NCBI GenBank assembly: GCA_942493035.1
Contig: OW818666.1
Span: forward strand, 4,129,464-4,193,463
DNA length: 64,000 bases
Source of the DNA: an uncultured Spirochaetota bacterium
GTDB lineage: Bacteria; Spirochaetota; UBA4802; UBA5550
Reading direction: 5' to 3'
The stretch's first letter is position 1, and the number at the start of each line of letters is the position of its first letter. Of this stretch, positions 1 through 64,000 are shown piece after piece. The notes beneath the pieces are model-generated. The model searched no databases. It had not been told where the DNA came from and saw only the letters and a program-made list of their open reading frames with translations. A program made the position numbers and the translations under genes.

Positions 1-189
1 ATAACGACCCTCTGTTCCTGTGACAAGGATTCTGCTGTCTAAGGGAATTTCGTTGTTGTATATCAGTTTTTTTAAAGCGCTCTGGAAATCGCCTTCATGT
101 TCAATAACATTCTGAAGTAACAGTCTCTCACCATCCATTAAAACAATTTTAATGCTGGATGAGCCGATATTAATGCCTAAACTGTACAT
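1..189 (-). CDS. BadF/BadG/BcrA/BcrD-type ATPase (acyl-CoA dehydratase activase), N-terminal part; runs off the window start
   Basis: Not in the ORF track. GGAGG RBS then ATG at 189. Hand translation MYSLGINIGSSSIKIVLMDG...RILVTGTEGRY carries the ASKHA motifs LGIxxGSxxxK and VTGxxGR. Confidence 0.8.
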   Translation of the reverse strand, partial: MYSLGINIGSSSIKIVLMDGERLLLQNVIEHEGDFQSALKKLIYNNEIPLDSRILVTGTEGRY

Positions 190-419
190 CGTTTTTCCTC
201 CTGAAAAAATCAGATACATATTTCGAATAGTTTTATTAATGTCCAATCTTTTTTTAATACTAATAAGTGTGCTAAAATAATATACTATGCACTTTATCAG
301 TCACAAAGAACTGTTTATTTATTATACAAAGCAGATTCTTAATAATATGATGTTGGCATATCTGAGGGGAGTTGAAGATAACATAATTCCTCTGACCCTT
401 TTAAAGATTGAATTATTAT

Positions 420-536
420 CAGTAATTATTCCTGAATATAATTTTAAGTACAAAAAAAATTATATATCCCCGTCGCCTTCGGCGGCGGGTATAATAGAAC
501 CTTTTTTACTACAGATAAGTTAATGAATACATACTG
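420..536 (+). mobile_element. MITE copy 1 (117 bp)
   Basis: Ends CAGTAATTATTCC...GAATACATACTG; central CGCC-TTCG-GCG hairpin; direct repeat AATTATTAT at 411-419 and 537-545. Confidence 0.88.
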
Positions 537-830
537 AATTATTATATCTCTTTAATTCCCATACATAATAGAGTCAATATAATTATATCTAATATAAGTT
601 ATAACATCTTATCAATTTAAATGTTGCAATTATTAAGAAAATTTATTATAATATATTGTAATTATTTATATAAAAATGTAAATTTGAAGAAAGTAACAGT
701 AATAATCTTGAATTTTACCGGTTTTGATATTCCATTATATATCAGTTTGTATAGAGTTCCGATTTTTTTAACTTTTATAGCTGAAAAGCCACTTAAATTG
801 ATAATATTCTAAAAAAGTGAAAGGTGCTGG

Positions 831-2183
831 ATGTACAATATACTGCTCGTTGAAGATGATAGAATCACTTCAAAATTAATTCAAAAATATATTCTTGATA
901 TCGGTTATTATCTTGCCGGTGCTGTAGCTTCCGGAGAGGAAGCCGTAGCCATTATTAATGAAAAAGAACCTGATCTTGTACTAATGGATATAAATCTTGA
1001 AGGTAAACTTGATGGTATTGAATCTGCTAAAAGTATAAACAGCACAATATCTATACCATTTGTTTATATAACATCCTCATCTGATTATTCAACAATTGAA
1101 CGGGCAAAAGAGGGTAATGCATACGGTTATATAATCAAACCATTTAATAAAAAAGACCTTCGTGCGACAATAGAGATGGCTCTGCTAAGGCATCAGATGG
1201 AGAGTAAAGTAAAGGAGAATGAAAACCGCGTATCTACAATATTAAATTCAATTATTGATGCTGTAATTGTAGTAGATGAATCGGGTGATATAGATTATAT
1301 TAATGCTGCTGCAGGGAGAATGCTCAATCTTAATAAGGATGATATTCTTGGAAAACCTATAAATGAGACTGTCAGGCTGGGTAGTGATCCAAAAGAGGGT
1401 GAGAATGTTTTTTTCCCCATGTCTATGAACTATATTGAGTTTAATAATTATCTTACAGCGGGTGATAAACGGATCCCGGTTGATTTTACATCCACCCCGC
1501 TCCGTATGGGAAATGGTAAGCTGAACGGTGCGGTACTTGTTGTCCGTGATATAACTCAGCAGGTGGAGTATGACCGGCGAATTCAGGAGAGTATGGATAC
1601 TCTTACACGCGCGATGTATGGCACTATCGAGGCGATAACAAAAACAGTTGAAACACGGGATCCCTATACTGCCGGGCATCAGAAGAAAGTTGCAGATATA
1701 GCTAAAGAGATTGCCAAGGATATGGGCTTAAGCCGGGATGTTATCGAAAGTGTTAATCTTGCGGGACAGATACATGACCTGGGTAAGATAGCAATACCAT
1801 CAGAGATACTCAATAAACCGGGAAGAATTAATGAAATTGAGTTTGCCCTTATAAAAACTCATTCCGAAATGGGATATGAGATTATGAAGAATATAGATTT
1901 TCCATGGCCCATTGCGGATATAGTTCTTCAGCACCATGAAAAAATTGACGGATCAGGTTATCCCCGCGGTCTTAAAGGGGATGAGATTTTAATTCAGGCC
2001 AGAATAATTTCTGTAGCTGATGTTCTTGAAGCGATGGCATCACACCGGCCATACAGAGCTGCTCTTGGTATAGATGCAGCTTTTGCCGAGCTTCAGAAAA
2101 ATGCAGGGACTCATTTTGAACCTGAAATTGTCGAGTCATGTATTCGGATTTTTAAAGAGAAGGGTTTTACTATTAAATTTTAA
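831..2183 (+). CDS. Response regulator REC-PAS-HD-GYP; probable c-di-GMP phosphodiesterase
   Basis: REC (LLVEDD, LMDINL, YIIKPF), PAS-like middle, HDLGK, HHEKIDGSGYPRGL, RPY. Confidence 0.92.
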   Translation: MYNILLVEDDRITSKLIQKYILDIGYYLAGAVASGEEAVAIINEKEPDLVLMDINLEGKLDGIESAKSINSTISIPFVYITSSSDYSTIERAKEGNAYGYIIKPFNKKDLRATIEMALLRHQMESKVKENENRVSTILNSIIDAVIVVDESGDIDYINAAAGRMLNLNKDDILGKPINETVRLGSDPKEGENVFFPMSMNYIEFNNYLTAGDKRIPVDFTSTPLRMGNGKLNGAVLVVRDITQQVEYDRRIQESMDTLTRAMYGTIEAITKTVETRDPYTAGHQKKVADIAKEIAKDMGLSRDVIESVNLAGQIHDLGKIAIPSEILNKPGRINEIEFALIKTHSEMGYEIMKNIDFPWPIADIVLQHHEKIDGSGYPRGLKGDEILIQARIISVADVLEAMASHRPYRAALGIDAAFAELQKNAGTHFEPEIVESCIRIFKEKGFTIKF

Positions 2184-2441
2184 AAAATTCAACTCTGGTA
2201 ATTTTTTAAAAATAGCGGAGTATGTTCTCTTCATCGGCTTGGCTTCCCTTGAAACAGAAAACTAATCTTTATCTGCATTGAAAAATATTTCCTTAAACCA
2301 TTATGGAATAATCATCTCTTTTTTTATTCATTTGAAACAATTTATTTACAAAAAAGATTTCCTTTACTCTTAATAGCTATCGGATAACTTTCGCCGTTCA
2401 GCGAATGTAATCTGTCGGTTTAATGGAGCGAACAGAGTAAA

Positions 2442-4676
2442 ATGAAAACAAGTTTTAAACGGGTAAAAATAAAAGTAAAAGGGATAGTCCAGGGCGTAGG
2501 CTTCCGTCCCGCTATGGCTAAACAGGCTCTCTTAATGAGGCTTACAGGGAAAGTCTGCAACACCAGAGATTCCGTAGAAATTGAGATTCAGGGTGATATA
2601 GAGACTGTTCAGCAGTACATCGACCTGTTTGATAGTTTTGTCCCTGAAAATGCAGTTATATCTTTTTTCTCGACAGAGGAGATTCCGTGGGTTCCAGACG
2701 GAAAGACATTCAGTATAATTGAAAGCAGAGAATCGGGGCCGACGAGATTCAGTATCCCTCCCGATATAGCAATGTGCGGCAGATGCCGTGATGAGTTTTA
2801 TGATACTCAAAACAGAAGATATCTCTATCCGTTTATAACCTGCGGCAACTGCGGCCCGCGGTACACCTACATGAAAGATATGCCATATGACAGGGCAAAG
2901 ACATCTATGTCTGCTTTCCCATTCTGTCAGGAATGTGCAGATGAATATAATAATCCTGAAGACCGGCGTTATCATATAGAGGGATTTTCATGTCATGTAT
3001 GTGGTCCTGCCGTGTCCGGTTTTGAAGAGACTATAGCTGCATTACTTGATGGTAAAGTTGCTGCTGTTAAAGGTCTTGGGGGATATAATATTGTCTGCTC
3101 TGCAGTAGATTATAATGCGGTGCAGAGACTTCGAGATAGAAAGCGCAGGCCTGGTAAACCATTTGCAATAATGTTCAGATCTTTAGAAACAGCCCGTCAG
3201 TATGTAAACATTGCTCCTGAAGAGGAGAGACTTCTGACATCAAAGGTGTCCCCCATAGTTGTAGTCAGAAAGAGGGAGCATTCGGCGATTGCGGAGAATA
3301 TTGCTCCGGATAACGGATATCTGGGGATAATGATTCCATATACTCCGCTTCACCAGCTAATTCTTGACCGGGCGGATATACCTTTGGTTATGACAAGCGC
3401 AAATATATCGGGAGATCCATTGATAATAAACGATGATAAAGCTTTATCGGAACTTGCAGATATAGCCGATGTTTTTTTAACGCATAACAGAGAGATATAT
3501 AAGAGAGCTGACGATTCTATTTCGTTTATATCCGGCGGAAAAGAGATAAGTATAAGGATGGGGAGAGGTAGAATGCCCTATCCTGTAAAACTCCCTGAAG
3601 AGAGCAGAAATAAAATCCTCGCTGTGGGAGCTGAGCTGAAGAGTAATATCTCTGTTGTATCAGATGATAATCTTGTAACCAGCAATCATATTGGAGACCT
3701 GGGTACACCGGAGACATTTTCGCACTTTCTGGAAACAATTCTTGAAATATCGGATTTTTATGATATAAAACCTGATGTGGTAATTGCTGACCTTCACCCC
3801 GATTACGAGTCAACATCCTTTGCCCGGGAATTTTCAGATAAATACAATATCCGGCTTATGCAGGTTCAACATCATTATGCACATTTTCTTTCATGTTATT
3901 TTGAAAACGGTTTAAACGGCAAAGCGGTTGGGATAATTTTTGACGGTACAGGTTATGGAACTGACGGCACCATCTGGGGCGGAGAAATTTTTACAGGAGA
4001 TCTGCATTCATTCAGCAGGGTCGGCAGACTCGCTCCTTTTCCCCTGCCCGGCGGAGAGAGAGCAATTCGTGAACCATGGCGAATCCTCTCGGGACTTCTC
4101 GATGAAGAAGATTTTTTTAACTGCTGTTCCTGGGTGGATAAAAGTGTTCTTGATAATGTACTGCAGATTTCAGCAAACAGAAATTTTTCACCCTTAACTT
4201 CAAGTGCCGGCAGACTCTTTGATGCGGCCGGGTCGCTTCTAGGATTTAATAAAAATGTTTCATATGAAGCGGAGGCTGCAATCTATATGGAGATGCTTGC
4301 GCTGAGAAGCAGCAGTGATGAATATATCTCTGTCCCGATAACAGAAGAAAACGGTTTATTTGAATTCAACTCACCGGAACTGATTAAAGAGTTATACCGG
4401 AGAAAAAAATCGGGAGATAGTTTATACGATCTTGCAAAGATTTTTCACAATTCGCTGATTGAAGGAGCGGCTAATATAGCCGCAGAGGTCTGTTATAAAA
4501 ACGGAACTGATCAGGTAGTTTTAAGCGGAGGTGTTTTTCAGAACAGGATTATGCTTGATTTGGCCGAAAAAAAGCTTGCGTCTAAAGGGTTGAAAGTTTT
4601 TATTAACAGAAATATCCCTTCAAGCGATGCGGGGATTTCAGCCGGACAGGCAATTTACGGGGTTTACAATGCATGA
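2442..4676 (+). CDS. hypF: Carbamoyltransferase HypF
   Basis: GIVQGVGFRP acylphosphatase domain, two CxxC-x18-CxxC zinc fingers, DLHPDY, QHHYAH, FDGTGYG, DAGISAGQ. Confidence 0.97.
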   Translation: MKTSFKRVKIKVKGIVQGVGFRPAMAKQALLMRLTGKVCNTRDSVEIEIQGDIETVQQYIDLFDSFVPENAVISFFSTEEIPWVPDGKTFSIIESRESGPTRFSIPPDIAMCGRCRDEFYDTQNRRYLYPFITCGNCGPRYTYMKDMPYDRAKTSMSAFPFCQECADEYNNPEDRRYHIEGFSCHVCGPAVSGFEETIAALLDGKVAAVKGLGGYNIVCSAVDYNAVQRLRDRKRRPGKPFAIMFRSLETARQYVNIAPEEERLLTSKVSPIVVVRKREHSAIAENIAPDNGYLGIMIPYTPLHQLILDRADIPLVMTSANISGDPLIINDDKALSELADIADVFLTHNREIYKRADDSISFISGGKEISIRMGRGRMPYPVKLPEESRNKILAVGAELKSNISVVSDDNLVTSNHIGDLGTPETFSHFLETILEISDFYDIKPDVVIADLHPDYESTSFAREFSDKYNIRLMQVQHHYAHFLSCYFENGLNGKAVGIIFDGTGYGTDGTIWGGEIFTGDLHSFSRVGRLAPFPLPGGERAIREPWRILSGLLDEEDFFNCCSWVDKSVLDNVLQISANRNFSPLTSSAGRLFDAAGSLLGFNKNVSYEAEAAIYMEMLALRSSSDEYISVPITEENGLFEFNSPELIKELYRRKKSGDSLYDLAKIFHNSLIEGAANIAAEVCYKNGTDQVVLSGGVFQNRIMLDLAEKKLASKGLKVFINRNIPSSDAGISAGQAIYGVYNA

Positions 4677-5013
4677 ATTGAGTCTTGCAATGAGCGTGCG
4701 GGAGATTGTTGAAGATGCCGCTAAACAGAACGGTGCAAAAAAGGTTAATGAAGTAAATATAATTGTCGGAGAGTTTAGTTCAGTATCCTCCGATGCTCTT
4801 GAGTTTGCAATGGAAGTTGCTAAAAAGGGTTCTGTTTTTGAATTCGCTAAAATTAATATAAAATCTACAAAGACAATTCTTTCATGCAGTCAGTGCAATC
4901 AGGAGACAGTTATGGAAGACTACATTTTTAAATGCGGTGCCTGCGAATCCACATCAGTAAAGATTGTATCCGGCGATAGAATGTACGTTGACTCAATTGA
5001 TATAGAAAACTAG
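4669..5013 (+). CDS. hypA: Hydrogenase nickel metallochaperone HypA
   Basis: Start corrected to ATG 4669 (MHELSLA, conserved His2), overlapping the hypF stop; CSQC and CGAC zinc motifs. Confidence 0.95.
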   Translation: MHELSLAMSVREIVEDAAKQNGAKKVNEVNIIVGEFSSVSSDALEFAMEVAKKGSVFEFAKINIKSTKTILSCSQCNQETVMEDYIFKCGACESTSVKIVSGDRMYVDSIDIEN

Positions 5014-5023
5014 GAGAATTTTA

Positions 5024-5719
5024 ATGCATTACGTTGAACTTGAAAAAGATCTTCTTCATCAGAATGATAAACTTGCGGAAAACATAAAGAGTAATATGGA
5101 CGATCATCAGATATATGTTCTTAATATTATGAGTGCACCGGGTGCCGGTAAAACAAGTCTCCTTGAGGCGGTGCTCCCTGAACTTGCAAAGAAATACAGA
5201 ATAGCGGTAATTGAGGGAGATATTCAGGGCTCTGCCGATGCAGACCGACTCTCTAAACTGAATATAAATGTGCACCAGATAAACACGCACAGCCTGTGTC
5301 ATCTTGAAGCTGCTATGATTGAGCGGGCGCTTACAAACTTTGATCTTCACAAAATAGACTGTCTGATAATCGAAAATGTAGGGAACCTTGTCTGCCCGGC
5401 AGATTTTTTTCTCGGAGAGGATGAAGTAATAATGGTAGCATCAGTTTCCGAAGGACACGACAAGCCTCATAAATATCCTGTGATGTTCAGCAAGGCAGAT
5501 CTTATTGTTCTTAACAAAGTTGATATTTTAGATTCAACCAATTTCGATACAGATATTTTTTACAAACAGGTTCGTGAACTTAACAGAGATGCAGGAATAA
5601 TGGAAGTTTCAGCAACTAAAGGGACTAATGTTTCGAAACTGATTAATCACATTGAACATGGTATACAGCATAAAAAAGGGCACCATCATCATGATCACGG
5701 CGATCATCATCACCATTGA
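5024..5719 (+). CDS. hypB: Hydrogenase nickel GTPase HypB with C-terminal His tail
   Basis: SAPGAGKTS, IEGD, CHL, ENVGNLVCP, EGHDKPHKYP, NKVD; ends HKKGHHHHDHGDHHHH. Confidence 0.95.
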   Translation: MHYVELEKDLLHQNDKLAENIKSNMDDHQIYVLNIMSAPGAGKTSLLEAVLPELAKKYRIAVIEGDIQGSADADRLSKLNINVHQINTHSLCHLEAAMIERALTNFDLHKIDCLIIENVGNLVCPADFFLGEDEVIMVASVSEGHDKPHKYPVMFSKADLIVLNKVDILDSTNFDTDIFYKQVRELNRDAGIMEVSATKGTNVSKLINHIEHGIQHKKGHHHHDHGDHHHH

Positions 5720-5730
5720 TGGGCGCGTCG

Positions 5731-5770
5731 GGGTGTGTAGGGGTGAATGATTATTCACCCCTACACACCC
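5731..5770. repeat. Perfect palindrome containing a GTAG-type REP-like unit; probably also a bidirectional terminator
   Basis: 18-bp arms GGGTGTGTAGGGGTGAAT / ATTCACCCCTACACACCC around a GATT loop, between convergent genes. Confidence 0.8.
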
Positions 5771-6252
5771 GTACATGTTAATTCGTGAAACAGGATTTTT
5801 GTCCTGTTTCCGTCGGAATCGGTCTCTTCGTCGAAATATATCCAGCCTCTCTCTTTGTAATACTTTTCAAGCTGATTTAGAAATCTGATATCAATAAAAA
5901 GAAAAATCGCTTTGAAACCTTTATATGAGCAATACTGCAGAACAGTCTTTATAAGCTCATCTCCGATGCCCCTCTCTCTATACTCAGGTGAAACATACAG
6001 AGCTGATAGCCACGGTGAGAGTTCCTGTCTTCGCAGCATGTCGGTCTCTTTAATTGATACCATACCCACAGGGAGTTCACCCCAGAAGGCTACGAATGAG
6101 CATGGCAGGCTGTCCGGTTCGGCCCGTCGTCTGTATTCCTGAAGGACAAATTTAAATGGAACATTTCTTGTAAGGTACCAGTTGTTATATGACCAGTATG
6201 CGAGAATAGGGTATAATGTCTTTCTCTCATGAAGAGGATATATTTTCAGCAT
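5761..6252 (-). CDS. GNAT family N-acetyltransferase
   Basis: PWLSALYVSPEYRERGIGDELI acetyl-CoA binding motif; LEKYYKERGW. Confidence 0.88.
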   Translation of the reverse strand: MLKIYPLHERKTLYPILAYWSYNNWYLTRNVPFKFVLQEYRRRAEPDSLPCSFVAFWGELPVGMVSIKETDMLRRQELSPWLSALYVSPEYRERGIGDELIKTVLQYCSYKGFKAIFLFIDIRFLNQLEKYYKERGWIYFDEETDSDGNRTKILFHELTCTGV

Positions 6253-6543
6253 AGTTTTTCTTGTTTCATTATTTTTATTTTCTTAAAATGTTTTGTTGTA
6301 ATTGATCAAATACTGTGTGTAGTAATATTTCATATTTATAAGTTGCGACAGTATTATTTTTTATTTCTTTTTAATCAGATACGTTGTTAAAAGAATTGTC
6401 AAACAGAATATTGTATTTCTTAATAAGCTGCCTGCGGTAGTGATATAATTTAAGGGGTGTGTATGCTCAGCATACGCCTCTAAAAATTATTTGCGATCAG
6501 CTTATGAGCAGCTGCGGCTGTCAATCTAACTGGAGAAGGTCTA

Positions 6544-9138
6544 ATGAAAACATATGCTATTTTTTTTCAGTTAATTATTGTAGCTATGCTGTTAAATCCG
6601 CAGACACTTTTCTCTTCAATTCTTCTGCCGGAGGAAAATGATTCAGTTGCTCTTGCCGAAAAACTTTCACTGGAGTTAAAACAGAATCCTGACGGGGAAC
6701 ATATGCCGTTTTATATAAATCGACTTATGGAAATAGCCCCGGCCGTGGGGAGAAAGCAAATCTCAGCGGTGTTTAAAGATGTGGCTGCCAGGCTGAAATT
6801 AGAACCAGGAAAAGGTATCATTACCGGGCAGATTTTAAAATACTCAATCGATGAACTGGAAGGAACCAGTTCAGCAATTAACGAAAATTTCACTATCTTA
6901 AAGAGATGGAATATATCCGGTCCATGGAAGAGATATGGCAGACCCGATTATGAGTATAAATTTAATCCTGAACTGGTTTATAAAATTGAAGATATTGAGA
7001 AGGGTCGAAATTTCTCTACAGAAGAGAATGGGAAGTTATTTACCCTTGGAATAAATAATAGCGACGATAAAATTTTTTACGCAACATGCTCCTTCTTAAG
7101 TACTGGAGCTGTTATTCTGTGGATTACCGCTGATTCTGAATATAAGCTCATTATCAATGGCAAAGATATTCATAATAATAAGTCAGTTGGGAGACCTGTT
7201 GTACATGCTGTCAGGCTTAGCGGTGCCAGGGGTTATACTGTGCAGATGAAGATGTACAGCCCGGTTAGTGATAATCATCCTTACATTAAAGGGATGGTTA
7301 CAGATGAGCATCATAACAGGATTGAATTAAAATACAGTTCCGCAATCTATACATATAATTTTGAATCAGAGAATATATTCAATTCAGAAAAATCTGGAGA
7401 ATCTTTATCATCTGATGCTTCAGTCATAACAGATAAAATGAGTAGACACATCCTTAACGGTGATTTTGCTGAGGGATATAAACTTGGTCTTACTATAATA
7501 GATAAATACCCGTCATATTTTCCTGCATATAAGGTTTTTATTCCGCTACTTGATGTTATGAATAGAGAAACGGAGTTTAATCAGATTATGGATAAATATC
7601 TGAAACTCTTTCCATCATCAGATGTGCATTATAACTGGCTGGCTGATTTTTATATGACCAGAGACAGGGATAAGTTTACAGCTCTTGTCAGATCTATGCC
7701 GGTCAGATATTTTTCAAGAAATGCGTTTAAAACATACGTCTATCTGTTATGCGTAGAAAAAAAATATTCCGAAGCTGTTAACCTTTGTAAAACATTAAAA
7801 TCTGATCCGGTTTTCAATCAGATTATTCCGGAAATATTAAGAGCTTCAGGAGACAGCAATGCCTGGAGGAGGTCGCTCATCGATAGCGCTGCTGTCTTGG
7901 ATAATAACGGGCTATACTATTCGCTCGGCCTTGCAGAGAAGCAGCTCGGACTCGATCCTGTAATGTACTGGTCAAAAGGATTTTCGGTGGAGGATAATCC
8001 CGATTTGATGATGGATATCTCTGATATTTATGAAAATGGTATTATTCAGGGGAACGATTTTTATACAGGAAAGTATACCGATCTTCATCCTGAGTTCGGA
8101 TGGAACGGGAAAAAAAGGAAAATATCAATCCATCTTTTTGAATCGGGAAGAGTGGTGCTGGATGGGGAGGATATAATTCCTCCGGGTGAAAAAATCAGCA
8201 AAGAGAAATACTCTGAAGGTGGTATTGAATTCTCTTCGGGTGAGATTAAAACAGATATACCATCTGTAAGCGGGATCAGGGTTTTATACGTTTTAACAGC
8301 TAAGGATGGACTCCCCACTGCTGTTGATTTCGGATCGGCCCGTTCTGATAAAAACAGGCTTTATGTAAAATATAGATCCAGCGGTAAAGAGGAGTTCTCG
8401 GTTATTAAATATTCAGCGGAATATCTGAGTCGTGGTGAAGATGTATTCAGTTTTATTAAACAGCTTGTTTTAAAATCAGAAAATGAAAATGTCTCATGGC
8501 TTGAATATGAGGTTGTCTGTCATGGAAATTTTACCCCGGATATTCAGTATAATGGAAAACCGTTATCGCCGGGAAGATATAATGACGGGATTATCAGATT
8601 TGAGTCAAAGGAGAGATTGTCTAAAAATAATCTTAAAAATGCAGTTCTGGATATTCACAGATTTCCCGATGAAAAAACATTTGTTAAATGGTATAGCGGA
8701 GTGATAAAATATACGGAAAAATCTGCCGCCGGCATAAGTGTAATCCCCTCTGAAAATGAGAGTTTTGAAAGTATAATAAAAAATATTCATTTTAAAATCA
8801 TCTCCACCATCTCTAAAAGAGGAGTGATAAATTTCAGTCCAGGCGAAATGGAAAATATAATTAAAAATGGAGAGGGGACTGTTGAGGAGAGAACTCATCT
8901 TGCCAGAGGAATTCTTGAAAGAAGAGGAATAAAATCATTTATCGCGTTCAGTAAAAAAAGCTCAGGATTAATTAACAAAATACTGCTCTACGTTCCTGAA
9001 AATAGAGACAGAGGATACTGGCTTAATTTTTATGGTGAAGGTATTTCAGATAAGATGGAATCCGGATCTGATACTATTGTTATAACCGGAGAAGGCTATA
9101 ACACAATTCCGGTTAATCCTGAAACCTATATCAGGTAA
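6544..9138 (+). CDS. Large exported protein with TPR-like helical region and a C-terminal transglutaminase-like fold
   Basis: N-terminal signal peptide, WNISGPW, helical repeats, GTVEERTHLARGILERRGI in register with the transglutaminase core motif. Confidence 0.6.
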   Translation: MKTYAIFFQLIIVAMLLNPQTLFSSILLPEENDSVALAEKLSLELKQNPDGEHMPFYINRLMEIAPAVGRKQISAVFKDVAARLKLEPGKGIITGQILKYSIDELEGTSSAINENFTILKRWNISGPWKRYGRPDYEYKFNPELVYKIEDIEKGRNFSTEENGKLFTLGINNSDDKIFYATCSFLSTGAVILWITADSEYKLIINGKDIHNNKSVGRPVVHAVRLSGARGYTVQMKMYSPVSDNHPYIKGMVTDEHHNRIELKYSSAIYTYNFESENIFNSEKSGESLSSDASVITDKMSRHILNGDFAEGYKLGLTIIDKYPSYFPAYKVFIPLLDVMNRETEFNQIMDKYLKLFPSSDVHYNWLADFYMTRDRDKFTALVRSMPVRYFSRNAFKTYVYLLCVEKKYSEAVNLCKTLKSDPVFNQIIPEILRASGDSNAWRRSLIDSAAVLDNNGLYYSLGLAEKQLGLDPVMYWSKGFSVEDNPDLMMDISDIYENGIIQGNDFYTGKYTDLHPEFGWNGKKRKISIHLFESGRVVLDGEDIIPPGEKISKEKYSEGGIEFSSGEIKTDIPSVSGIRVLYVLTAKDGLPTAVDFGSARSDKNRLYVKYRSSGKEEFSVIKYSAEYLSRGEDVFSFIKQLVLKSENENVSWLEYEVVCHGNFTPDIQYNGKPLSPGRYNDGIIRFESKERLSKNNLKNAVLDIHRFPDEKTFVKWYSGVIKYTEKSAAGISVIPSENESFESIIKNIHFKIISTISKRGVINFSPGEMENIIKNGEGTVEERTHLARGILERRGIKSFIAFSKKSSGLINKILLYVPENRDRGYWLNFYGEGISDKMESGSDTIVITGEGYNTIPVNPETYIR

Positions 9139-9151
9139 GTTACCTGATATA
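9127..9151. terminator. Inverted repeat between convergent genes; likely terminator
   Basis: TATATCAGGTAA-G-TTACCTGATATA, 12-bp arms spanning the stop of the 864-aa gene. Confidence 0.5.
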
Positions 9152-9160
9152 TTCTATTCT

Positions 9161-9259
9161 TTACTTAGCTGCTAATTTCGCTTTCAGAGCTGCTTTTTGT
9201 CTCTTAATTCTTTTCTTTGCTCTCTTTCTTTTTATAACTGGCTTATACTGTTTTCCCAT
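9161..9259 (-). CDS. Small very basic protein (32 aa), function unknown
   Basis: Below the ORF-track cut-off. GGAGG RBS upstream of ATG 9259; MGKQYKPVIKRKRAKKRIKRQKAALKAKLAAK; a TTGACA lies further upstream. Confidence 0.75.
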   Translation of the reverse strand: MGKQYKPVIKRKRAKKRIKRQKAALKAKLAAK

Positions 9260-9429
9260 GTGAATCCTCCGGATTTTAGTTACTTTTTGCATAAGAAATA
9301 AATACACAGACTTTGTCAATAAGAATAGTTATATGAATTTAATTACTTTAGTAAGTACACTTAAGCTGGTATTAAAAATGATCGCTGCCGCGCCAAAGGC
9401 GCGGGGAGACAGAATGCCGCAGGAATTAC

Positions 9430-9744
9430 TTACTTTGTCTCGTTCCTTATCCATTTTAAAAAATCTTCGTTACCGTCAATAATCGGAACGGCTACTATGC
9501 ATGGGCAATCGTAGCTATGGAGAGTCTTAACATTCTCTATAAGTTCGCTGACAAGAGCCTTTTTGGTTTTAGCTATCATGATTACCTCTTCACCGGTTTC
9601 GATTTTTCCCTCCCAGTGATAGATCGATTTCATGTTATTTATTATATTGACGCATGCTGCAAGCTTTCGTGATACAAGGTTCCGTCCTATTATTTCAGCC
9701 TCCTCCATGGAGCTTGTTGTTATGTATACCATACATTCTGTCAT
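9430..9744 (-). CDS. cutA: Divalent-cation tolerance protein CutA
   Basis: VYITT, LVSRKLAACVNI, SIYHWEGKIE, LHSYDCPCI. Confidence 0.95.
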   Translation of the reverse strand: MTECMVYITTSSMEEAEIIGRNLVSRKLAACVNIINNMKSIYHWEGKIETGEEVIMIAKTKKALVSELIENVKTLHSYDCPCIVAVPIIDGNEDFLKWIRNETK

Positions 9745-10033
9745 TTTTTACCTCTTTAAGTTTATAGGGCTCGCCAATCTATGCCGATATAGCAGATGAG
9801 TACTAATTATTATTATAACGGTTAGTATATGTCATTTCAAAAAAATATCGTTTAATGCAGTTATTTTTTAGAGGCATAGCGCTAAGAATCCGCACATCTG
9901 AAACAATTGCGGCAGTGTAGTTTAGTTCAGGAAATATAATTTTTATTTGATTTAATGTGAATGAATTGAAATGCTTGGTAATCGGAGATTTATCTCCGTA
10001 AATTCTCTTAATCCGGCATTCATGGGGGTAATT

Positions 10034-10909
10034 ATGAAGCTTAACAATGAAGCAAAAGTCGGCTTTATCATAACATTAAGTTTCACAATTTTTATACTTA
10101 TTGTTGCTCTCCTTGCCAGGATTAACGTGTCAAGGTCGGGTTATGAGCTTGGAATTTATTTCGGTTTTTTAAATGACCTTAATGTGGGTGCTCCTGTAAA
10201 CATAGCAGGGGGTATAAAAATAGGTCAGGTTACTGCAATAAGGCAGTCCGGCGAAAAGACCGAAGTAGTAGTCTGGATCGATAATAAGTACCGTCTGATT
10301 AAAGATACAAAGTTTGCAATTTTTACAAAGGGTATAATCGGAAGTAAATATATAAATGTGTTTGTTCCTCCATCGGTAAATGTTGAGGATTTTTTGAACG
10401 ACGGAGACCGGGTATATGGAATCGATCCTCCAAGTTTTGATCAGATGATGCTGATCTTTCAGGGCTTTATGCAGGATCAGAGCGGCGGTGAGCTCCTTGC
10501 TGAAATTTTTAAAAACTCAAAACAGTTTATTGAGAACCTCAATACAATCTCCAGGGAAAACAAGGGTGATATCCGGCAGACCGTGCTCGTAACCAAGTCG
10601 AGTGTTTTTCTTTTCTCACAGCAGATGAGGCTGTTCATGGATGAGCTTAACAGATTTACAGGAAACATGGCGGGCTTATCGGAAAAGAATAAACAGGATG
10701 TTACTATAATAATAAAAAACATGTCTGAAATATCGAGCAATCTCAATACAATTATAGGACGTCTGGAACAGGGGAGAGGGAGTCTGGGTAAACTGATGAA
10801 TGATGAAGAGATATATTACAATATAAAAGATGCTTCAAAATCCGCAAAGGATCTTTTTGATAACCTCAAGCAGGATCCGTCCAAACTTTTTTTCAAGCAG
10901 AAGCAGTAA
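10034..10909 (+). CDS. MlaD/MCE family protein
   Basis: Start adjusted to 10034 (after GGGGG RBS); NEAKVG plus one TM helix, GAPVNIAGGIKIGQV, GIIGSKYI, helical C-terminus with GSLGKL. Confidence 0.85.
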   Translation: MKLNNEAKVGFIITLSFTIFILIVALLARINVSRSGYELGIYFGFLNDLNVGAPVNIAGGIKIGQVTAIRQSGEKTEVVVWIDNKYRLIKDTKFAIFTKGIIGSKYINVFVPPSVNVEDFLNDGDRVYGIDPPSFDQMMLIFQGFMQDQSGGELLAEIFKNSKQFIENLNTISRENKGDIRQTVLVTKSSVFLFSQQMRLFMDELNRFTGNMAGLSEKNKQDVTIIIKNMSEISSNLNTIIGRLEQGRGSLGKLMNDEEIYYNIKDASKSAKDLFDNLKQDPSKLFFKQKQ

Positions 10910-10910
10910 T

Positions 10911-12245
10911 ATGGCAAAGAAAACTGATTTTTACTTCTGTACTGCCTGCGGTGCGGATTTTTCCAAATGGAACGGAAGATGCAGCGCATGCGGCGAGTGG
11001 AATACCATCGTTGAAAAGACCGAGTCTTCACCCGGGCGAAGACATCGCGATGCACCGACTGCAGTACTTCTGAGTTCTGTGGATAAGGCGAAAACAGTCC
11101 GCGGGAAAACCGGTATAACTGAATTTGATCTGGTATGCGGCGGAGGGATTGTCCCCGGTTCGGTTATTCTTCTCGGCGGAGAACCGGGAATAGGGAAGTC
11201 CACTCTCTCGCTGCAGATATCCGAAAAGCTGAATGCGTTATATATATCGGGAGAGGAATCACCTGTACAGATCAGACAGCGTGGCGAACGGCTGTCTATA
11301 GATATGGGAAAGATCCATATCTCTGTAAACAATGAGGTTGATGATATTATTGAACTGGCCGAAAGTATTAAGCCGGGGTGTCTTATTATAGATTCGATAC
11401 AGACTATTTACTCTGCTGAGATTCCGGGGATAATAGGTTCAGTAAGTCAGGTTCGTGAATCGGCCTCAAGACTTGTTGAATTTGCCAAGAAGAAGGGTGT
11501 CCCTGTAATATTAATAGGTCATATCACAAAAGACGGAAATATCGCCGGTCCTAAACTTCTTGAGCATATAGTGGATACGGTTCTTTATTTCGAAGGGGAT
11601 TTTTCAAAGGATTATCGCGTACTACGTGCATTTAAAAACAGGTATGGCTCAGTCAACGAACTTGGCCTATTCCGGATGACCGAGAACGGACTGGAAGAGG
11701 TTAAAGATAAAAATAAAATCTTTCTCAATCCGTTTCTTTCTGCTGCACCGGGAAATGCCGTGTCAGCAGCGGTTGAGGGGAGCCGGACAATTCTCTTCGA
11801 AGTGCAGGCGCTTGTTACATTTTCGAGTTTTTCAAATCCAAGAAGATTATCTGATGGTTTTGATCTCAACAGGCTTATAATAATATGTGCTGTCCTGGAA
11901 AAACACGCCGGGCTGAAACTCAGTAATTTTGACGTATTCATAAATCTTTCAGGCGGATTTAATATTAACGAAACAGCCGGGGATCTTGCCGTAGCTGCGG
12001 CAATTGCATCGAGCCTTAAAGAGAAAAGAGTTGAGGATGGAGCTGGTTTTATCGGTGAAGTTTCACTCTCCGGTGATATAAGGCCTGTTTCAGGTATAGA
12101 TAAAAGGGTGCAGGAGTTCCGTTATTCAGGTTTCAAAAAGCTCTATGTCTCTCCTGCAGATCTTGTTAAAAGTCAGAAAGCCGGATTCGAGGGTGAAATT
12201 GTAGCTGTTGCATCAATAAGCGAATTGATGAGCGCTCTGTTTTAA
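10911..12245 (+). CDS. radA: DNA repair protein RadA/Sms
   Basis: Start adjusted to 10911; CxxC-x10-CxxC zinc finger, GGEPGIGKST, YISGEES, IDSIQT, KNRYG, Lon-like C-terminus. Confidence 0.97.
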   Translation: MAKKTDFYFCTACGADFSKWNGRCSACGEWNTIVEKTESSPGRRHRDAPTAVLLSSVDKAKTVRGKTGITEFDLVCGGGIVPGSVILLGGEPGIGKSTLSLQISEKLNALYISGEESPVQIRQRGERLSIDMGKIHISVNNEVDDIIELAESIKPGCLIIDSIQTIYSAEIPGIIGSVSQVRESASRLVEFAKKKGVPVILIGHITKDGNIAGPKLLEHIVDTVLYFEGDFSKDYRVLRAFKNRYGSVNELGLFRMTENGLEEVKDKNKIFLNPFLSAAPGNAVSAAVEGSRTILFEVQALVTFSSFSNPRRLSDGFDLNRLIIICAVLEKHAGLKLSNFDVFINLSGGFNINETAGDLAVAAAIASSLKEKRVEDGAGFIGEVSLSGDIRPVSGIDKRVQEFRYSGFKKLYVSPADLVKSQKAGFEGEIVAVASISELMSALF

Positions 12246-12294
12246 AAGAAAAATTGTTGCTAAATATAGATATATGGTTAAAAATGTATAAAAT

Positions 12295-12380
12295 GTCGGG
12301 CCAAATGATTATTTGCCCGTACGGGATGAATATTATCTGAAAAATTTTGGTCGTTGGGGCAAATAATCATTTGCCCGCAT
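12295..12380. repeat. Inverted doublet of REP-like palindromes
   Basis: GTCGGGCCAAATGATTATTTGCCCGTAC (12295-12322) and, in the opposite orientation, GTTGGGGCAAATAATCATTTGCCCGCAT (12353-12380); 30-nt spacer. Confidence 0.75.
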
Positions 12381-12437
12381 GGATGGATATTGTTTCGAAA
12401 TTTCTTAAAAGAAAATAAGGTTAAAAAGATAAATAAA

Positions 12438-13433
12438 ATGAGATTCAGAATAAGACACTATCATAATAAGTTTTCAAGAAAATTCTACGAGAGCTACTTC
12501 GTTTTCAAAAAGAAGAGGGAGAAGGTCTGGAAGAGATTTGTTGAAAAGGGTCATGAAAAAATGACCGTTATGTTTATCCCTCACAATGAGAAGAAGATTT
12601 TCAACTTCCAGATATCTAAATTTATTATTTTTTTCTTTCTCAGCCTTTTTATATTTGTTATCATTACCTCCTCTTATGCCGTAATTAAAAACAGAAATAT
12701 TAAAAATGAGGAGAGAAAACTTCTCCTTTCATATAACGATATCCGGGCTGATCTTATCCGGTACGAACAGCTGACAAATGAAATTACAGATATAGTAAGC
12801 GATCTAAAACCGGATATTGAAGATCTCTATCAGCTTGCGGCAGGTACTGACGAGATTGGTGATCTATGGGCATACAAGGATTTCGACCATGATGTTATGG
12901 AGGAGCTCCTTAAAAATAAGAGAATTGTCCCTGATGAGATTTTTGCAATGAAAGAAGTGCAGAAGGATTTAATGAGCACAACCAGCACTATTAAAACAAT
13001 TAAGAATTTTATCGATGTGAGAAGCAAAGTTATTCAGGACATGCCGTCTATCATACCTAATCCCGGTCATATATCGTCTCTATTCGGATGGAGAAGATCA
13101 CCTTTCGGTCACGGGAGAGATTTCCATACCGGTATAGATATCGCCGCATCTGCAGGAACTGTTATCCGTACCACCGCACCTGGTGTAGTTGTCTCATCGG
13201 GATGGATGGGGGGATACGGAAAAGCAGTAAGGATTCAGCACAAATTCGGTTATGAAACTATTTACGGACATATGAGTTCCATTGCTGTGGGCAAAGGGGC
13301 TAAAGTCGGAAAGGGTGACCGCATCGGTTTTGTCGGAATGACAGGAAACGCCACAGGTAACCACAACCATTATGAAATCAGACTTGGAGATATTCCAATC
13401 AACCCGTATCCATATATGAGTCGAATGTGGTAA
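12438..13433 (+). CDS. M23 family metallopeptidase (murein hydrolase or activator)
   Basis: TM helix, coiled coil, HTGID, YGHM, HNHYE. The track start at 12354 lies inside the REP doublet, so ATG 12438 is preferred. Confidence 0.9.
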   Translation: MRFRIRHYHNKFSRKFYESYFVFKKKREKVWKRFVEKGHEKMTVMFIPHNEKKIFNFQISKFIIFFFLSLFIFVIITSSYAVIKNRNIKNEERKLLLSYNDIRADLIRYEQLTNEITDIVSDLKPDIEDLYQLAAGTDEIGDLWAYKDFDHDVMEELLKNKRIVPDEIFAMKEVQKDLMSTTSTIKTIKNFIDVRSKVIQDMPSIIPNPGHISSLFGWRRSPFGHGRDFHTGIDIAASAGTVIRTTAPGVVVSSGWMGGYGKAVRIQHKFGYETIYGHMSSIAVGKGAKVGKGDRIGFVGMTGNATGNHNHYEIRLGDIPINPYPYMSRMW

Positions 13434-13441
13434 TATTTTTA

Positions 13442-13470
13442 TTGCTCTGTTTTGAGTGATATGGTATAAT
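13442..13470 (+). promoter_or_regulatory. Sigma70-type promoter with extended -10
   Basis: TTGCTC-N17-TATAAT with TG at the extended position, 38 nt before the 1882-aa gene. Confidence 0.65.
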
Positions 13471-13508
13471 CAGCTGTTTTATAATAAATAATGCAGATCA
13501 GCAGCTGA

Positions 13509-16500
13509 ATGAATAGAATATTTTTAATCTACATCTCTTCGCTTGTCATAACCGCTGCTGGTATTTATTATGCAGGGGCGCAGGATCATTCCGGTTTTAA
13601 AGAAAAAATGATTCAATTCCTGGAAAATGCCGGGACAAAAAGTGATTCTGCTGAACCGGCAAATCCGGAAAATAATGTCTTTCTTCGATCTGATAATAAT
13701 AACAATACATTTTTTAAAAGCGGTGAATGGTCGGAATATGTTTCCAATCCTGAATCGTTTATAAATCCGGAGCAGTTTAAAAACGGAAATCTTTATTCCG
13801 ATGAGAAGATAAACATAAATGCTTCCGGTTCCGTTAATGTAAATCTCAACTACGGTAAATCATACTATACCAGCAAAAAATATATTCAGTATGATGAGGA
13901 TCTCCCGTATTCAAGAGTTATCGATTCGGGATTCTGGCCGGAGCAGAAAATTCTCCTGCACATGGACGGAACTATCGGTGATAGAATAACCGTTTTTATC
14001 GATCATGACAGCAGCCGGAAAGAAAATCAGTATATGCTCAATTACCGTGCCCTCTCTGATGATGAAGTTATCCGCGAGATAAATGCCGGAGAGATTGATA
14101 TAAAATTTAATCACTCCAGATATGCAGTTTATGACAATACTGATGCAAAAGGTCTTGGTGTCGATTTTACTCTGGCAAAGAATGATTTTACATTAAAAGC
14201 CTTCGGCAGTGTGGCACGGGGTGAAACAATGGTGGAATATTTTAAGGGTAATTCATCTCCATCCGGTATTAAAATTGCGGAATATCAGTATATAAGCGCA
14301 ACCTATTATCAGCTCGAACCTTTTATCCGCTACGACGGAGCTGCTGTAACTCCTTCAGGGAGCGGAGCTTATTCTCTTGTAACATTTACTTCAGCACCGG
14401 CTAATCCAGCGGCATATGTTCTGTCTCCCGTTAACATCTCACCGTCAGATTTTGAACTCTATGTAGACGATCAGAACCAGTATAACAACAATAACGCAAT
14501 TGTCCTCCCCCTCGACGGGGGATATTATACAAGAATGGTCAGCGGTAGTGATTATTCTATTAATTTTTCTACAGGGGTTATTCATTTATTGAAGGAGTTT
14601 CCTCAGAGTTCAAGGATATTTGCAGTATATAAACGGACAGGGGGGACTCTTGATCCATGCGCATTATCATCTGGACCCGGGATATTTTCCAACAGAATAT
14701 TTGTTTTTATAAAATACGGCTACTCCATTGATGAAGATCGAAACAAAGATCTGGTGCTGGATACCGGTGAAGATAGAAATGGCGACGGCAGAGTTAATCT
14801 TGATATCTATGAAATCAGATCGGTCTATTTTCTCGGTAACAGGCAGATTCTTTCATCAGACTTTTCCATAGATTTTTATAAAGAGAATCAGATTATGGAT
14901 AAGGAGGATATAACTAAACTCAGCAGCTATAGGCTTAATCTCCAGGAAGGTTTAATTCAATTCTCTACAAGGGAGCCCTTTAAATCAGTTCTGCCTGCAG
15001 ATAAAGCGGCCAGAATTTATACTGAAACGAAAGTTATTGATGGCTATCTCTACTCATTATATAATATGATCTCTGAGTTCAATGTTGAGGCGCGGCTGTT
15101 CAAGTTAAAGTATAGTAATGTCATTGATAAGAGTGTCCGGGTCAAGATCAATGAAGTTGAACTCTCTCCATCTTTATATAGTGTAGATTATGAATCAGGC
15201 TATATAAATTTTATAGATTCAAATAATCCTGTAATAAGTTCAGATTCAAGAATTGAAATTAAATATGAGTATCTCCCATTCGGCTCTTCAAGTGAAAACT
15301 TCATCAGCGGCGTACGTGCAGATTATGATTTAAACAAAAGCCTGAGACTCGGCGGAACCATAATGTTTTCCAAAGACGGACAGAGTGAAATTATTCCCGA
15401 TATCGGAAATGTAAGCGAGCAGACGCTGCTATTCGAAGGGGATGCGTCGCTAAGGCTTTCGCAGAAGCGTCTGGCGGATCTATATAATATTTTTGCAGAG
15501 AGAAAAAAGAGATCTATTCCGGCGGAATTCTCCGCCTATGCCGAGTATGCAAAGAGCATTAAAAATGTGAATACGTTCGGAAAAGCCCTTATTGACAACA
15601 TGGAGACCTCGGACGAAATAGTTTCAGTTTCACTGTCAGAGAAAGACTGGATTCTGTCATCTCTCCCTGCCTCATATTCGCAAAGCAGCCGGGGTCTGCT
15701 GAATTACTATTTTTACAGAAATCCCGATTCCCCCGAGACATTAAAGGGTGAAGGGTATAATTCCTACCTGATAAATTACTCAGTAAAATCAGGACCGTTT
15801 AATATTGCAATGGGGCATGTTGATTCTGATATTACAGAGCAGGCTTATCAGAAGTCTCTTGTTTTTGATTCTAATTTCTCAGCAGGTCAGAATATTGTAA
15901 GTGCTGTAACAAGAGAACTGACTGATACCTCCATAGATCTCTCGGGGATGCAGTACGTTGAAGTATGGGTTAAATATGAAGGTGGAGCTTCGGACTCGGT
16001 GGACCTCAAGCTCGACTTCGGTTCAGTAGATGAGGATTCCGATGGTGACGGAGTATTTGATACGGAAGATGCAAACAGGAACGGATACATAGACTCTGAA
16101 CCGTCAACGGGATACTCCGAGGATCGTGGATATGTTTTTAACCCGGCCGGCGGGACAGCGACAAAGATCGGTTCAGGACCGGGTCTGAGCAGTTTAACAA
16201 AGGGTGATGGTGTACTTACCAGTGAGGATCTTAACGGGAATGGTCTGCTTGATATAACTAATAATATTTATCAGGTGGACGTCGGGACTATTACTCCGGC
16301 TGGTGGAGTATGGCAGAAGCTCAGAGTTCATATCGACTGGAGTACTGTCTCATCATCGCAGATACAGGCGCTTCAGCAGACAAAAAGTATTAGACTTAAT
16401 CTTGTAAGAAATAACGGATCATCCGGCCGTGTGTCAATCGATACTCTTAAAGTCATAAGTGCAAAATGGAAAAATCCGAAGCTGAATGACATCACTCCTA

Positions 16501-19157
16501 TCAATGATCCGGAGACTATGAAGATTACACTTGTAAACAGCATTAGTGACAGCGATTACAGAAATGAATCCTTTCTAATCAGAGAGAGATCATTGTATAA
16601 ACAGCTTTATGGAGATGAAAGCACCGATGATATAGAGAGCGAAAGCGAAACGGCCCTGCAGATAGAATATAATCTTAATGCACCGGATTATGCTTCGGTT
16701 ATAAGAAAGTTTTCAAAAGAGATAGATATAAGATTTTATAAAACAATGAATTTATGGCTTAATGTCAGAGATAGTATCTCATCAAATGTGATCGGATTCA
16801 TCATCGGATCATCTGACAGTGATTTTATTGAATACAGAATCACCCCGAATTTCAGTATGATCTGGAGTGAGATTAAATTAAAATTATCTAAAGATTCCAG
16901 CGGGAATATTGATAAGTATCAGGTCACAGGAAATCCCGATTTAAAAAGAATAAAATATATCAAAGCAGTAGTGCATGGAAACGGAAGCAGCGGTAAAATC
17001 TGGCTTAACGAAATATATGTATCTGAGCCTGAAACACTGGAGGGTGATGCTAAGTGGTATGAATTTGAAATGAAAACACTAAGACCTCTGTTTAAAACTG
17101 CTTCCGGTGTACCTGTTCTTTCCGATATGAATTTACGTTATATATATAAAGGGCACTCTTCTCAGTTCAGTTCAGTGAATAAAACTTCATCTGATGTAGA
17201 AGAAAATTATCATGAGCTTTTTGCATCTGCGAAGATCCTCCCCAATTGGGATACAAATTTTAATTATGTCAATGAATTCAGCAGAACGGACAGTTTGAAT
17301 GAAGAGGTTGCCGACGCAAAAAAAGGGGATGCACGGAGAAATTTTTTCATGGTGAATTCGGTTTTTAATTCTACCGTAGAGAATGTTCCTTCGATTACAT
17401 TTTCATACTCATTTGATAAAAATGAGAATATAAGAGAGGCGGCATCTGAAGGGAGCAGTTACAGCGAAGATTCAATCAGTGTAATTCACACACCGGTTAT
17501 TTTATACAGACAGGATCTTGAAGATTTTCTTTACGGGAAATTTTCACTCAGGATGATTCTTGATATGGCTTTTTCGCATAACAAAATAGATCGTGATTCG
17601 TCCGTGATAGATGACGCAATGCTTTCATCATCAGTAGTCTTGAGTGAGTCTGAAAAAAAACAGAAATCTGATGCTAAAATTGAACTGGATTATGCAAACA
17701 GTCTGTTCTTTTTTCGTCCCCAGTTTACAACATCTTCTATCGAATATGTAATGTTAAACGGAGGGGATAATTATGATGAAACAGGTGTTGACGGCGGTTT
17801 AAACGGGAATTTCTATTTACCGTTCCGGAACTATGATGACTCAAAGTTTATAGAGAGAAATAACGGGACAGGTTTTACTCTGGGAGTAAAGTTTCTGGAA
17901 TATCTGTCTCCGGAATATTCCATGAGTGTAGATTATAAAGAGAATGCATTTAAAGATTATAAAGATGAAACGGTAATCGATGAAGGTTTCAGCCGGTTTA
18001 AAAGCACCATGTCCAATTTAACTTCGGAGATTACACTCCCTTTCCAGTTAAGAAAAATTGAAGTGTTAAAAAGAGTAAAAAATTTTCAGTTGAATTATCA
18101 GCGTTCAATATATTTTAATGAAGCTGATGTCCCCTATGAGGGGGAGGGAACCGGTCTTTTTGATGAAGAATACGGGATATCAAATGTGCTTAAAGGAGCT
18201 GCTTCACCCGCTTATAATCTGATTTCAAATTATCCCGGATTATATTTCAGAGGGAGAGGGAATGCCGGGAAGGGCCGTGATTTATTATATAATGCTTTAA
18301 ATGATGATGACGGCATCAGTGAGCTTGGCAGTTCAAGTGAATATAATAATTCGCTCAAACTTGTAGATAGATTAAATGCCGATATCTCTGTTGATGCGGA
18401 TCTATTCAAATTTTATTCTTCAGGGAGTATCAGCCAGGTCTGCGAAAGGAGTAATGTTTACGGAATTCCAAATCAGGTATTGATTGCGGACACCGGTGTG
18501 AATTTTGAGTTTGATCTTATGAAGATATTCAGCTTCGGTTTTTTCAGGGCAAATGGTGAGGGCTTGTCATATCATGCTGCGAATTTTGACGTTGGTCTGA
18601 GTTTTACGGACAGTATGCTCATTACATATAATATAAATGAAAAGAAGATTGCTCCATCAGCGGGATTCGTTTTCAACTGGAACAGGAGCAGTCTGAATTT
18701 AAAATATGAATTTGAATTCAGAGATAAAAACAATGAAGAATATATAAGTACATCTCTTGAAGAAGATGATACTGATTTTATCTATCTTCAGAATATGGAG
18801 GGGAGCAGCAGTTTCAGCGAGAAGGATTACGGCCATGTATTTCTTTCGAGGTATGAAACAGACATCGAATGGCTCTATTCATTTTTTTCGAACTTCTACA
18901 AATTAACAGGTATACCGTTATTTTCTATAGAATACAGAATGGAGATAAATAGATACGATTATTTTAAAACCGTGGCGCCTGAACCGTATGACCTTTTTAT
19001 GCTCTCATCAAATCTTAATCTTGATCTTCACAGGAATATTCAGGGTTCTATCGGCGGAAAAATGGCTATGGAAAAATTCAGAAACAGAGAAAATAATGGT
19101 ATAAGCAGAGAGATAATGTCTTATGAAGTCAATGCCGGGATATCTTTTATTTTCTGA
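13509..19157 (+). CDS. SprA/Sov-like large outer-membrane protein
   Basis: Signal peptide, C-terminal Phe, and a colinear series of SprA-type motifs: YSVDYESGYINF, YEY, LIDNME, DLSGMQYVEVW, DFGSVDED, EDLNGNG, DIRFYKTM, GNPDLKRIK, IWLNEI. Confidence 0.7.
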   Translation: MNRIFLIYISSLVITAAGIYYAGAQDHSGFKEKMIQFLENAGTKSDSAEPANPENNVFLRSDNNNNTFFKSGEWSEYVSNPESFINPEQFKNGNLYSDEKININASGSVNVNLNYGKSYYTSKKYIQYDEDLPYSRVIDSGFWPEQKILLHMDGTIGDRITVFIDHDSSRKENQYMLNYRALSDDEVIREINAGEIDIKFNHSRYAVYDNTDAKGLGVDFTLAKNDFTLKAFGSVARGETMVEYFKGNSSPSGIKIAEYQYISATYYQLEPFIRYDGAAVTPSGSGAYSLVTFTSAPANPAAYVLSPVNISPSDFELYVDDQNQYNNNNAIVLPLDGGYYTRMVSGSDYSINFSTGVIHLLKEFPQSSRIFAVYKRTGGTLDPCALSSGPGIFSNRIFVFIKYGYSIDEDRNKDLVLDTGEDRNGDGRVNLDIYEIRSVYFLGNRQILSSDFSIDFYKENQIMDKEDITKLSSYRLNLQEGLIQFSTREPFKSVLPADKAARIYTETKVIDGYLYSLYNMISEFNVEARLFKLKYSNVIDKSVRVKINEVELSPSLYSVDYESGYINFIDSNNPVISSDSRIEIKYEYLPFGSSSENFISGVRADYDLNKSLRLGGTIMFSKDGQSEIIPDIGNVSEQTLLFEGDASLRLSQKRLADLYNIFAERKKRSIPAEFSAYAEYAKSIKNVNTFGKALIDNMETSDEIVSVSLSEKDWILSSLPASYSQSSRGLLNYYFYRNPDSPETLKGEGYNSYLINYSVKSGPFNIAMGHVDSDITEQAYQKSLVFDSNFSAGQNIVSAVTRELTDTSIDLSGMQYVEVWVKYEGGASDSVDLKLDFGSVDEDSDGDGVFDTEDANRNGYIDSEPSTGYSEDRGYVFNPAGGTATKIGSGPGLSSLTKGDGVLTSEDLNGNGLLDITNNIYQVDVGTITPAGGVWQKLRVHIDWSTVSSSQIQALQQTKSIRLNLVRNNGSSGRVSIDTLKVISAKWKNPKLNDITPINDPETMKITLVNSISDSDYRNESFLIRERSLYKQLYGDESTDDIESESETALQIEYNLNAPDYASVIRKFSKEIDIRFYKTMNLWLNVRDSISSNVIGFIIGSSDSDFIEYRITPNFSMIWSEIKLKLSKDSSGNIDKYQVTGNPDLKRIKYIKAVVHGNGSSGKIWLNEIYVSEPETLEGDAKWYEFEMKTLRPLFKTASGVPVLSDMNLRYIYKGHSSQFSSVNKTSSDVEENYHELFASAKILPNWDTNFNYVNEFSRTDSLNEEVADAKKGDARRNFFMVNSVFNSTVENVPSITFSYSFDKNENIREAASEGSSYSEDSISVIHTPVILYRQDLEDFLYGKFSLRMILDMAFSHNKIDRDSSVIDDAMLSSSVVLSESEKKQKSDAKIELDYANSLFFFRPQFTTSSIEYVMLNGGDNYDETGVDGGLNGNFYLPFRNYDDSKFIERNNGTGFTLGVKFLEYLSPEYSMSVDYKENAFKDYKDETVIDEGFSRFKSTMSNLTSEITLPFQLRKIEVLKRVKNFQLNYQRSIYFNEADVPYEGEGTGLFDEEYGISNVLKGAASPAYNLISNYPGLYFRGRGNAGKGRDLLYNALNDDDGISELGSSSEYNNSLKLVDRLNADISVDADLFKFYSSGSISQVCERSNVYGIPNQVLIADTGVNFEFDLMKIFSFGFFRANGEGLSYHAANFDVGLSFTDSMLITYNINEKKIAPSAGFVFNWNRSSLNLKYEFEFRDKNNEEYISTSLEEDDTDFIYLQNMEGSSSFSEKDYGHVFLSRYETDIEWLYSFFSNFYKLTGIPLFSIEYRMEINRYDYFKTVAPEPYDLFMLSSNLNLDLHRNIQGSIGGKMAMEKFRNRENNGISREIMSYEVNAGISFIF

Positions 19158-20229
19158 ATAAAGAAGCGGCCCGTTTTAATGCTGTTGAGAAAAATGAACT
19201 TATGTCGTGAATGTAAATCTGATCCCGTGATTTTTTTAATTTTTCGATAGTTGTAATTTCAACTGTTTTCCAGAGCAGATTTTTATCCGGACACGCCTGA
19301 AAATAATCCAGTTTAATCTGATATGCCCCTTTGAATTGTCTCCCTCCGCCTGTCGGTGTTATGTTTTTTATTAAAGCATTAATATCAAGATTTTCAGATT
19401 TTGATCTGAAGGATACATCAAGAAAAAGTTCCCCTCGGGATTTATCTTCAACAATAGCATAAACAATTACAGTGCTGGTGTCGGGCTTTTTTAAAAGAAG
19501 ATCTGCGGTTATTGCTATTGAATCGCGGCTTTCAATATCTATAAAACCGATACCATAGAATCGCCAGTCTTTATATATGTGCTGATTCTCTGTTGCTTTT
19601 CTGTAATATCTCATTGTTACAGGTGAAATCGGGATTCCGTTAATCTTATTGATTATATCTTTGTCTGAAAATTCTGAGAGATACCGCATTGCTTCAATGT
19701 CTATTGAAGTTGCATGTTCATATTTATCCGTATCTGTCTGAATTCCGAACATCAGCGCAGTTGAAGCAGAGATGAGATCTTTACTGCTAAGAGGCGGTAT
19801 ATGATCTTTAATCATAAGAGCTATCAGTGAGCTGGTGGATCCTGCATCTGTTTTAATAAGTGAAAAATCTGATGATACTTTTTTATCTGTTTTTGTGTGA
19901 TGATCGATATGGGCCGCACATGGTATAGTCCCGGAAATTCCATCTATAATATTTGTCTGAAAATCGGGAACAATGTAAGCATCGTATTTTTGGGGAGACA
20001 GATCTTTTTTGAAAAAAAGAGGTATGTCGAGATATTTCACAAAGGCTTTATTCTGTGATAATGATATTTTTTTTGAAATAATAATGTCAGAATTAATTGA
20101 AACTGATGACAGCAGAATCTTTAACGCATATGCCGAGGCAAGAGCGTCCGGATCCGGAGATCCAAGTATGATGATCATAATATTTTTATACTGTTTTACG
20201 GCAGCCATGAACGCTTCAGTGTTGTTCAT
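19147..20229 (-). CDS. DHH family phosphoesterase (NrnA/c-di-AMP phosphodiesterase-like)
   Basis: PDPDALAS, IDHH, GIQTDT, GGGR in a DHHA1-like C-terminus. Confidence 0.88.
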   Translation of the reverse strand: MNNTEAFMAAVKQYKNIMIIILGSPDPDALASAYALKILLSSVSINSDIIISKKISLSQNKAFVKYLDIPLFFKKDLSPQKYDAYIVPDFQTNIIDGISGTIPCAAHIDHHTKTDKKVSSDFSLIKTDAGSTSSLIALMIKDHIPPLSSKDLISASTALMFGIQTDTDKYEHATSIDIEAMRYLSEFSDKDIINKINGIPISPVTMRYYRKATENQHIYKDWRFYGIGFIDIESRDSIAITADLLLKKPDTSTVIVYAIVEDKSRGELFLDVSFRSKSENLDINALIKNITPTGGGRQFKGAYQIKLDYFQACPDKNLLWKTVEITTIEKLKKSRDQIYIHDISSFFSTALKRAASLFRK

Positions 20230-22396
20230 TTTCGGTTTTAACCTTTTTGAAAATTACAAGAGTGACATCTGTCTGCTGAGGCCTCTCTCCGATAAATGAA
20301 TTATAATCTGAATATATTTCTCTGGCAAGTACTGCCGGTGTTTCCTTTGAATATTTTATTATCTTCTCTTTTATTTTATCCATTGAAAAATTTTCATCGT
20401 TGTCATTGGAAGAAGAGAACAGTCCATGAGAATAGAGAATTCCTATCGCCCCGTCTCTCAGCCTTCCTGTAGTAAAAGAATACCGGTGTTCCATCTCCAT
20501 TCCCAGAGGGATATCTTCTGTTTCTACTTCAGTAAAAAAGTTTTTTTCCGGTTCGTATATCATCAGATTATTATGACCGGCATTTGCGAATGAGAAGTTT
20601 CCGTCGGATGATATTATTATGCAGGAACATTTTGTAAAACCGCTTGTCATCCTGGAAGTTTTAATCACCTGATTCATGGTGTTCAGGATTTTTTCCGGTG
20701 AGTTAAACACCAGGGTCCTTGAGTGCAGGATCGAGAACAATTCCATCCCGGATAGGGCAGAGTCTATTCCCGAGTAAGATGTATCAGCTATGAATATAGC
20801 GGTTTTGTCACTGGCAATTTTTACAGAATCAAAATAGTCCCCGCCGTATGATGAATTATTAATATTAAACGAACTTATTCTTATTCCCGGAATGGATGCC
20901 AGTTCTTCAGGTATTATTCTTTTTTTAACAGTGGAGACAACAATTTTATCATGCTCTGCAACCTGTTCAGCTGTGACCTCGTCCAGAATGAGTCCGGTAA
21001 TCAGAAGGTTCTGAATTTTTATTCTGAAAATCTCAAGAGCCGCAAGATGATCTGATGTATATGATTTGTTCCCCTCAATTTTTCCCAGAAGCAGAAAACC
21101 GATAATGTGATCAGACATGTTCTTGAATACCATGGATATCTCGATTCCGTTATTATTAAAAAAATCTAGAATTTCCTGATTAATATTATTTACAGGTGTA
21201 TTTGATATTAGAAATGATTTTTCAAAAACTCCTTCATGAGTGGTCAGGTACTCTGCAATTTCACTATTGCCGTCTATAAATTGAAAATTCAGATCAGGTC
21301 CATATCCGTATGTAAATTGGAAAATATTCTCTTTCCTGTTTATAAGCATAAAGTATGCAGACTGAATACCCAGGGTGTATTTAAGATTCTGAAAATTATC
21401 ATTTGTTATGTACTCCCAGAACGTATCCATGTCAGAAAACTTTTTAAGTTCATTTACAGGCATTAATGTTTTATTAATTGCATGCAGCAGATCCTGAAGC
21501 CTCCCTGTCCTGAATTTAATGATATACGGACTAATGATCCGGTATGAGATTACAAGATATATAAAAATTACACCGGATTTTATATACACTCCGCCTTGTG
21601 ATATATGTGAATATGTATCATATATTCTTATAAAAAAATAAACCGGGATGAAGAATATTATAAAAGCCAGAGTATATGCTGTAATGATTTTATAAAATTT
21701 CTGGAAGTCATTACTCTTAAGATTGTAGATAAGATGACTGGTGAATATCAGGAAAAGCAGCACCGGTACAGGTATAAGCGGATTGGTCAGCATGGGGATT
21801 TTGTAATATTTCAGACCGGTGATATAAGCTGCAATAAAAAGAATATAAGATAAAAGAAGCCCTGAGAGATAGTATGTAATGGTAGTTTTTAATCTTCTAA
21901 AAGATGTGTATCGCATCTTCATGAGAAGCGGAACCGGAACGATTATTATTGATAAAAGAATTATTCCAGACTGGATAAGAGATGCTCTGTTTCCTGAGAT
22001 GTTTAGAGTTTGATCAATCTCTACCACACCTGCAATTTTTAGAATAAAAAGCAGTGTAATATCCGCAGAGATTATAATCAGAAGAAAAAGCAGCAGAAAT
22101 TTAAATCTTCCGATTGTCTCTGCCGGAAAAAGTGCAGTCAGAGAGATCATCATAATAAATACAAATGCAGGGATAATTGTAATACACGCTGAAACAGGAT
22201 AAATGTCTGCCAGTGACGGTTTGATATTGATTGCCAGTATCAGCGAAAATTCAATTATTGCAGGGAATACCGTTAAAATAAAAAAAGCATCGGTTATGTT
22301 TTTATTTTTCTTTATTAAATGTGCTATTATTAAATATATCGATACGGATATTAAAATTACATAATTGAATATGAGTATTGATTTCAATTTTTTCAC
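20216..22396 (-). CDS. Membrane-anchored GAF plus SpoIIE/RsbU-type PP2C domain protein, catalytically degenerate
   Basis: Multiple N-terminal TM helices, GAF-like segment, GGDYFD, IADT, ANAGH, PLG; LYSHG and QTDVT replace LYTDG and DDxT. Confidence 0.85.
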   Translation of the reverse strand: MKKLKSILIFNYVILISVSIYLIIAHLIKKNKNITDAFFILTVFPAIIEFSLILAINIKPSLADIYPVSACITIIPAFVFIMMISLTALFPAETIGRFKFLLLFLLIIISADITLLFILKIAGVVEIDQTLNISGNRASLIQSGIILLSIIIVPVPLLMKMRYTSFRRLKTTITYYLSGLLLSYILFIAAYITGLKYYKIPMLTNPLIPVPVLLFLIFTSHLIYNLKSNDFQKFYKIITAYTLAFIIFFIPVYFFIRIYDTYSHISQGGVYIKSGVIFIYLVISYRIISPYIIKFRTGRLQDLLHAINKTLMPVNELKKFSDMDTFWEYITNDNFQNLKYTLGIQSAYFMLINRKENIFQFTYGYGPDLNFQFIDGNSEIAEYLTTHEGVFEKSFLISNTPVNNINQEILDFFNNNGIEISMVFKNMSDHIIGFLLLGKIEGNKSYTSDHLAALEIFRIKIQNLLITGLILDEVTAEQVAEHDKIVVSTVKKRIIPEELASIPGIRISSFNINNSSYGGDYFDSVKIASDKTAIFIADTSYSGIDSALSGMELFSILHSRTLVFNSPEKILNTMNQVIKTSRMTSGFTKCSCIIISSDGNFSFANAGHNNLMIYEPEKNFFTEVETEDIPLGMEMEHRYSFTTGRLRDGAIGILYSHGLFSSSNDNDENFSMDKIKEKIIKYSKETPAVLAREIYSDYNSFIGERPQQTDVTLVIFKKVKTENEQH

Positions 22397-22540
22397 CTGT
22401 CTGCGAGTTTTCTTTTAAAAAGAATGTTATTCTGCTGTTTCTGAATTTCAAGTTAAATATTTCAAGCTGTGAAAAAACAGATTTTTTATCATCGTGATGA
22501 ATTGCTGCCATATCTGTTATTCATAGTGCAGTTCTTTACA

Positions 22541-22674
22541 GGGTAAAGGCCAGCTGTTTTCCGACTTCCTGTCGGTGCTGGCATGCGAACGTCGTGTCCG
22601 CTCGGGCGGTAGCCCCTTTATAAGCCCCGCAGGGCTCCCTGCGGTCCGGAAACTGTGTTTTTGGGACCGCCCCG
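22541..22674. other. GC-rich structured intergenic element; candidate ncRNA or leader of unknown family
   Basis: About 63% GC (hand count 85/134) inside AT-rich flanks, with at least four hairpins; no riboswitch or housekeeping-RNA consensus recognised. Confidence 0.45.
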
Positions 22675-22751
22675 TTGTCAAAGACTATTGTTGTTGACAT
22701 TTGAGATTTTTATATAAATATTAATTATCTGAATTAGAGAGGATTTTTGTT

Positions 22752-23642
22752 ATCAAATCATATGCTAAAATTAATATTCATCTGGAAATTTTAAACCGGA
22801 GAAGTGATAATTATCACAATCTTTTCAGTCTCATGGCAGAGCTCGATCTTCATGATTTTTTAGAGCTTGAGTATTCAGATCTGTCAAAAAAAAGCAGAGA
22901 TGTAACGATTGAAATTTTAAACAACGGCGGGGAGTTCTCCTCTGTTATTGACCATATCCCTGTAGAAGATAATCTCATTTCAATTGCAGTAAAAAAATAT
23001 ATGAATGAGATCGGGCTCGGCGGTCATTTTGTTTTCGGTTTAACAAAAAATATCCCCTCAGGTGCAGGTCTGGGCGGAGGGAGCAGCAATGCCGCCACAG
23101 CCTTAATGATCATCGCTGAAGCTCTCGGCAGGGGTTATGATGATTTTCTGCTTAATGCGGCGTCGTCAACAGGTTCAGATATTCCATTTTTTCTAAAAGG
23201 GGGATTTTCATTTGTAGAAGGGAGAGGAGAGTTTGTATCCCCCTTTGATTACAGTGATGACTCTTTTATACTTCTGATTAATAACGGAATACATGTAAAT
23301 ACCGGTTCAGCATATGAATCTTTAAAAAAACCAGTTTCTGATTCTGTTTTTGATTGTACCGATGGAATAAAATTAATAAGAGAAAATATTTATAAAAAAT
23401 CGGACTGGAAGTCAATTTTCAGAAATGATTTTGAGGAGAGTGTTTTCGAATTGTATCCTCAGATCGGGTCTATTAAAGAGAAAATGTACAAAACCGGGGC
23501 ATATTTTTCTGCAATGTCAGGCTCAGGATCTACTGTATTTGGACTGTTTCAGAGCCGATTTGAGGCTGAAAATGCACAAAAAATTTTTGAAATGGATAAA
23601 AACAGGGTCTATTTAACTAAATTCCGCTGTAATAAAAATTAA
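22752..23642 (+). CDS. ispE: 4-diphosphocytidyl-2-C-methyl-D-erythritol kinase
   Basis: KNIPSGAGLGGGSSNAA, GSDIPFF, MSGSGSTVF. The conserved AKINxxL...RxDxYH segment lies upstream of the first ATG (22833); start placed at ATC 22752 behind an AGAGGA RBS. Confidence 0.93.
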   Translation: MKSYAKINIHLEILNRRSDNYHNLFSLMAELDLHDFLELEYSDLSKKSRDVTIEILNNGGEFSSVIDHIPVEDNLISIAVKKYMNEIGLGGHFVFGLTKNIPSGAGLGGGSSNAATALMIIAEALGRGYDDFLLNAASSTGSDIPFFLKGGFSFVEGRGEFVSPFDYSDDSFILLINNGIHVNTGSAYESLKKPVSDSVFDCTDGIKLIRENIYKKSDWKSIFRNDFEESVFELYPQIGSIKEKMYKTGAYFSAMSGSGSTVFGLFQSRFEAENAQKIFEMDKNRVYLTKFRCNKN

Positions 23643-23709
23643 TGATTGACTTTCATAGCGTATATTGAGAAATGTGTCGTTAGTTTTTAGTAATAAAAAC
23701 TGAAATGAT

Positions 23710-23781
23710 TGAGGCGTCGCCAAGCGGTAAGGCACCGGGTTTTGGTCTCGGCATCCCAAGGTTCGAATCCTTGCGCCTCAG
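23710..23781 (+). tRNA. tRNA-Gln (anticodon TTG)
   Basis: Acceptor stem TGAGGCG/CGCCTCA, D-loop AAGCGGTAA, anticodon arm CCGGG-TTTTGGT-CTCGG, GTTCGAATC T-arm; CCA not encoded. Confidence 0.97.
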
Positions 23782-23805
23782 ATTTTATCAATTAGGAGAT
23801 CGATA

Positions 23806-24555
23806 ATCAAAAAAATCTCTTCAATTGTGCTCGCCGGGGGGAAAGGAGTTCGGATGAAATCCGAACTACCTAAAGTACTTCATCCGCTATGTGGAAAATC
23901 CTTAATTGAACATGTTGTGGATAGTCTGAATTCTGCAGGGATTGACGATATTCTTGTCGTTGTCGGCTACAGAGGTGAAGAAGTAATTGCAAAACTCGGG
24001 AGCCGGTGTAAGTATGTATGGCAGCATGAACAGCTGGGTACAGGTCACGCCGTTATGCAGGCCGGGGAATACTTCAAGGACTACGATGGCAATGTTGTAA
24101 TCGCCTGTGGAGATGTCCCTTTAATACGGCCTGAAACTTTCAAGGGTTTAATAGAATCTGCAGAAGATAACGAAACCGGTGCAGTGGTTCTTACAATGAT
24201 GCAGGATAATCCTAAGGGGTATGGACGAATAGTTAAAGAAAATGGAAAATTTGTCCGTATTGTGGAAGAAAAAGACGCTGACGATGAGCAGCGTAGAATA
24301 AATGAAGTAAACAGCGGTACCTATATTTTTAAAAGCAGGTATCTCTTTGAGGGATTGAAAAGGATTAATACTGAAAATGCGCAAGGGGAGTATTATCTTC
24401 CTGATGCATTGAATTATATAGTAAGTGCAGGTTTGACTGTAAAAACTATTCCAATGGAAGATTCTGTAGAGGGACGGGGAATAAATACACGGGAAGAGCT
24501 GTTGTCTCTGGAGCAATATGTTTCGAAGAAAATCGAGGATAAGTCTCATGAATAA
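23806..24555 (+). CDS. glmU: UDP-GlcNAc pyrophosphorylase (GlmU N-terminal domain only)
   Basis: IVLAGGKGVRMKS, PKVLH, QLGTGHAV, GDVPL, YGRI, EVNSG, GEYYLPD; no left-handed beta-helix. Start placed at ATC 23806 behind AGGAGA. Confidence 0.85.
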   Translation: MKKISSIVLAGGKGVRMKSELPKVLHPLCGKSLIEHVVDSLNSAGIDDILVVVGYRGEEVIAKLGSRCKYVWQHEQLGTGHAVMQAGEYFKDYDGNVVIACGDVPLIRPETFKGLIESAEDNETGAVVLTMMQDNPKGYGRIVKENGKFVRIVEEKDADDEQRRINEVNSGTYIFKSRYLFEGLKRINTENAQGEYYLPDALNYIVSAGLTVKTIPMEDSVEGRGINTREELLSLEQYVSKKIEDKSHE

Positions 24556-25489
24556 TAATCCGTTAAAAATATTTTCCGGTTCGTCAAATAATGCTCTTGC
24601 CTCTGAAATTGCCCAGTATCTTGGAACTGAGCTTTCCGGTATTGATCTGAAGAGATTTAAAGATGGTGAAATCTCTGTAAAAATTAAAGACAATGTCAGA
24701 GCACATGATGTTTTCATAATTCAGTCGACATGTAATCCATCGAATGACCATATTATGGAACTTCTACTGATTATTGATGCGGCAGTAAGAGCTTCTGCAG
24801 CAAGGATTACAGCTGTTATTCCTTATTTCGGTTACGCCCGTCAGGATAGAAAAGTTGAACCCAGGGTTCCTATCTCTGCCAAGGTTGTTTCAAATATAAT
24901 TCAGGTAACAGGCGCTGATCGGGTCCTTACAATGGATCTTCATGCTGACCAGATTCAGGGTTTCTTTGATATACCCGTTGATAATCTTTATGCCACACCT
25001 ATTGCGATTGAGTATTTAATGGGTCTCAATATTGAAAATGTAGTTGTTGTCTCCCCCGATGCAGGCGGTGTAGATAGAGCAAGATTCCTTGCTAAAAAGA
25101 TGGATACAAGTCTTGCAATCATAGATAAAAGAAGACCTGAAGCGAATATTTCTGATGTAATGAATGTTATCGGGGAAGTTGCAGGTAAAAATTGTATATT
25201 GATAGATGATATTGCTGATACAGCAGGATCTATCTCAAAAGCGGCTCAGGCTTTGAAAGAAAGAGGGGCTCTTGATGTTTACTGTCTTTTTTCTCATCCG
25301 GTTCTTTCGGATAAAGCGGCAGATAACTTAAAAGGAGCTGATTTTAAAGAGATAATTTTTACAAATTCAATTCCGCTTCCTGAGGATAAAAGGCTCAGTA
25401 ATATGAAAGTTCTCTCAATTGCACCTTTGTTCGGTGAAGCAATCAGGAGAATACATAATGGAGAATCTGTAAGTTCTCTTTTTATATAA
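24548..25489 (+). CDS. prs: Ribose-phosphate pyrophosphokinase
   Basis: Start adjusted to 24548; FKDGE, PYFGYARQDR, DLHADQIQGFF, VSPDAGG, IDDIADTAGS. Confidence 0.98.
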   Translation: MNNNPLKIFSGSSNNALASEIAQYLGTELSGIDLKRFKDGEISVKIKDNVRAHDVFIIQSTCNPSNDHIMELLLIIDAAVRASAARITAVIPYFGYARQDRKVEPRVPISAKVVSNIIQVTGADRVLTMDLHADQIQGFFDIPVDNLYATPIAIEYLMGLNIENVVVVSPDAGGVDRARFLAKKMDTSLAIIDKRRPEANISDVMNVIGEVAGKNCILIDDIADTAGSISKAAQALKERGALDVYCLFSHPVLSDKAADNLKGADFKEIIFTNSIPLPEDKRLSNMKVLSIAPLFGEAIRRIHNGESVSSLFI

Positions 25490-25556
25490 TCTGATCAAAA
25501 TCTTTATTTTTAATAATAATGGTAATAATAGTAAGTGTTAATAAGGGGTAATTTAA

Positions 25557-26156
25557 ATGAGCGCAAAATCATTAACAGCAGTAGCAAGAACTGCAACAGG
25601 GAAGAATAATAATAACAGACTCAGAGTGGAAGGATTTATTCCAGCTGTTGTATATTCACATGGCAAATCTGAAGCTATAAAGATACAGGAAAAAGAATTT
25701 TCAACTCTTTTCAAGGGTCATATCTCTGAAAGTGTTATTTTTGATCTTCATATGGATGGTCATACAGATATAATGGCATTCGTAAAAGATTTCCAGAGAG
25801 ATCCGGTAACAAGTAAAATACTTCATCTTGATCTTTTCAAAGTTACAAAAAGTGAAAAAATTAAAACACATGTCCCTGTTGAATTAACCGGTACTCCGGC
25901 AGGTATTAAAATGGGCGGTATCCTTAAATATGGTGAAAGAGAACTGATGATTCACTGTTTACCAAATAATCTGCCTGCAAAAATAACAATAGATATTTCT
26001 AAAATGGTACCAGGTGATACAATTCATGTAAGTGATATTGTTCATGGCGAAGAGTATGAAATTCTTACTACTGCTAACAATGTTGTGGTTGCTGTTGAGA
26101 AACCAAAAGCAGCAGCAGATGAAGCAGAACAGGGTGCAGATTCCGGGAAGGAATAA
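25557..26156 (+). CDS. rplY: 50S ribosomal protein bL25 / Ctc
   Basis: RLRVEGFIPAVVY, QRDPV..ILHLD, C-terminal Ctc domain. Confidence 0.95.
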   Translation: MSAKSLTAVARTATGKNNNNRLRVEGFIPAVVYSHGKSEAIKIQEKEFSTLFKGHISESVIFDLHMDGHTDIMAFVKDFQRDPVTSKILHLDLFKVTKSEKIKTHVPVELTGTPAGIKMGGILKYGERELMIHCLPNNLPAKITIDISKMVPGDTIHVSDIVHGEEYEILTTANNVVVAVEKPKAAADEAEQGADSGKE

Positions 26157-26251
26157 TTCTTCAGCCCGGGAATTAAATTTTTTATGAAACTTTATAACCG
26201 GCTGAGTGTCTTATTAAAGTCGGTTAACAGTTTTCTAAAGGGGTATATTTA

Positions 26252-26887
26252 TTGAAATTAATAGTCGGTTTCGGTAATCCGGGCGAAAGATTTGCAAATA
26301 ACAGACAGAATATCGGTTTTAAAGTAATCGATATTGTGGCTAATAATGAGAACATCGAAGTTCGAATTAAAAAGAAAAAATCTATAATCGGCCGCGGAAA
26401 AATACAGAAAAATGACGTTGTACTCCTCAAACCTCAGACTTTTGTGACTCTCATCGGAGAGTCTGTTTTATACATAGCTTCATTCCTGAGAATAAATGTT
26501 AAAGATATTATCTGTATTGTAGAGGATTCATCGCTTGATCTTGGTGAGTTGAGAATTGACTATCTTCAGTCAGATCTTAATCATGCAGGCGTAGATTCCA
26601 TGGCCGTAGCCCTTAAATCTGAGAAGTTTGCAAAGGTCAGGGTTGGAGTCGGAGAGTGTCCCGAGGGTACTTCGATGGAAGATTATCTTTTACAGGATTT
26701 TACGTTTGAGGAAAACCTCCTTTTAATAGATATACTCAATAAGGCGGAGCAGGCAGTCAGAATGCTTGTTACGAACAATATTGAAGATGTTCAGGAGAAA
26801 TATAATCCTGAAGGGGCTCCAAAGATCAAGAAAAGACAGGTTAAGGCTATTCATATAGATCACCGCAAATCACAAAAAAACAGTTAA
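26252..26887 (+). CDS. pth: Peptidyl-tRNA hydrolase homologue with a divergent active site
   Basis: TTG start; MKLIVGFGNPG, LLKPQTF, VRVGVG, and canonical position after rplY; catalytic residues substituted. Confidence 0.8.
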   Translation: MKLIVGFGNPGERFANNRQNIGFKVIDIVANNENIEVRIKKKKSIIGRGKIQKNDVVLLKPQTFVTLIGESVLYIASFLRINVKDIICIVEDSSLDLGELRIDYLQSDLNHAGVDSMAVALKSEKFAKVRVGVGECPEGTSMEDYLLQDFTFEENLLLIDILNKAEQAVRMLVTNNIEDVQEKYNPEGAPKIKKRQVKAIHIDHRKSQKNS

Positions 26888-27151
26888 ATTTACAATCTGA
26901 CTGTCATTTCAAGTTTCTATATTATCCAGACTACTGTTTTTGCAATTCAGTCATTATTCCACATCTGGTCTTAAACTTCATTAATTATTATATCAGCTGT
27001 AGTTCCAAAAACAGCTGATATATGCTCTCTTTTAAAAAATTATAATCAACTTAATAAAGTTAAGCGACTTACTTCTGAGATACACTATTTTAATAACATC
27101 GAATCCATTTTTTCTTGACTTTATCTATTCAGTAGATATTATAATTTTGAT

Positions 27152-27270
27152 CAGTAATTATTCCTAAATATAATTTTTAGTGTAAAAACCAAAAATTATA
27201 TATCCCCGCGCCTTCGGCGGCGGGGATAATAGAGTTTTTTAACTTTGGAAAATTTAAGGAATAAATACTG
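27152..27270 (+). mobile_element. MITE copy 2 (119 bp)
   Basis: TIR CAGTAATTATTCCT vs CAGTATTTATTCCT (13/14); direct repeat AATTTTGAT at 27143-27151 and 27271-27279. Confidence 0.9.
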
Positions 27271-27333
27271 AATTTTGATTCAATGAAAATTATTTTTCAT
27301 CATTTTTTCTCTAAATAGGATTCGGGGGTTTTT

Positions 27334-28098
27334 ATGCTTAAAAAAAGGTTTTTAGTGTTATTTATTGTTATAAATATTTTTGGTGCATTTAATGCAGGAT
27401 ATTCTCAAAGTGAAGAGAAAAAGTTCAATCAGCAGTATAATCCTGTGTCTCTTATTAAAAGATTAAGTTATGAAAATTTTAAGAATATTAAACTTCTCCG
27501 TTCGGCTATTATGAATTACGGCGGGGGCGAAGCTGAAGTACAGAAATTAATTGATCAGTATGCAGATGCGACTGCACTTTATTTTGAAGATAAAGTTGAA
27601 GAATCAGCGGCTAAGTTCAGTGAAAACGAAAAAGAGATTTTTAAAATTGCTAAAAAAATTGCTGCTGATTACAGCAAAGATTCATCACAGTTTTTAAATA
27701 AAGGGATAAAAAGAAATGTTCAGGTTTCAATACAGCAGGAAATTGAAGGGAAGACCCGTGATGCTGTAATGGATAAGTATCTTGATAATGCTAAATCAGC
27801 TAATAAACGTGCCAGTTCTATATTGGACGATTATAAATATTCCAATGAAAAAAATACAGGTTCTGCACAGCGTTTGATAACTTCAATATATTATTACAGG
27901 CTGGCTAAACAGAATCTTTTTCTCATGTATCAGGCGCACATTGAGTCTATGAAACTTGATGAAGATAAAAAGAAAGATAGAGATATGAAAGATCAGTTGT
28001 ATGACAAGATGCTAAAAGAAGATTACAAAGAGGATTACAAGAAGGATCTTCAGGATAATAAAAACAAAGTGTTTACATCTATGGAGAAAAAAATCTGA
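27334..28098 (+). CDS. Exported alpha-helical hypothetical protein
   Basis: Signal peptide, charged helical sequence, 254 aa; no recognised motif. Confidence 0.7.
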   Translation: MLKKRFLVLFIVINIFGAFNAGYSQSEEKKFNQQYNPVSLIKRLSYENFKNIKLLRSAIMNYGGGEAEVQKLIDQYADATALYFEDKVEESAAKFSENEKEIFKIAKKIAADYSKDSSQFLNKGIKRNVQVSIQQEIEGKTRDAVMDKYLDNAKSANKRASSILDDYKYSNEKNTGSAQRLITSIYYYRLAKQNLFLMYQAHIESMKLDEDKKKDRDMKDQLYDKMLKEDYKEDYKKDLQDNKNKVFTSMEKKI

Positions 28099-28893
28099 TT
28101 ACAGAGGAATGATTATCTCCTCCTGCTTTAGTGCTTGCAGAGATAAGATCCGTATATCTTTATCTCTGTGAGTCAATAGCGTTATAATTCTTTTTTTTGT
28201 TTTATCATCAATCTTATATCCCTTAATTTTATTAAGAGCAGCTTTAAGAAGATAAAGGCCGCTGTTTTTATTATTTATAATTTTTGTTAATTCTGAATAT
28301 ATTAAAGGATCTTTGATTGTAATATTTGAAATACATGCAAGTTTAATTGAAACATTATTATCCCTCATTGCGTTAAGAATTATATCTATATATTTAATCT
28401 GAATTTCCGGATCATTTATTTTCATAAGACCTGCTAATGAAGCTTCTCTTACAAGCCAGTTTTTATCTTTCAATCCTTTAACAAAAATATATTCATTTTT
28501 AATATTTTGATATTCACCGAGTGCTGTAAAAGCAAAAAAACGGGCGTTGGAGTTTTCATCCGTTAAAGCTAATTCTCCGATTTTTTCCTCCGCGGCAGGG
28601 GCTTTGATTTTAATAAAAATTTTAAGGGCTTCGATTCTTATTTTAGAGTGCGAATCATCCAGAGCTTTAAATACAAGGAGAATGGAATTTTTTGCGTAGA
28701 TTGAATCAGAATATTGCGACACACTCTTTATAGCTTTCAATCTTGTTTCCCAGTTATCTGAATTATAATCAGTAACTGCTATAGTTATATTATTCTGAAT
28801 TTCGGCATCACTTGAGAATTTAACAGCAGTGCTGCATTTTAATAAAAACAATATCTGTATAAAAATTAATACTATAATTGAGTTTCGTAACAT
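28099..28893 (-). CDS. HEAT-repeat protein, possibly a lipoprotein
   Basis: Repeats such as WETRLKAIK, KIRIEALK, WLVREASL; hydrophobic N-terminus ending LLKC if started at ATG 28893. Confidence 0.8.
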   Translation of the reverse strand: MLRNSIIVLIFIQILFLLKCSTAVKFSSDAEIQNNITIAVTDYNSDNWETRLKAIKSVSQYSDSIYAKNSILLVFKALDDSHSKIRIEALKIFIKIKAPAAEEKIGELALTDENSNARFFAFTALGEYQNIKNEYIFVKGLKDKNWLVREASLAGLMKINDPEIQIKYIDIILNAMRDNNVSIKLACISNITIKDPLIYSELTKIINNKNSGLYLLKAALNKIKGYKIDDKTKKRIITLLTHRDKDIRILSLQALKQEEIIIPL

Positions 28894-28900
28894 TAAATTG

Positions 28901-29626
28901 CTATTTCTTTTCAATAAAAAACCAGTCCACAGGGCCGTTTTTTTTATCATACTTAAGAATACGGTCCTTATCTTTTGTTAAAAAATGTCTTTTAAGCCAT
29001 GATGTTCTTAGTGTGATATTAACATCTGCCGGTGCTGCAGGAGGAGTGCTTTTTTTTAGAAATGATTCCTGACCGCTTTTTACAACGTATGCCTCGATTA
29101 TCGAAGGATCGATATTTGCAAAACCGGCTTCTCCTTTATATACAAACAAACCTGTTTCGCTGGAGCCGGTAATGATACTCATAGATGCAGAGACCGATTT
29201 GATAATTGCAGTTCTCGTTTTAATAACGAGCGATGCATCAGAGAAATCATTTTCCTGAATTATTTTAAAACTTCCATAATCTGAAAATATATTTGTAAGT
29301 GTTTTATCTCTTTTGTTTATAATACTGAAAATAATCAGATCTGAATTTTCCATTAAGTCTATAGCAGTTCCGTCATTCAGAAGTATAGATGTTATAGACT
29401 TTTTGCCAGTTTCTATTCTGTCCCCCGGGAAAATCAGTTTATCCTCACGGGTGCAGTCATCAGAATCACAGTTTATATTTGTTTTTTTTACATATCCGTT
29501 CTTTTTAACTATTCTCCCAATGCTGATGCTTTCTGCATAAGTAAAAGTCTGGAACAGAAATATGAGAAGGGTGATTTTAATTATTGATTTGATATCTGTT
29601 CTCCTGTTTATAATTTTTTTATCCAA
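28901..29626 (-). CDS. FecR-domain exported protein
   Basis: TTG start; GDRIETG, LNDGTAIDL.ENS, IKTRTA beta-strand pattern. Confidence 0.8.
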   Translation of the reverse strand: MDKKIINRRTDIKSIIKITLLIFLFQTFTYAESISIGRIVKKNGYVKKTNINCDSDDCTREDKLIFPGDRIETGKKSITSILLNDGTAIDLMENSDLIIFSIINKRDKTLTNIFSDYGSFKIIQENDFSDASLVIKTRTAIIKSVSASMSIITGSSETGLFVYKGEAGFANIDPSIIEAYVVKSGQESFLKKSTPPAAPADVNITLRTSWLKRHFLTKDKDRILKYDKKNGPVDWFFIEKK

Positions 29627-29794
29627 TATGTTATGTCATTAATTGTTCTCAAAACTGTAGAGCTTGTATCTCTGCAGCGCCTACTGCACGGTAGAGAGCA
29701 TTTTTCCCATCAGTTTATAAATACTGTTCATACATGTGTTTTTAAGAAAAGCATTTATTCAGTAAGTTACTTCTTTCAGATTATTTTTATAAAT

Positions 29795-29922
29795 CAATAT
29801 TTATTCCTTAATTTTTATAGAGTATAAAAAGATCTATTATCCCCGGCGCCGAAGGCGGCGGGGATATGTATTTTTTGTTTTTCACACTAAATTTTTATTT
29901 TTCGAATAATCAATAATTACTG
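29795..29922 (-). mobile_element. MITE copy 3 (128 bp, reverse orientation), inserted in the 3' end of the slt gene
   Basis: Reverse-complement match to copies 1, 2 and 4; direct repeat TTTATAAAT at 29786-29794 and 29923-29931. Confidence 0.88.
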
Positions 29923-32217
29923 TTTATAAATAGATTCATATTGAATTAGACATTTTTTTGTTCTGAAAATATAATCCCTTGTTTCATCAAATGGTGTGAA
30001 TTCTGCAAAATAATCAATATCTTTATTAACCGGTCTTTTTTTCCATTTGCTGACATTTCCGGCGCCGGCATTATACGCTGCTGCCATATATTCAATCTGA
30101 CTATCAAAATATTTATTCAGCCATGCTATATAATTTGATCCGAACTTTATAGATGTGCATGGATCAAATAGGTCGTACTTTGAAGCACTGATTTTTTTCG
30201 AAATATCTTTAGCGGTATCCGGCATAAGCTGCATAAGACCAGACGCACCAACTGGTGATACTGCCCTGTGGTTGAAGTTTGATTCCACTTTTATCATGGC
30301 AAGTATGAGTTCAGGCTTAACTGAATTTTTTTTAGTTGCATCATCTACGCAATCTGCAAAAGCATATGGGTAGAGTGCCGCGGCAAAGTTTTGAGGTATA
30401 AGAGAAAGGTTTTCCTTCAGTTCAAGGAGGTTCAAAAGTTTGAAACTATAAAGAGTTGAAAAATTATAATATCTGTATTTCATTGAATAAACTGTTAATG
30501 CAAGAGCCAGATCTATCTGTGCTTCTTTATCATTTTCCGGAAAAAGTTTTATTTCTCGGTTTATTGCTTCTATATCCCCTGCATAAAAGTATAATTCCAT
30601 GTGTTTCACAAGCAGCTTATATCTGGAAGTGTAATGCGGATTATTCATTAAATCAGCCAGTTTTTTATAAGGGGATGTAACGGCTGTATCCAGTTGTTCT
30701 AATCTTTCCGTATAGGAAGTGGTATATCCGTTTTTTATAAAGAGCAGTGCGTGATAAAGTTGTAACTCATTACTATTGTTTTTTTTAGCGGCTTGTTGAA
30801 ATTTAGTTAACAGTTCTGATGTTTCCAGTTTATCGGCGTATAATTTAAGAAGAGATAAAGTGTGATATGAGTCCGGATTATTTACAGCAAGCTCTTCAAG
30901 AATTTTAATGTAGTTTAGTGAATTATTGTCTGCAGCTGATATTTTATTCATCCAGAATCTGCAGTATGATGTATAACTGTTATCGGGGTATCTGTTTATC
31001 CCTCTGGTGAAGTAATCAACAGCCTTCTGTTTGTTAGAGTAGTTCATATAGAAACGGCCCATTAACCATATAAAACGTCCACACTGAATTTCTTCGGGAA
31101 ACTTTTCTATATACATCTCCATGTACCTGATAAACTCAGGATTTTTTTTACTTTCATAAAAAAATGAAAGTCTTGTCAGAACTTTTTCAGATATTTTTAT
31201 ATCTGATGATGAGATAAGTCTGGTGTAGACTTTAACTGCCTTAATCTTTTTTCCCATTTCCCATAGTATATTCGCGTGTTCCAGTAAAAGCTCATCATAA
31301 CCGGATTTACCTTCTCTCTCTTTGAGAAATTCTGCCGCTTCCGGAGAATTTTTGATAGTGTGCATTTTCAGTATTATCATTTGACCATCAGATGATTCCG
31401 TTTCCGGAATCGCTGCTTCTGCAAGAGTAAGAGCTCTGTTGTAATCCTTTGCGTCGTATAGAGCTTTTGCGAATAATATGTTCTTGTCTGCTGAGTCGAG
31501 TTTTATCTTTTTCTCAGTTGTCAGGTAAACTAATCGTTTAGAGGCAACACTGTTCTGCCATACCCCGCCTGCGGATTTTATAACATTTAAATATGATTCA
31601 ACAGCGTTTTGTAAATCTCCTGCTGATTCATATATTGCTCCGAGACGTAAATGAATTAACGAAAGGGATTCGCTGTCTTTGTATGATGGGATTATCAGCT
31701 GCAGAGCGTCTATGGCGTTTTTAAAACGGTTAAGTTTTAAAAGAGATCTTGTTCGAAGGAGAACGGAATCCCTGTAGAGTGCTGAATCATCTCTTTCAAT
31801 GAGATCTGAAAATTTTAAGACATATTCATGTTCCCCATAATCATAAAAGATAGATGCAATTTTATAAATTGAATCTCTATAAAAAATACTCTTCTCATTT
31901 GGTGATCCGGTAAAACGATAAATCGGATCAGGGAAAAGCCTTATATTAAAATTAAAATTTTTATCAAAGCAGCTGTTGGTATAGTAAAGCAGGGCTTTCT
32001 TTAATTCTTTTTTGTTACGGTATGCACCTGCAAGAATATAATTGTTCTGACAGTTCCCGATCCTTTTGTCGAATTTGTGAATTATAGCTTCAGGCTTGCT
32101 GTAAAAAGCTTTTTCAGATAATGATGCTGATAATTCGTGGTTTATTAACGGTTCTGCAGATGAGAGTGAGATGATAGAAAAAGTAAAAAATAATACTGCT
32201 GTGATTTTTTCAATCAT
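29917..32217 (-). CDS. Soluble lytic transglycosylase with TPR/helical N-terminus
   Basis: KVESNF (catalytic Glu), GASGLMQLMP, AAYNAG, ETRDY. Confidence 0.92.
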   Translation of the reverse strand: MIEKITAVLFFTFSIISLSSAEPLINHELSASLSEKAFYSKPEAIIHKFDKRIGNCQNNYILAGAYRNKKELKKALLYYTNSCFDKNFNFNIRLFPDPIYRFTGSPNEKSIFYRDSIYKIASIFYDYGEHEYVLKFSDLIERDDSALYRDSVLLRTRSLLKLNRFKNAIDALQLIIPSYKDSESLSLIHLRLGAIYESAGDLQNAVESYLNVIKSAGGVWQNSVASKRLVYLTTEKKIKLDSADKNILFAKALYDAKDYNRALTLAEAAIPETESSDGQMIILKMHTIKNSPEAAEFLKEREGKSGYDELLLEHANILWEMGKKIKAVKVYTRLISSSDIKISEKVLTRLSFFYESKKNPEFIRYMEMYIEKFPEEIQCGRFIWLMGRFYMNYSNKQKAVDYFTRGINRYPDNSYTSYCRFWMNKISAADNNSLNYIKILEELAVNNPDSYHTLSLLKLYADKLETSELLTKFQQAAKKNNSNELQLYHALLFIKNGYTTSYTERLEQLDTAVTSPYKKLADLMNNPHYTSRYKLLVKHMELYFYAGDIEAINREIKLFPENDKEAQIDLALALTVYSMKYRYYNFSTLYSFKLLNLLELKENLSLIPQNFAAALYPYAFADCVDDATKKNSVKPELILAMIKVESNFNHRAVSPVGASGLMQLMPDTAKDISKKISASKYDLFDPCTSIKFGSNYIAWLNKYFDSQIEYMAAAYNAGAGNVSKWKKRPVNKDIDYFAEFTPFDETRDYIFRTKKCLIQYESIYKQ

Positions 32218-33023
32218 CAGTTTTCCAGAATATAGTTTTTGTACTCAGGAATTTTGTCAAGTTCAGGATTGGATGTAAATGCATCATATATGGAAGCAGA
32301 GGTTTCTATTTTATAGAAATTATCAAAATGAATTTTATTGTACTTCTCCTGATTTTCAGGGATATATTGGTCTATAAGATCCTTTACTGTATTAAATTTG
32401 TTATAATTAATTCGCCCCTTTTTTTCCGGCGGAATTCTGTTTTCAATTAACGCAATTATCCCGTATCGTTTACAGTATTTTGCATTCTTTATAGCTTTAA
32501 CATATTCATAAATTTTAATTGAATAATTTTTTTCCGGGAGGTTGTCCGACATAATTTTAACTTTTTCAGCCCAGTCAGCGGAACGGTATCCAAGAGACAT
32601 ATATTTCTTTGATGCTTTATTTCCGGTTTTAAGCACTTCAGGTGCTATTTCGTTAAGAAGTAAAGTTGCACTTTCGATTTCGCGGATAGCAATTTTACTG
32701 AATAGATTTATAAGTATCAGCTGTGAAGTTCTGATCTCGTTCATTGCAGGATTAAATGAAAATTTCATATAGAGCATTCGCGAAATCATATCCCGTCTTG
32801 ATGCTTCGAGAAATAATGCTTTCTCTTCATCGGTTCCGCTATTTGTTATTGTTGTATTAATAAAGTTCAAAAAATATCTGTTGTCTTTCAGACTTTTTTC
32901 TGAATGCCTCTGATTTCCCGCGCTGAGACTCGATTTAGTTCTCTGGGAATATGAAGGTTGTGCCAGAATAAGCAGTAAAGCTAATATTGATGAAATAAAA
33001 GCTGTAATTTTTTTAGAGGTCAA
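32217..33023 (-). CDS. Exported protein resembling the Leptospira OmpL37 adhesin family
   Basis: Signal peptide; IAPEVLK...LGYRS, YSIKIYEY...KRYGIIALI...PPEKK and HFDNF match my recollection of the OmpL37 pattern (not searched). Confidence 0.6.
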   Translation of the reverse strand: MTSKKITAFISSILALLLILAQPSYSQRTKSSLSAGNQRHSEKSLKDNRYFLNFINTTITNSGTDEEKALFLEASRRDMISRMLYMKFSFNPAMNEIRTSQLILINLFSKIAIREIESATLLLNEIAPEVLKTGNKASKKYMSLGYRSADWAEKVKIMSDNLPEKNYSIKIYEYVKAIKNAKYCKRYGIIALIENRIPPEKKGRINYNKFNTVKDLIDQYIPENQEKYNKIHFDNFYKIETSASIYDAFTSNPELDKIPEYKNYILEN

Positions 33024-33972
33024 AAATCATCCCCTCTCGAGCAAGGAGTATTTCTGTATTAACATCTGAAAGAAGTTCGGCATGCTCCAGCGCAAGCAGA
33101 TAATTCTCCTGAAGTATATCATCTGAATATGCGGGCTCATGGTGTGTCAAAATCAGTTTTTTTACATTCCAGTTTGTTGCGCAGTTAACGGCCATAGTAT
33201 AGCTGGTATGACCCCAGTCTGCCTTTAGAAAAGCTTCGTTCAAAGTATATTGTGAATCAAGTATAAGAATATCAGCTTTATTGAAAAATTCAGTCGTTGC
33301 TCCGGATGATTCAATTGTTTCACCTGTAAATTCAGTATCTGTAGCAAATATAAAAGTTTTATTTTTCTGAGTGAATTTATAAGCAAAACAGCCCTGCGGA
33401 TGTTTCAATGGGTAAATACTCAGAAAAAGGTCCTCTTCAAGCTGTAGAGGTGATGTTCTTGCATGCTCGATAAAATGATAATTTTTTGTTGAAGCAGTAC
33501 CCTGAAATGTTGCAGGGAAATATGGGGATGACATCTGGTTTTCGAGATATTCCTGCTGTTTTTTGTATGGAGAATAGAAATTCAGTACATTACCCTGAAC
33601 ATAAATAGGTCTGAAAAAAGGGAGTCCCTGTATATGGTCCCAGTGATTATGAGTAATCATAATATTAAGATTACCCTTACCTTTCCCGCAATCACCATCC
33701 ATAAGAACGTTTCCCAGTCTTCTTATACCTGTACCACAGTCGAGGATGTAAATATTTCCAGAGTTTGACGTAACTGTTACGCAGGTTGTATCTCCGCCGA
33801 AGACATAACGCAGCTCATCAGGGAGATCAGAGAGAAAACTGTTTATACTCTCTCTTCCCGTCAGTTGATTTTTAATTGCCAGGTCAAGAATCCGCTGAAG
33901 TTTGCCTGTATATTCTTTGTTGTTTATCGGGGAAGGGAGTGAGCCCCTCACACCCCAGAGTCTAATCTGCAT
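33013..33972 (-). CDS. MBL-fold metallo-hydrolase (phosphodiesterase type)
   Basis: WGVRGS.PSP, GGDTTC, LDCGTG, THNHWDHIQGLPFF, HPQG, DSQY, WGH, HHEP. Confidence 0.9.
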   Translation of the reverse strand: MQIRLWGVRGSLPSPINNKEYTGKLQRILDLAIKNQLTGRESINSFLSDLPDELRYVFGGDTTCVTVTSNSGNIYILDCGTGIRRLGNVLMDGDCGKGKGNLNIMITHNHWDHIQGLPFFRPIYVQGNVLNFYSPYKKQQEYLENQMSSPYFPATFQGTASTKNYHFIEHARTSPLQLEEDLFLSIYPLKHPQGCFAYKFTQKNKTFIFATDTEFTGETIESSGATTEFFNKADILILDSQYTLNEAFLKADWGHTSYTMAVNCATNWNVKKLILTHHEPAYSDDILQENYLLALEHAELLSDVNTEILLAREGMIFDL

Positions 33973-34322
33973 TTTTTAATACAGCTCCGTGAAAGTAATG
34001 GACAAAACGTTAATTATAATGAAAATATTTGTCAAATATATTAGATTAATAATAATATAATCTTGATTAATTAAGCAACTCATTTTAATATTTATAATCG
34101 AAGTTGAGATAAATTTATTTAAATATTTGTAATTACTATCTGGTGCAGGATTTAATATTTTATCAAAATGGAATATTTTTTTTGCTCAGATGATTATACC
34201 GTTTTTCACGATTGCAGACAGAAAAAAATAATAACTGCAAAAAATCCGGCGGCATCAGTATTCATCGCACCAGAGGTACGGCAAAGAGTAATTTTACCGC
34301 AAATTTTAAGTAGATACAAAAT

Positions 34323-35825
34323 ATGTTCAGGATATATATGATAACAGAGTATAGAAAACAGATTTATGAAAAAATTCTTAAAGGTGAACCGGTTAAGCTC
34401 AGTTTTAAATATGTGACCGATGATCTTTTAATGTTTATTAATAGTATTTTAACCAGAGAGCTGGCTAAACATGATTTACAATATCTTATATATTCTGTTG
34501 TAACTATTTTAAGGGAGTTAATTGTAAATGCATTAAAAGCAAATACTAAGAGAATTTTCTTTGAAAGCAATAATCTGGATATAAATAATCCCTCAGATTA
34601 CATTGAAGGAATTGAAAGATTTAAAAATGAGATTGTCGGTGATTTTGATTCTATCAAAGATATAATTCAACAGAATGATCATAGTATTAATTTAAATATA
34701 ATTGAAGAGAAAGAAGCTCTTTTATTTACAATAAAGAATAGCGTTGCTATTATTCCTGAAGAATTGGCAAGAATTAACATGAGAATTGCTCTGGCTGTTG
34801 AAAAGAACAGTTTTAATGATATATATGACACCATTGAAGATGAAACAGAGGGTGCAGGTCTCGGGTTAGCCCTTATTGTAATGTTTCTTAAAAGCATGGG
34901 TGTAGCCCCTGCTGCATTTAATTTAAAGAGTGACGGAAAAGTAACTGTTGCATCAGTTCAGCTCCCTTATCAGCTCAAACCGGCCGAAGTTACTACTACG
35001 GTAAAAAAACAGATACTTGAAGAGATAACAGGTATACCTACTTTTCCTGAAAATATTATAACGCTGCTTCAGATGTGTTCAAGCCCTGATGCTGACATTG
35101 AAAAAATTGCACAGACAATAAAACTTGATGTATCAGTAACATCTGATGTAATAAAACTGGCAAACTCAGCAGGTTTTATATCCGGGCAGAAGGTTGATGA
35201 TATCAACAGGGCCGTGATGAAAATCGGTCTAAAAAATCTTAAGAATATTCTTCTTGCCAGTAATGCAAGGAAAATTATGGAGAGCAGATACAGCAAGTTT
35301 GAAGAGATCTGGGAGCATTGCAACAGGGTCGCTTTTTATTCAAGACAGATTGCTCTTACATTTAAAGTTCCCGGCGGCGCTGCTGATAATGCTTATGTTG
35401 CGGGACTCCTTCACGATCTGGGCCAGGTGGTTCTACTTGCTGTAGATATGGAATCGGTTAGAAAAATTGCAGAGATTGTTCATGACAGGAATATTATTTC
35501 AACCACTGTTATGGAGGAACTCTCCATAGGTATAAGTCATGCAGAGATTGGAAATATGGTTTCTGAAAAGTGGAATTTTCCCGAATTTCTGGCTCAGATA
35601 ATCAGGCATCACCACTCACCTTTAAATCTGCCTGAGGAGTTCAGGGATGTGGGGTTTTGTGTCTATCTTGCAAACATGATTGCAGGAATTGAGAAGAGAA
35701 AATATTACTATTATTATATTGAAGAGATGGTTCTGGAAAAATTCAGCATAAAAGATGAATCTGAATTATTAAAACTGAATGACTTCCTTAAATCTGAATA
35801 CAGTAATGCTCAGAAGAAATTCTGA
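34323..35825 (+). CDS. HDOD-domain signalling protein with N-terminal GHKL/HATPase-like region
   Basis: RELIVNA and GAGLGL boxes; IPTFP, IKLANS, AGLLHDLG, HAEIG, WNFP, HH.P. Confidence 0.85.
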   Translation: MFRIYMITEYRKQIYEKILKGEPVKLSFKYVTDDLLMFINSILTRELAKHDLQYLIYSVVTILRELIVNALKANTKRIFFESNNLDINNPSDYIEGIERFKNEIVGDFDSIKDIIQQNDHSINLNIIEEKEALLFTIKNSVAIIPEELARINMRIALAVEKNSFNDIYDTIEDETEGAGLGLALIVMFLKSMGVAPAAFNLKSDGKVTVASVQLPYQLKPAEVTTTVKKQILEEITGIPTFPENIITLLQMCSSPDADIEKIAQTIKLDVSVTSDVIKLANSAGFISGQKVDDINRAVMKIGLKNLKNILLASNARKIMESRYSKFEEIWEHCNRVAFYSRQIALTFKVPGGAADNAYVAGLLHDLGQVVLLAVDMESVRKIAEIVHDRNIISTTVMEELSIGISHAEIGNMVSEKWNFPEFLAQIIRHHHSPLNLPEEFRDVGFCVYLANMIAGIEKRKYYYYYIEEMVLEKFSIKDESELLKLNDFLKSEYSNAQKKF

Positions 35826-36979
35826 GCATTACATACAGCTTCGTTATAAACTTCCTTTAATGGAACATTATATTTTATTGCTGCATTTTTACAATCTTCA
35901 TATTCGGGTGATAGAGTAACAGGATTCCCATTAAATTTGTGGATCTTCACTTTTATTATTCCGAATTTTGTTTCAATACCCTGCAGGGTTCTTTCCAGTA
36001 TTTTCCTTTTTACTATATTTATTCTAACACCGGATGTTGTTGTTTCTCTGAAAACAATCTCTGTAATACGGTCTGACTTTTCTTTTGGTGAAAGAATTTT
36101 CAGTATGTGACCGGGGCGGTTTTTTTTCATTACAGCCGGGATAACAGAAATATCCAGAGCCCCATTCATTAAAAGAAGTTCAAACAGATAAGAGTAGATT
36201 TCAGGATTCATATCGTCAATTGAAGCTTCCAGTTCGAACACTTCGTCATCAGTTTTATGAATATTTTCATCGTCGCCGATGAAAAGACGGAGTACGTTTG
36301 GAATATCAAGATTTTTTGTACCTGCACCATATCCGATTGATTCTGTTTTCAAATCCGGAAGTGAAGTGAAGTCCCGGCAGTAGTGTTTAATAATTGCGGC
36401 GCCGGTTGGAGTGGTTAATTCGGCTTTAATACCATTTGAGTAGAGAGGTATACCCTTGAGTATCTCGGCAGTTGCAGGAGCAGGAACCGGGAGAGTGCCG
36501 TGTGCGGTCTCTATAAATCCGCTGCCTGTGTTGAGAGGAGATGAAACGGCTTTTTCTATTCCGGCTTTATGAAAACATATTGCAGCACCGCAGACGTCAA
36601 TAATTGAATCTATCCCGCCTATCTCATGGAAGTGTATAGATTCGATATCCGTGTTGTGAATCAATGCTTCAGCTTTTCCGATTATATTAAAAATTGATAC
36701 GGCATTGTCTTTTACTGATGAATGGAGTGTGCTCGACTCAATTATTTTTACAATGGAGCTCAATGACCGGTGTGACTGATCGGATATTACTTCGACATCA
36801 AATTTTGAAGCTGAAATATTATTTTTCAGACATTTTTTATATGATAATGTGTATCCGTCTATATTGAGTTTTTTTAATTCTTTTTCAAGATAAGAGAAAT
36901 CAACGCCTGTATCTAAAAATGCGCCGATTATCATATCGCCACTTACTCCTGCAAAGCAGTCAAAATAGGCTATTCTCAT
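35810..36979 (-). CDS. larC: Nickel insertase for the nickel-pincer cofactor (fused C1-C2)
   Basis: YFDCFAGVSGDM, IHFHEIG..DSI.D, HGTLPVPAPAT, ELTTPTGAA, GYGAG, IDDMNPE, MKKNRPG, ETTTSGVR, PEYED. Confidence 0.95.
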   Translation of the reverse strand: MRIAYFDCFAGVSGDMIIGAFLDTGVDFSYLEKELKKLNIDGYTLSYKKCLKNNISASKFDVEVISDQSHRSLSSIVKIIESSTLHSSVKDNAVSIFNIIGKAEALIHNTDIESIHFHEIGGIDSIIDVCGAAICFHKAGIEKAVSSPLNTGSGFIETAHGTLPVPAPATAEILKGIPLYSNGIKAELTTPTGAAIIKHYCRDFTSLPDLKTESIGYGAGTKNLDIPNVLRLFIGDDENIHKTDDEVFELEASIDDMNPEIYSYLFELLLMNGALDISVIPAVMKKNRPGHILKILSPKEKSDRITEIVFRETTTSGVRINIVKRKILERTLQGIETKFGIIKVKIHKFNGNPVTLSPEYEDCKNAAIKYNVPLKEVYNEAVCNAQNFF

Positions 36980-36984
36980 AAAAT

Positions 36985-37731
36985 TTATCCCCGGTTAATT
37001 ATTGCTGCAAGATATCCTGCACCGAATCCGTTATCGATATTTACTGTTGAAACGCCAGGTACACAGCTATTTATCATCGTAAGGAGAGCAGCTGCACCTC
37101 CAAAGTTTGCACCGTATCCTACACTCGTAGGGACCGCAATTACCGGTCTGCTGACCAGACCCGCCGCCAGGGAGGGGAGAGCTCCCTCCATTCCTGCTAC
37201 TGCCACAATTACGTTTGCACTCTGCAGCAGGTCAATTCTTGCAAGGATACGGTGAACACCGGCTATTCCGACATCGAATAATCTGTCAACAGGTGAGCCC
37301 ATTACCTCTGCCGTGATGGCAGCTTCTTCGGCGACGGGTATATCTGTGGTTCCTCCGGTTATTACGAGGATTCTTTTTTCAGTTACAGGTTCAGGGATTT
37401 TGCCGATGATAATTACCCGTCCGTGAGTGTTGTATGCTATTTCAGAAAAATACGGTTTAAGGAAGGTATATAGTTCTATCGATGCTCTTGTTGCCAGAAT
37501 TACTCTGTTATTCATTGAGAGTCTTTCCGCAATCTCTTTTACCTGCTGATCTGTTTTACCTTCGGCATATATAACTTCAGGCTGTCCGGTTCTTATGGGC
37601 CTATGGTGATCAATGCATGCAAAATCTATGTCTTCATATGGAAGTGATTTAAGCATGGAGAAGGCTTCATCGTTTGTAATCTCGCCTTTCTGTATTTTTT
37701 CAATTAGCGACTTTATTTTTTCCTCATTCAC
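36985..37731 (-). CDS. larB: Nickel-pincer cofactor carboxylase/hydrolase
   Basis: DHHR..RTG.PEVIY.EGKT, GTTD.PVAEEA, DVGIAG.HR, AGMEGALPS, PTSVGYG, VNIDNGFGA. Confidence 0.96.
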   Translation of the reverse strand: MNEEKIKSLIEKIQKGEITNDEAFSMLKSLPYEDIDFACIDHHRPIRTGQPEVIYAEGKTDQQVKEIAERLSMNNRVILATRASIELYTFLKPYFSEIAYNTHGRVIIIGKIPEPVTEKRILVITGGTTDIPVAEEAAITAEVMGSPVDRLFDVGIAGVHRILARIDLLQSANVIVAVAGMEGALPSLAAGLVSRPVIAVPTSVGYGANFGGAAALLTMINSCVPGVSTVNIDNGFGAGYLAAIINRG

Positions 37732-38558
37732 TGCTTTTCCTCTATGTTTATGTTCATGCTCCCTGTCCGGTATCCCTGAAGATCGAGAGTTATATACTTA
37801 AAGCCTGATTCTTTAAGATCTGCAAATACTTTTTTCCGCATTGCCGAAGATGCAATCTCTTCAATCATGTCCTCTGCAATTTCAATGCGTAGAATCTCAC
37901 CATGAAGTCTGGCGCGAATTTTTTTAAATCCGTATGAAGTTAAAATTTTTTCTGCAATCACGGCTTTATTCACAAGCTCAACTGTTAACGGTGTCCCGTA
38001 TGGAATTCTTGTCGCCAGACAGGGATATGATTCTTTTTCTGAAGTCGGGAGTTCCAGGTATGAGGATAATTCATATATACTTTTTTTATCAAAACCGGCA
38101 ATCTTTAAAGGGCTTAGAACTCCCAGTTCATCTATTGCTTTCATGCCGGGTCTGTAATCATTCATATCTCCGGAATGAGATCCTTCCAGAATAGTATTAA
38201 TTCCTTCCGCTGATGCGGCAGAGATGATATTATTTAAAATAATGGTTTTGCAGTGATAACATCTTTCAGGGTTGTTATCAGTTATTTTTTTAAAAGAAAA
38301 TATATCTATATCGATAATCCGGTGATCAATGTTGAGTGAAGATATAACAGATACTGCTGATCTGATTTCATCTTCGGTAATCATCGCGGTATTTACGGTA
38401 TAAGCAATAAGTTTTAAATCTGGATTTAATGATGCAGCAAAGAGCAGCAGTGTACTGTCAACACCTCCGGAGTATGCAATAGCCGCAGATTCGATAGTTG
38501 AAAGATAATGTTTTAGATTAAAAAATTTCTTTTCAGTTTCAGATGAGAGTTTTATCAC
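37728..38558 (-). CDS. larE: ATP-dependent sulfur transferase for the nickel-pincer cofactor
   Basis: GTG start; AYSGGVDS PP-loop, RCYHCK, DYRPG, PCLATRIPYG, GYRTGSMN. Confidence 0.95.
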   Translation of the reverse strand: MIKLSSETEKKFFNLKHYLSTIESAAIAYSGGVDSTLLLFAASLNPDLKLIAYTVNTAMITEDEIRSAVSVISSLNIDHRIIDIDIFSFKKITDNNPERCYHCKTIILNNIISAASAEGINTILEGSHSGDMNDYRPGMKAIDELGVLSPLKIAGFDKKSIYELSSYLELPTSEKESYPCLATRIPYGTPLTVELVNKAVIAEKILTSYGFKKIRARLHGEILRIEIAEDMIEEIASSAMRKKVFADLKESGFKYITLDLQGYRTGSMNINIEEKQ

Positions 38559-38619
38559 TTAACCTTCCAGTTATAAATTTATTTGGAGTCAATTAATCTT
38601 TAAAATATTTTTTTGAGAT

Positions 38620-38741
38620 CAGTAATTATTCCTGAATATATTTTTTAGTGTAAAAAACAAAAAATTATATATCCCTGTAATCTTCGGCAGCGCGGATAAT
38701 AGAACTTCTTTTACTATAGAAAAGTTAAGAAATAAATACTG
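38620..38741 (+). mobile_element. MITE copy 4 (122 bp), central hairpin partly decayed
   Basis: CAGTAATTATTCCT...AGAAATAAATACTG; flanks TTTTGAGAT (38611-38619) and TTTTGAAAT (38742-38750), 8/9 identical. Confidence 0.85.
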
Positions 38742-38863
38742 TTTTGAAATATATTTGAATTAAATATTGATTAAAAATATAATGTTGGAATAATTATATA
38801 AGTTTAATTTATATGTAAATGATAATTTGCAATATCTAAAAATTTAGATTATGGAGAGATTGA

Positions 38864-39781
38864 ATGACCGGCATTTTTTATAAAAATAAAAACGATATTA
38901 TTGCTGTTTTGAAAGATATGAGCGGTATTTTTTTCGGATGTGCTGTGGGGGGACTCGGCTTATCACTTTTTCTGATCCCGTTTAAGGCAAGCCCCGGTGG
39001 CGCTGCAGGTATTGCTCAGATCTTTTTCTATTTCTTTAATATACCTGCAGGTCTGCTCATGCTTCTTATAAATATTCCGTTGTTTATTATAGGTATAATT
39101 ATATTCGGAAAAATGTTCGGGATTAAAACTCTTTTCGGGATATTTTCTTTGTCTTTTTTTACGGATTTATTTGCATCGGAGAGGTTCACCGGTGCGTCAT
39201 TCCTGAAGGATTTTATTTTTAAAATAAATGAACAGAGTGTTTCTTTTACCAATGAGATTCTTCTTGCTGTGGTTGCAGGGAGTCTTCTCCTGGGAGTGGG
39301 TGTCGGATTTGTTATTAAGTTCAACGGTTCAACAGGGGGGAGCGATATACCGGCACTTCTTCTCCGGAAATATTTCGGACTGACTGTAGGCACGTCGTAT
39401 CTGATGATTGATACTTTTGTTATTTTTGGAGTTGGAATTATTTTTAAGGATCCGAACCTTATTTTATGGGGATTTATCTCTCTATATATAACAACTAAAG
39501 GTACGGATTTCATTGTTGAGGGGATGTCATATACAAAGGAGTTGTTCATAATCAGCAGTAAATCCGATGAGATAAGAGAATTTATAATCAATGATCTCGA
39601 TAGAGGGTGTACACTGCTTAGAGGGGAGGGGGGCTACACGGGCGAAGAGAAGGATGTTATATATCTTGCACTTCACACAAGAGAACTTCCGAAGATAAAG
39701 GGGGCCGTCAAAAACATTGACCCCCTGGCTTTTATTGTTGTTAATGATGCTTATGAAGTAATGGGTGATTTCAGGAGATAG
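38864..39781 (+). CDS. YitT family membrane protein (DUF2179 C-terminus)
   Basis: PGG..GIA, INIPLF, GSTGGSD, RGCT...GEGGYTG, IDPLAF. Confidence 0.9.
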   Translation: MTGIFYKNKNDIIAVLKDMSGIFFGCAVGGLGLSLFLIPFKASPGGAAGIAQIFFYFFNIPAGLLMLLINIPLFIIGIIIFGKMFGIKTLFGIFSLSFFTDLFASERFTGASFLKDFIFKINEQSVSFTNEILLAVVAGSLLLGVGVGFVIKFNGSTGGSDIPALLLRKYFGLTVGTSYLMIDTFVIFGVGIIFKDPNLILWGFISLYITTKGTDFIVEGMSYTKELFIISSKSDEIREFIINDLDRGCTLLRGEGGYTGEEKDVIYLALHTRELPKIKGAVKNIDPLAFIVVNDAYEVMGDFRR

Positions 39782-39784
39782 CTT

Positions 39785-41326
39785 TCAGGCTATCTCCTTT
39801 TCGATCAGTGCTGAGAGATGTTTAAGTCTGTCTGCACTCTCTTGTAGAATTTTTGTATTTTCAGCATTCTGCTGAATTGTCTTTCCAGTATCTTCGATTG
39901 AAAGAGCAATCCCTTCAACTGCATACTGCTGCTCTTTCATCGAAATATTTATCTGCTCTGTTTTTTCAATTGCTGTTCTGGTTTTGTTATCCATATCAGT
40001 TTTAAGTTTTTTCTGTTCTTCCAGAGCTTTAACTGTAGTTACGGCATTATCCTGAAGTGATCCAAGTGAACTCATTGTTTCATTAATAAACTCAAGAATC
40101 TGATTTATAACCTTGTTCGATTCCACAGCGTCTTTTTTATTTGTTTCAATAAGGTCTGCAATTCTGTTAAGCTCCTGCGTCGAATGATCAGCAAGCTTCC
40201 CTATCTCTTCAGCTACTACTGCGAAACCCCGTCCATGCTCTCCTGCTCTTGCAGCTTCTATTGCGGCGTTAAGTGAGAGAAGATTTATTTTATCGAAGAA
40301 TTCCTCAATAATAGTAATAACAAGTGTTATGTCATTTGAATTCTGAAGTATTTTTTTATTTATCGTGTCGAGTGTCCCCGATGCCTGGCTCCCTTTTTTT
40401 GCATTATTGAGAAATGCGATAAGAGTATCCTTCATTCCGCTGCCGTAGTTTTCTATGGAGTCTATTGAGATCGATAGGGCGTTTATACTTGCTGAAAGCT
40501 CTTCGATGGAATGTTTCTGGTAATCTGTTGCTTTTGAAACATTTTCAGTTCCTGCTGAGATCTCCTCAACTGTGGCGGAAAGTTCTTCCATTGACGCAGC
40601 CTGCGATTGTGCGTTATCTGAATATTTTGTAATGATATGGTAATTTTGATCAATAGAATCATTAAGTTCTACAACGGCATTTTTAATTGTTGAGACAAGT
40701 GATTTTATCTGGAAATAGTTCTCTCTGTTCTTTTCAGATTCGGATTCAGCGGTATTAACTGCCCGGTTTAGAAACTTAGCAGTAACCGTACCTAATATAT
40801 AAAGCAGGGTAAGAGTCAGCAGGCCGTCAATAAATGTTGAATTTACTGTCTGAACAAGGAAACCTGCAGCTGCCGGTTTGGCTATTGCGAAATAAAAGTA
40901 TGAATGTGTTGTAATAAAAATCAGCAGTACAGTAGTTGAAACCAGCATTGAGCAGTAGAGTGTAGTATATGCAAGAGCTACATGCATAAATACTCCCATT
41001 GTAACACCGGAGAGATAGTACGGTCTGGTCAGGAATCCTGAAGCTGCTATAAAAGAAGCCGTAAATGCAAGTGTGTTTGCGGCAAGTTCAACTTTTCCCG
41101 ATTTTATCAGAAAAATAATAATTATACAGGATACTACTAGAAGTGAAGAGGATTTTACTATCTGAATCAATCTGGCAGAATCGAGGAAAAACAGACCGAA
41201 AATGTTGAGTACTAAAATACTTGCGATGATTGATGAGCTGAAGATAAATACATATTGTGCTTTTTTGTACCGGATTACTTTTTCCGGAGGGTACTTTCTT
41301 AGAAAGGTTTTTAATAAATTGTTCAT
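39785..41326 (-). CDS. Methyl-accepting chemotaxis protein, multi-pass membrane N-terminus
   Basis: [33 protein letters not shown] signalling hairpin. Confidence 0.95.
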
Positions 41327-41787
41327 ATTCTGTTACCATTTATATATATATTTTTGAAGTTAACAGATTAGCTGGATTGTATAAAGTTTCATCGAAGATT
41401 TATCGTGAGGAATGAAATTTTTATACAAAAAAGAATAATTCATTTCACTTCGTATCTAGTAATAATATTTACATTTATTTTTCTATTAAAAAATTTTTAA
41501 AATTGAAAAGTAATTAAAAAGGTAAGTATTTATAAGCCGTTGGTATTTTTTCTCCAACGCACCACGGTTATGGCGGAGAAAATTTTCTCACCGGTTTCTG
41601 AGTACTTATTTTAAAAGCATGTTTTGAAAAAAATGCAGGAATCATATTTTGAAGGAGAATGAAGCAGTTCATATTCAATTTTTCGTGAATTTTTATTACT
41701 AATAATGGGAGTTTTTCAGATGAGAAAACCGGATGTTGAAATTCAGTTTTCTCATTTATAATATTGAGGAGGATTCTGATGAGTTTT

Positions 41788-43257
41788 TTAAAACTTTAAT
41801 GTTAAAGAAACTCCAAATGTCGGATTTCCCCTTTCGTCCAGAGTGAAAAGCGGTGCTGGTATTACATATTCATCAGTAACTTCTCCGCTTGATATATTCT
41901 CTTTTTTAAAGATTGAATGAATTATTTCAACTGATTTTGAAAATGCAAAAATTGAAGCGTAAGTAATACCTCTGTTTTTGTTTGAACTCCCTTTTTTATA
42001 GCTGTTGGACGCTTCATCATAATATTCAGGAGTTGAGAATTCACGCATTGCCATGTATAGTAAAATATTGTTAAGATGAAAATAGAAGTACCCCCATTCT
42101 CTGCTCCCTCTGTAGAAAAGGCCTGCACCATTGCTTGTTAGAGAGAGCAGCGCCGCTGTAGTCGTATTGCCGAGAAGCTGGTTGTTTCCGGTAAAATAGG
42201 ATGCCTGATGAAGATAGTTGTAATTGTATGAATCTATAAAGAGCGGCATCCCTCCTGCAACAAGCATATACCAGGCGAAATAGTTTATTGCTCTATCATC
42301 ACGGGAGATGTCTTTATGGTCTTTTTTAAGATTTTCCGGGGTGTTGAGGAATCCTCTCGCTTCAAGATACAGATATGGCGGAGCATTAAGCATCCACAAA
42401 CCCAGGCCCGCCCAGTCATCGTTCATGTAATATCCCAGCAGCGGAGATGAAAGGGGCATCGATGCACTTGCAGCAGGGATAACTGCAAGTATAAATAAAG
42501 TGTCATAAAATGAGGTTTTACCGAAAACAATTTCATTTTTCCGTGTTTTATAAAACTCTGCAATACTTGTGCTCTGATCTTTGAACGGGAGAAGTATAAA
42601 AAATTCATTATCAGGGATAATTAAATCTGCAGCTGCAATAATTCCATCAGCAATATTAACTTCTCCCTGATCTTTTATAATCCCATTTGAATCGGCCGAA
42701 TAAATTCTGAATTTACCGCTTTTTTTCATGTCATCTGAGAGAATGTATTTATTCTCAAATTTTTTAATTCGAACAGGAAGCTGAAATATATTTAATGCTC
42801 TTGAGATAAATTCAGCGGCATGTTCTTCACTGATAAGGCTGAATTCTCTTGAATTGATAGAGACATCCATGGGGATGCTTACTTCATATTTATTTATAAT
42901 TCTTTTGTTATATGGAATTTTAATACCATAAGCTTCAAGTTTTATCATTATAAATTTTTTATTATCTGTTACGGTGCCGGATATTATAAGATCAATATCT
43001 GCATCTTCTGAGAATTTAAGAATACATTTCTCTTCAGTGCAATTGAATTTAGTTAGTTCGCGGCTTATTATCTCCGGTTCTATAATAGAGAAACTGTTCT
43101 TTTTCAGTATTTCGAGTATATGCTTTTCAATAACCAGTGCAAGGGTTGCAGATCTTTCGGTGTTTGATGAAATGCCTGAAACTCCAGCTAATGGTGCAGA
43201 GGAGAGTAGTCCGTATAGATTGAGGAATATTATAATAAGGAATATTTTATTTTTCAT
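41788..43257 (-). CDS. Exported or membrane hypothetical protein
   Basis: 489-aa ORF with signal peptide, later hydrophobic segments and terminal Phe (GVSLTLKF). Confidence 0.7.
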   Translation of the reverse strand: MKNKIFLIIIFLNLYGLLSSAPLAGVSGISSNTERSATLALVIEKHILEILKKNSFSIIEPEIISRELTKFNCTEEKCILKFSEDADIDLIISGTVTDNKKFIMIKLEAYGIKIPYNKRIINKYEVSIPMDVSINSREFSLISEEHAAEFISRALNIFQLPVRIKKFENKYILSDDMKKSGKFRIYSADSNGIIKDQGEVNIADGIIAAADLIIPDNEFFILLPFKDQSTSIAEFYKTRKNEIVFGKTSFYDTLFILAVIPAASASMPLSSPLLGYYMNDDWAGLGLWMLNAPPYLYLEARGFLNTPENLKKDHKDISRDDRAINYFAWYMLVAGGMPLFIDSYNYNYLHQASYFTGNNQLLGNTTTAALLSLTSNGAGLFYRGSREWGYFYFHLNNILLYMAMREFSTPEYYDEASNSYKKGSSNKNRGITYASIFAFSKSVEIIHSIFKKENISSGEVTDEYVIPAPLFTLDERGNPTFGVSLTLKF

Positions 43258-43316
43258 TAATCCAGTTCTTAATCATCTAAGATTCATTTTATTTTGTTGA
43301 TTCCGGCGTCATTTGC

Positions 43317-43353
43317 CGGGCATATTATCGTTTTGAGAAAAATATGCCCGTAT
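43317..43353. repeat. REP-like inverted repeat / possible terminator downstream of lexA
   Basis: CGGGCATATT-N14-AATATGCCCG followed by TA. Confidence 0.5.
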
Positions 43354-43411
43354 GAATTCTGATGTAATGAGTCTTGAAGATGATATGCGGTATGTCAAAT
43401 AAAAAAGATAA

Positions 43412-44020
43412 TTACATGTATGTCCTGAATACGGCTGCAAGTTTACCCATTATAGTTACGTCGGTACATTCAATAGGTTTATATGCGGCATTTCTCGGCA
43501 TCAGTTTAATTGAGTTGGAGGTTTTCTGCAGTACCTTAAGGGTTGCCTCATCATCAACAAGCGCTGCTACAATTTCTCCATTCTCTGCAGTATTCTGCTT
43601 CTTAATGACTGCAATATCGCCATCGAAAATTCCCCCTTCAATCATTGAATCGCCTCGGACTGTCAGAGCAAAGTATTCGCCGCGGCTGAACATCTCCTCT
43701 GGAAATGAAAGATAATCTTCAATGTTCTCCTCTGCAAGTATGGGTGTACCTGCTGCAATTCTCCCTAGAAGCGGTATACTGATCCCGGTACTTTTAATTA
43801 CGATTTCGTCGTCAATAATAACTATTGCGCGTGATTTGTTGTGCTCTGTTTTAATGAATCCTTTCTTTTCAATGGCTTTCATATGGTCATATGCGCCCTT
43901 TACAGTTATACCGAATTTATCCCCGATCTCCCGAACAGTTGGAGGGAATCCTGAATCGATAATAGATTCTTTGATAAAATTCAGAATGAGCTGCTGTTTA
44001 TCTGTCAGATCTTTGGCCAT
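43412..44020 (-). CDS. lexA: SOS repressor LexA
   Basis: Start adjusted to 44020; LTDKQ, GFPPTVREIG, LLGRIAAG.PI (Ala-Gly cleavage site), GDSM, EATLK. Confidence 0.97.
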   Translation of the reverse strand: MAKDLTDKQQLILNFIKESIIDSGFPPTVREIGDKFGITVKGAYDHMKAIEKKGFIKTEHNKSRAIVIIDDEIVIKSTGISIPLLGRIAAGTPILAEENIEDYLSFPEEMFSRGEYFALTVRGDSMIEGGIFDGDIAVIKKQNTAENGEIVAALVDDEATLKVLQKTSNSIKLMPRNAAYKPIECTDVTIMGKLAAVFRTYM

Positions 44021-44038
44021 ATTATACCTTCCATTAAA

Positions 44039-44076
44039 GCTAAACATAATATTAGCATACATTTGTTTTATGTCAA
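44039..44076 (-). promoter_or_regulatory. lexA promoter with overlapping candidate operator
   Basis: TTGACA (44071-44076)-N16-TAATAT with TGn extension; palindrome GCTAA-N8-TTAGC (44039-44056) covers the -10. Confidence 0.55.
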
Positions 44077-44240
44077 GAGAAAATAAAGAATATTATTGTT
44101 TTATTTAGTAACTATTCAAAAACCGGCTGAGAGCAATTTTACTGCGTATTTTATTATTTAAAGTATTACTGATAAGTTTTTCTTTACAATAACAAATATT
44201 TGTAAAACAATAACATTAATAAATTTGAATGAGGTGTTTT

Positions 44241-46094
44241 ATGTATAAGCCTGAAAACTTTGATGCTAAAGTAATTGATATGAAAAAATTTACCTCTCTT
44301 ATCAAACCGGGGAATAAAATATTTCTCACAAGCGGACCGGCTATTCCTGCTCTTGCAGCTAAAGAGATTGCTACATCTGAAAATCTTCGAAACTACGATC
44401 TTGAGATAATACAACTTTTTTCAACCGGTGATTTTTTTAATGATGAATCATGTGATATTCAAAATTATAGAAGAAAAACTTTTAGAAGCGGAGAGACAGC
44501 TGTTGAAGATGTATGTAATGGTAAAGAGGATTACATCCCTGCTAATCTTGTTGAGATTCCGTATATTTTTGCTACGAAGGCGATAGAGATAGATATTGCA
44601 GTAATAACCACATCTCCGCCAGATAAAAGAGGATTTATGAGCCTTGGAGTCGCAATCGATGTTGCAGATACTGTCATAAAAAATGCGGCAATTGTAATTG
44701 CAGAGGTGAATCCAAATATGCCGGTCACTTATGGAGAAACGTCGATTCATATCGATCAGGTGAATCATGTGATCTTAAGCAATGAGACGCTTCTTGAGAG
44801 AGAGAGGGTTGCATATGACAGTGTTCAGGATCTAATCGGCTGGCATGTGGGCAATCTTATTCAGGATGGTTCTACCGTTGTTCTACACGTAGGCAGAATT
44901 TTCGATGCTATTGCCGTTCATCTGATGTCAAAGAGGAATCTCGGTATTCTTACAAATGTTGTATCTGACTGGATTATAGATCTTGTTGAAGCGGGTGCTG
45001 TATCAGTTGATAGAAAGAGAGAGTGGGGCGGGCAGATCTCAACCAGCTACTGTTATGGTTCAAGAGAACTTTACGATTATGTAGACCATAATCAGCTTTT
45101 CGGTTTCTACCCGATAGCAAAACTTGCGAATCCGCTGAGTATAAAAAATATTTCAAAACTGATTAGTATTATGAATGTGGAGAAAATAGATATAACAGCT
45201 GCAAAGGTTCTGGTTTTTGCCGGTGATGATCTTCTTTCCGGTTATGAGAGTAAATTTAATTTTGCAGCAGGAACTGCATTTTCAGGAAGCGGCAAAGTGA
45301 TTTTTGCACTTAAGTCAGTAGGGCAGGATGGAGAGAGTAACATTGTAATAACACATGACAGAGATAATGATAGAATAAGGTCTACTCTCAGTACAGCAAG
45401 ATATGTTGTAACTGAGTACGGAGTTGCATCATTATTCGGTAAGTCCAACAGAGAGAGAGCTCTATCTCTTATTGAGATTGCCCATCCTGACCACAGAGAG
45501 GCTCTGTTTAATAAAGCGAAGGAGCTCGGTTATCTATATCCCGATCAGATATACAGATCAATATCTGCGAATTATCCGATCAAAATAGAGACAGTGAAAA
45601 CATTCAAAGACGGACTTGAACTGAAGATCCGTCCGATCAGAGCATCCGATGAGGATATGATGAGGCGTCTGTTCTATAAGTTCTCTGATGAATCGAAATA
45701 TTACAGATATTTCACTCATGTTAAAGTAATGCCTCATAAGAATATGCAGAAGTACCTCAGCGTCGATTACGAAAAGATTATGGCGATAGTTGCTGTATAT
45801 CAGCAGGGCAATACGGAGAGAATAGTAGCCGAGGCAAGATATGCGGCTTTCCCAAGTGGAGATGCATATGAGATGGCATTTCTTGTTGATGAGGAGTTTC
45901 AAGGTAAAGGGCTTGCTACCTTTCTTGCTAATTTTCTTATAAAGATTGCAAAGGATAGAGGGATAAAAAAACTCACCGCATCAGTTCTTGCACAGAATCA
46001 GAAGATGCTTACTGTTTTTGATAAGCTTACAGTAACTCCGCAGAAGCATTATGATGGAGAGACCATTGAGCTGGAATTTTATCTGCAGGATTAA
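44241..46094 (+). CDS. Acetyl-CoA hydrolase/transferase-fold domain fused to a C-terminal GNAT acetyltransferase
   Basis: PPDKRGFMSLG, IAEVNPNMP, VVTEYGVA.L.GKS.RERA..LI.IAHPD; GNAT IRPI, AFLVDEEFQGKGLA. Confidence 0.88.
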   Translation: MYKPENFDAKVIDMKKFTSLIKPGNKIFLTSGPAIPALAAKEIATSENLRNYDLEIIQLFSTGDFFNDESCDIQNYRRKTFRSGETAVEDVCNGKEDYIPANLVEIPYIFATKAIEIDIAVITTSPPDKRGFMSLGVAIDVADTVIKNAAIVIAEVNPNMPVTYGETSIHIDQVNHVILSNETLLERERVAYDSVQDLIGWHVGNLIQDGSTVVLHVGRIFDAIAVHLMSKRNLGILTNVVSDWIIDLVEAGAVSVDRKREWGGQISTSYCYGSRELYDYVDHNQLFGFYPIAKLANPLSIKNISKLISIMNVEKIDITAAKVLVFAGDDLLSGYESKFNFAAGTAFSGSGKVIFALKSVGQDGESNIVITHDRDNDRIRSTLSTARYVVTEYGVASLFGKSNRERALSLIEIAHPDHREALFNKAKELGYLYPDQIYRSISANYPIKIETVKTFKDGLELKIRPIRASDEDMMRRLFYKFSDESKYYRYFTHVKVMPHKNMQKYLSVDYEKIMAIVAVYQQGNTERIVAEARYAAFPSGDAYEMAFLVDEEFQGKGLATFLANFLIKIAKDRGIKKLTASVLAQNQKMLTVFDKLTVTPQKHYDGETIELEFYLQD

Positions 46095-47452
46095 ACTCCC
46101 TGTTTATTTTCTATAAGGAAGTCTATATGAAGTATAGACTTCCGGAGAAGATAAAATACAAAAACTGCATTCAGTCCGTCAGAAACAGGCATGGAGATCC
46201 ATACTCCGTTTAGAGCGAAAATCCGCGGCAGAAACCAAAGCAGCGGGAGCAGAAACAAAACCTGGCGTGTCAGTGTCATTGTTGTTGCCAGGTATACCTT
46301 ACCCGTGGACTGGAAATAGTTGCTGGCGACTACCTGAAAGCCCACTGCCGGCAGCATCAGCATAAAAATTCTCATTGCGGGAACTCCTTTAACAATCAGT
46401 TCGCTGTTATTGTTAAACATCAGAATTATCCAGTACGGGAAGATCTCTCCTATTATAAATGCAATTACTGATAGTATTGTCGCATATTTAACTGTAAGCA
46501 TTAATGTCTCTTTTACTCTTTCATAATTTCCCGCGCTGAAATTATATCCAAGGATCGGCTGTGCAGCCATATTGATTGCTATTATCGACATTATAAAGAG
46601 TGTTGCCACGCTGTTTATAATCCCCATAACTGCTACAGAGATATCTCCTCCGTACTTTATCAGCTGGGTGTTGAATACAGCCTGAACCACACTATTGGCA
46701 ATCTGCATAATAAATGGTGCCATACCGGAAGCAACAATTCCTGTTATTATTATTCTGTCCGGGATCATATTGGTGAGATGAAGATGTATTACAGATCGTG
46801 TGCCTCTGAAATGAGCGATTACATAAACAGCCAGAACAAATTGTGCAATTACAGTTCCGAGCGCTGCCCCCTTTACACCCATACCAAATCCGAATATAAA
46901 TACTGCATCGAGGACAATATTTATTGAGATGCTCAGGAGCATGGAATACATTGCGATTTTAGCATTACCCTCGGAACGTATAGACGAGTTCAAGCCGTAA
47001 CCGGTAATGGCAAAGACGGTTCCTAGAAGTATTATATTAAGATAATCGTTAGCATAACCGATGGTTTCGTTTGTAGCTCCGAAAGATTTCAACAGGGGGA
47101 CTTTAATCGCAAATCCGATTATGGTCAGCAATATCGAAACTGAAATCATCAGCGTTAGAGCATTGCCGAGTATCTTTTCTGCCTGTTCTCTGTCCGCCTT
47201 TCCCAGTGCAATAGATGTCATAATACCGGAGCCGATGCCGAAGAGCATGCCGAATCCCATGATAATAATCATAATAGGAAATACAACGGTGAGCCCCGAC
47301 AGTGCTGCGTGACCCACACCCTGTCCTATAAATATGCGCCCCACTATGTTGTAGAGTGCGCTTGTAATTACAGCAATAAATGCAGGTATATAATAACTTA
47401 GAAGAAGGGCTCTTATATCTTTACCTGCAAGATCTTTTGTCTGTTTTACCAT
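46091..47452 (-). CDS. MATE family efflux transporter (MepA-like)
   Basis: About 12 TM segments; NIVLDAVFI, GVKGAALGT, QPILGYN, RQ.LFL.P. Confidence 0.93.
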   Translation of the reverse strand: MVKQTKDLAGKDIRALLLSYYIPAFIAVITSALYNIVGRIFIGQGVGHAALSGLTVVFPIMIIIMGFGMLFGIGSGIMTSIALGKADREQAEKILGNALTLMISVSILLTIIGFAIKVPLLKSFGATNETIGYANDYLNIILLGTVFAITGYGLNSSIRSEGNAKIAMYSMLLSISINIVLDAVFIFGFGMGVKGAALGTVIAQFVLAVYVIAHFRGTRSVIHLHLTNMIPDRIIITGIVASGMAPFIMQIANSVVQAVFNTQLIKYGGDISVAVMGIINSVATLFIMSIIAINMAAQPILGYNFSAGNYERVKETLMLTVKYATILSVIAFIIGEIFPYWIILMFNNNSELIVKGVPAMRIFMLMLPAVGFQVVASNYFQSTGKVYLATTMTLTRQVLFLLPLLWFLPRIFALNGVWISMPVSDGLNAVFVFYLLRKSILHIDFLIENKQGV

Positions 47453-47730
47453 ATATGCCTTCGGGAGTTAATAGCTTTTATTAAATCAATGGTTAAAACT
47501 ATGAAGATTTAACTCAAGTAAATAAATCAAACCGTCAGTTTTTTAATCAGCAGATTCTATTTTGTAATCAGCTTATAAATATGTACATTTTAAAAGCTAT
47601 ATCCGTTATTTTCTTGATTTTTAATGCTCTAAGTACTGTTATGATTGTAACAGAATCCGGTAATTTCAATCTCTATTCTAAAGACTATTGTGATTACCCG
47701 GTTGATAAAAAGATTCAGAAAACTAATGAA

Positions 47731-47866
47731 AAATACATATCTCCCGCCGAAGGTATCTACTCATAAACAGGTGGCGAAATTGCTCTCCGCCGCGCCTATG
47801 GCACGGCGGAGATAAAATACCACTTGTTTTGAACAGTACCGCTGAAGGCGGGGGGAGATATATATT
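47731..47866. repeat. Long nested palindrome related to the MITE core
   Basis: Outer arms AAATACATATCTCCC / GGGAGATATATATTT, middle arms AAACAGGTGG / CCACTTGTTT, inner TCTCCGCCG..GCC-TAT-GGC..CGGCGGAGA. Confidence 0.7.
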
Positions 47867-47937
47867 TAGATTGATTTTAACTATAATTTTATATGTAGCT
47901 AAGTGATTAAAGCCAATTAAAACTAAGGATTAAATAT

Positions 47938-48561
47938 ATGCTAAGTTCAACAATGATTTACAAGGGTGGGATTATTATGATCCCTATTATTCTTGGATCT
48001 GTAATAGCTCTTGCAATTGTCATTAACAGAATTAATTATTTTCTATCAATCAAAATGGATTTAGATTCATTTATAGATAAAATTCATTCGCTGGTCAGAG
48101 CCGATAAAATTGATCAGGCTGTAAGTGAATGTTCTGCAGTTAAACACCCTCTCGGGAAGGTCTTCCGTGCTGGTCTTGAGAATATTCATAAAGACCGTAC
48201 CGGTATTGAACGGAGCATGGAGAGATCCGGTACAATGGAGATTGCGGAGGCCGAGAAGTTTATGCTGCTCCTTGTGATTATAGTTGGTGTAGAGCCTATG
48301 CTCGGTTTTCTCGGTACAATTATGGGGCTGATACAGTCTTTTATGGCATGGGAGAAACTGGCCGGAGCGGTTACAGTCGATTTTCTTGCTGCGGGAATTT
48401 ATCAGGCTATGATCACTACTGCCGGGGGACTTATTGTAGCAATACCGTATTATATAATATATCATGTAATGGTGGGCAGAATTAATACCCTTGCAAGGGT
48501 TCTCAATCATCAGGGTGAAGAGCTGCTCGACCTGTTAAAGGATACACGGAAGGTTTCATAA
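47938..48561 (+). CDS. MotA/TolQ/ExbB proton channel protein
   Basis: GG..M.PI, PMLGFLGTIMGLI, GIYQAMITTAGGL.VAIP. Confidence 0.93.
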   Translation: MLSSTMIYKGGIIMIPIILGSVIALAIVINRINYFLSIKMDLDSFIDKIHSLVRADKIDQAVSECSAVKHPLGKVFRAGLENIHKDRTGIERSMERSGTMEIAEAEKFMLLLVIIVGVEPMLGFLGTIMGLIQSFMAWEKLAGAVTVDFLAAGIYQAMITTAGGLIVAIPYYIIYHVMVGRINTLARVLNHQGEELLDLLKDTRKVS

Positions 48562-49002
48562 ATGAAAATAACTCCTTCAACAAAACTACTTGTATCTCTT
48601 GAGTCCGCAGCATTGTCAGATATTATTATGAATCTCTTTATCTTCTTTTTCATAAGTTTCAGTCTGCTTTATACGTTCAATCAGCATAAGCAGTCAGATA
48701 TTAAGGTTAATCTCCCGAAGGGGACAACTGATATGGATCAGTTTAAAGGTCCTGTAGTTGTAAGTATAACAAAGGATAATATTGTTTATTTTAATTCAGA
48801 GAAAATTGAATTAAAAAATCTTACAACTCATCTTGCTAAAAATCTGGAAAGAACAATGGCTGAAGGGCTTGTTATAAAATCTGATAAAGAGGCATCTGTC
48901 GATACTCTGGTGAAAGTTCTTGATACCTCAAAGGCTGCAGGGATTAACAAACTCGGAATAGCGATAGATGTTCCGAAAAACTCCGGAACTCTTCAGCAGT
49001 AA
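48562..49002 (+). CDS. ExbD/TolR family protein
   Basis: LSDI...LFIFF TM helix with conserved Asp, VNLP, IKSDK. Confidence 0.9.
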   Translation: MKITPSTKLLVSLESAALSDIIMNLFIFFFISFSLLYTFNQHKQSDIKVNLPKGTTDMDQFKGPVVVSITKDNIVYFNSEKIELKNLTTHLAKNLERTMAEGLVIKSDKEASVDTLVKVLDTSKAAGINKLGIAIDVPKNSGTLQQ

Positions 49003-49052
49003 ATTTTTTCCGGTATTTTCAACTTTAGAAGTCTGCAGATCCGGGAAATCAA

Positions 49053-51230
49053 TTATTTACTGAAAACTCTATCTAGAAATGCAATCATCTCTTCGGAAAC
49101 CTCTTTCAATTCTTTTCCTCTTACAATCCCATGCCGGTCAGATTTTATTTTAATAAGTTCCCTGTCGTGTGAACTTATTTTTGAATATATCTCATCGGCG
49201 CTTTGAGGATTAACAACCGGATCACCTGTAGCCTGGATAATTAGTGCGGGTATATTAATTTTTGAAAGATTCGCTTCTACATGTTTCATCAGCTTGCCGA
49301 GTTCATAGGTTCCGTTAATCGGATTTCTCGAATAGTTTATATCGGGATTTTCCGGAGTATTGGGGACAAACTCCATCTTCCCTTTTCCGATTTTGAATTT
49401 TTTCAGTATAGTGTTGAAAAAACTTACGGCTCCGGTAAGAGATGTTTTTATATCCTGAAGTCTTAATGGTGCGCTGATAGCAACAAGTGCTTTCAGTTTA
49501 GGTCCTTTCTGTGAAGCCTGAAGAAGAGCCAGTCCGGCTCCGGTGGAGAATCCGGCAACTGCAAATTCGCTTACACTGTTTTTCATTACAACATAACCTC
49601 TGTTTACAGACTCGTTCCAGTCCTGCCATCTCCGTCCGGAGAGATCTTCGGGTGTAGTCCCGTGACCGCGAAGCCTTACACCATATACTGAATAACCGGC
49701 TCTGTAAAGCTTATCAGCAAGTAATTTTACCTCTTTCGGAGCAGCCATGTAGCCGTGGATAAGAATTACGCCCTTTGTGTTAAACATGTTATGAAGAAAA
49801 AAAGGTTCACCTACAGATTCCGGTTTTGAAACGCCCTCTCTAAAATAATTATTATAATCCTCCTGAAATAGTTTCTGATCAAGTTTCAGGAACGTATCTC
49901 TTATTTTTATTTTTACAAGCCATGGAGTCATGAACATAATACGCCGGAGCATTGTAGTGAGTTCAGTTAAAGGCTCTATCTCGTTCTTAAGAACTTCAAT
50001 GAAGTTGTCTTTCCGTACAATATGGAAGTTGTATAACAGGGCGAATTTACCCATATTTTTTATTATTTTGTCACCTTTGATTTCGACAAGATTATTTTTA
50101 ACAGCCTCTTCCATGAAGCTGTCATATTTTTCATGGAAGACATCTGATCCGATATTGTCATGCCGCTTTATCAAAGTGGAATGGAAGGAATACTTTTTAA
50201 ATTTTTTGATTCTCTCCATTGCAAGAGATGCCCTGTTTTTGAAGTCATAATCACTAATGGAATTTTTAGGATAGTTCGCAAGAATATATGCAAAAATATG
50301 ATCATGATTTACTGTGGTCATTCCGTAAATGGAATCCATATAATCCTGCATAACTTTAATGCTGAGTTTATTTATATAATCACTGTCGCCAATCTCTCCG
50401 AAGCATGTCTCCTGTCTGCATGAAAAAATATTTTTGATTATAGATGTTTTGCTTACATAATCCGACATCTTCAACGCTTTGCCGAAGTTAATATCGATGT
50501 CCACACCTTTGGTCAGCATTGTCCCTTCGATTTCGAGCTCCTCAGCGACCCGTTCGGAAGTCTCTCCGGTAAATTTTTCCACCATTCTCTTGATGAGATT
50601 ATTCCTTGCTCTGATAGGATAATAAGTAATATTTACGGGGACTATATATGTTGAGCCTGTAAGTATACTCCCTAAGTCCTCTTTGTTGAAACTATATACA
50701 TCCTTGATTATTTCAATATCCTCGAATCTTTTTTTCTCGTAGAGTTTTTTTATAATCTGTCTGTAGATTTCAACATGGATTGCAATTTTAGCTGCACCGG
50801 TATGCGGCGGCCGTCTTATTCCTGTATTGTAAATGAGAAATTTCCCTTTTTCTATAAGTTTTTTATCCTTGATCATCTGACCTTCAGGGAATATAATTAC
50901 GTTCATTTTCCCTGTTAGAAGAGCATTGGCCAGAATTTTGTCTCTGTTGGGATCTTTTGTAGAAACGGCACCCATTTTGTGAAGTATAGATTCAAGTTTT
51001 CCTTTAAAAAAAGATGAATCAGCAAGGGATAGAGAATGCTGCTTTGTATATTTATGGATTACATACGGCAGGAAAGCCGTTTCCATTCTTGTGAAATGAT
51101 TTACTGCAAAAAGCACATGGCTTGCCGGAATATTCTCTACTCCATGGACGCGTATGTCAGCCTCCGATGCCTTGAAAACAGCATCAAGTGTAAGCTTCGC
51201 AGCACTCAGCATAAAATTAGAAAGCGGCAT
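49053..51230 (-). CDS. Acyltransferase (PlsC/PlsB-like) fused to an alpha/beta-hydrolase
   Basis: NHFTR.E, FPEG, VPVNITY; C-terminal IHGY, GFSTG nucleophile elbow, DPVV, HG. GGAGGT RBS favours ATG 51230. Confidence 0.85.
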   Translation of the reverse strand: MPLSNFMLSAAKLTLDAVFKASEADIRVHGVENIPASHVLFAVNHFTRMETAFLPYVIHKYTKQHSLSLADSSFFKGKLESILHKMGAVSTKDPNRDKILANALLTGKMNVIIFPEGQMIKDKKLIEKGKFLIYNTGIRRPPHTGAAKIAIHVEIYRQIIKKLYEKKRFEDIEIIKDVYSFNKEDLGSILTGSTYIVPVNITYYPIRARNNLIKRMVEKFTGETSERVAEELEIEGTMLTKGVDIDINFGKALKMSDYVSKTSIIKNIFSCRQETCFGEIGDSDYINKLSIKVMQDYMDSIYGMTTVNHDHIFAYILANYPKNSISDYDFKNRASLAMERIKKFKKYSFHSTLIKRHDNIGSDVFHEKYDSFMEEAVKNNLVEIKGDKIIKNMGKFALLYNFHIVRKDNFIEVLKNEIEPLTELTTMLRRIMFMTPWLVKIKIRDTFLKLDQKLFQEDYNNYFREGVSKPESVGEPFFLHNMFNTKGVILIHGYMAAPKEVKLLADKLYRAGYSVYGVRLRGHGTTPEDLSGRRWQDWNESVNRGYVVMKNSVSEFAVAGFSTGAGLALLQASQKGPKLKALVAISAPLRLQDIKTSLTGAVSFFNTILKKFKIGKGKMEFVPNTPENPDINYSRNPINGTYELGKLMKHVEANLSKINIPALIIQATGDPVVNPQSADEIYSKISSHDRELIKIKSDRHGIVRGKELKEVSEEMIAFLDRVFSK

Positions 51231-51251
51231 GTGCAACCTCCATGTATTATA

Positions 51252-51668
51252 TCAGTACTTATTATTAAAATAATCTTCAAGTATTTGTTTATGGTCAAAT
51301 GCCATTTCGTCAGGTATCTCATTCTGTAGAAAAACAGCTGCCTCTGCGGCATCATCTCTCCCTTCTGGTGAACCTGAAGCAGAAGCAATAAAAACAGTTG
51401 ATATAGTATGATGACGAGGATCTCTTGCTGGATCTGAATATGTATGAAACTGACGGATAAGATTTACTTTTAGCGCAGTCTCCTCTTCAGCTTCCCTCAT
51501 TGCAGCATCTTCAAGACTCTCGTCATAATCAACAAATCCCCCCGGAATAGCCCAACCGTATGGAGGATTTTTTCTTTTTATAAGTACAATGCCGTTTTTA
51601 CCGGCAGTTTCAGTCTCTATTATAATATCGACAGTGGGAAAGGGATTTCTGTAATTTTTATCAGTCAT
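51252..51668 (-). CDS. NUDIX hydrolase
   Basis: [26 protein letters not shown] Nudix box; SDPARDPR. Confidence 0.93.
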
Positions 51669-52044
51669 AATGAAACCTCATATAATAATATTAATATGAA
51701 TATTTTCAATAAGCAAGCAATTAATATTTTTAAGAAAACGGAACAACGGGTTTAAATAGAGCATTTATTTATAAATTGTATGCAGCTTTTCATTGCAATT
51801 CCTCCCGGAGATACGGAGGCTGGAAAGAGATGTAATCATCAAAACAGTTGTGATAGATATACAGATATCAATAAAACAGGTTGACTAAATTTAATATATT
51901 TATAAATAATTGAACAATCGTACAACATTTATTCAGCAACTGACAGTGATGATTTAATTGTGATTATTTAAAAATACGTAGAATGCCTCTTTTATGTATT
52001 ACATCCGGTCATCACCGCCGAAAATAAAGTAAAGGAGTTATGCA

Positions 52045-52833
52045 ATGAAAGTAAAGGATATGTTTGATCTCTCGGGTAAAGTTGCTATTATAACCGGCGG
52101 AGGGAGAGGGATCGGGGAGTTTATGGCTGAAGGTCTGGCCGAGGCCGGGGCTGATATTGTTCTTGCATCACGAAAAGTAGAAACCTGTGAAGAGACCGGG
52201 AAGAGACTTGCTGCTGCAAATGGCGTGAAGTATCTTGCTGTAAAATGTGACCTTGCAAAAGAGGATGATATACAGAATCTTGTCGACTCAACTATGAAGG
52301 AATTTGGAAAGATTGATATTCTTATAAATAATTCAGGTGTAACCTGGGGGGCTCCGACTCTTGATTTTCCTATTGAGGGATGGGATAAGATTTTCAATGT
52401 TAACGTTCGCGGAGTATGGATTCTTACTCAGAAGATTGCAAATATCATGAAGGACAGCGGCGGCGGTAAAATTATAAATGTATCATCAATTTTCGGATCG
52501 AGAGGATCACTTGAGATTGCTCATCCTGCTGTGGCTTATAACTCATCTAAAGCTGCAATTGAAATTCTCACAAAAAATCTGGCAGTAAAACTGGCAGACC
52601 ATAAAATTTATGTAAACTGTATTGCCCCGGGATTTTTTCATACAGATATGATGGGATATGTTTTTAAACCCGGTATGGAGAATATGCTCAACGCAATGCT
52701 GAGTGTTATTCCGCTAAGAAAAGCAGGTGAGGCAGAGGATATCAAAGGACTTGCAGTATTCCTCTCATCAAAAGCATCAGATTTTATGACAGGCGCGATT
52801 ATTCCCCTTGATGGCGGAATGGCGGCGAAGTAG
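52045..52833 (+). CDS. Short-chain dehydrogenase/reductase
   Basis: TGGGRGIG, NNSG, VSS, YNSSK, VNCIAPGFF, DGG. Confidence 0.95.
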   Translation: MKVKDMFDLSGKVAIITGGGRGIGEFMAEGLAEAGADIVLASRKVETCEETGKRLAAANGVKYLAVKCDLAKEDDIQNLVDSTMKEFGKIDILINNSGVTWGAPTLDFPIEGWDKIFNVNVRGVWILTQKIANIMKDSGGGKIINVSSIFGSRGSLEIAHPAVAYNSSKAAIEILTKNLAVKLADHKIYVNCIAPGFFHTDMMGYVFKPGMENMLNAMLSVIPLRKAGEAEDIKGLAVFLSSKASDFMTGAIIPLDGGMAAK

Positions 52834-52854
52834 TTTAAATTATTTACTGATTTG

Positions 52855-53012
52855 TCTCCCCCATCGCTTTTGGGGGAGATGCCGCATCGCGGCAGAGGGG
52901 GCGCAGAGATTTAATATTATATTCAGGTTTTATAAAACTGGAAGATTGTTTTAATCTTCTCCCCCCCCCATCCGCCCGCCGGGCACCTTCCCCATGGTAA
53001 AATGGGGAAGGG
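52855..53012. repeat. Inverted pair of two-hairpin GC-rich elements between convergent genes
   Basis: 52855-52901 is the reverse-orientation analogue of 52963-53012 (CCCCC..TCCGCC...GGGCA CCTTCCCC...GGGGAAGG). Confidence 0.7.
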
Positions 53013-53026
53013 TTATCGACACGCTC

Positions 53027-54244
53027 TTACAGTTTTGAAATTTTATCCATCGCCTTGATTACGTTCTCTCTGCTGTTGAATGCGCTTATTCTTATGTACC
53101 CTTCACCGCACATTCCGAATCCTTCGCCGGGAGTACAGACTACTCCGAGTTTTGTAAGAAGCATGTCGAAGAAATCCCATGAACCGGTTTTAGTATTGAT
53201 CCAGATATATGGAGAGTTGTCTCCGCCTGTACATTCGTAACCCATGGCAGTCATTTTCTCTTTTACAATCTGAGCATTTCCCATGTAGTAATCTATAATC
53301 TCTTTAACCTGTTTCTTACCCTCTGCAGAGTAGACAGCTTCTGTTGCCTTCTGTACCGGGTATGAAACTCCGTTGAATTTTGTAGTATGCCTTCTGTTCC
53401 ATAATGCATTGAGTGAGTGCTTATTACCGGCTGCATCATAGGCCATACACTCTTTCGGAACTACAGTAAATGCGCATCTGGTTCCTGTGAAACCTGCAGT
53501 CTTTGAAAAGCTTCTGAATTCTACTGCAACCTCTTTTGCACCTTCGATTTCGTAAATGCTTTTTGGAAGAGATTCATCGCGGATAAATGCTTCGTATGCC
53601 GCATCATACAGGATGAGGGCCTTATTTTCACGGGCAAAGTCCACCCACGTTTTAAGCTGATCTTTTGTGATGGTGGCACCTGTGGGATTATTAGGAAAGC
53701 AGAGATAAATAAGATCAACAGGCTCTGTGGGGAGTTCCGGAACAAAACCGTTAGAAGCGGTACAGTTCATGTATACAAGATTTTCGTAGCGTCCATCGGT
53801 TAATACTCCTGTCCGGCCAGCCATTACGTTTGTGTCAACATATACAGGATAAACCGGATCGGGAATTGCAATTTTTGTATCGATTGAAAAGAGTTCCTGG
53901 AAATTTCCCGTGTCGCACTTTGCTCCGTCGCTTATAAAAATTTCATCAGCTGAAATATCAGCTCCTCTGCTTTTAAAGTCATTCTGTGCAATTGCCTCGC
54001 GTAGAAAATCGTATCCCTGTTCGGGTCCGTATCCGCGGAATGTTTTAGAAGAAGCCATCTCCTCAACTCCGGTGTGGAATGCCTTGATTATTTCCGAAGG
54101 GAGCGGCAGTGTAACATCGCCAATCCCCATTCTTATTATCTCCATATCCGGATTATTTTTCTGAAATGTTGAAACACGTTTTGATATTTCAGAAAAGAGA
54201 TAGGATGATTTCAGCTTAAGATAATTTTCGTTAATACGTATCAT
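53027..54244 (-). CDS. dapL: LL-diaminopimelate aminotransferase
   Basis: Start at MIRINENY (GGAGA RBS); [47 protein letters not shown]. Confidence 0.97.
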
Positions 54245-54468
54245 TGGATTCTCCATTATTTTCAGGGGATTCACAGTTCTGATGATCTGTGGAAATTACA
54301 TCTATTTATAAAGTATATACTCGAAGCATGATGCAGAATTTCTGTCAAGGAGATGTAGTTCCGGTTTTTAAAATATTTTTCAGGAATGGAGTTTGATTAA
54401 GAATAATAATTAATCTGACTTACTATTTTATAACACTTTACGATTGAAATAAAACAATTTTTTTCAGA

Positions 54469-54554
54469 TGTCATTCCTGTGCAGACAGGAATCCATAGTT
54501 ATTATCAAATATATGTCAGCAAATAAATGGATCTCCGCCTTCGCGGAGATGACA
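54469..54554. repeat. dRS3/RPE-like palindromic doublet
   Basis: TGTCATTCCTGTGCAGACAGGAATCCA ... TGGATCTCCGCCTTCGCGGAGATGACA; each unit is a 6-8-6 palindrome and the two are inverted. Confidence 0.75.
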
Positions 54555-54848
54555 GCAATTACTAATTCATTCGTAAAATGCTATAGTCGGGCATTTATTG
54601 ATGATACATCTGATTTGCGGTGCCCCTTAAGTCCCTCTCCTATTTAGGGGGCTTCAGGGAAAATGATGGCGATTCCCGGAAATATTTTCACCGGAGTTTC
54701 TATAAAATTTCACTTTAAAAAAAATACATGTAAGACTGTGTAAAACTAGTATTAAAACAATATATAGTTAGAATAATCGCCAAATATAATAGTTTGTGTA
54801 ATTATAATAACTTAATATCTAACTTTTTATAAAATATTCAAAAAATAC

Positions 54849-54892
54849 TTGTAATTGCTCTATTGTTATATACAATTATACCAAATTGTATA
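54849..54892 (+). promoter_or_regulatory. Promoter with overlapping palindromic operator
   Basis: TTGTAA-N16-TACAAT; perfect TATACAATT-N6-AATTGTATA (54869-54892) just before the AAGGAG RBS. Confidence 0.55.
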
Positions 54893-54908
54893 ATTAAGGA
54901 GCTGACCC

Positions 54909-56624
54909 ATGAAAGAGAAGAAAGAAGCTCTTGCGGCTTCACAATATGTAAACCTGCTTCCAAACCTTGCGGATTATGTTGATCTCTATTCAAAGAAAAG
55001 AAAAAATTTCACAGCGCTGGCTGAATTCGACACAGGCGAGATAATCAGCTGGAAAAAGTTCAATCAATCGGTGAATGCCTTTGCGGCAAAACTCCTTTCA
55101 ATCGGATTTAAAAAGGGGGATATTATAGCAACATCACTCCCTCTTCTCAAGGAACATATTTACCTGATCTATGCATGTTATAGAACCGGAATTATAATCG
55201 CCCCTCTTGACCTTAGGTTGAAAGGGGAGGAGATCATATACTGTTTTGAAAAAATAAAACCTAAGGGATACTTTTTTCTGGGCAAAACTCCTCTGGCTGA
55301 TTTCCGTCCGATAATTTCTGAAGTTATGAAGAGTGTTACCGGTGTAGATCTCTGGGTACAGTTTCAGAAAGAACCGGAATTTATTCTGGATGGAGCTACC
55401 GGAATAACTGAATTTGCGAAGGATATAAAAAAGATTTTTATTAAAAGTCTTTTTACAGGTGCAGTTAAAAAAGCCAGGAAACTGGTTGAGAAGCGGGACC
55501 CATCCCTTATAATTTTTACTACTGGTTCAACGGGTTCACCCAAGCCGGCCCTTTTGTGTCATGAAAACATTCTGATTCAGAATATCGGACTATCCGTTGC
55601 GTTTGAACTTAATTCGGATGATGCCATGCTTGTAAATCTTCCGCCGTCTCATGTGGGGTGTATAACCGAACAGCTGGCCACGTCGATATTCGGAGGATGC
55701 AAGTCTGTTATCCTTCATATATTCAATGCCGAGAAGAGCCTTAAAGCCATTGAGCAGGAGAAGGTGACTGTTATCGGACAGATTCCTGCTCTGTTTAATC
55801 TTGAGTGGCAGCTTCCCGATTACAGTAAATATAATCTTTCATCTCTCCGCTTTATTTTATATGGAGGACAGGAGGTTCCCGTTGAATTTCTTAAGAAGAT
55901 GCAGGCAATGGCTCCGAAGATCGGTACAGGGCTGGGTCTTACAGAGACTGCGGGTTTCTGCACATATACAGATGTGGATGCAATGGTAACGGAGATTGCA
56001 AGAAGTATAGGCTATGACATGAAGCTTACTCCCATAAGTATAAGAGAACCGATGACAAGGGAAGGGCTTGCCGGAAAAGAGCTTTCAGCCGGAGACATCG
56101 GAGAGATATGTTTTGCCGGCCCGCAGATTTTTCTCGGATATTATAAGGATGAAGAGAATACAGCAAAAGCTGTTTCGAGAGACAGAGTCTGCTACACCGG
56201 TGATCTCGGCTATTACGACAATGAAGGGCTTCACTTTGTGGGACGGGCGAAATTTGTAATTAAACCTAAGGGTTATCAGGTGTATCCTCAGGATGTGGTA
56301 AATCATATATCGCAGAAACTCGGTGCAAGGGCATCGTCAATAGCCTGTGTCGGTGTTCCTCATGATATATATATGGAGGCGATTATTGCTTTTGTTGAAC
56401 CTGCACCTGGTTCGTTAATAACTCCGGAAGAGGTCATCAAATCATGCAGTGATATCTCATCTTACTCCAGGCCTTCATATGCTGTCATTCTTGAACCGGG
56501 GAAAATGCCTCTGAACCGCGTGGCAAAAGTTGACTATATGAACTTAAAGAAACAGGCAGTAACAATTATAGATGGTCTCAGGGAAAAAGGTGAATGGGAC
56601 AGAGGGGTTGACAGTCAGGAGTAG
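54909..56624 (+). CDS. AMP-forming acyl-CoA synthetase (class I adenylate-forming enzyme)
   Basis: IFTTGSTGSPK, GLTET, YTGDLG, GR, C-terminal AKVD lysine. Confidence 0.92.
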   Translation: MKEKKEALAASQYVNLLPNLADYVDLYSKKRKNFTALAEFDTGEIISWKKFNQSVNAFAAKLLSIGFKKGDIIATSLPLLKEHIYLIYACYRTGIIIAPLDLRLKGEEIIYCFEKIKPKGYFFLGKTPLADFRPIISEVMKSVTGVDLWVQFQKEPEFILDGATGITEFAKDIKKIFIKSLFTGAVKKARKLVEKRDPSLIIFTTGSTGSPKPALLCHENILIQNIGLSVAFELNSDDAMLVNLPPSHVGCITEQLATSIFGGCKSVILHIFNAEKSLKAIEQEKVTVIGQIPALFNLEWQLPDYSKYNLSSLRFILYGGQEVPVEFLKKMQAMAPKIGTGLGLTETAGFCTYTDVDAMVTEIARSIGYDMKLTPISIREPMTREGLAGKELSAGDIGEICFAGPQIFLGYYKDEENTAKAVSRDRVCYTGDLGYYDNEGLHFVGRAKFVIKPKGYQVYPQDVVNHISQKLGARASSIACVGVPHDIYMEAIIAFVEPAPGSLITPEEVIKSCSDISSYSRPSYAVILEPGKMPLNRVAKVDYMNLKKQAVTIIDGLREKGEWDRGVDSQE

Positions 56625-56632
56625 GGGGGACT

Positions 56633-57526
56633 ATGCTGATTAATAACATTACAGTATTCAGATCAATCTTCCGCAACATCAACTCCAAAGCGTTGAACCG
56701 GGGAATGATCGGCTATACGATTAAAAGGGATTTCGGGCCTTTCGGACTGAATGATATTCATGATTATGCAGATGCGACCTGTGATGATTTTAACAAGTAC
56801 ACATCTCATGAATCACCGGCACCTCCATTTTTCTTTTCGAAAGAGCTCTATCCGCTGTTCCGGGAGATCATCACACATCGGGGGCTGCATCTTAATCTTT
56901 TGAAAATGGTACATGGGCAGCAGAGCCTTAAATCATATGCTGCAGTTTCACATGAAGATCAATTCAGCATTGAGATGACAATTGCAGATATAACTGATAC
57001 TGCAGCGGGGGAGCTCCTTCTTGTTAAAACAAAGGGGAGTTCTCACGGGAAACTTATTCTTGAAGCTGAAACAGGATTTGTTGTCAGGGGAGTGGAGAAG
57101 CGGACCGGCGGTATATCAAAAAAAGAAAAATATGCTCTTCCCGATTATTCTGAAGAATCGGAAGTCAGGTTTTTGATAAATACTGTAAAAGGGCAGGAGA
57201 AAAAATACGCAAAAGTTTCAAATGATACAAATCCGATTCATACAAGTACTCTGTTTGCTAAAGCTGCAGGCCTCCCCGGGAGGATTCTGCATGGAGTCTG
57301 CGTGATGGCCATGTGTACAAATTCTCTGATAGATGGGGTAGCAGGGAGAGATTCCGCCAGATTACGGGAAGTATCGGGAAGATTTTCTTATCCGGTTATA
57401 CCGGGTGATACTCTTACACTTATCGGTTACCGGACAGAGAGTAATGGAAAACATGGAATTAATTTTAATGTCTATTCCGGCAGCGGGAAAACTGTGATCA
57501 ATAAAGGGGTCTTTCTGTATAGCTGA
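56633..57526 (+). CDS. MaoC/PhaJ-type (R)-enoyl-CoA hydratase, double hot-dog fold
   Basis: SNDTNPIH (D-x4-H dyad), ILHG, F..PV.PGDTL. Confidence 0.88.
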   Translation: MLINNITVFRSIFRNINSKALNRGMIGYTIKRDFGPFGLNDIHDYADATCDDFNKYTSHESPAPPFFFSKELYPLFREIITHRGLHLNLLKMVHGQQSLKSYAAVSHEDQFSIEMTIADITDTAAGELLLVKTKGSSHGKLILEAETGFVVRGVEKRTGGISKKEKYALPDYSEESEVRFLINTVKGQEKKYAKVSNDTNPIHTSTLFAKAAGLPGRILHGVCVMAMCTNSLIDGVAGRDSARLREVSGRFSYPVIPGDTLTLIGYRTESNGKHGINFNVYSGSGKTVINKGVFLYS

Positions 57527-57581
57527 AAGGATTTCACGCCCGGCCCATCATGTGAAAAATATGGCGGGCGGGAGAAAAGCC

Positions 57582-58334
57582 TTATCTCCCTCTGGTATAT
57601 TCGCTTCTGATTTTTGAATATTCTTCACTTCTCGATGCCGAGTAAATTGAGAATCTGTTTTTACCTAAAAATTTTGCTTCGTACAGCGCATCGTCAGCTT
57701 TTTTCTGAAGATTTTTATACTCTTTATCAACATCATCTTTTTTTGCAGATGGATCTATACTAAGCCGGCATGATGTAATCCCTGCACTCATAGTAGTTTT
57801 TATCTTTTTTTTACTATCATAGTGAAAATTTATTTTTCGTGTTTCATCAAGAATTTTGTTCACATAAACCTCGGCACCGCTGAGATTTGTAGATGGGAGT
57901 ATTACATCAAACTCCTCCCCTCCGAAACGGATGACATAATCTGTGGGACGGGAGCAGTCTCTTATTATTCCGCTTACTTTTTTCAGAATTTCGTCACCGA
58001 GATCATGCCCGTAATTATTGTTGAATTTTGAAAAATCGTCAATATCAAATCTGACAAAACCGACTTCAAGATGAGGGAATCTGTTATTGCTCATAATCCG
58101 TGAAGCCGTTTTTACTATATCTGTAAGGTAGCTGTCGCTGTATTTTAGAAGTCCGGTTTTTTCATCAATATTCATCTTTTCACTAAGCAGTTTATATTTT
58201 TCCAGTAATGAAAAGTATTCAAGTTCGTTTTTCCATAATTCTTCAAGAATTGAATCATCTACAGCATCCTGCTCAAGAAGCATTGATATAATTTTTAATG
58301 TATTTATCTGGAAACTGTTTAGTTCTGTCGCCAT
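57582..58334 (-). CDS. Diguanylate cyclase (GGDEF)
   Basis: DEKTGLL, DIDDFSKFNNNYGHDLGD, RPTD I-site five residues before GGEEF, ADDALY.AK..GKN. Confidence 0.93.
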   Translation of the reverse strand: MATELNSFQINTLKIISMLLEQDAVDDSILEELWKNELEYFSLLEKYKLLSEKMNIDEKTGLLKYSDSYLTDIVKTASRIMSNNRFPHLEVGFVRFDIDDFSKFNNNYGHDLGDEILKKVSGIIRDCSRPTDYVIRFGGEEFDVILPSTNLSGAEVYVNKILDETRKINFHYDSKKKIKTTMSAGITSCRLSIDPSAKKDDVDKEYKNLQKKADDALYEAKFLGKNRFSIYSASRSEEYSKIRSEYTRGR

Positions 58335-58589
58335 TTTTCCTCATTTTTGTTGTTATAATAAAACCGACAGTATTCAAAAAAAGAGCAATAGTCAATAACA
58401 AATAATGATTATATTCATTTATTATCCGGATTATGTAACTTCAGTCGGGTTCACCGGCTCTCATTAGTGATTATTTTTAAATGAAAGCTTGATTTCTGAA
58501 ATTTCATTTATTAAATTTAAGCAGATGTCGATTAGAATAGCAGGTCTCAATTCCTGTTCAGGGAGGAACAGGTGACCGGGAGGTTTTCA

Positions 58590-58754
58590 ATGAATAATCT
58601 CATGAAAATGGATGATCGTGAGATACGGCAGGGTAAAATTTCAGGGGATCATGAAAAAGTAGATGATTTCAAAAAAAAGATCTCTGATGAAAAATATCTT
58701 GATCATGCAATATCAAAACTTGCCACTGATCTATCTCACTATTTAACCAAATGA
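58590..58754 (+). CDS. Small protein resembling the FlgM C-terminal helices
   Basis: GGGAGG RBS; EKVDDFKKKISDEKY...SKLA resembles EKVxxLKxxIxxGxY...xxIA. Alternative GTG start at 58572. Confidence 0.5.
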   Translation: MNNLMKMDDREIRQGKISGDHEKVDDFKKKISDEKYLDHAISKLATDLSHYLTK

Positions 58755-58807
58755 AGAAACTATTCAGCAGGCATATGCCTTAGCGGCATTTGCAGACTTA
58801 ATCTGAT

Positions 58808-58842
58808 AAACTGTACATCTCTCCCTGAGAGATGTACAGTTT
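58808..58842. terminator. Perfect 16-bp hairpin, likely terminator
   Basis: AAACTGTACATCTCTC-CCT-GAGAGATGTACAGTTT. Confidence 0.7.
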
Positions 58843-58876
58843 AAAAAATTTAAAATTTAAAATTGAAGATGCGATT

Positions 58877-59983
58877 ATGACAGAGAACAATTCCTACGAA
58901 ACATTATTTAAAAATAAAACTATGAAGAGTTATTTTCTTATACTATTTGCTGTTATAGTGATGTTTCTCTTATATATATTCAGATTGTACTTATGGATTT
59001 TTCTATACTCACTGATATTCTACGTTGCACTAAGACCTCTTCATGAGTGGATTCTTAAATATGTTAAGAAAAGAATCATCAGCTCAACAATTGTTATAAT
59101 GATAATTCTTGCACTTGTAGTAATTCCTTCTATGTTTCTTTTAATGATTCTGTCAGAGCAGATCTATGACCTTTACGGCAGAATTCATTTTACAGTAAAT
59201 TACGATATATTAAAGAATATTGGAGAGAATAAAACTGTAGATACAGTGCTTGCATTTTTAAACATAGAAAAGGCAGAGTTGGGCGAGAGAATTTTAAGCT
59301 ATTTTAAAGAGACTTCCATGTCGGCTTTTGCGAGCATAACATCTATTGTTTCATTCCCTATAAATTTTATAATTAAGTTTTTTCTTATGATGCTCATATT
59401 ATATTTTCTTTTTAAAGATGCCTATAATCTTGAAGGTGCAGTTTATCGTATACTCCCTCTGCCGACAGATCTTGAGATGAATATTGTCACAAGGCTGAAG
59501 AGCGTAATTTACGTTCTTATGCTGGGTAATCTGTTTATCATGCTGCTTCAGGGATTTATGGTCGGATTAGGTCTGTTTATCGCGGGAGTAAGCACGCCTC
59601 TTGTCTGGGGTACTCTTGCTGCTATACTATCACTTATTCCTGTAATAGGGACAACATTAATCTGGCTTCCGGCGGCTCTCTATCTTTATTTTACCGGAAA
59701 TTACGGCATGGCCGTATTTGCTGCGAGCTGGTGTTTTGCATGGTATATGATTCTTGAGAATCTTGTTAAGCCTAAAATTTTTGGTGACAGACTGAATTTC
59801 CATCCGCTGCTTTTTTTCTTTCTTCTTCTGGGGAGTATTCAGGCATTTAACCTTCCCGGAGTAATAATCGGGCCGATTATACTTTCGCTGTTCTATTCAT
59901 TCTGGGAGATATATAAAATACTCGATGATTACATGCAGAACAAAAGATCCTTTGATGTGAGAGATGATTCTGCTCAAGGGTAG
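58877..59983 (+). CDS. AI-2E (PerM) family transporter
   Basis: Multi-TM; SLIPVIGT.LIW.P, LENLVKP, HP.L, GVIIGP. Track start 58832 lies inside the hairpin. Confidence 0.9.
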   Translation: MTENNSYETLFKNKTMKSYFLILFAVIVMFLLYIFRLYLWIFLYSLIFYVALRPLHEWILKYVKKRIISSTIVIMIILALVVIPSMFLLMILSEQIYDLYGRIHFTVNYDILKNIGENKTVDTVLAFLNIEKAELGERILSYFKETSMSAFASITSIVSFPINFIIKFFLMMLILYFLFKDAYNLEGAVYRILPLPTDLEMNIVTRLKSVIYVLMLGNLFIMLLQGFMVGLGLFIAGVSTPLVWGTLAAILSLIPVIGTTLIWLPAALYLYFTGNYGMAVFAASWCFAWYMILENLVKPKIFGDRLNFHPLLFFFLLLGSIQAFNLPGVIIGPIILSLFYSFWEIYKILDDYMQNKRSFDVRDDSAQG

Positions 59984-60513
59984 TTTTTTATCTTCTCCAT
60001 CAGTCTCTCTCTGAGGAGATTGCTGGCGCTTCCAAGCTGTTCCAGTATATATTCAGCTTCACTCCGATAATCAGATATTTTTTCTGCTGTCCAGTGTTCA
60101 GGCGGCGACTGGAGATTGGTTATCCGGTCAGCAAGCTTAACCATCCATATCTCCCGGGGCTGAAGTTTTATTCTTTCAATGCTGTCCGCCATTCTAAGTG
60201 GTTTTTCAATACTGCTGTTTTTAGTCAAAGACTGCACTCCGTCTGAAATATCTTTCCCGAATATTTTTTCTATTTCACCGGCAGTTACACCAGCATCCTC
60301 TATAGCGTCATGGAGGAGGGCACACTGTACTGCAAGATCGGGATTGTTAATCTCTCCGCTGCATATTGCAGCAATAACCTCCATACATACATTTGAAAGG
60401 TGTATTATGTATGTAAGATCTGTGCCCGGTATTTTCTGGTCTCCGTGAACAGCTCCAGCAAAACGTATAGCTTTCTGATAGAGGTCCTGAGACCATATTT
60501 TATTCTGTTTCAT
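59974..60513 (-). CDS. Stand-alone RelA/SpoT-type HD domain (small alarmone hydrolase / Mesh1-like)
   Basis: FA..VH..Q, YIIH, LLHDAIED, FG....V..LTK, VKLADR..NL; no synthetase domain. Confidence 0.85.
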   Translation of the reverse strand: MKQNKIWSQDLYQKAIRFAGAVHGDQKIPGTDLTYIIHLSNVCMEVIAAICSGEINNPDLAVQCALLHDAIEDAGVTAGEIEKIFGKDISDGVQSLTKNSSIEKPLRMADSIERIKLQPREIWMVKLADRITNLQSPPEHWTAEKISDYRSEAEYILEQLGSASNLLRERLMEKIKNYP

Positions 60514-60814
60514 GATTATATACTCTCATATACTGAATCCTATAACTTCAGAAAAGTTTGTCAATTATGAAAATCTGCTGATAGATATGAATTGTCAGAA
60601 TAAAAGGATTTTAAGTTCTTGTATACCCGTCTGGCCAGCCGGAAAAATTTATTTAAAATAATAATTAATTTGACATATGAACATAAAATTGTAGTTTCTT
60701 TACGGTTAGAAATCTATCCGCACAAAAAAGAGTAAACATTGCTTAATGAAAACTCTCTTATGATGCGTATAAATTAAAAAAAAATATATATAAATTTTAT
60801 CCAGGAGGATATTC

Positions 60815-63811
60815 ATGCCTGTTACCAGAAGAAATTTCCTCAAACTGTCAGGTGCGACAGCAGCCGGGGCTTTTTTGGGGGGAACTTCCTTTCTGACCGG
60901 TTGTAAAACATCACCGGACAAGTTGAAAGGTACAACTGAGAGCACAACTATATGCCCCTATTGCGGTGTAGGTTGCGGACTGATTGTTTCTGCTCGAAAC
61001 GGAAAGATTGTAAACATTGAAGGTGATCCTGAACATCCTATCAATAAAGGCAGTTTATGCGCGAAAGGTGCAGCCCTTTATCAGATAGCTTCTAATCCTA
61101 TTAAAAGAAGACTTGATAAGGTTCAGTACAGAAAACCGGGCGGAACTGAGTGGGAGGAGCTCTCATGGGAGAAAGCCTTCGAGATGATGGCTGAGAGAAT
61201 TAAAGACGCAAGAGACAAGACTTTCGTTGAAAAAGAGAATAACGTAACTGTTAACCGTACAGGTGGGATTGTCGGTCTCGGCGGTGCAGCTCTTGACAAT
61301 GAAGAGTGCTATGTCTGGTCTAAATTCGCACGTTTACTAGGTTTAACTTATCTCGAACATCAGGCCCGGATTTGACACAGCTCAACAGTTGCCAGTTTGG
61401 CAGCTACATTCGGACGCGGCGCGATGACAAACCACTGGATAGATATCCAGAACGCAGACGTAGTTTTTATTATTGGAAGTAATGCAGCAGAAAACCATCC
61501 AATTTCTTTCAAATGGGTACAGGAAGCAAGAGATCGTGGCGGGAAACTTATTAATGTTGACCCGAGATTTACAAAGACTTCATCTCTTGCCGATCTTTAT
61601 GCTCCGATCAGACCGGGTACAGATATAGCATTCATGAGCGGTATTATTAACTATGCTCTTCAGAATGATTTTATCCAGAAAGAATATGTTGTAGAATACT
61701 CAAACGCATCATATCTGATTAATTCAGCTTATACATTTAATGACGGTATCTTCTCCGGCTATGACAGCGCGAAACATACCTATGTAAATGATACATGGAA
61801 ATATCAGCTCGATGATAAGGGAATTCCAAAGAGAGACAAATCTCTGAAAGATCCGAATTGTGTATACCAGCTGATGAAAAAACATTTTGAAAGATATACC
61901 CCGGAAAAAGTAAGCGCTATCACAGGCTGTCCGGTTGAATCGTTTAAAAAAGTTGCAGAATTATATACATCTACACACAAGCCGGATAAAGTAGCTACAA
62001 TCATGTATGCGATGGGTGCTACTCAGCACACAATTGGTGTACAGAATATCCGTACATATTCTATTCTTCAGATTCTTATGGGTAATATGGGTATGGCCGG
62101 CGGCGGTATCAATGCTCTTAGAGGTGAGTCAAATGTTCAGGGTTCAACTGACCATGGTCTTCTCTGGCATATAATCCCCGGTTACCTGGCTTCACCAAAG
62201 GCAAAAGATGTAAATCTCGAAACATATATTAAGAATTATGTTCCGAAAACAAATGACCCGATGAGTATGAACTGGAATCAGCATATGCCTAAGTATCTGA
62301 TCAGCATGCTTAAAGCATGGTTTGGTGAAAACGCGAAGAAGGAGAATGATTTTGCATATGATTATCTCCCTAAAGCGCATAAGCCGGTACCATATATGGC
62401 AATGTTTGAAGATATGTCAAAGGGACAGCATAAGGGCGCGATTTTCATGGGGACTAACCCTGTTGTCGGTGGACCTAATACAAATATGATTATGAAAGCA
62501 GTTGAAAAACTTGACTGGATGATCTGTGCGGATCTCTGGGAAACAGACACTTCAATTTTCTGGAAGAGAAAAGGGGTTAATCCTGCAAGCATCAAAACAG
62601 AGGTCTTCCTCCTCCCTATGGTTTCATCAGTTGAGAAAGAGGGAAGCGTTGCCAACTCCGGAAGATGGACTCAGTGGAGATACAAGGCGCAGCAGGGACC
62701 TGGAAATTCAATCTCCGACCTTGATCTTATAGATGAACTTTTTCTAAAAATCAGACATCTATACGAAGCGGATGTAAAAGCGGGTAAAAAAGTTGCATTC
62801 CCTGATCCGATTCTTAAAGCAAACTGGAGTTACAGACATCCGGGTGAACATGAAGCGGATCCTCATATGGTTGCCAAGGAAATCAACGGTTACCATGTTG
62901 ATAAAAATGGAAAGCGCGGAAAGCAGCTTGAAAACTTCCTGATCATGAAGGATGATGGTTCGACTGCATGCGGATGCTGGATCTATAGTGGTTCATACAA
63001 CGAAGACGGCAACATGATGGCAAGAAGGGGTTCAAAAGATGCTTCCAATAAGATCGGTATGTATCCTGAGTGGTCATGGACATGGCCTGTTAACAGAAGA
63101 ATCATATACAATAGAGCTGCTGTAAACAGAAAAGGTGAGCCTTTCGATCCAAAGAGATGGGTTATCAAATGGACAGGCAGTGCATGGAAAGGTGATGTTC
63201 CGGACGGTGGAGCGAAGCTTGGGCCTGATCAGAAGAATCCGTTTATCATGCTCGGTGAAGGTGTTGCAAGACTCTTTACTCCAGCGCTTAATGACGGACC
63301 TTTTCCTGAACACTTTGAGCCTTTGGAGACTGTTGCAAGGAACCTGATGAACTCTCATCAGCTTAATCCTGGAGTTACCGTTTCAGATATGGCAAAAAAA
63401 GAAGTGGGATCTACCGCAAGATTCCCTTACATCGGTTCAACCTACAGGGTTGTTGAACACTGGCAGGCTGGCGCGATGACAAGAAACCTTCCATGGCTTA
63501 ATGAGCTTGTTCCTGATATGTTCTGTGAAATAAGCCTCTCTCTTGCAAAAGCAAAAGGGATTAAGAATGGAGACAAAGTTAAGATCAGTTCAGCTAGAGG
63601 AGTCATAGACTCTTACGCGCTTGTTACAGACCGGGTTCAGCCTTTTAAAGTTGACGGCAAGATGGTTGAGATGGTTGGTATGATCTGGCACTTCGGCCAG
63701 GGATGCGAATCAACCGGAGATTCATGTAATACTCTGACCCCTTCAGTAGGCGATCCGAATTCATCAATACCGGAATACAAAGCATTCCTGGTAAACATCG
63801 AGAAGGCGTAA
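60815..63811 (+). CDS. fdhA: Formate dehydrogenase alpha subunit (FdnG/FdhA type), selenocysteine-containing, 998 aa
   Basis: The two track ORFs are one frame joined by TGA 61373-61375 in EHQARI-U-HSSTV; Tat RRNFLK; CPYCGVGC...C FeS motif; LRGESNVQG; bis-MGD signatures. Confidence 0.95.
61376..61404 (+). promoter_or_regulatory. Bacterial SECIS-like hairpin
   Basis: GTTGCCA-GTT-TGGCAGC (61388-61404); the apical G lies 20 nt after the UGA. Confidence 0.75.
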
Positions 63812-63824
63812 GGGGGGATAAATC

Positions 63825-64000
63825 ATGGCAGAAAAAGCGTTTTTAGTAGATACATCAAAATGTCAGGGATGCAGGGGGTGTCAGGTTGCATGTAAACAGT
63901 GGAACGGACTCCCGGCAGAGAAGACTGAATTTTTCGCGGGTCCTGAGTATACAAACCCTGGAAAACTTTCAGCTAAAACATGGAACCATGTTATCTTCTT
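63825..64000 (+). CDS. fdhB: Formate dehydrogenase iron-sulfur beta subunit, partial
   Basis: Not in the track. MAEKAFLVDTSKCQGCRGCQVACKQWN...TWNHV; runs off the window end. Confidence 0.9.
   Translation, partial: MAEKAFLVDTSKCQGCRGCQVACKQWNGLPAEKTEFFAGPEYTNPGKLSAKTWNHVIF

What the first reader, a model, noticed from the sequence alone, without database searches (positions are those of the whole stretch)
44241..46094. CoA-transferase fold lacking its catalytic Glu, fused to a GNAT: possible acyl-CoA-sensing protein acetyltransferase
Seen: LGILTNVVSD where active enzymes have LGIHSEMxSD, and ESKFNF in place of GGQxDF; the GNAT motif is intact. Known: family I CoA-transferases need this Glu, and Pat-type acetyltransferases use dead metabolic domains as sensors and acetylate the terminal Lys of AMP-forming synthetases. 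Inferred: a distinct Pat-like architecture. The synthetase at 54909 (AKVD lysine) is a plausible target.
Basis: partly seen in the sequence, partly recalled or inferred. Interest (0 to 1): 0.55.

Follow-up and report, generated by a model that had tools for sequence, protein, structure and literature searches.

The report
Pat-type acetyltransferase with dead CoA-transferase domain
This gene fuses a protein-acetyltransferase domain of the Pat type to a CoA-transferase domain that has lost its catalytic residues. It belongs to a widespread family that I could not find described in the papers I searched, and it probably switches acyl-CoA synthetases on and off by lysine acylation.

Summary

- **Dead transferase site.** The catalytic Glu (AbfT E238) is Asn239. 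GGQxDF is ESKFNF. The active-site loop GIGAI is HVGRI.
- **Intact GNAT.** It keeps the Pat catalytic Glu (E544 = PatZ E809) and the QxxGxA acetyl-CoA motif.
- **Conserved, not decaying.** In 117 relatives (at least 56% identity) the Glu position is never Glu, yet the N-domain is as conserved as the GNAT.
- **Repeated loss.** Across 77 diverse fused representatives the catalytic motifs were lost many times (about 11-17 changes on a quick tree). Standalone enzymes keep them.
- **Deacetylase fusions.** 81 Verrucomicrobial relatives add a C-terminal HDAC-type deacetylase, and all 81 lack the Glu.
- **Genome context.** The two fused paralogs are the genome's only Pat-type GNATs. The second sits 166 bp downstream of the only synthetase with a canonical PX4GK lysine motif.

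My reading is a Pat-like lysine acyltransferase with a pseudo-CoA-transferase regulatory domain. The ligand is untested. I found no paper describing the architecture. This scan has noted the same family before on other DNA.

The parts
44241..46094 (+). CoA-transferase-like/Pat-type GNAT fusion gene (617 aa). It is monocistronic: divergent from lexA and convergent with a MatE gene.
   Evidence: ORF and translation. RBS GAGGTG. Pfam domains. AlphaFold2 model mean pLDDT 89.6, pTM 0.87.
44268..45518 (+). Pseudo-CoA-transferase domain (residues about 10-426) with the 4-hydroxybutyrate CoA-transferase / RipA fold.
   Evidence: phmmer to 9vag 1.9e-72 and 3gk7 1.6e-57. Foldseek TM (target-normalised) 0.83-0.89 to 3gk7, 2oas, 3eh7 and RipA.
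44880..44900 (+). Residues 214-220 (VLHVGRI), replacing the QxGhG active-site loop (AbfT Q213, G215-I219).
   Evidence: Gap-free alignment to 3GK7. The loop is described in PMC11659651. H216, G218 and F221 are invariant in the close clade.
44940..44969 (+). LGILTNVVSD (residues 234-243). L237 replaces the His, and N239 replaces the catalytic Glu (AbfT E238).
   Evidence: In 117 close homologues the position is N (95) or H (22), never E.
45255..45272 (+). ESKFNF (residues 339-344), replacing the GGQxDF loop.
   Evidence: E and K are near-invariant in the close clade.
45567..46082 (+). Pat-type GNAT domain (residues 443-614). It includes the Pat-specific N-terminal segment (YP...RPI..D, S.ES.YYRYF).
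   Evidence: phmmer to the S. lividans PatA GNAT 4nxy 4.7e-21, E. coli PatZ 9it0 1.4e-17 and M. tuberculosis Pat 4ava 5.8e-11. NCBIfam mycobacterial Pat model 4.3e-22, far below its full-length cut-off. Foldseek TM 0.92, rmsd 1.9 A to 4u5y, the PatA GNAT in complex with the Acs C-terminal domain.
45870..45872 (+). E544, the GNAT catalytic glutamate (aligns with PatZ E809).
   Evidence: E or D in 117/117 close homologues and 92/96 of the wider fused set. E in 81/81 HDAC triple fusions.
45900..45917 (+). Q554-GKGL-A559, the acetyl-CoA pyrophosphate-binding motif Q/RxxGxG/A.
54909..56624 (+). Its A10-motif lysine sits in PLNRVAK (PX4AK, not PX4GK). A weak candidate only.
   Evidence: Pfam AMP-binding and AMP-binding_C. 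C-terminal motif.
43412..44062 (-). lexA, the divergent neighbour. This arrangement is conserved in 12 of 47 related loci. There is no evidence that it shares regulation with the fusion gene.
   Evidence: Pfam. Synteny. Only the lexA-proximal part of the intergenic region is conserved.

Best explanation
The gene encodes a Pat-type protein lysine acetyl/acyl-transferase. Its C-terminal GNAT takes an acyl group from acyl-CoA and puts it on the catalytic A10 lysine (PX4GK motif) of AMP-forming acyl-CoA synthetases, and possibly on other proteins, switching them off. The genome's sirtuin or HDAC-type deacetylase would reverse this.

The N-terminal 430 residues are a 4-hydroxybutyrate-CoA-transferase fold that no longer does CoA-transfer chemistry. 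[quoted passage not shown] The likeliest ligands are CoA, an acyl-CoA or a carboxylate.

**Shown here:** the architecture; the loss of three active-site elements; strong conservation of the remodelled domain; intact Pat-type GNAT residues; recurrent genetic linkage to PX4GK synthetases; fusion of relatives to a deacetylase.

**Inferred:** protein-lysine substrates, the identity of the target, any ligand binding and its direction of effect, and dimerisation.
For: **1. The transferase chemistry is lost.** N239 sits on AbfT E238, ESK on GGQ and HVGRI on GIGAI.

**2. The domain is maintained, not decaying.** Mean column conservation in 117 homologues is 0.67-0.78 for the N-domain and 0.75 for the GNAT. 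The replacement motifs are themselves near-invariant.

**3. Catalysis is dispensable in the fusion context.**
- Of 77 full-length fused representatives, 52 lack at least one motif.
- The Glu state needs at least 17 changes on the N-domain tree, and intact/degenerate needs 11.
- 34 of the 39 standalone enzymes form one starred clade. Within it only a single subclade of 10 lacks the Glu (Gly at that position), and it keeps GG.
- GNAT residues are kept: E/D in 92/96, Q/R/H in 96/96, G in 91/96.

**4. The GNAT is Pat-type.** Sequence and fold hits are to the SlPatA GNAT, PatZ and MtPat, with TM 0.92 to the PatA GNAT-Acs complex.

**5. Writer-eraser fusions.** At least 81 CoAT-GNAT-HDAC proteins exist as continuous ORFs on independent contigs. 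All lack the CoAT Glu.

**6. Genome inventory.** The two fused paralogues are the only Pat-type GNATs. No type I Pat was found. One SIR2 gene is present, plus two Hist_deacetyl matches, one full and one a short 161-aa frame.

**7. Linkage to PX4GK synthetases.**
- The paralogue lies 166 bp downstream of the only canonical PX4GK synthetase among 16 AMP-binding matches.
- That tandem is kept in three genera with 16-166 bp gaps.
- Syntenic orthologues of the window gene itself (L008, L044) and L005/L006 have another PX4GK synthetase directly downstream.
Against: - No biochemical datum exists for any member that I could find.
- The residues nearest the CoA thiol are all changed, so CoA or acyl-CoA binding is not assured. 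The domain may be a pure scaffold.
- In the window itself the gene has no synthetase neighbour; a MatE gene occupies that slot.
- Across the wider family the gene neighbourhood is variable.
- Synthetase adjacency was seen in 8 of 47 loci, all within one order. Relatives are not independent.
- PF00850 also includes acetylpolyamine amidohydrolases (from general knowledge of the family), so the HDAC fusion does not prove a protein substrate.
- 25 of the 77 fused representatives keep all catalytic motifs.
- ThnP shows that a family-I-like CoA-transferase can work without the Glu.
Confidence: 0.6

Rival explanations
1. It is a Pat-type protein acyltransferase, but the N-domain is only an oligomerisation or substrate-docking scaffold and binds no small ligand. 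There is no metabolite sensing.
For: All three elements that contact the reactive end of CoA are replaced. The replacement E339/K341 pair could form a salt bridge that fills the pocket; that is inference. In PatZ the regulatory domain also directly shapes the Acs-binding pocket (abstract of PMC12184503).
Against: The replacement motifs are near-invariant over 117 sequences, more than a filled pocket would seem to need. The known type I-III Pat regulatory domains are reported to bind ligands.
Confidence: 0.25
2. The GNAT acetylates a small molecule (a polyamine, amino acid or other amine). The CoA-transferase-like domain holds or presents that substrate. The HDAC-fused relatives would then form a small-molecule acetylation/deacetylation pair.
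For: The PF00850 family includes acetylpolyamine amidohydrolases (general knowledge). The gene context of most family members is uninformative. GNAT specificity cannot be read from sequence alone.
Against: The best sequence and fold matches over the whole domain, including the Pat-specific N-terminal segment, are protein acetyltransferases. There is recurrent tight linkage to PX4GK synthetases. The HDAC domain's next-best hits after the fusions are HDAC6 protein deacetylases.
Confidence: 0.12
3. The N-domain still catalyses a CoA-dependent reaction by a changed mechanism, either with a relocated nucleophile such as E339 or substrate-assisted as proposed for ThnP. The protein would then be bifunctional, for example making the acyl-CoA that the GNAT consumes.
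For: ThnP is an active family-I-like CoA-transferase without the conserved Glu (PMC11659651). E339 and K341 are near-invariant in the clade. 25 of 77 fused representatives keep the full catalytic set, so the ancestral fusion may have been bifunctional.
Against: The Glu, the His before it, the GG oxyanion loop and the QxGhG loop are all gone at once. Different residues occupy the Glu position in different fused clades (N, H, K, P, Q, D, G, A and others), which looks like relaxed catalytic constraint rather than one new mechanism.
Confidence: 0.08

Closest known systems
Type I/II Pat enzymes (E. coli PatZ/YfiQ, S. enterica Pat, S. lividans PatA)
   Same: The GNAT is homologous over its whole length (4nxy 4.7e-21, PatZ 1.4e-17; TM 0.92). 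It has the same catalytic Glu (PatZ E809 = E544) and the same acetyl-CoA motif. Both have a large regulatory domain derived from an acyl-CoA-handling enzyme (catalytically inactive in Pat according to the review read). Both are linked to AMP-forming synthetases with PX4GK.
   Different: Here the regulatory domain is a family-I CoA-transferase fold of about 430 aa, not an NDP-forming acyl-CoA synthetase fold of about 700 aa. Whether it binds acetyl-CoA is unknown. The oligomeric state is unknown (dimer expected rather than tetramer, by inference).
Type III Pat enzymes (M. tuberculosis/M. smegmatis Pat with a cAMP domain; Micromonospora ACT-GNAT; Myxococcus MxKat with an NADP domain)
   Same: The layout is the same: an N-terminal non-catalytic domain of 300-450 aa followed by a C-terminal Pat-type GNAT. 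The NCBIfam mycobacterial Pat model hits the GNAT at 4.3e-22.
   Different: The N-domain is a pseudo-enzyme rather than a classic small ligand-binding module. No ligand is known. It is not listed in the type I-V scheme of the papers I read.
4-hydroxybutyrate CoA-transferase AbfT (3GK7) and Yersinia RipA (family I / Cat1 CoA-transferases)
   Same: Same two-lobed fold (TM 0.83-0.89), about 26-32% identity, and many shared structural motifs (SPPD..G, E.N..MP.T.G...H, AHPDxRE).
   Different: The catalytic Glu, the preceding His, the GGQxDF loop and the QxGhG loop are all replaced. A GNAT is fused to the C-terminus.
B. subtilis AcuA/AcuC (GNAT plus class I HDAC-type deacetylase acting on AcsA)
   Same: A writer and eraser pair for synthetase lysine acetylation. 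Verrucomicrobial relatives of this gene carry the GNAT and an HDAC-type domain in one polypeptide.
   Different: AcuA is a different, stand-alone GNAT. The window protein itself has no deacetylase domain.

Membership tests
Family I (Cat1-type) CoA-transferases / 4-hydroxybutyrate CoA-transferase | Two-lobed acetyl-CoA hydrolase/transferase fold | tested here: met
   Pfam PF02550 and PF13336. phmmer 1.9e-72 to 9vag. Foldseek TM 0.83-0.89.
Family I (Cat1-type) CoA-transferases / 4-hydroxybutyrate CoA-transferase | Catalytic glutamate that forms the enzyme-CoA thioester (AbfT E238) | tested here: not met
   Query N239 aligns with AbfT residue 238. E238 is named as the active site in PMC11659651. 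0 of 117 close homologues have Glu there.
Family I (Cat1-type) CoA-transferases / 4-hydroxybutyrate CoA-transferase | GGQxDF glycine loop and QxGhG active-site loop | tested here: not met
   ESKFNF and VLHVG in the query.
Pat-type GNAT protein lysine acetyltransferases | GNAT domain homologous to the Pat catalytic domain, including its N-terminal extension | tested here: met
   4nxy 4.7e-21 over query 443-614, PatZ 1.4e-17 and MtPat 5.8e-11. TM 0.92 to 4u5y.
Pat-type GNAT protein lysine acetyltransferases | Catalytic Glu (PatZ/SePat E809) and Q/RxxGxG/A acetyl-CoA motif | tested here: met
   E544 and Q554-A559, conserved across the family.
Pat-type GNAT protein lysine acetyltransferases | Acetylates the A10 lysine of AMP-forming acyl-CoA synthetases (PX4GK) | not testable with these tools
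   Only genetic linkage: PX4GK synthetases lie adjacent to the paralogue and to orthologues.
Type III GNATs (regulatory N-domain plus C-terminal GNAT) | N-terminal non-catalytic domain followed by the GNAT | tested here: met
   Domain order. Catalytic residues of the N-domain are lost.
Type III GNATs (regulatory N-domain plus C-terminal GNAT) | Ligand binding to the N-domain allosterically changes GNAT activity | not testable with these tools
   No ligand can be inferred. The residues nearest the CoA thiol are replaced.
Type I GNATs (PatZ/SePat) | NDP-forming acyl-CoA synthetase-like regulatory domain | tested here: not met
   No such Pfam domain in the protein. The only CoA_binding_2 match in the genome is a 131-aa frame.

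The most novel reading that the evidence does not exclude
CoA-transferase-like/GNAT fusions are a large, overlooked class of bacterial lysine acyltransferases. It would add a further type to the current I-V scheme. In this class a remodelled CoA-transferase pocket reads the acyl-CoA, CoA or carboxylate pool and gates acylation of acyl-CoA synthetases. Some lineages add a built-in HDAC eraser or an Fe-S redox module. In fatty-acid-fermenting and syntrophic anaerobes, which are known to carry heavy acyl-lysine loads, this would be the missing enzymatic writer.
Probability: 0.3. Interest if true: 0.72.

Novelty: new variant of a known kind. Interest (0 to 1): 0.58.

Why it matters
Bacterial protein acetylation is currently described with five GNAT types, whose regulatory domains sense acetyl-CoA/ATP, cAMP, amino acids or NADP+. 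This family would add a regulatory domain built from a dead CoA-transferase. It is not rare: I found about a hundred 50%-identity clusters, about two copies per genome in this order of spirochaetes, and cultured Verrucomicrobia with deacetylase-fused forms.

It gives a testable candidate for the enzymatic writer of acyl-lysine marks in anaerobes that live on acyl-CoA chemistry. It is also a clean natural series for studying how an enzyme becomes a pseudo-enzyme, because some members keep intact catalytic motifs, some are partly degenerate and some have lost them all. The cultured Rubritalea, Coraliomargarita and Haloferula members make experiments feasible.

Tried and rejected
- **Literature.** Searches for CoA-transferase/GNAT fusions, the Pfam names and syntroph acylomes found no description of the architecture. 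The library lacks most subscription journals, so this is not proof of absence.
- **Shared SOS control with the divergent lexA.** Rejected for lack of evidence. Only a lexA-proximal element is conserved across nine loci, and the side of the intergenic region next to the fusion gene is not conserved. The promoter and terminator scans were no better than shuffles.
It has PX4AK, not PX4GK, and co-occurs only as part of block synteny. I kept it as a weak candidate.
- **Synthetase adjacency as a general rule for the whole fused family.** Not borne out in four distant members.
- **'1 TAG inside' in two orthologues.** This is just their natural stop codon, two residues earlier.
- **Mapping AbfT Gln337, said to hydrogen-bond CoA.** The numbering did not fit my alignment, so I did not use it.
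Full report
**1. What is there**

The ORF at 44229-46094 (+) most likely starts at the ATG at 44241. GAGGTG lies a few bases upstream, and the N-terminus MYKPENFD is conserved in homologues. The gene stands alone. lexA (43412-44062) is divergent from it, and a MatE gene (46091-47452) converges on its stop codon.

Pfam finds three domains:
- AcetylCoA_hydro, residues 10-183.
- AcetylCoA_hyd_C, residues 273-426.
- A GNAT, residues 461-596.

An AlphaFold2 model built on 136 homologues is confident (mean pLDDT 89.6, pTM 0.87). Foldseek matches:
- The N-domain matches 4-hydroxybutyrate CoA-transferases and RipA (target-normalised TM 0.83-0.89).
- The C-domain matches the S. lividans PatA GNAT crystallised with the Acs C-terminal domain (4u5y; TM 0.92, rmsd 1.9 A).

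**2.

Against five solved 4-hydroxybutyrate CoA-transferases, LGILTNVVSD lies opposite LG[VI]H[ST]E[ML]xSD, and SGYESKFNF lies opposite SGxGGQxDF.

The alignment to C. aminobutyricum AbfT (3GK7) has no gap between residues 193 and 295. It puts query N239 on AbfT residue 238. PMC11659651 names that residue as the active-site Glu. The same paper describes a mobile active-site loop, Gly215-Ile219, within a QxGhG motif. In the query that loop reads HVGRI and the Gln is Val.

So three active-site elements are gone, not two. The GNAT keeps the Pat catalytic Glu (E544 aligns with PatZ E809) and the Q554xxGxA559 acetyl-CoA motif.

**3. A maintained pseudo-enzyme, not decay**

The search found 1724 proteins. 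The best 120 are 56-94% identical, and nearly all of them have the same three-domain Pfam pattern. Those that carry a name are mostly from Spirochaetota/Leptospirales, Syntrophomonadaceae-labelled and deltaproteobacterial MAGs.

In 117 full-length members:
- The Glu position is N (95) or H (22), never E.
- The His position is L, Y, V, F or I.
- E-[SG]-K-x-[NI]-F replaces GGQxDF, with E and K near-invariant.
- Mean column conservation is 0.67-0.78 across the N-domain and 0.75 in the GNAT.

**4. The wider family**

A full HMMER scan of 1.84 billion cluster representatives gave about 100 fused representatives among the best 150 hits, down to 27% identity.

| Set | Keep E + GG + D | Lack at least one | Lack the Glu |
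|---|---|---|---|
| 77 full-length fused | 25 | 52 | 38 |
| 39 standalone | 25 | 14 | 12 |

Of the 12 standalone proteins without the Glu, 10 (nine with Gly there, one with a gap) form one clade that keeps GG.

I built a FastTree of the N-domains with the trait columns removed. This is a quick method and the counts are approximate:
- 34 standalone enzymes form one starred clade.
- The fused/standalone label needs 6 changes.
- The Glu state needs at least 17 changes among fused proteins, and intact versus degenerate needs 11.

Meanwhile the GNAT catalytic residues stay in place: E/D in 92/96, Q/R/H in 96/96, G in 91/96. Once fused to the GNAT, the transferase chemistry was repeatedly dispensable while the fold was kept.

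**5. Extra fusions**

Two representatives carry a C-terminal Hist_deacetyl domain. Both are continuous ORFs on independent contigs.

A follow-up search found more than 80 such proteins of 900-960 aa. They include cultured Rubritalea, Coraliomargarita and Haloferula. After the fusions, their deacetylase domain is most similar to HDAC6. All 81 that I aligned lack the CoA-transferase Glu (Gly in 80). All 81 keep the GNAT Glu and the R/QxxG motif.

Writer and eraser in one chain ties the family to reversible N-acetylation. Other members have an N-terminal 4Fe-4S extension.

**6. This genome**

The window lies in a single 4.95-Mb contig.
- A second fused gene, 57% identical and also dead (LGVFTNVISD, SGYESKLNF), lies at 4727848-4729686.
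- These two are the only Pat-type GNATs detected.
- There is no type I Pat.
- One SIR2 gene is present, plus two Hist_deacetyl matches. One is a full match in a 460-aa frame and one is a short match in a 161-aa frame.
- The genome also carries about 16 standalone CoA-transferase paralogues.

**7. Targets**

Among the 16 AMP-binding matches in the genome, only one has a canonical PX4GK A10 motif (LPESTVGKILKK). It ends 166 bp upstream of the paralogue, on the same strand, and an acyl-CoA dehydrogenase follows.

By coordinates, this synthetase-then-fusion tandem recurs in G001, G004, G005 and G006 (same genus), G011 and G016 (two other genera). The gaps are 16-166 bp, while identities fall to 71-73% for the synthetase and 55% for the fusion. 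It also recurs in L034/L035, and in divergent orientation in L031.

For the window gene's own lineage:
- Loci L008 and L044 keep the lexA and acyltransferase-Nudix-SDR flanks, but carry a different PX4GK synthetase (LPRSAVGKPLRR) directly downstream.
- L005 and L006 carry the same synthetase directly downstream.
- In the window that slot holds MatE and ExbBD.

It is possible but weaker.

Across 41 relatives, 26 genomes have both genes, 7 have neither, 3 have only the fusion and 5 have only the synthetase. This is suggestive only, since relatives are not independent. In four distant family members the neighbourhood was uninformative.

**8. Mechanism**

The most likely reading is a Pat-like lysine acyltransferase whose regulatory module is a pseudo-CoA-transferase. 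This parallels PatZ, in which an inactive acyl-CoA-synthetase-like domain binds acetyl-CoA, drives cooperative changes and helps form the Acs pocket.

What the N-domain binds is not known. The elements nearest the CoA thiol are replaced by new conserved residues (H216, N/H239, E339, K341). That fits a remodelled ligand pocket, a sealed pocket, or (less likely) new chemistry. ThnP is a warning here: a Glu-less relative can still catalyse CoA transfer.

**9. Novelty**

The 2021 review and the 2025 PatZ paper list regulatory domains of the ACD, cAMP, ACT and NADP types only. No search returned this fusion.

Earlier notes of this scan describe the same family in other genomes and reached similar readings. 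They are AI notes, not independent evidence. I re-derived the core claims here and added four things:
- the repeated-loss count;
- the deacetylase fusions;
- the genome inventory;
- the conserved synthetase tandem.

My verdict is a new variant of a known kind: real, widespread and untested at the bench.

Noticed in passing
window:44039-44076 (lexA upstream region): The element CTAAACATAA-nnn-TAGCATACATTTGT, next to the lexA start, is the only conserved block in the lexA/fusion-gene intergenic region across nine related loci. It overlaps the palindrome GCTAA-N8-TTAGC that another first-reader note flagged as a possible SOS box.
   Followed up: partly
G000:C1:4725994-4732074 (locus L054:6995-13075): A second, 57%-identical dead CoAT-GNAT paralogue lies between the genome's only PX4GK acyl-CoA synthetase and an acyl-CoA dehydrogenase. 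The synthetase-then-fusion tandem is conserved in three genera, and the acyl-CoA dehydrogenase downstream was checked in the L034/L035 genomes.
   Followed up: yes
proteins P0188, P0146, P0286-P0367 (loci L055:2122-4989, L056:6001-9042): CoAT-GNAT-HDAC triple fusions of about 925-1013 aa occur in Verrucomicrobiota, including cultured Rubritalea, Coraliomargarita and Haloferula. All 81 aligned lack the CoA-transferase Glu.
   Followed up: partly
proteins P0141, P0150: These CoAT-GNAT proteins have an N-terminal extension of about 350 aa that contains 4Fe-4S dicluster motifs. One is from a Myxococcales MAG. This may be a redox-sensing variant.
   Followed up: no
genome G000, e.g. C1:1897163-1898419, 2747742-2750527, 4457845-4458873: The genome holds about 16 standalone 4-hydroxybutyrate-CoA-transferase-family paralogues (430-477 aa). 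One, at 4530079-4531371, has an in-frame TAA. This is an unusually large CoA-transferase repertoire.
   Followed up: no
proteins P0235, P0247, P0253, P0260, P0261, P0264, P0266, P0268, P0272: A clade of standalone family members has Gly at the catalytic-Glu position (HSG) but keeps GGQxDF. It could be a subfamily with a different mechanism or function.
   Followed up: no
window:49053-51236 (-): A 727-aa fusion of a PlsC-type acyltransferase domain and an alpha/beta-hydrolase (S33) domain travels with a Nudix gene and an SDR gene in 13 related loci.
   Followed up: no
window:41788-43257 (-): A 489-aa ORF with no Pfam match at E <= 0.001 is conserved next to lexA in 11 related loci (47-74% identity).
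   Followed up: no
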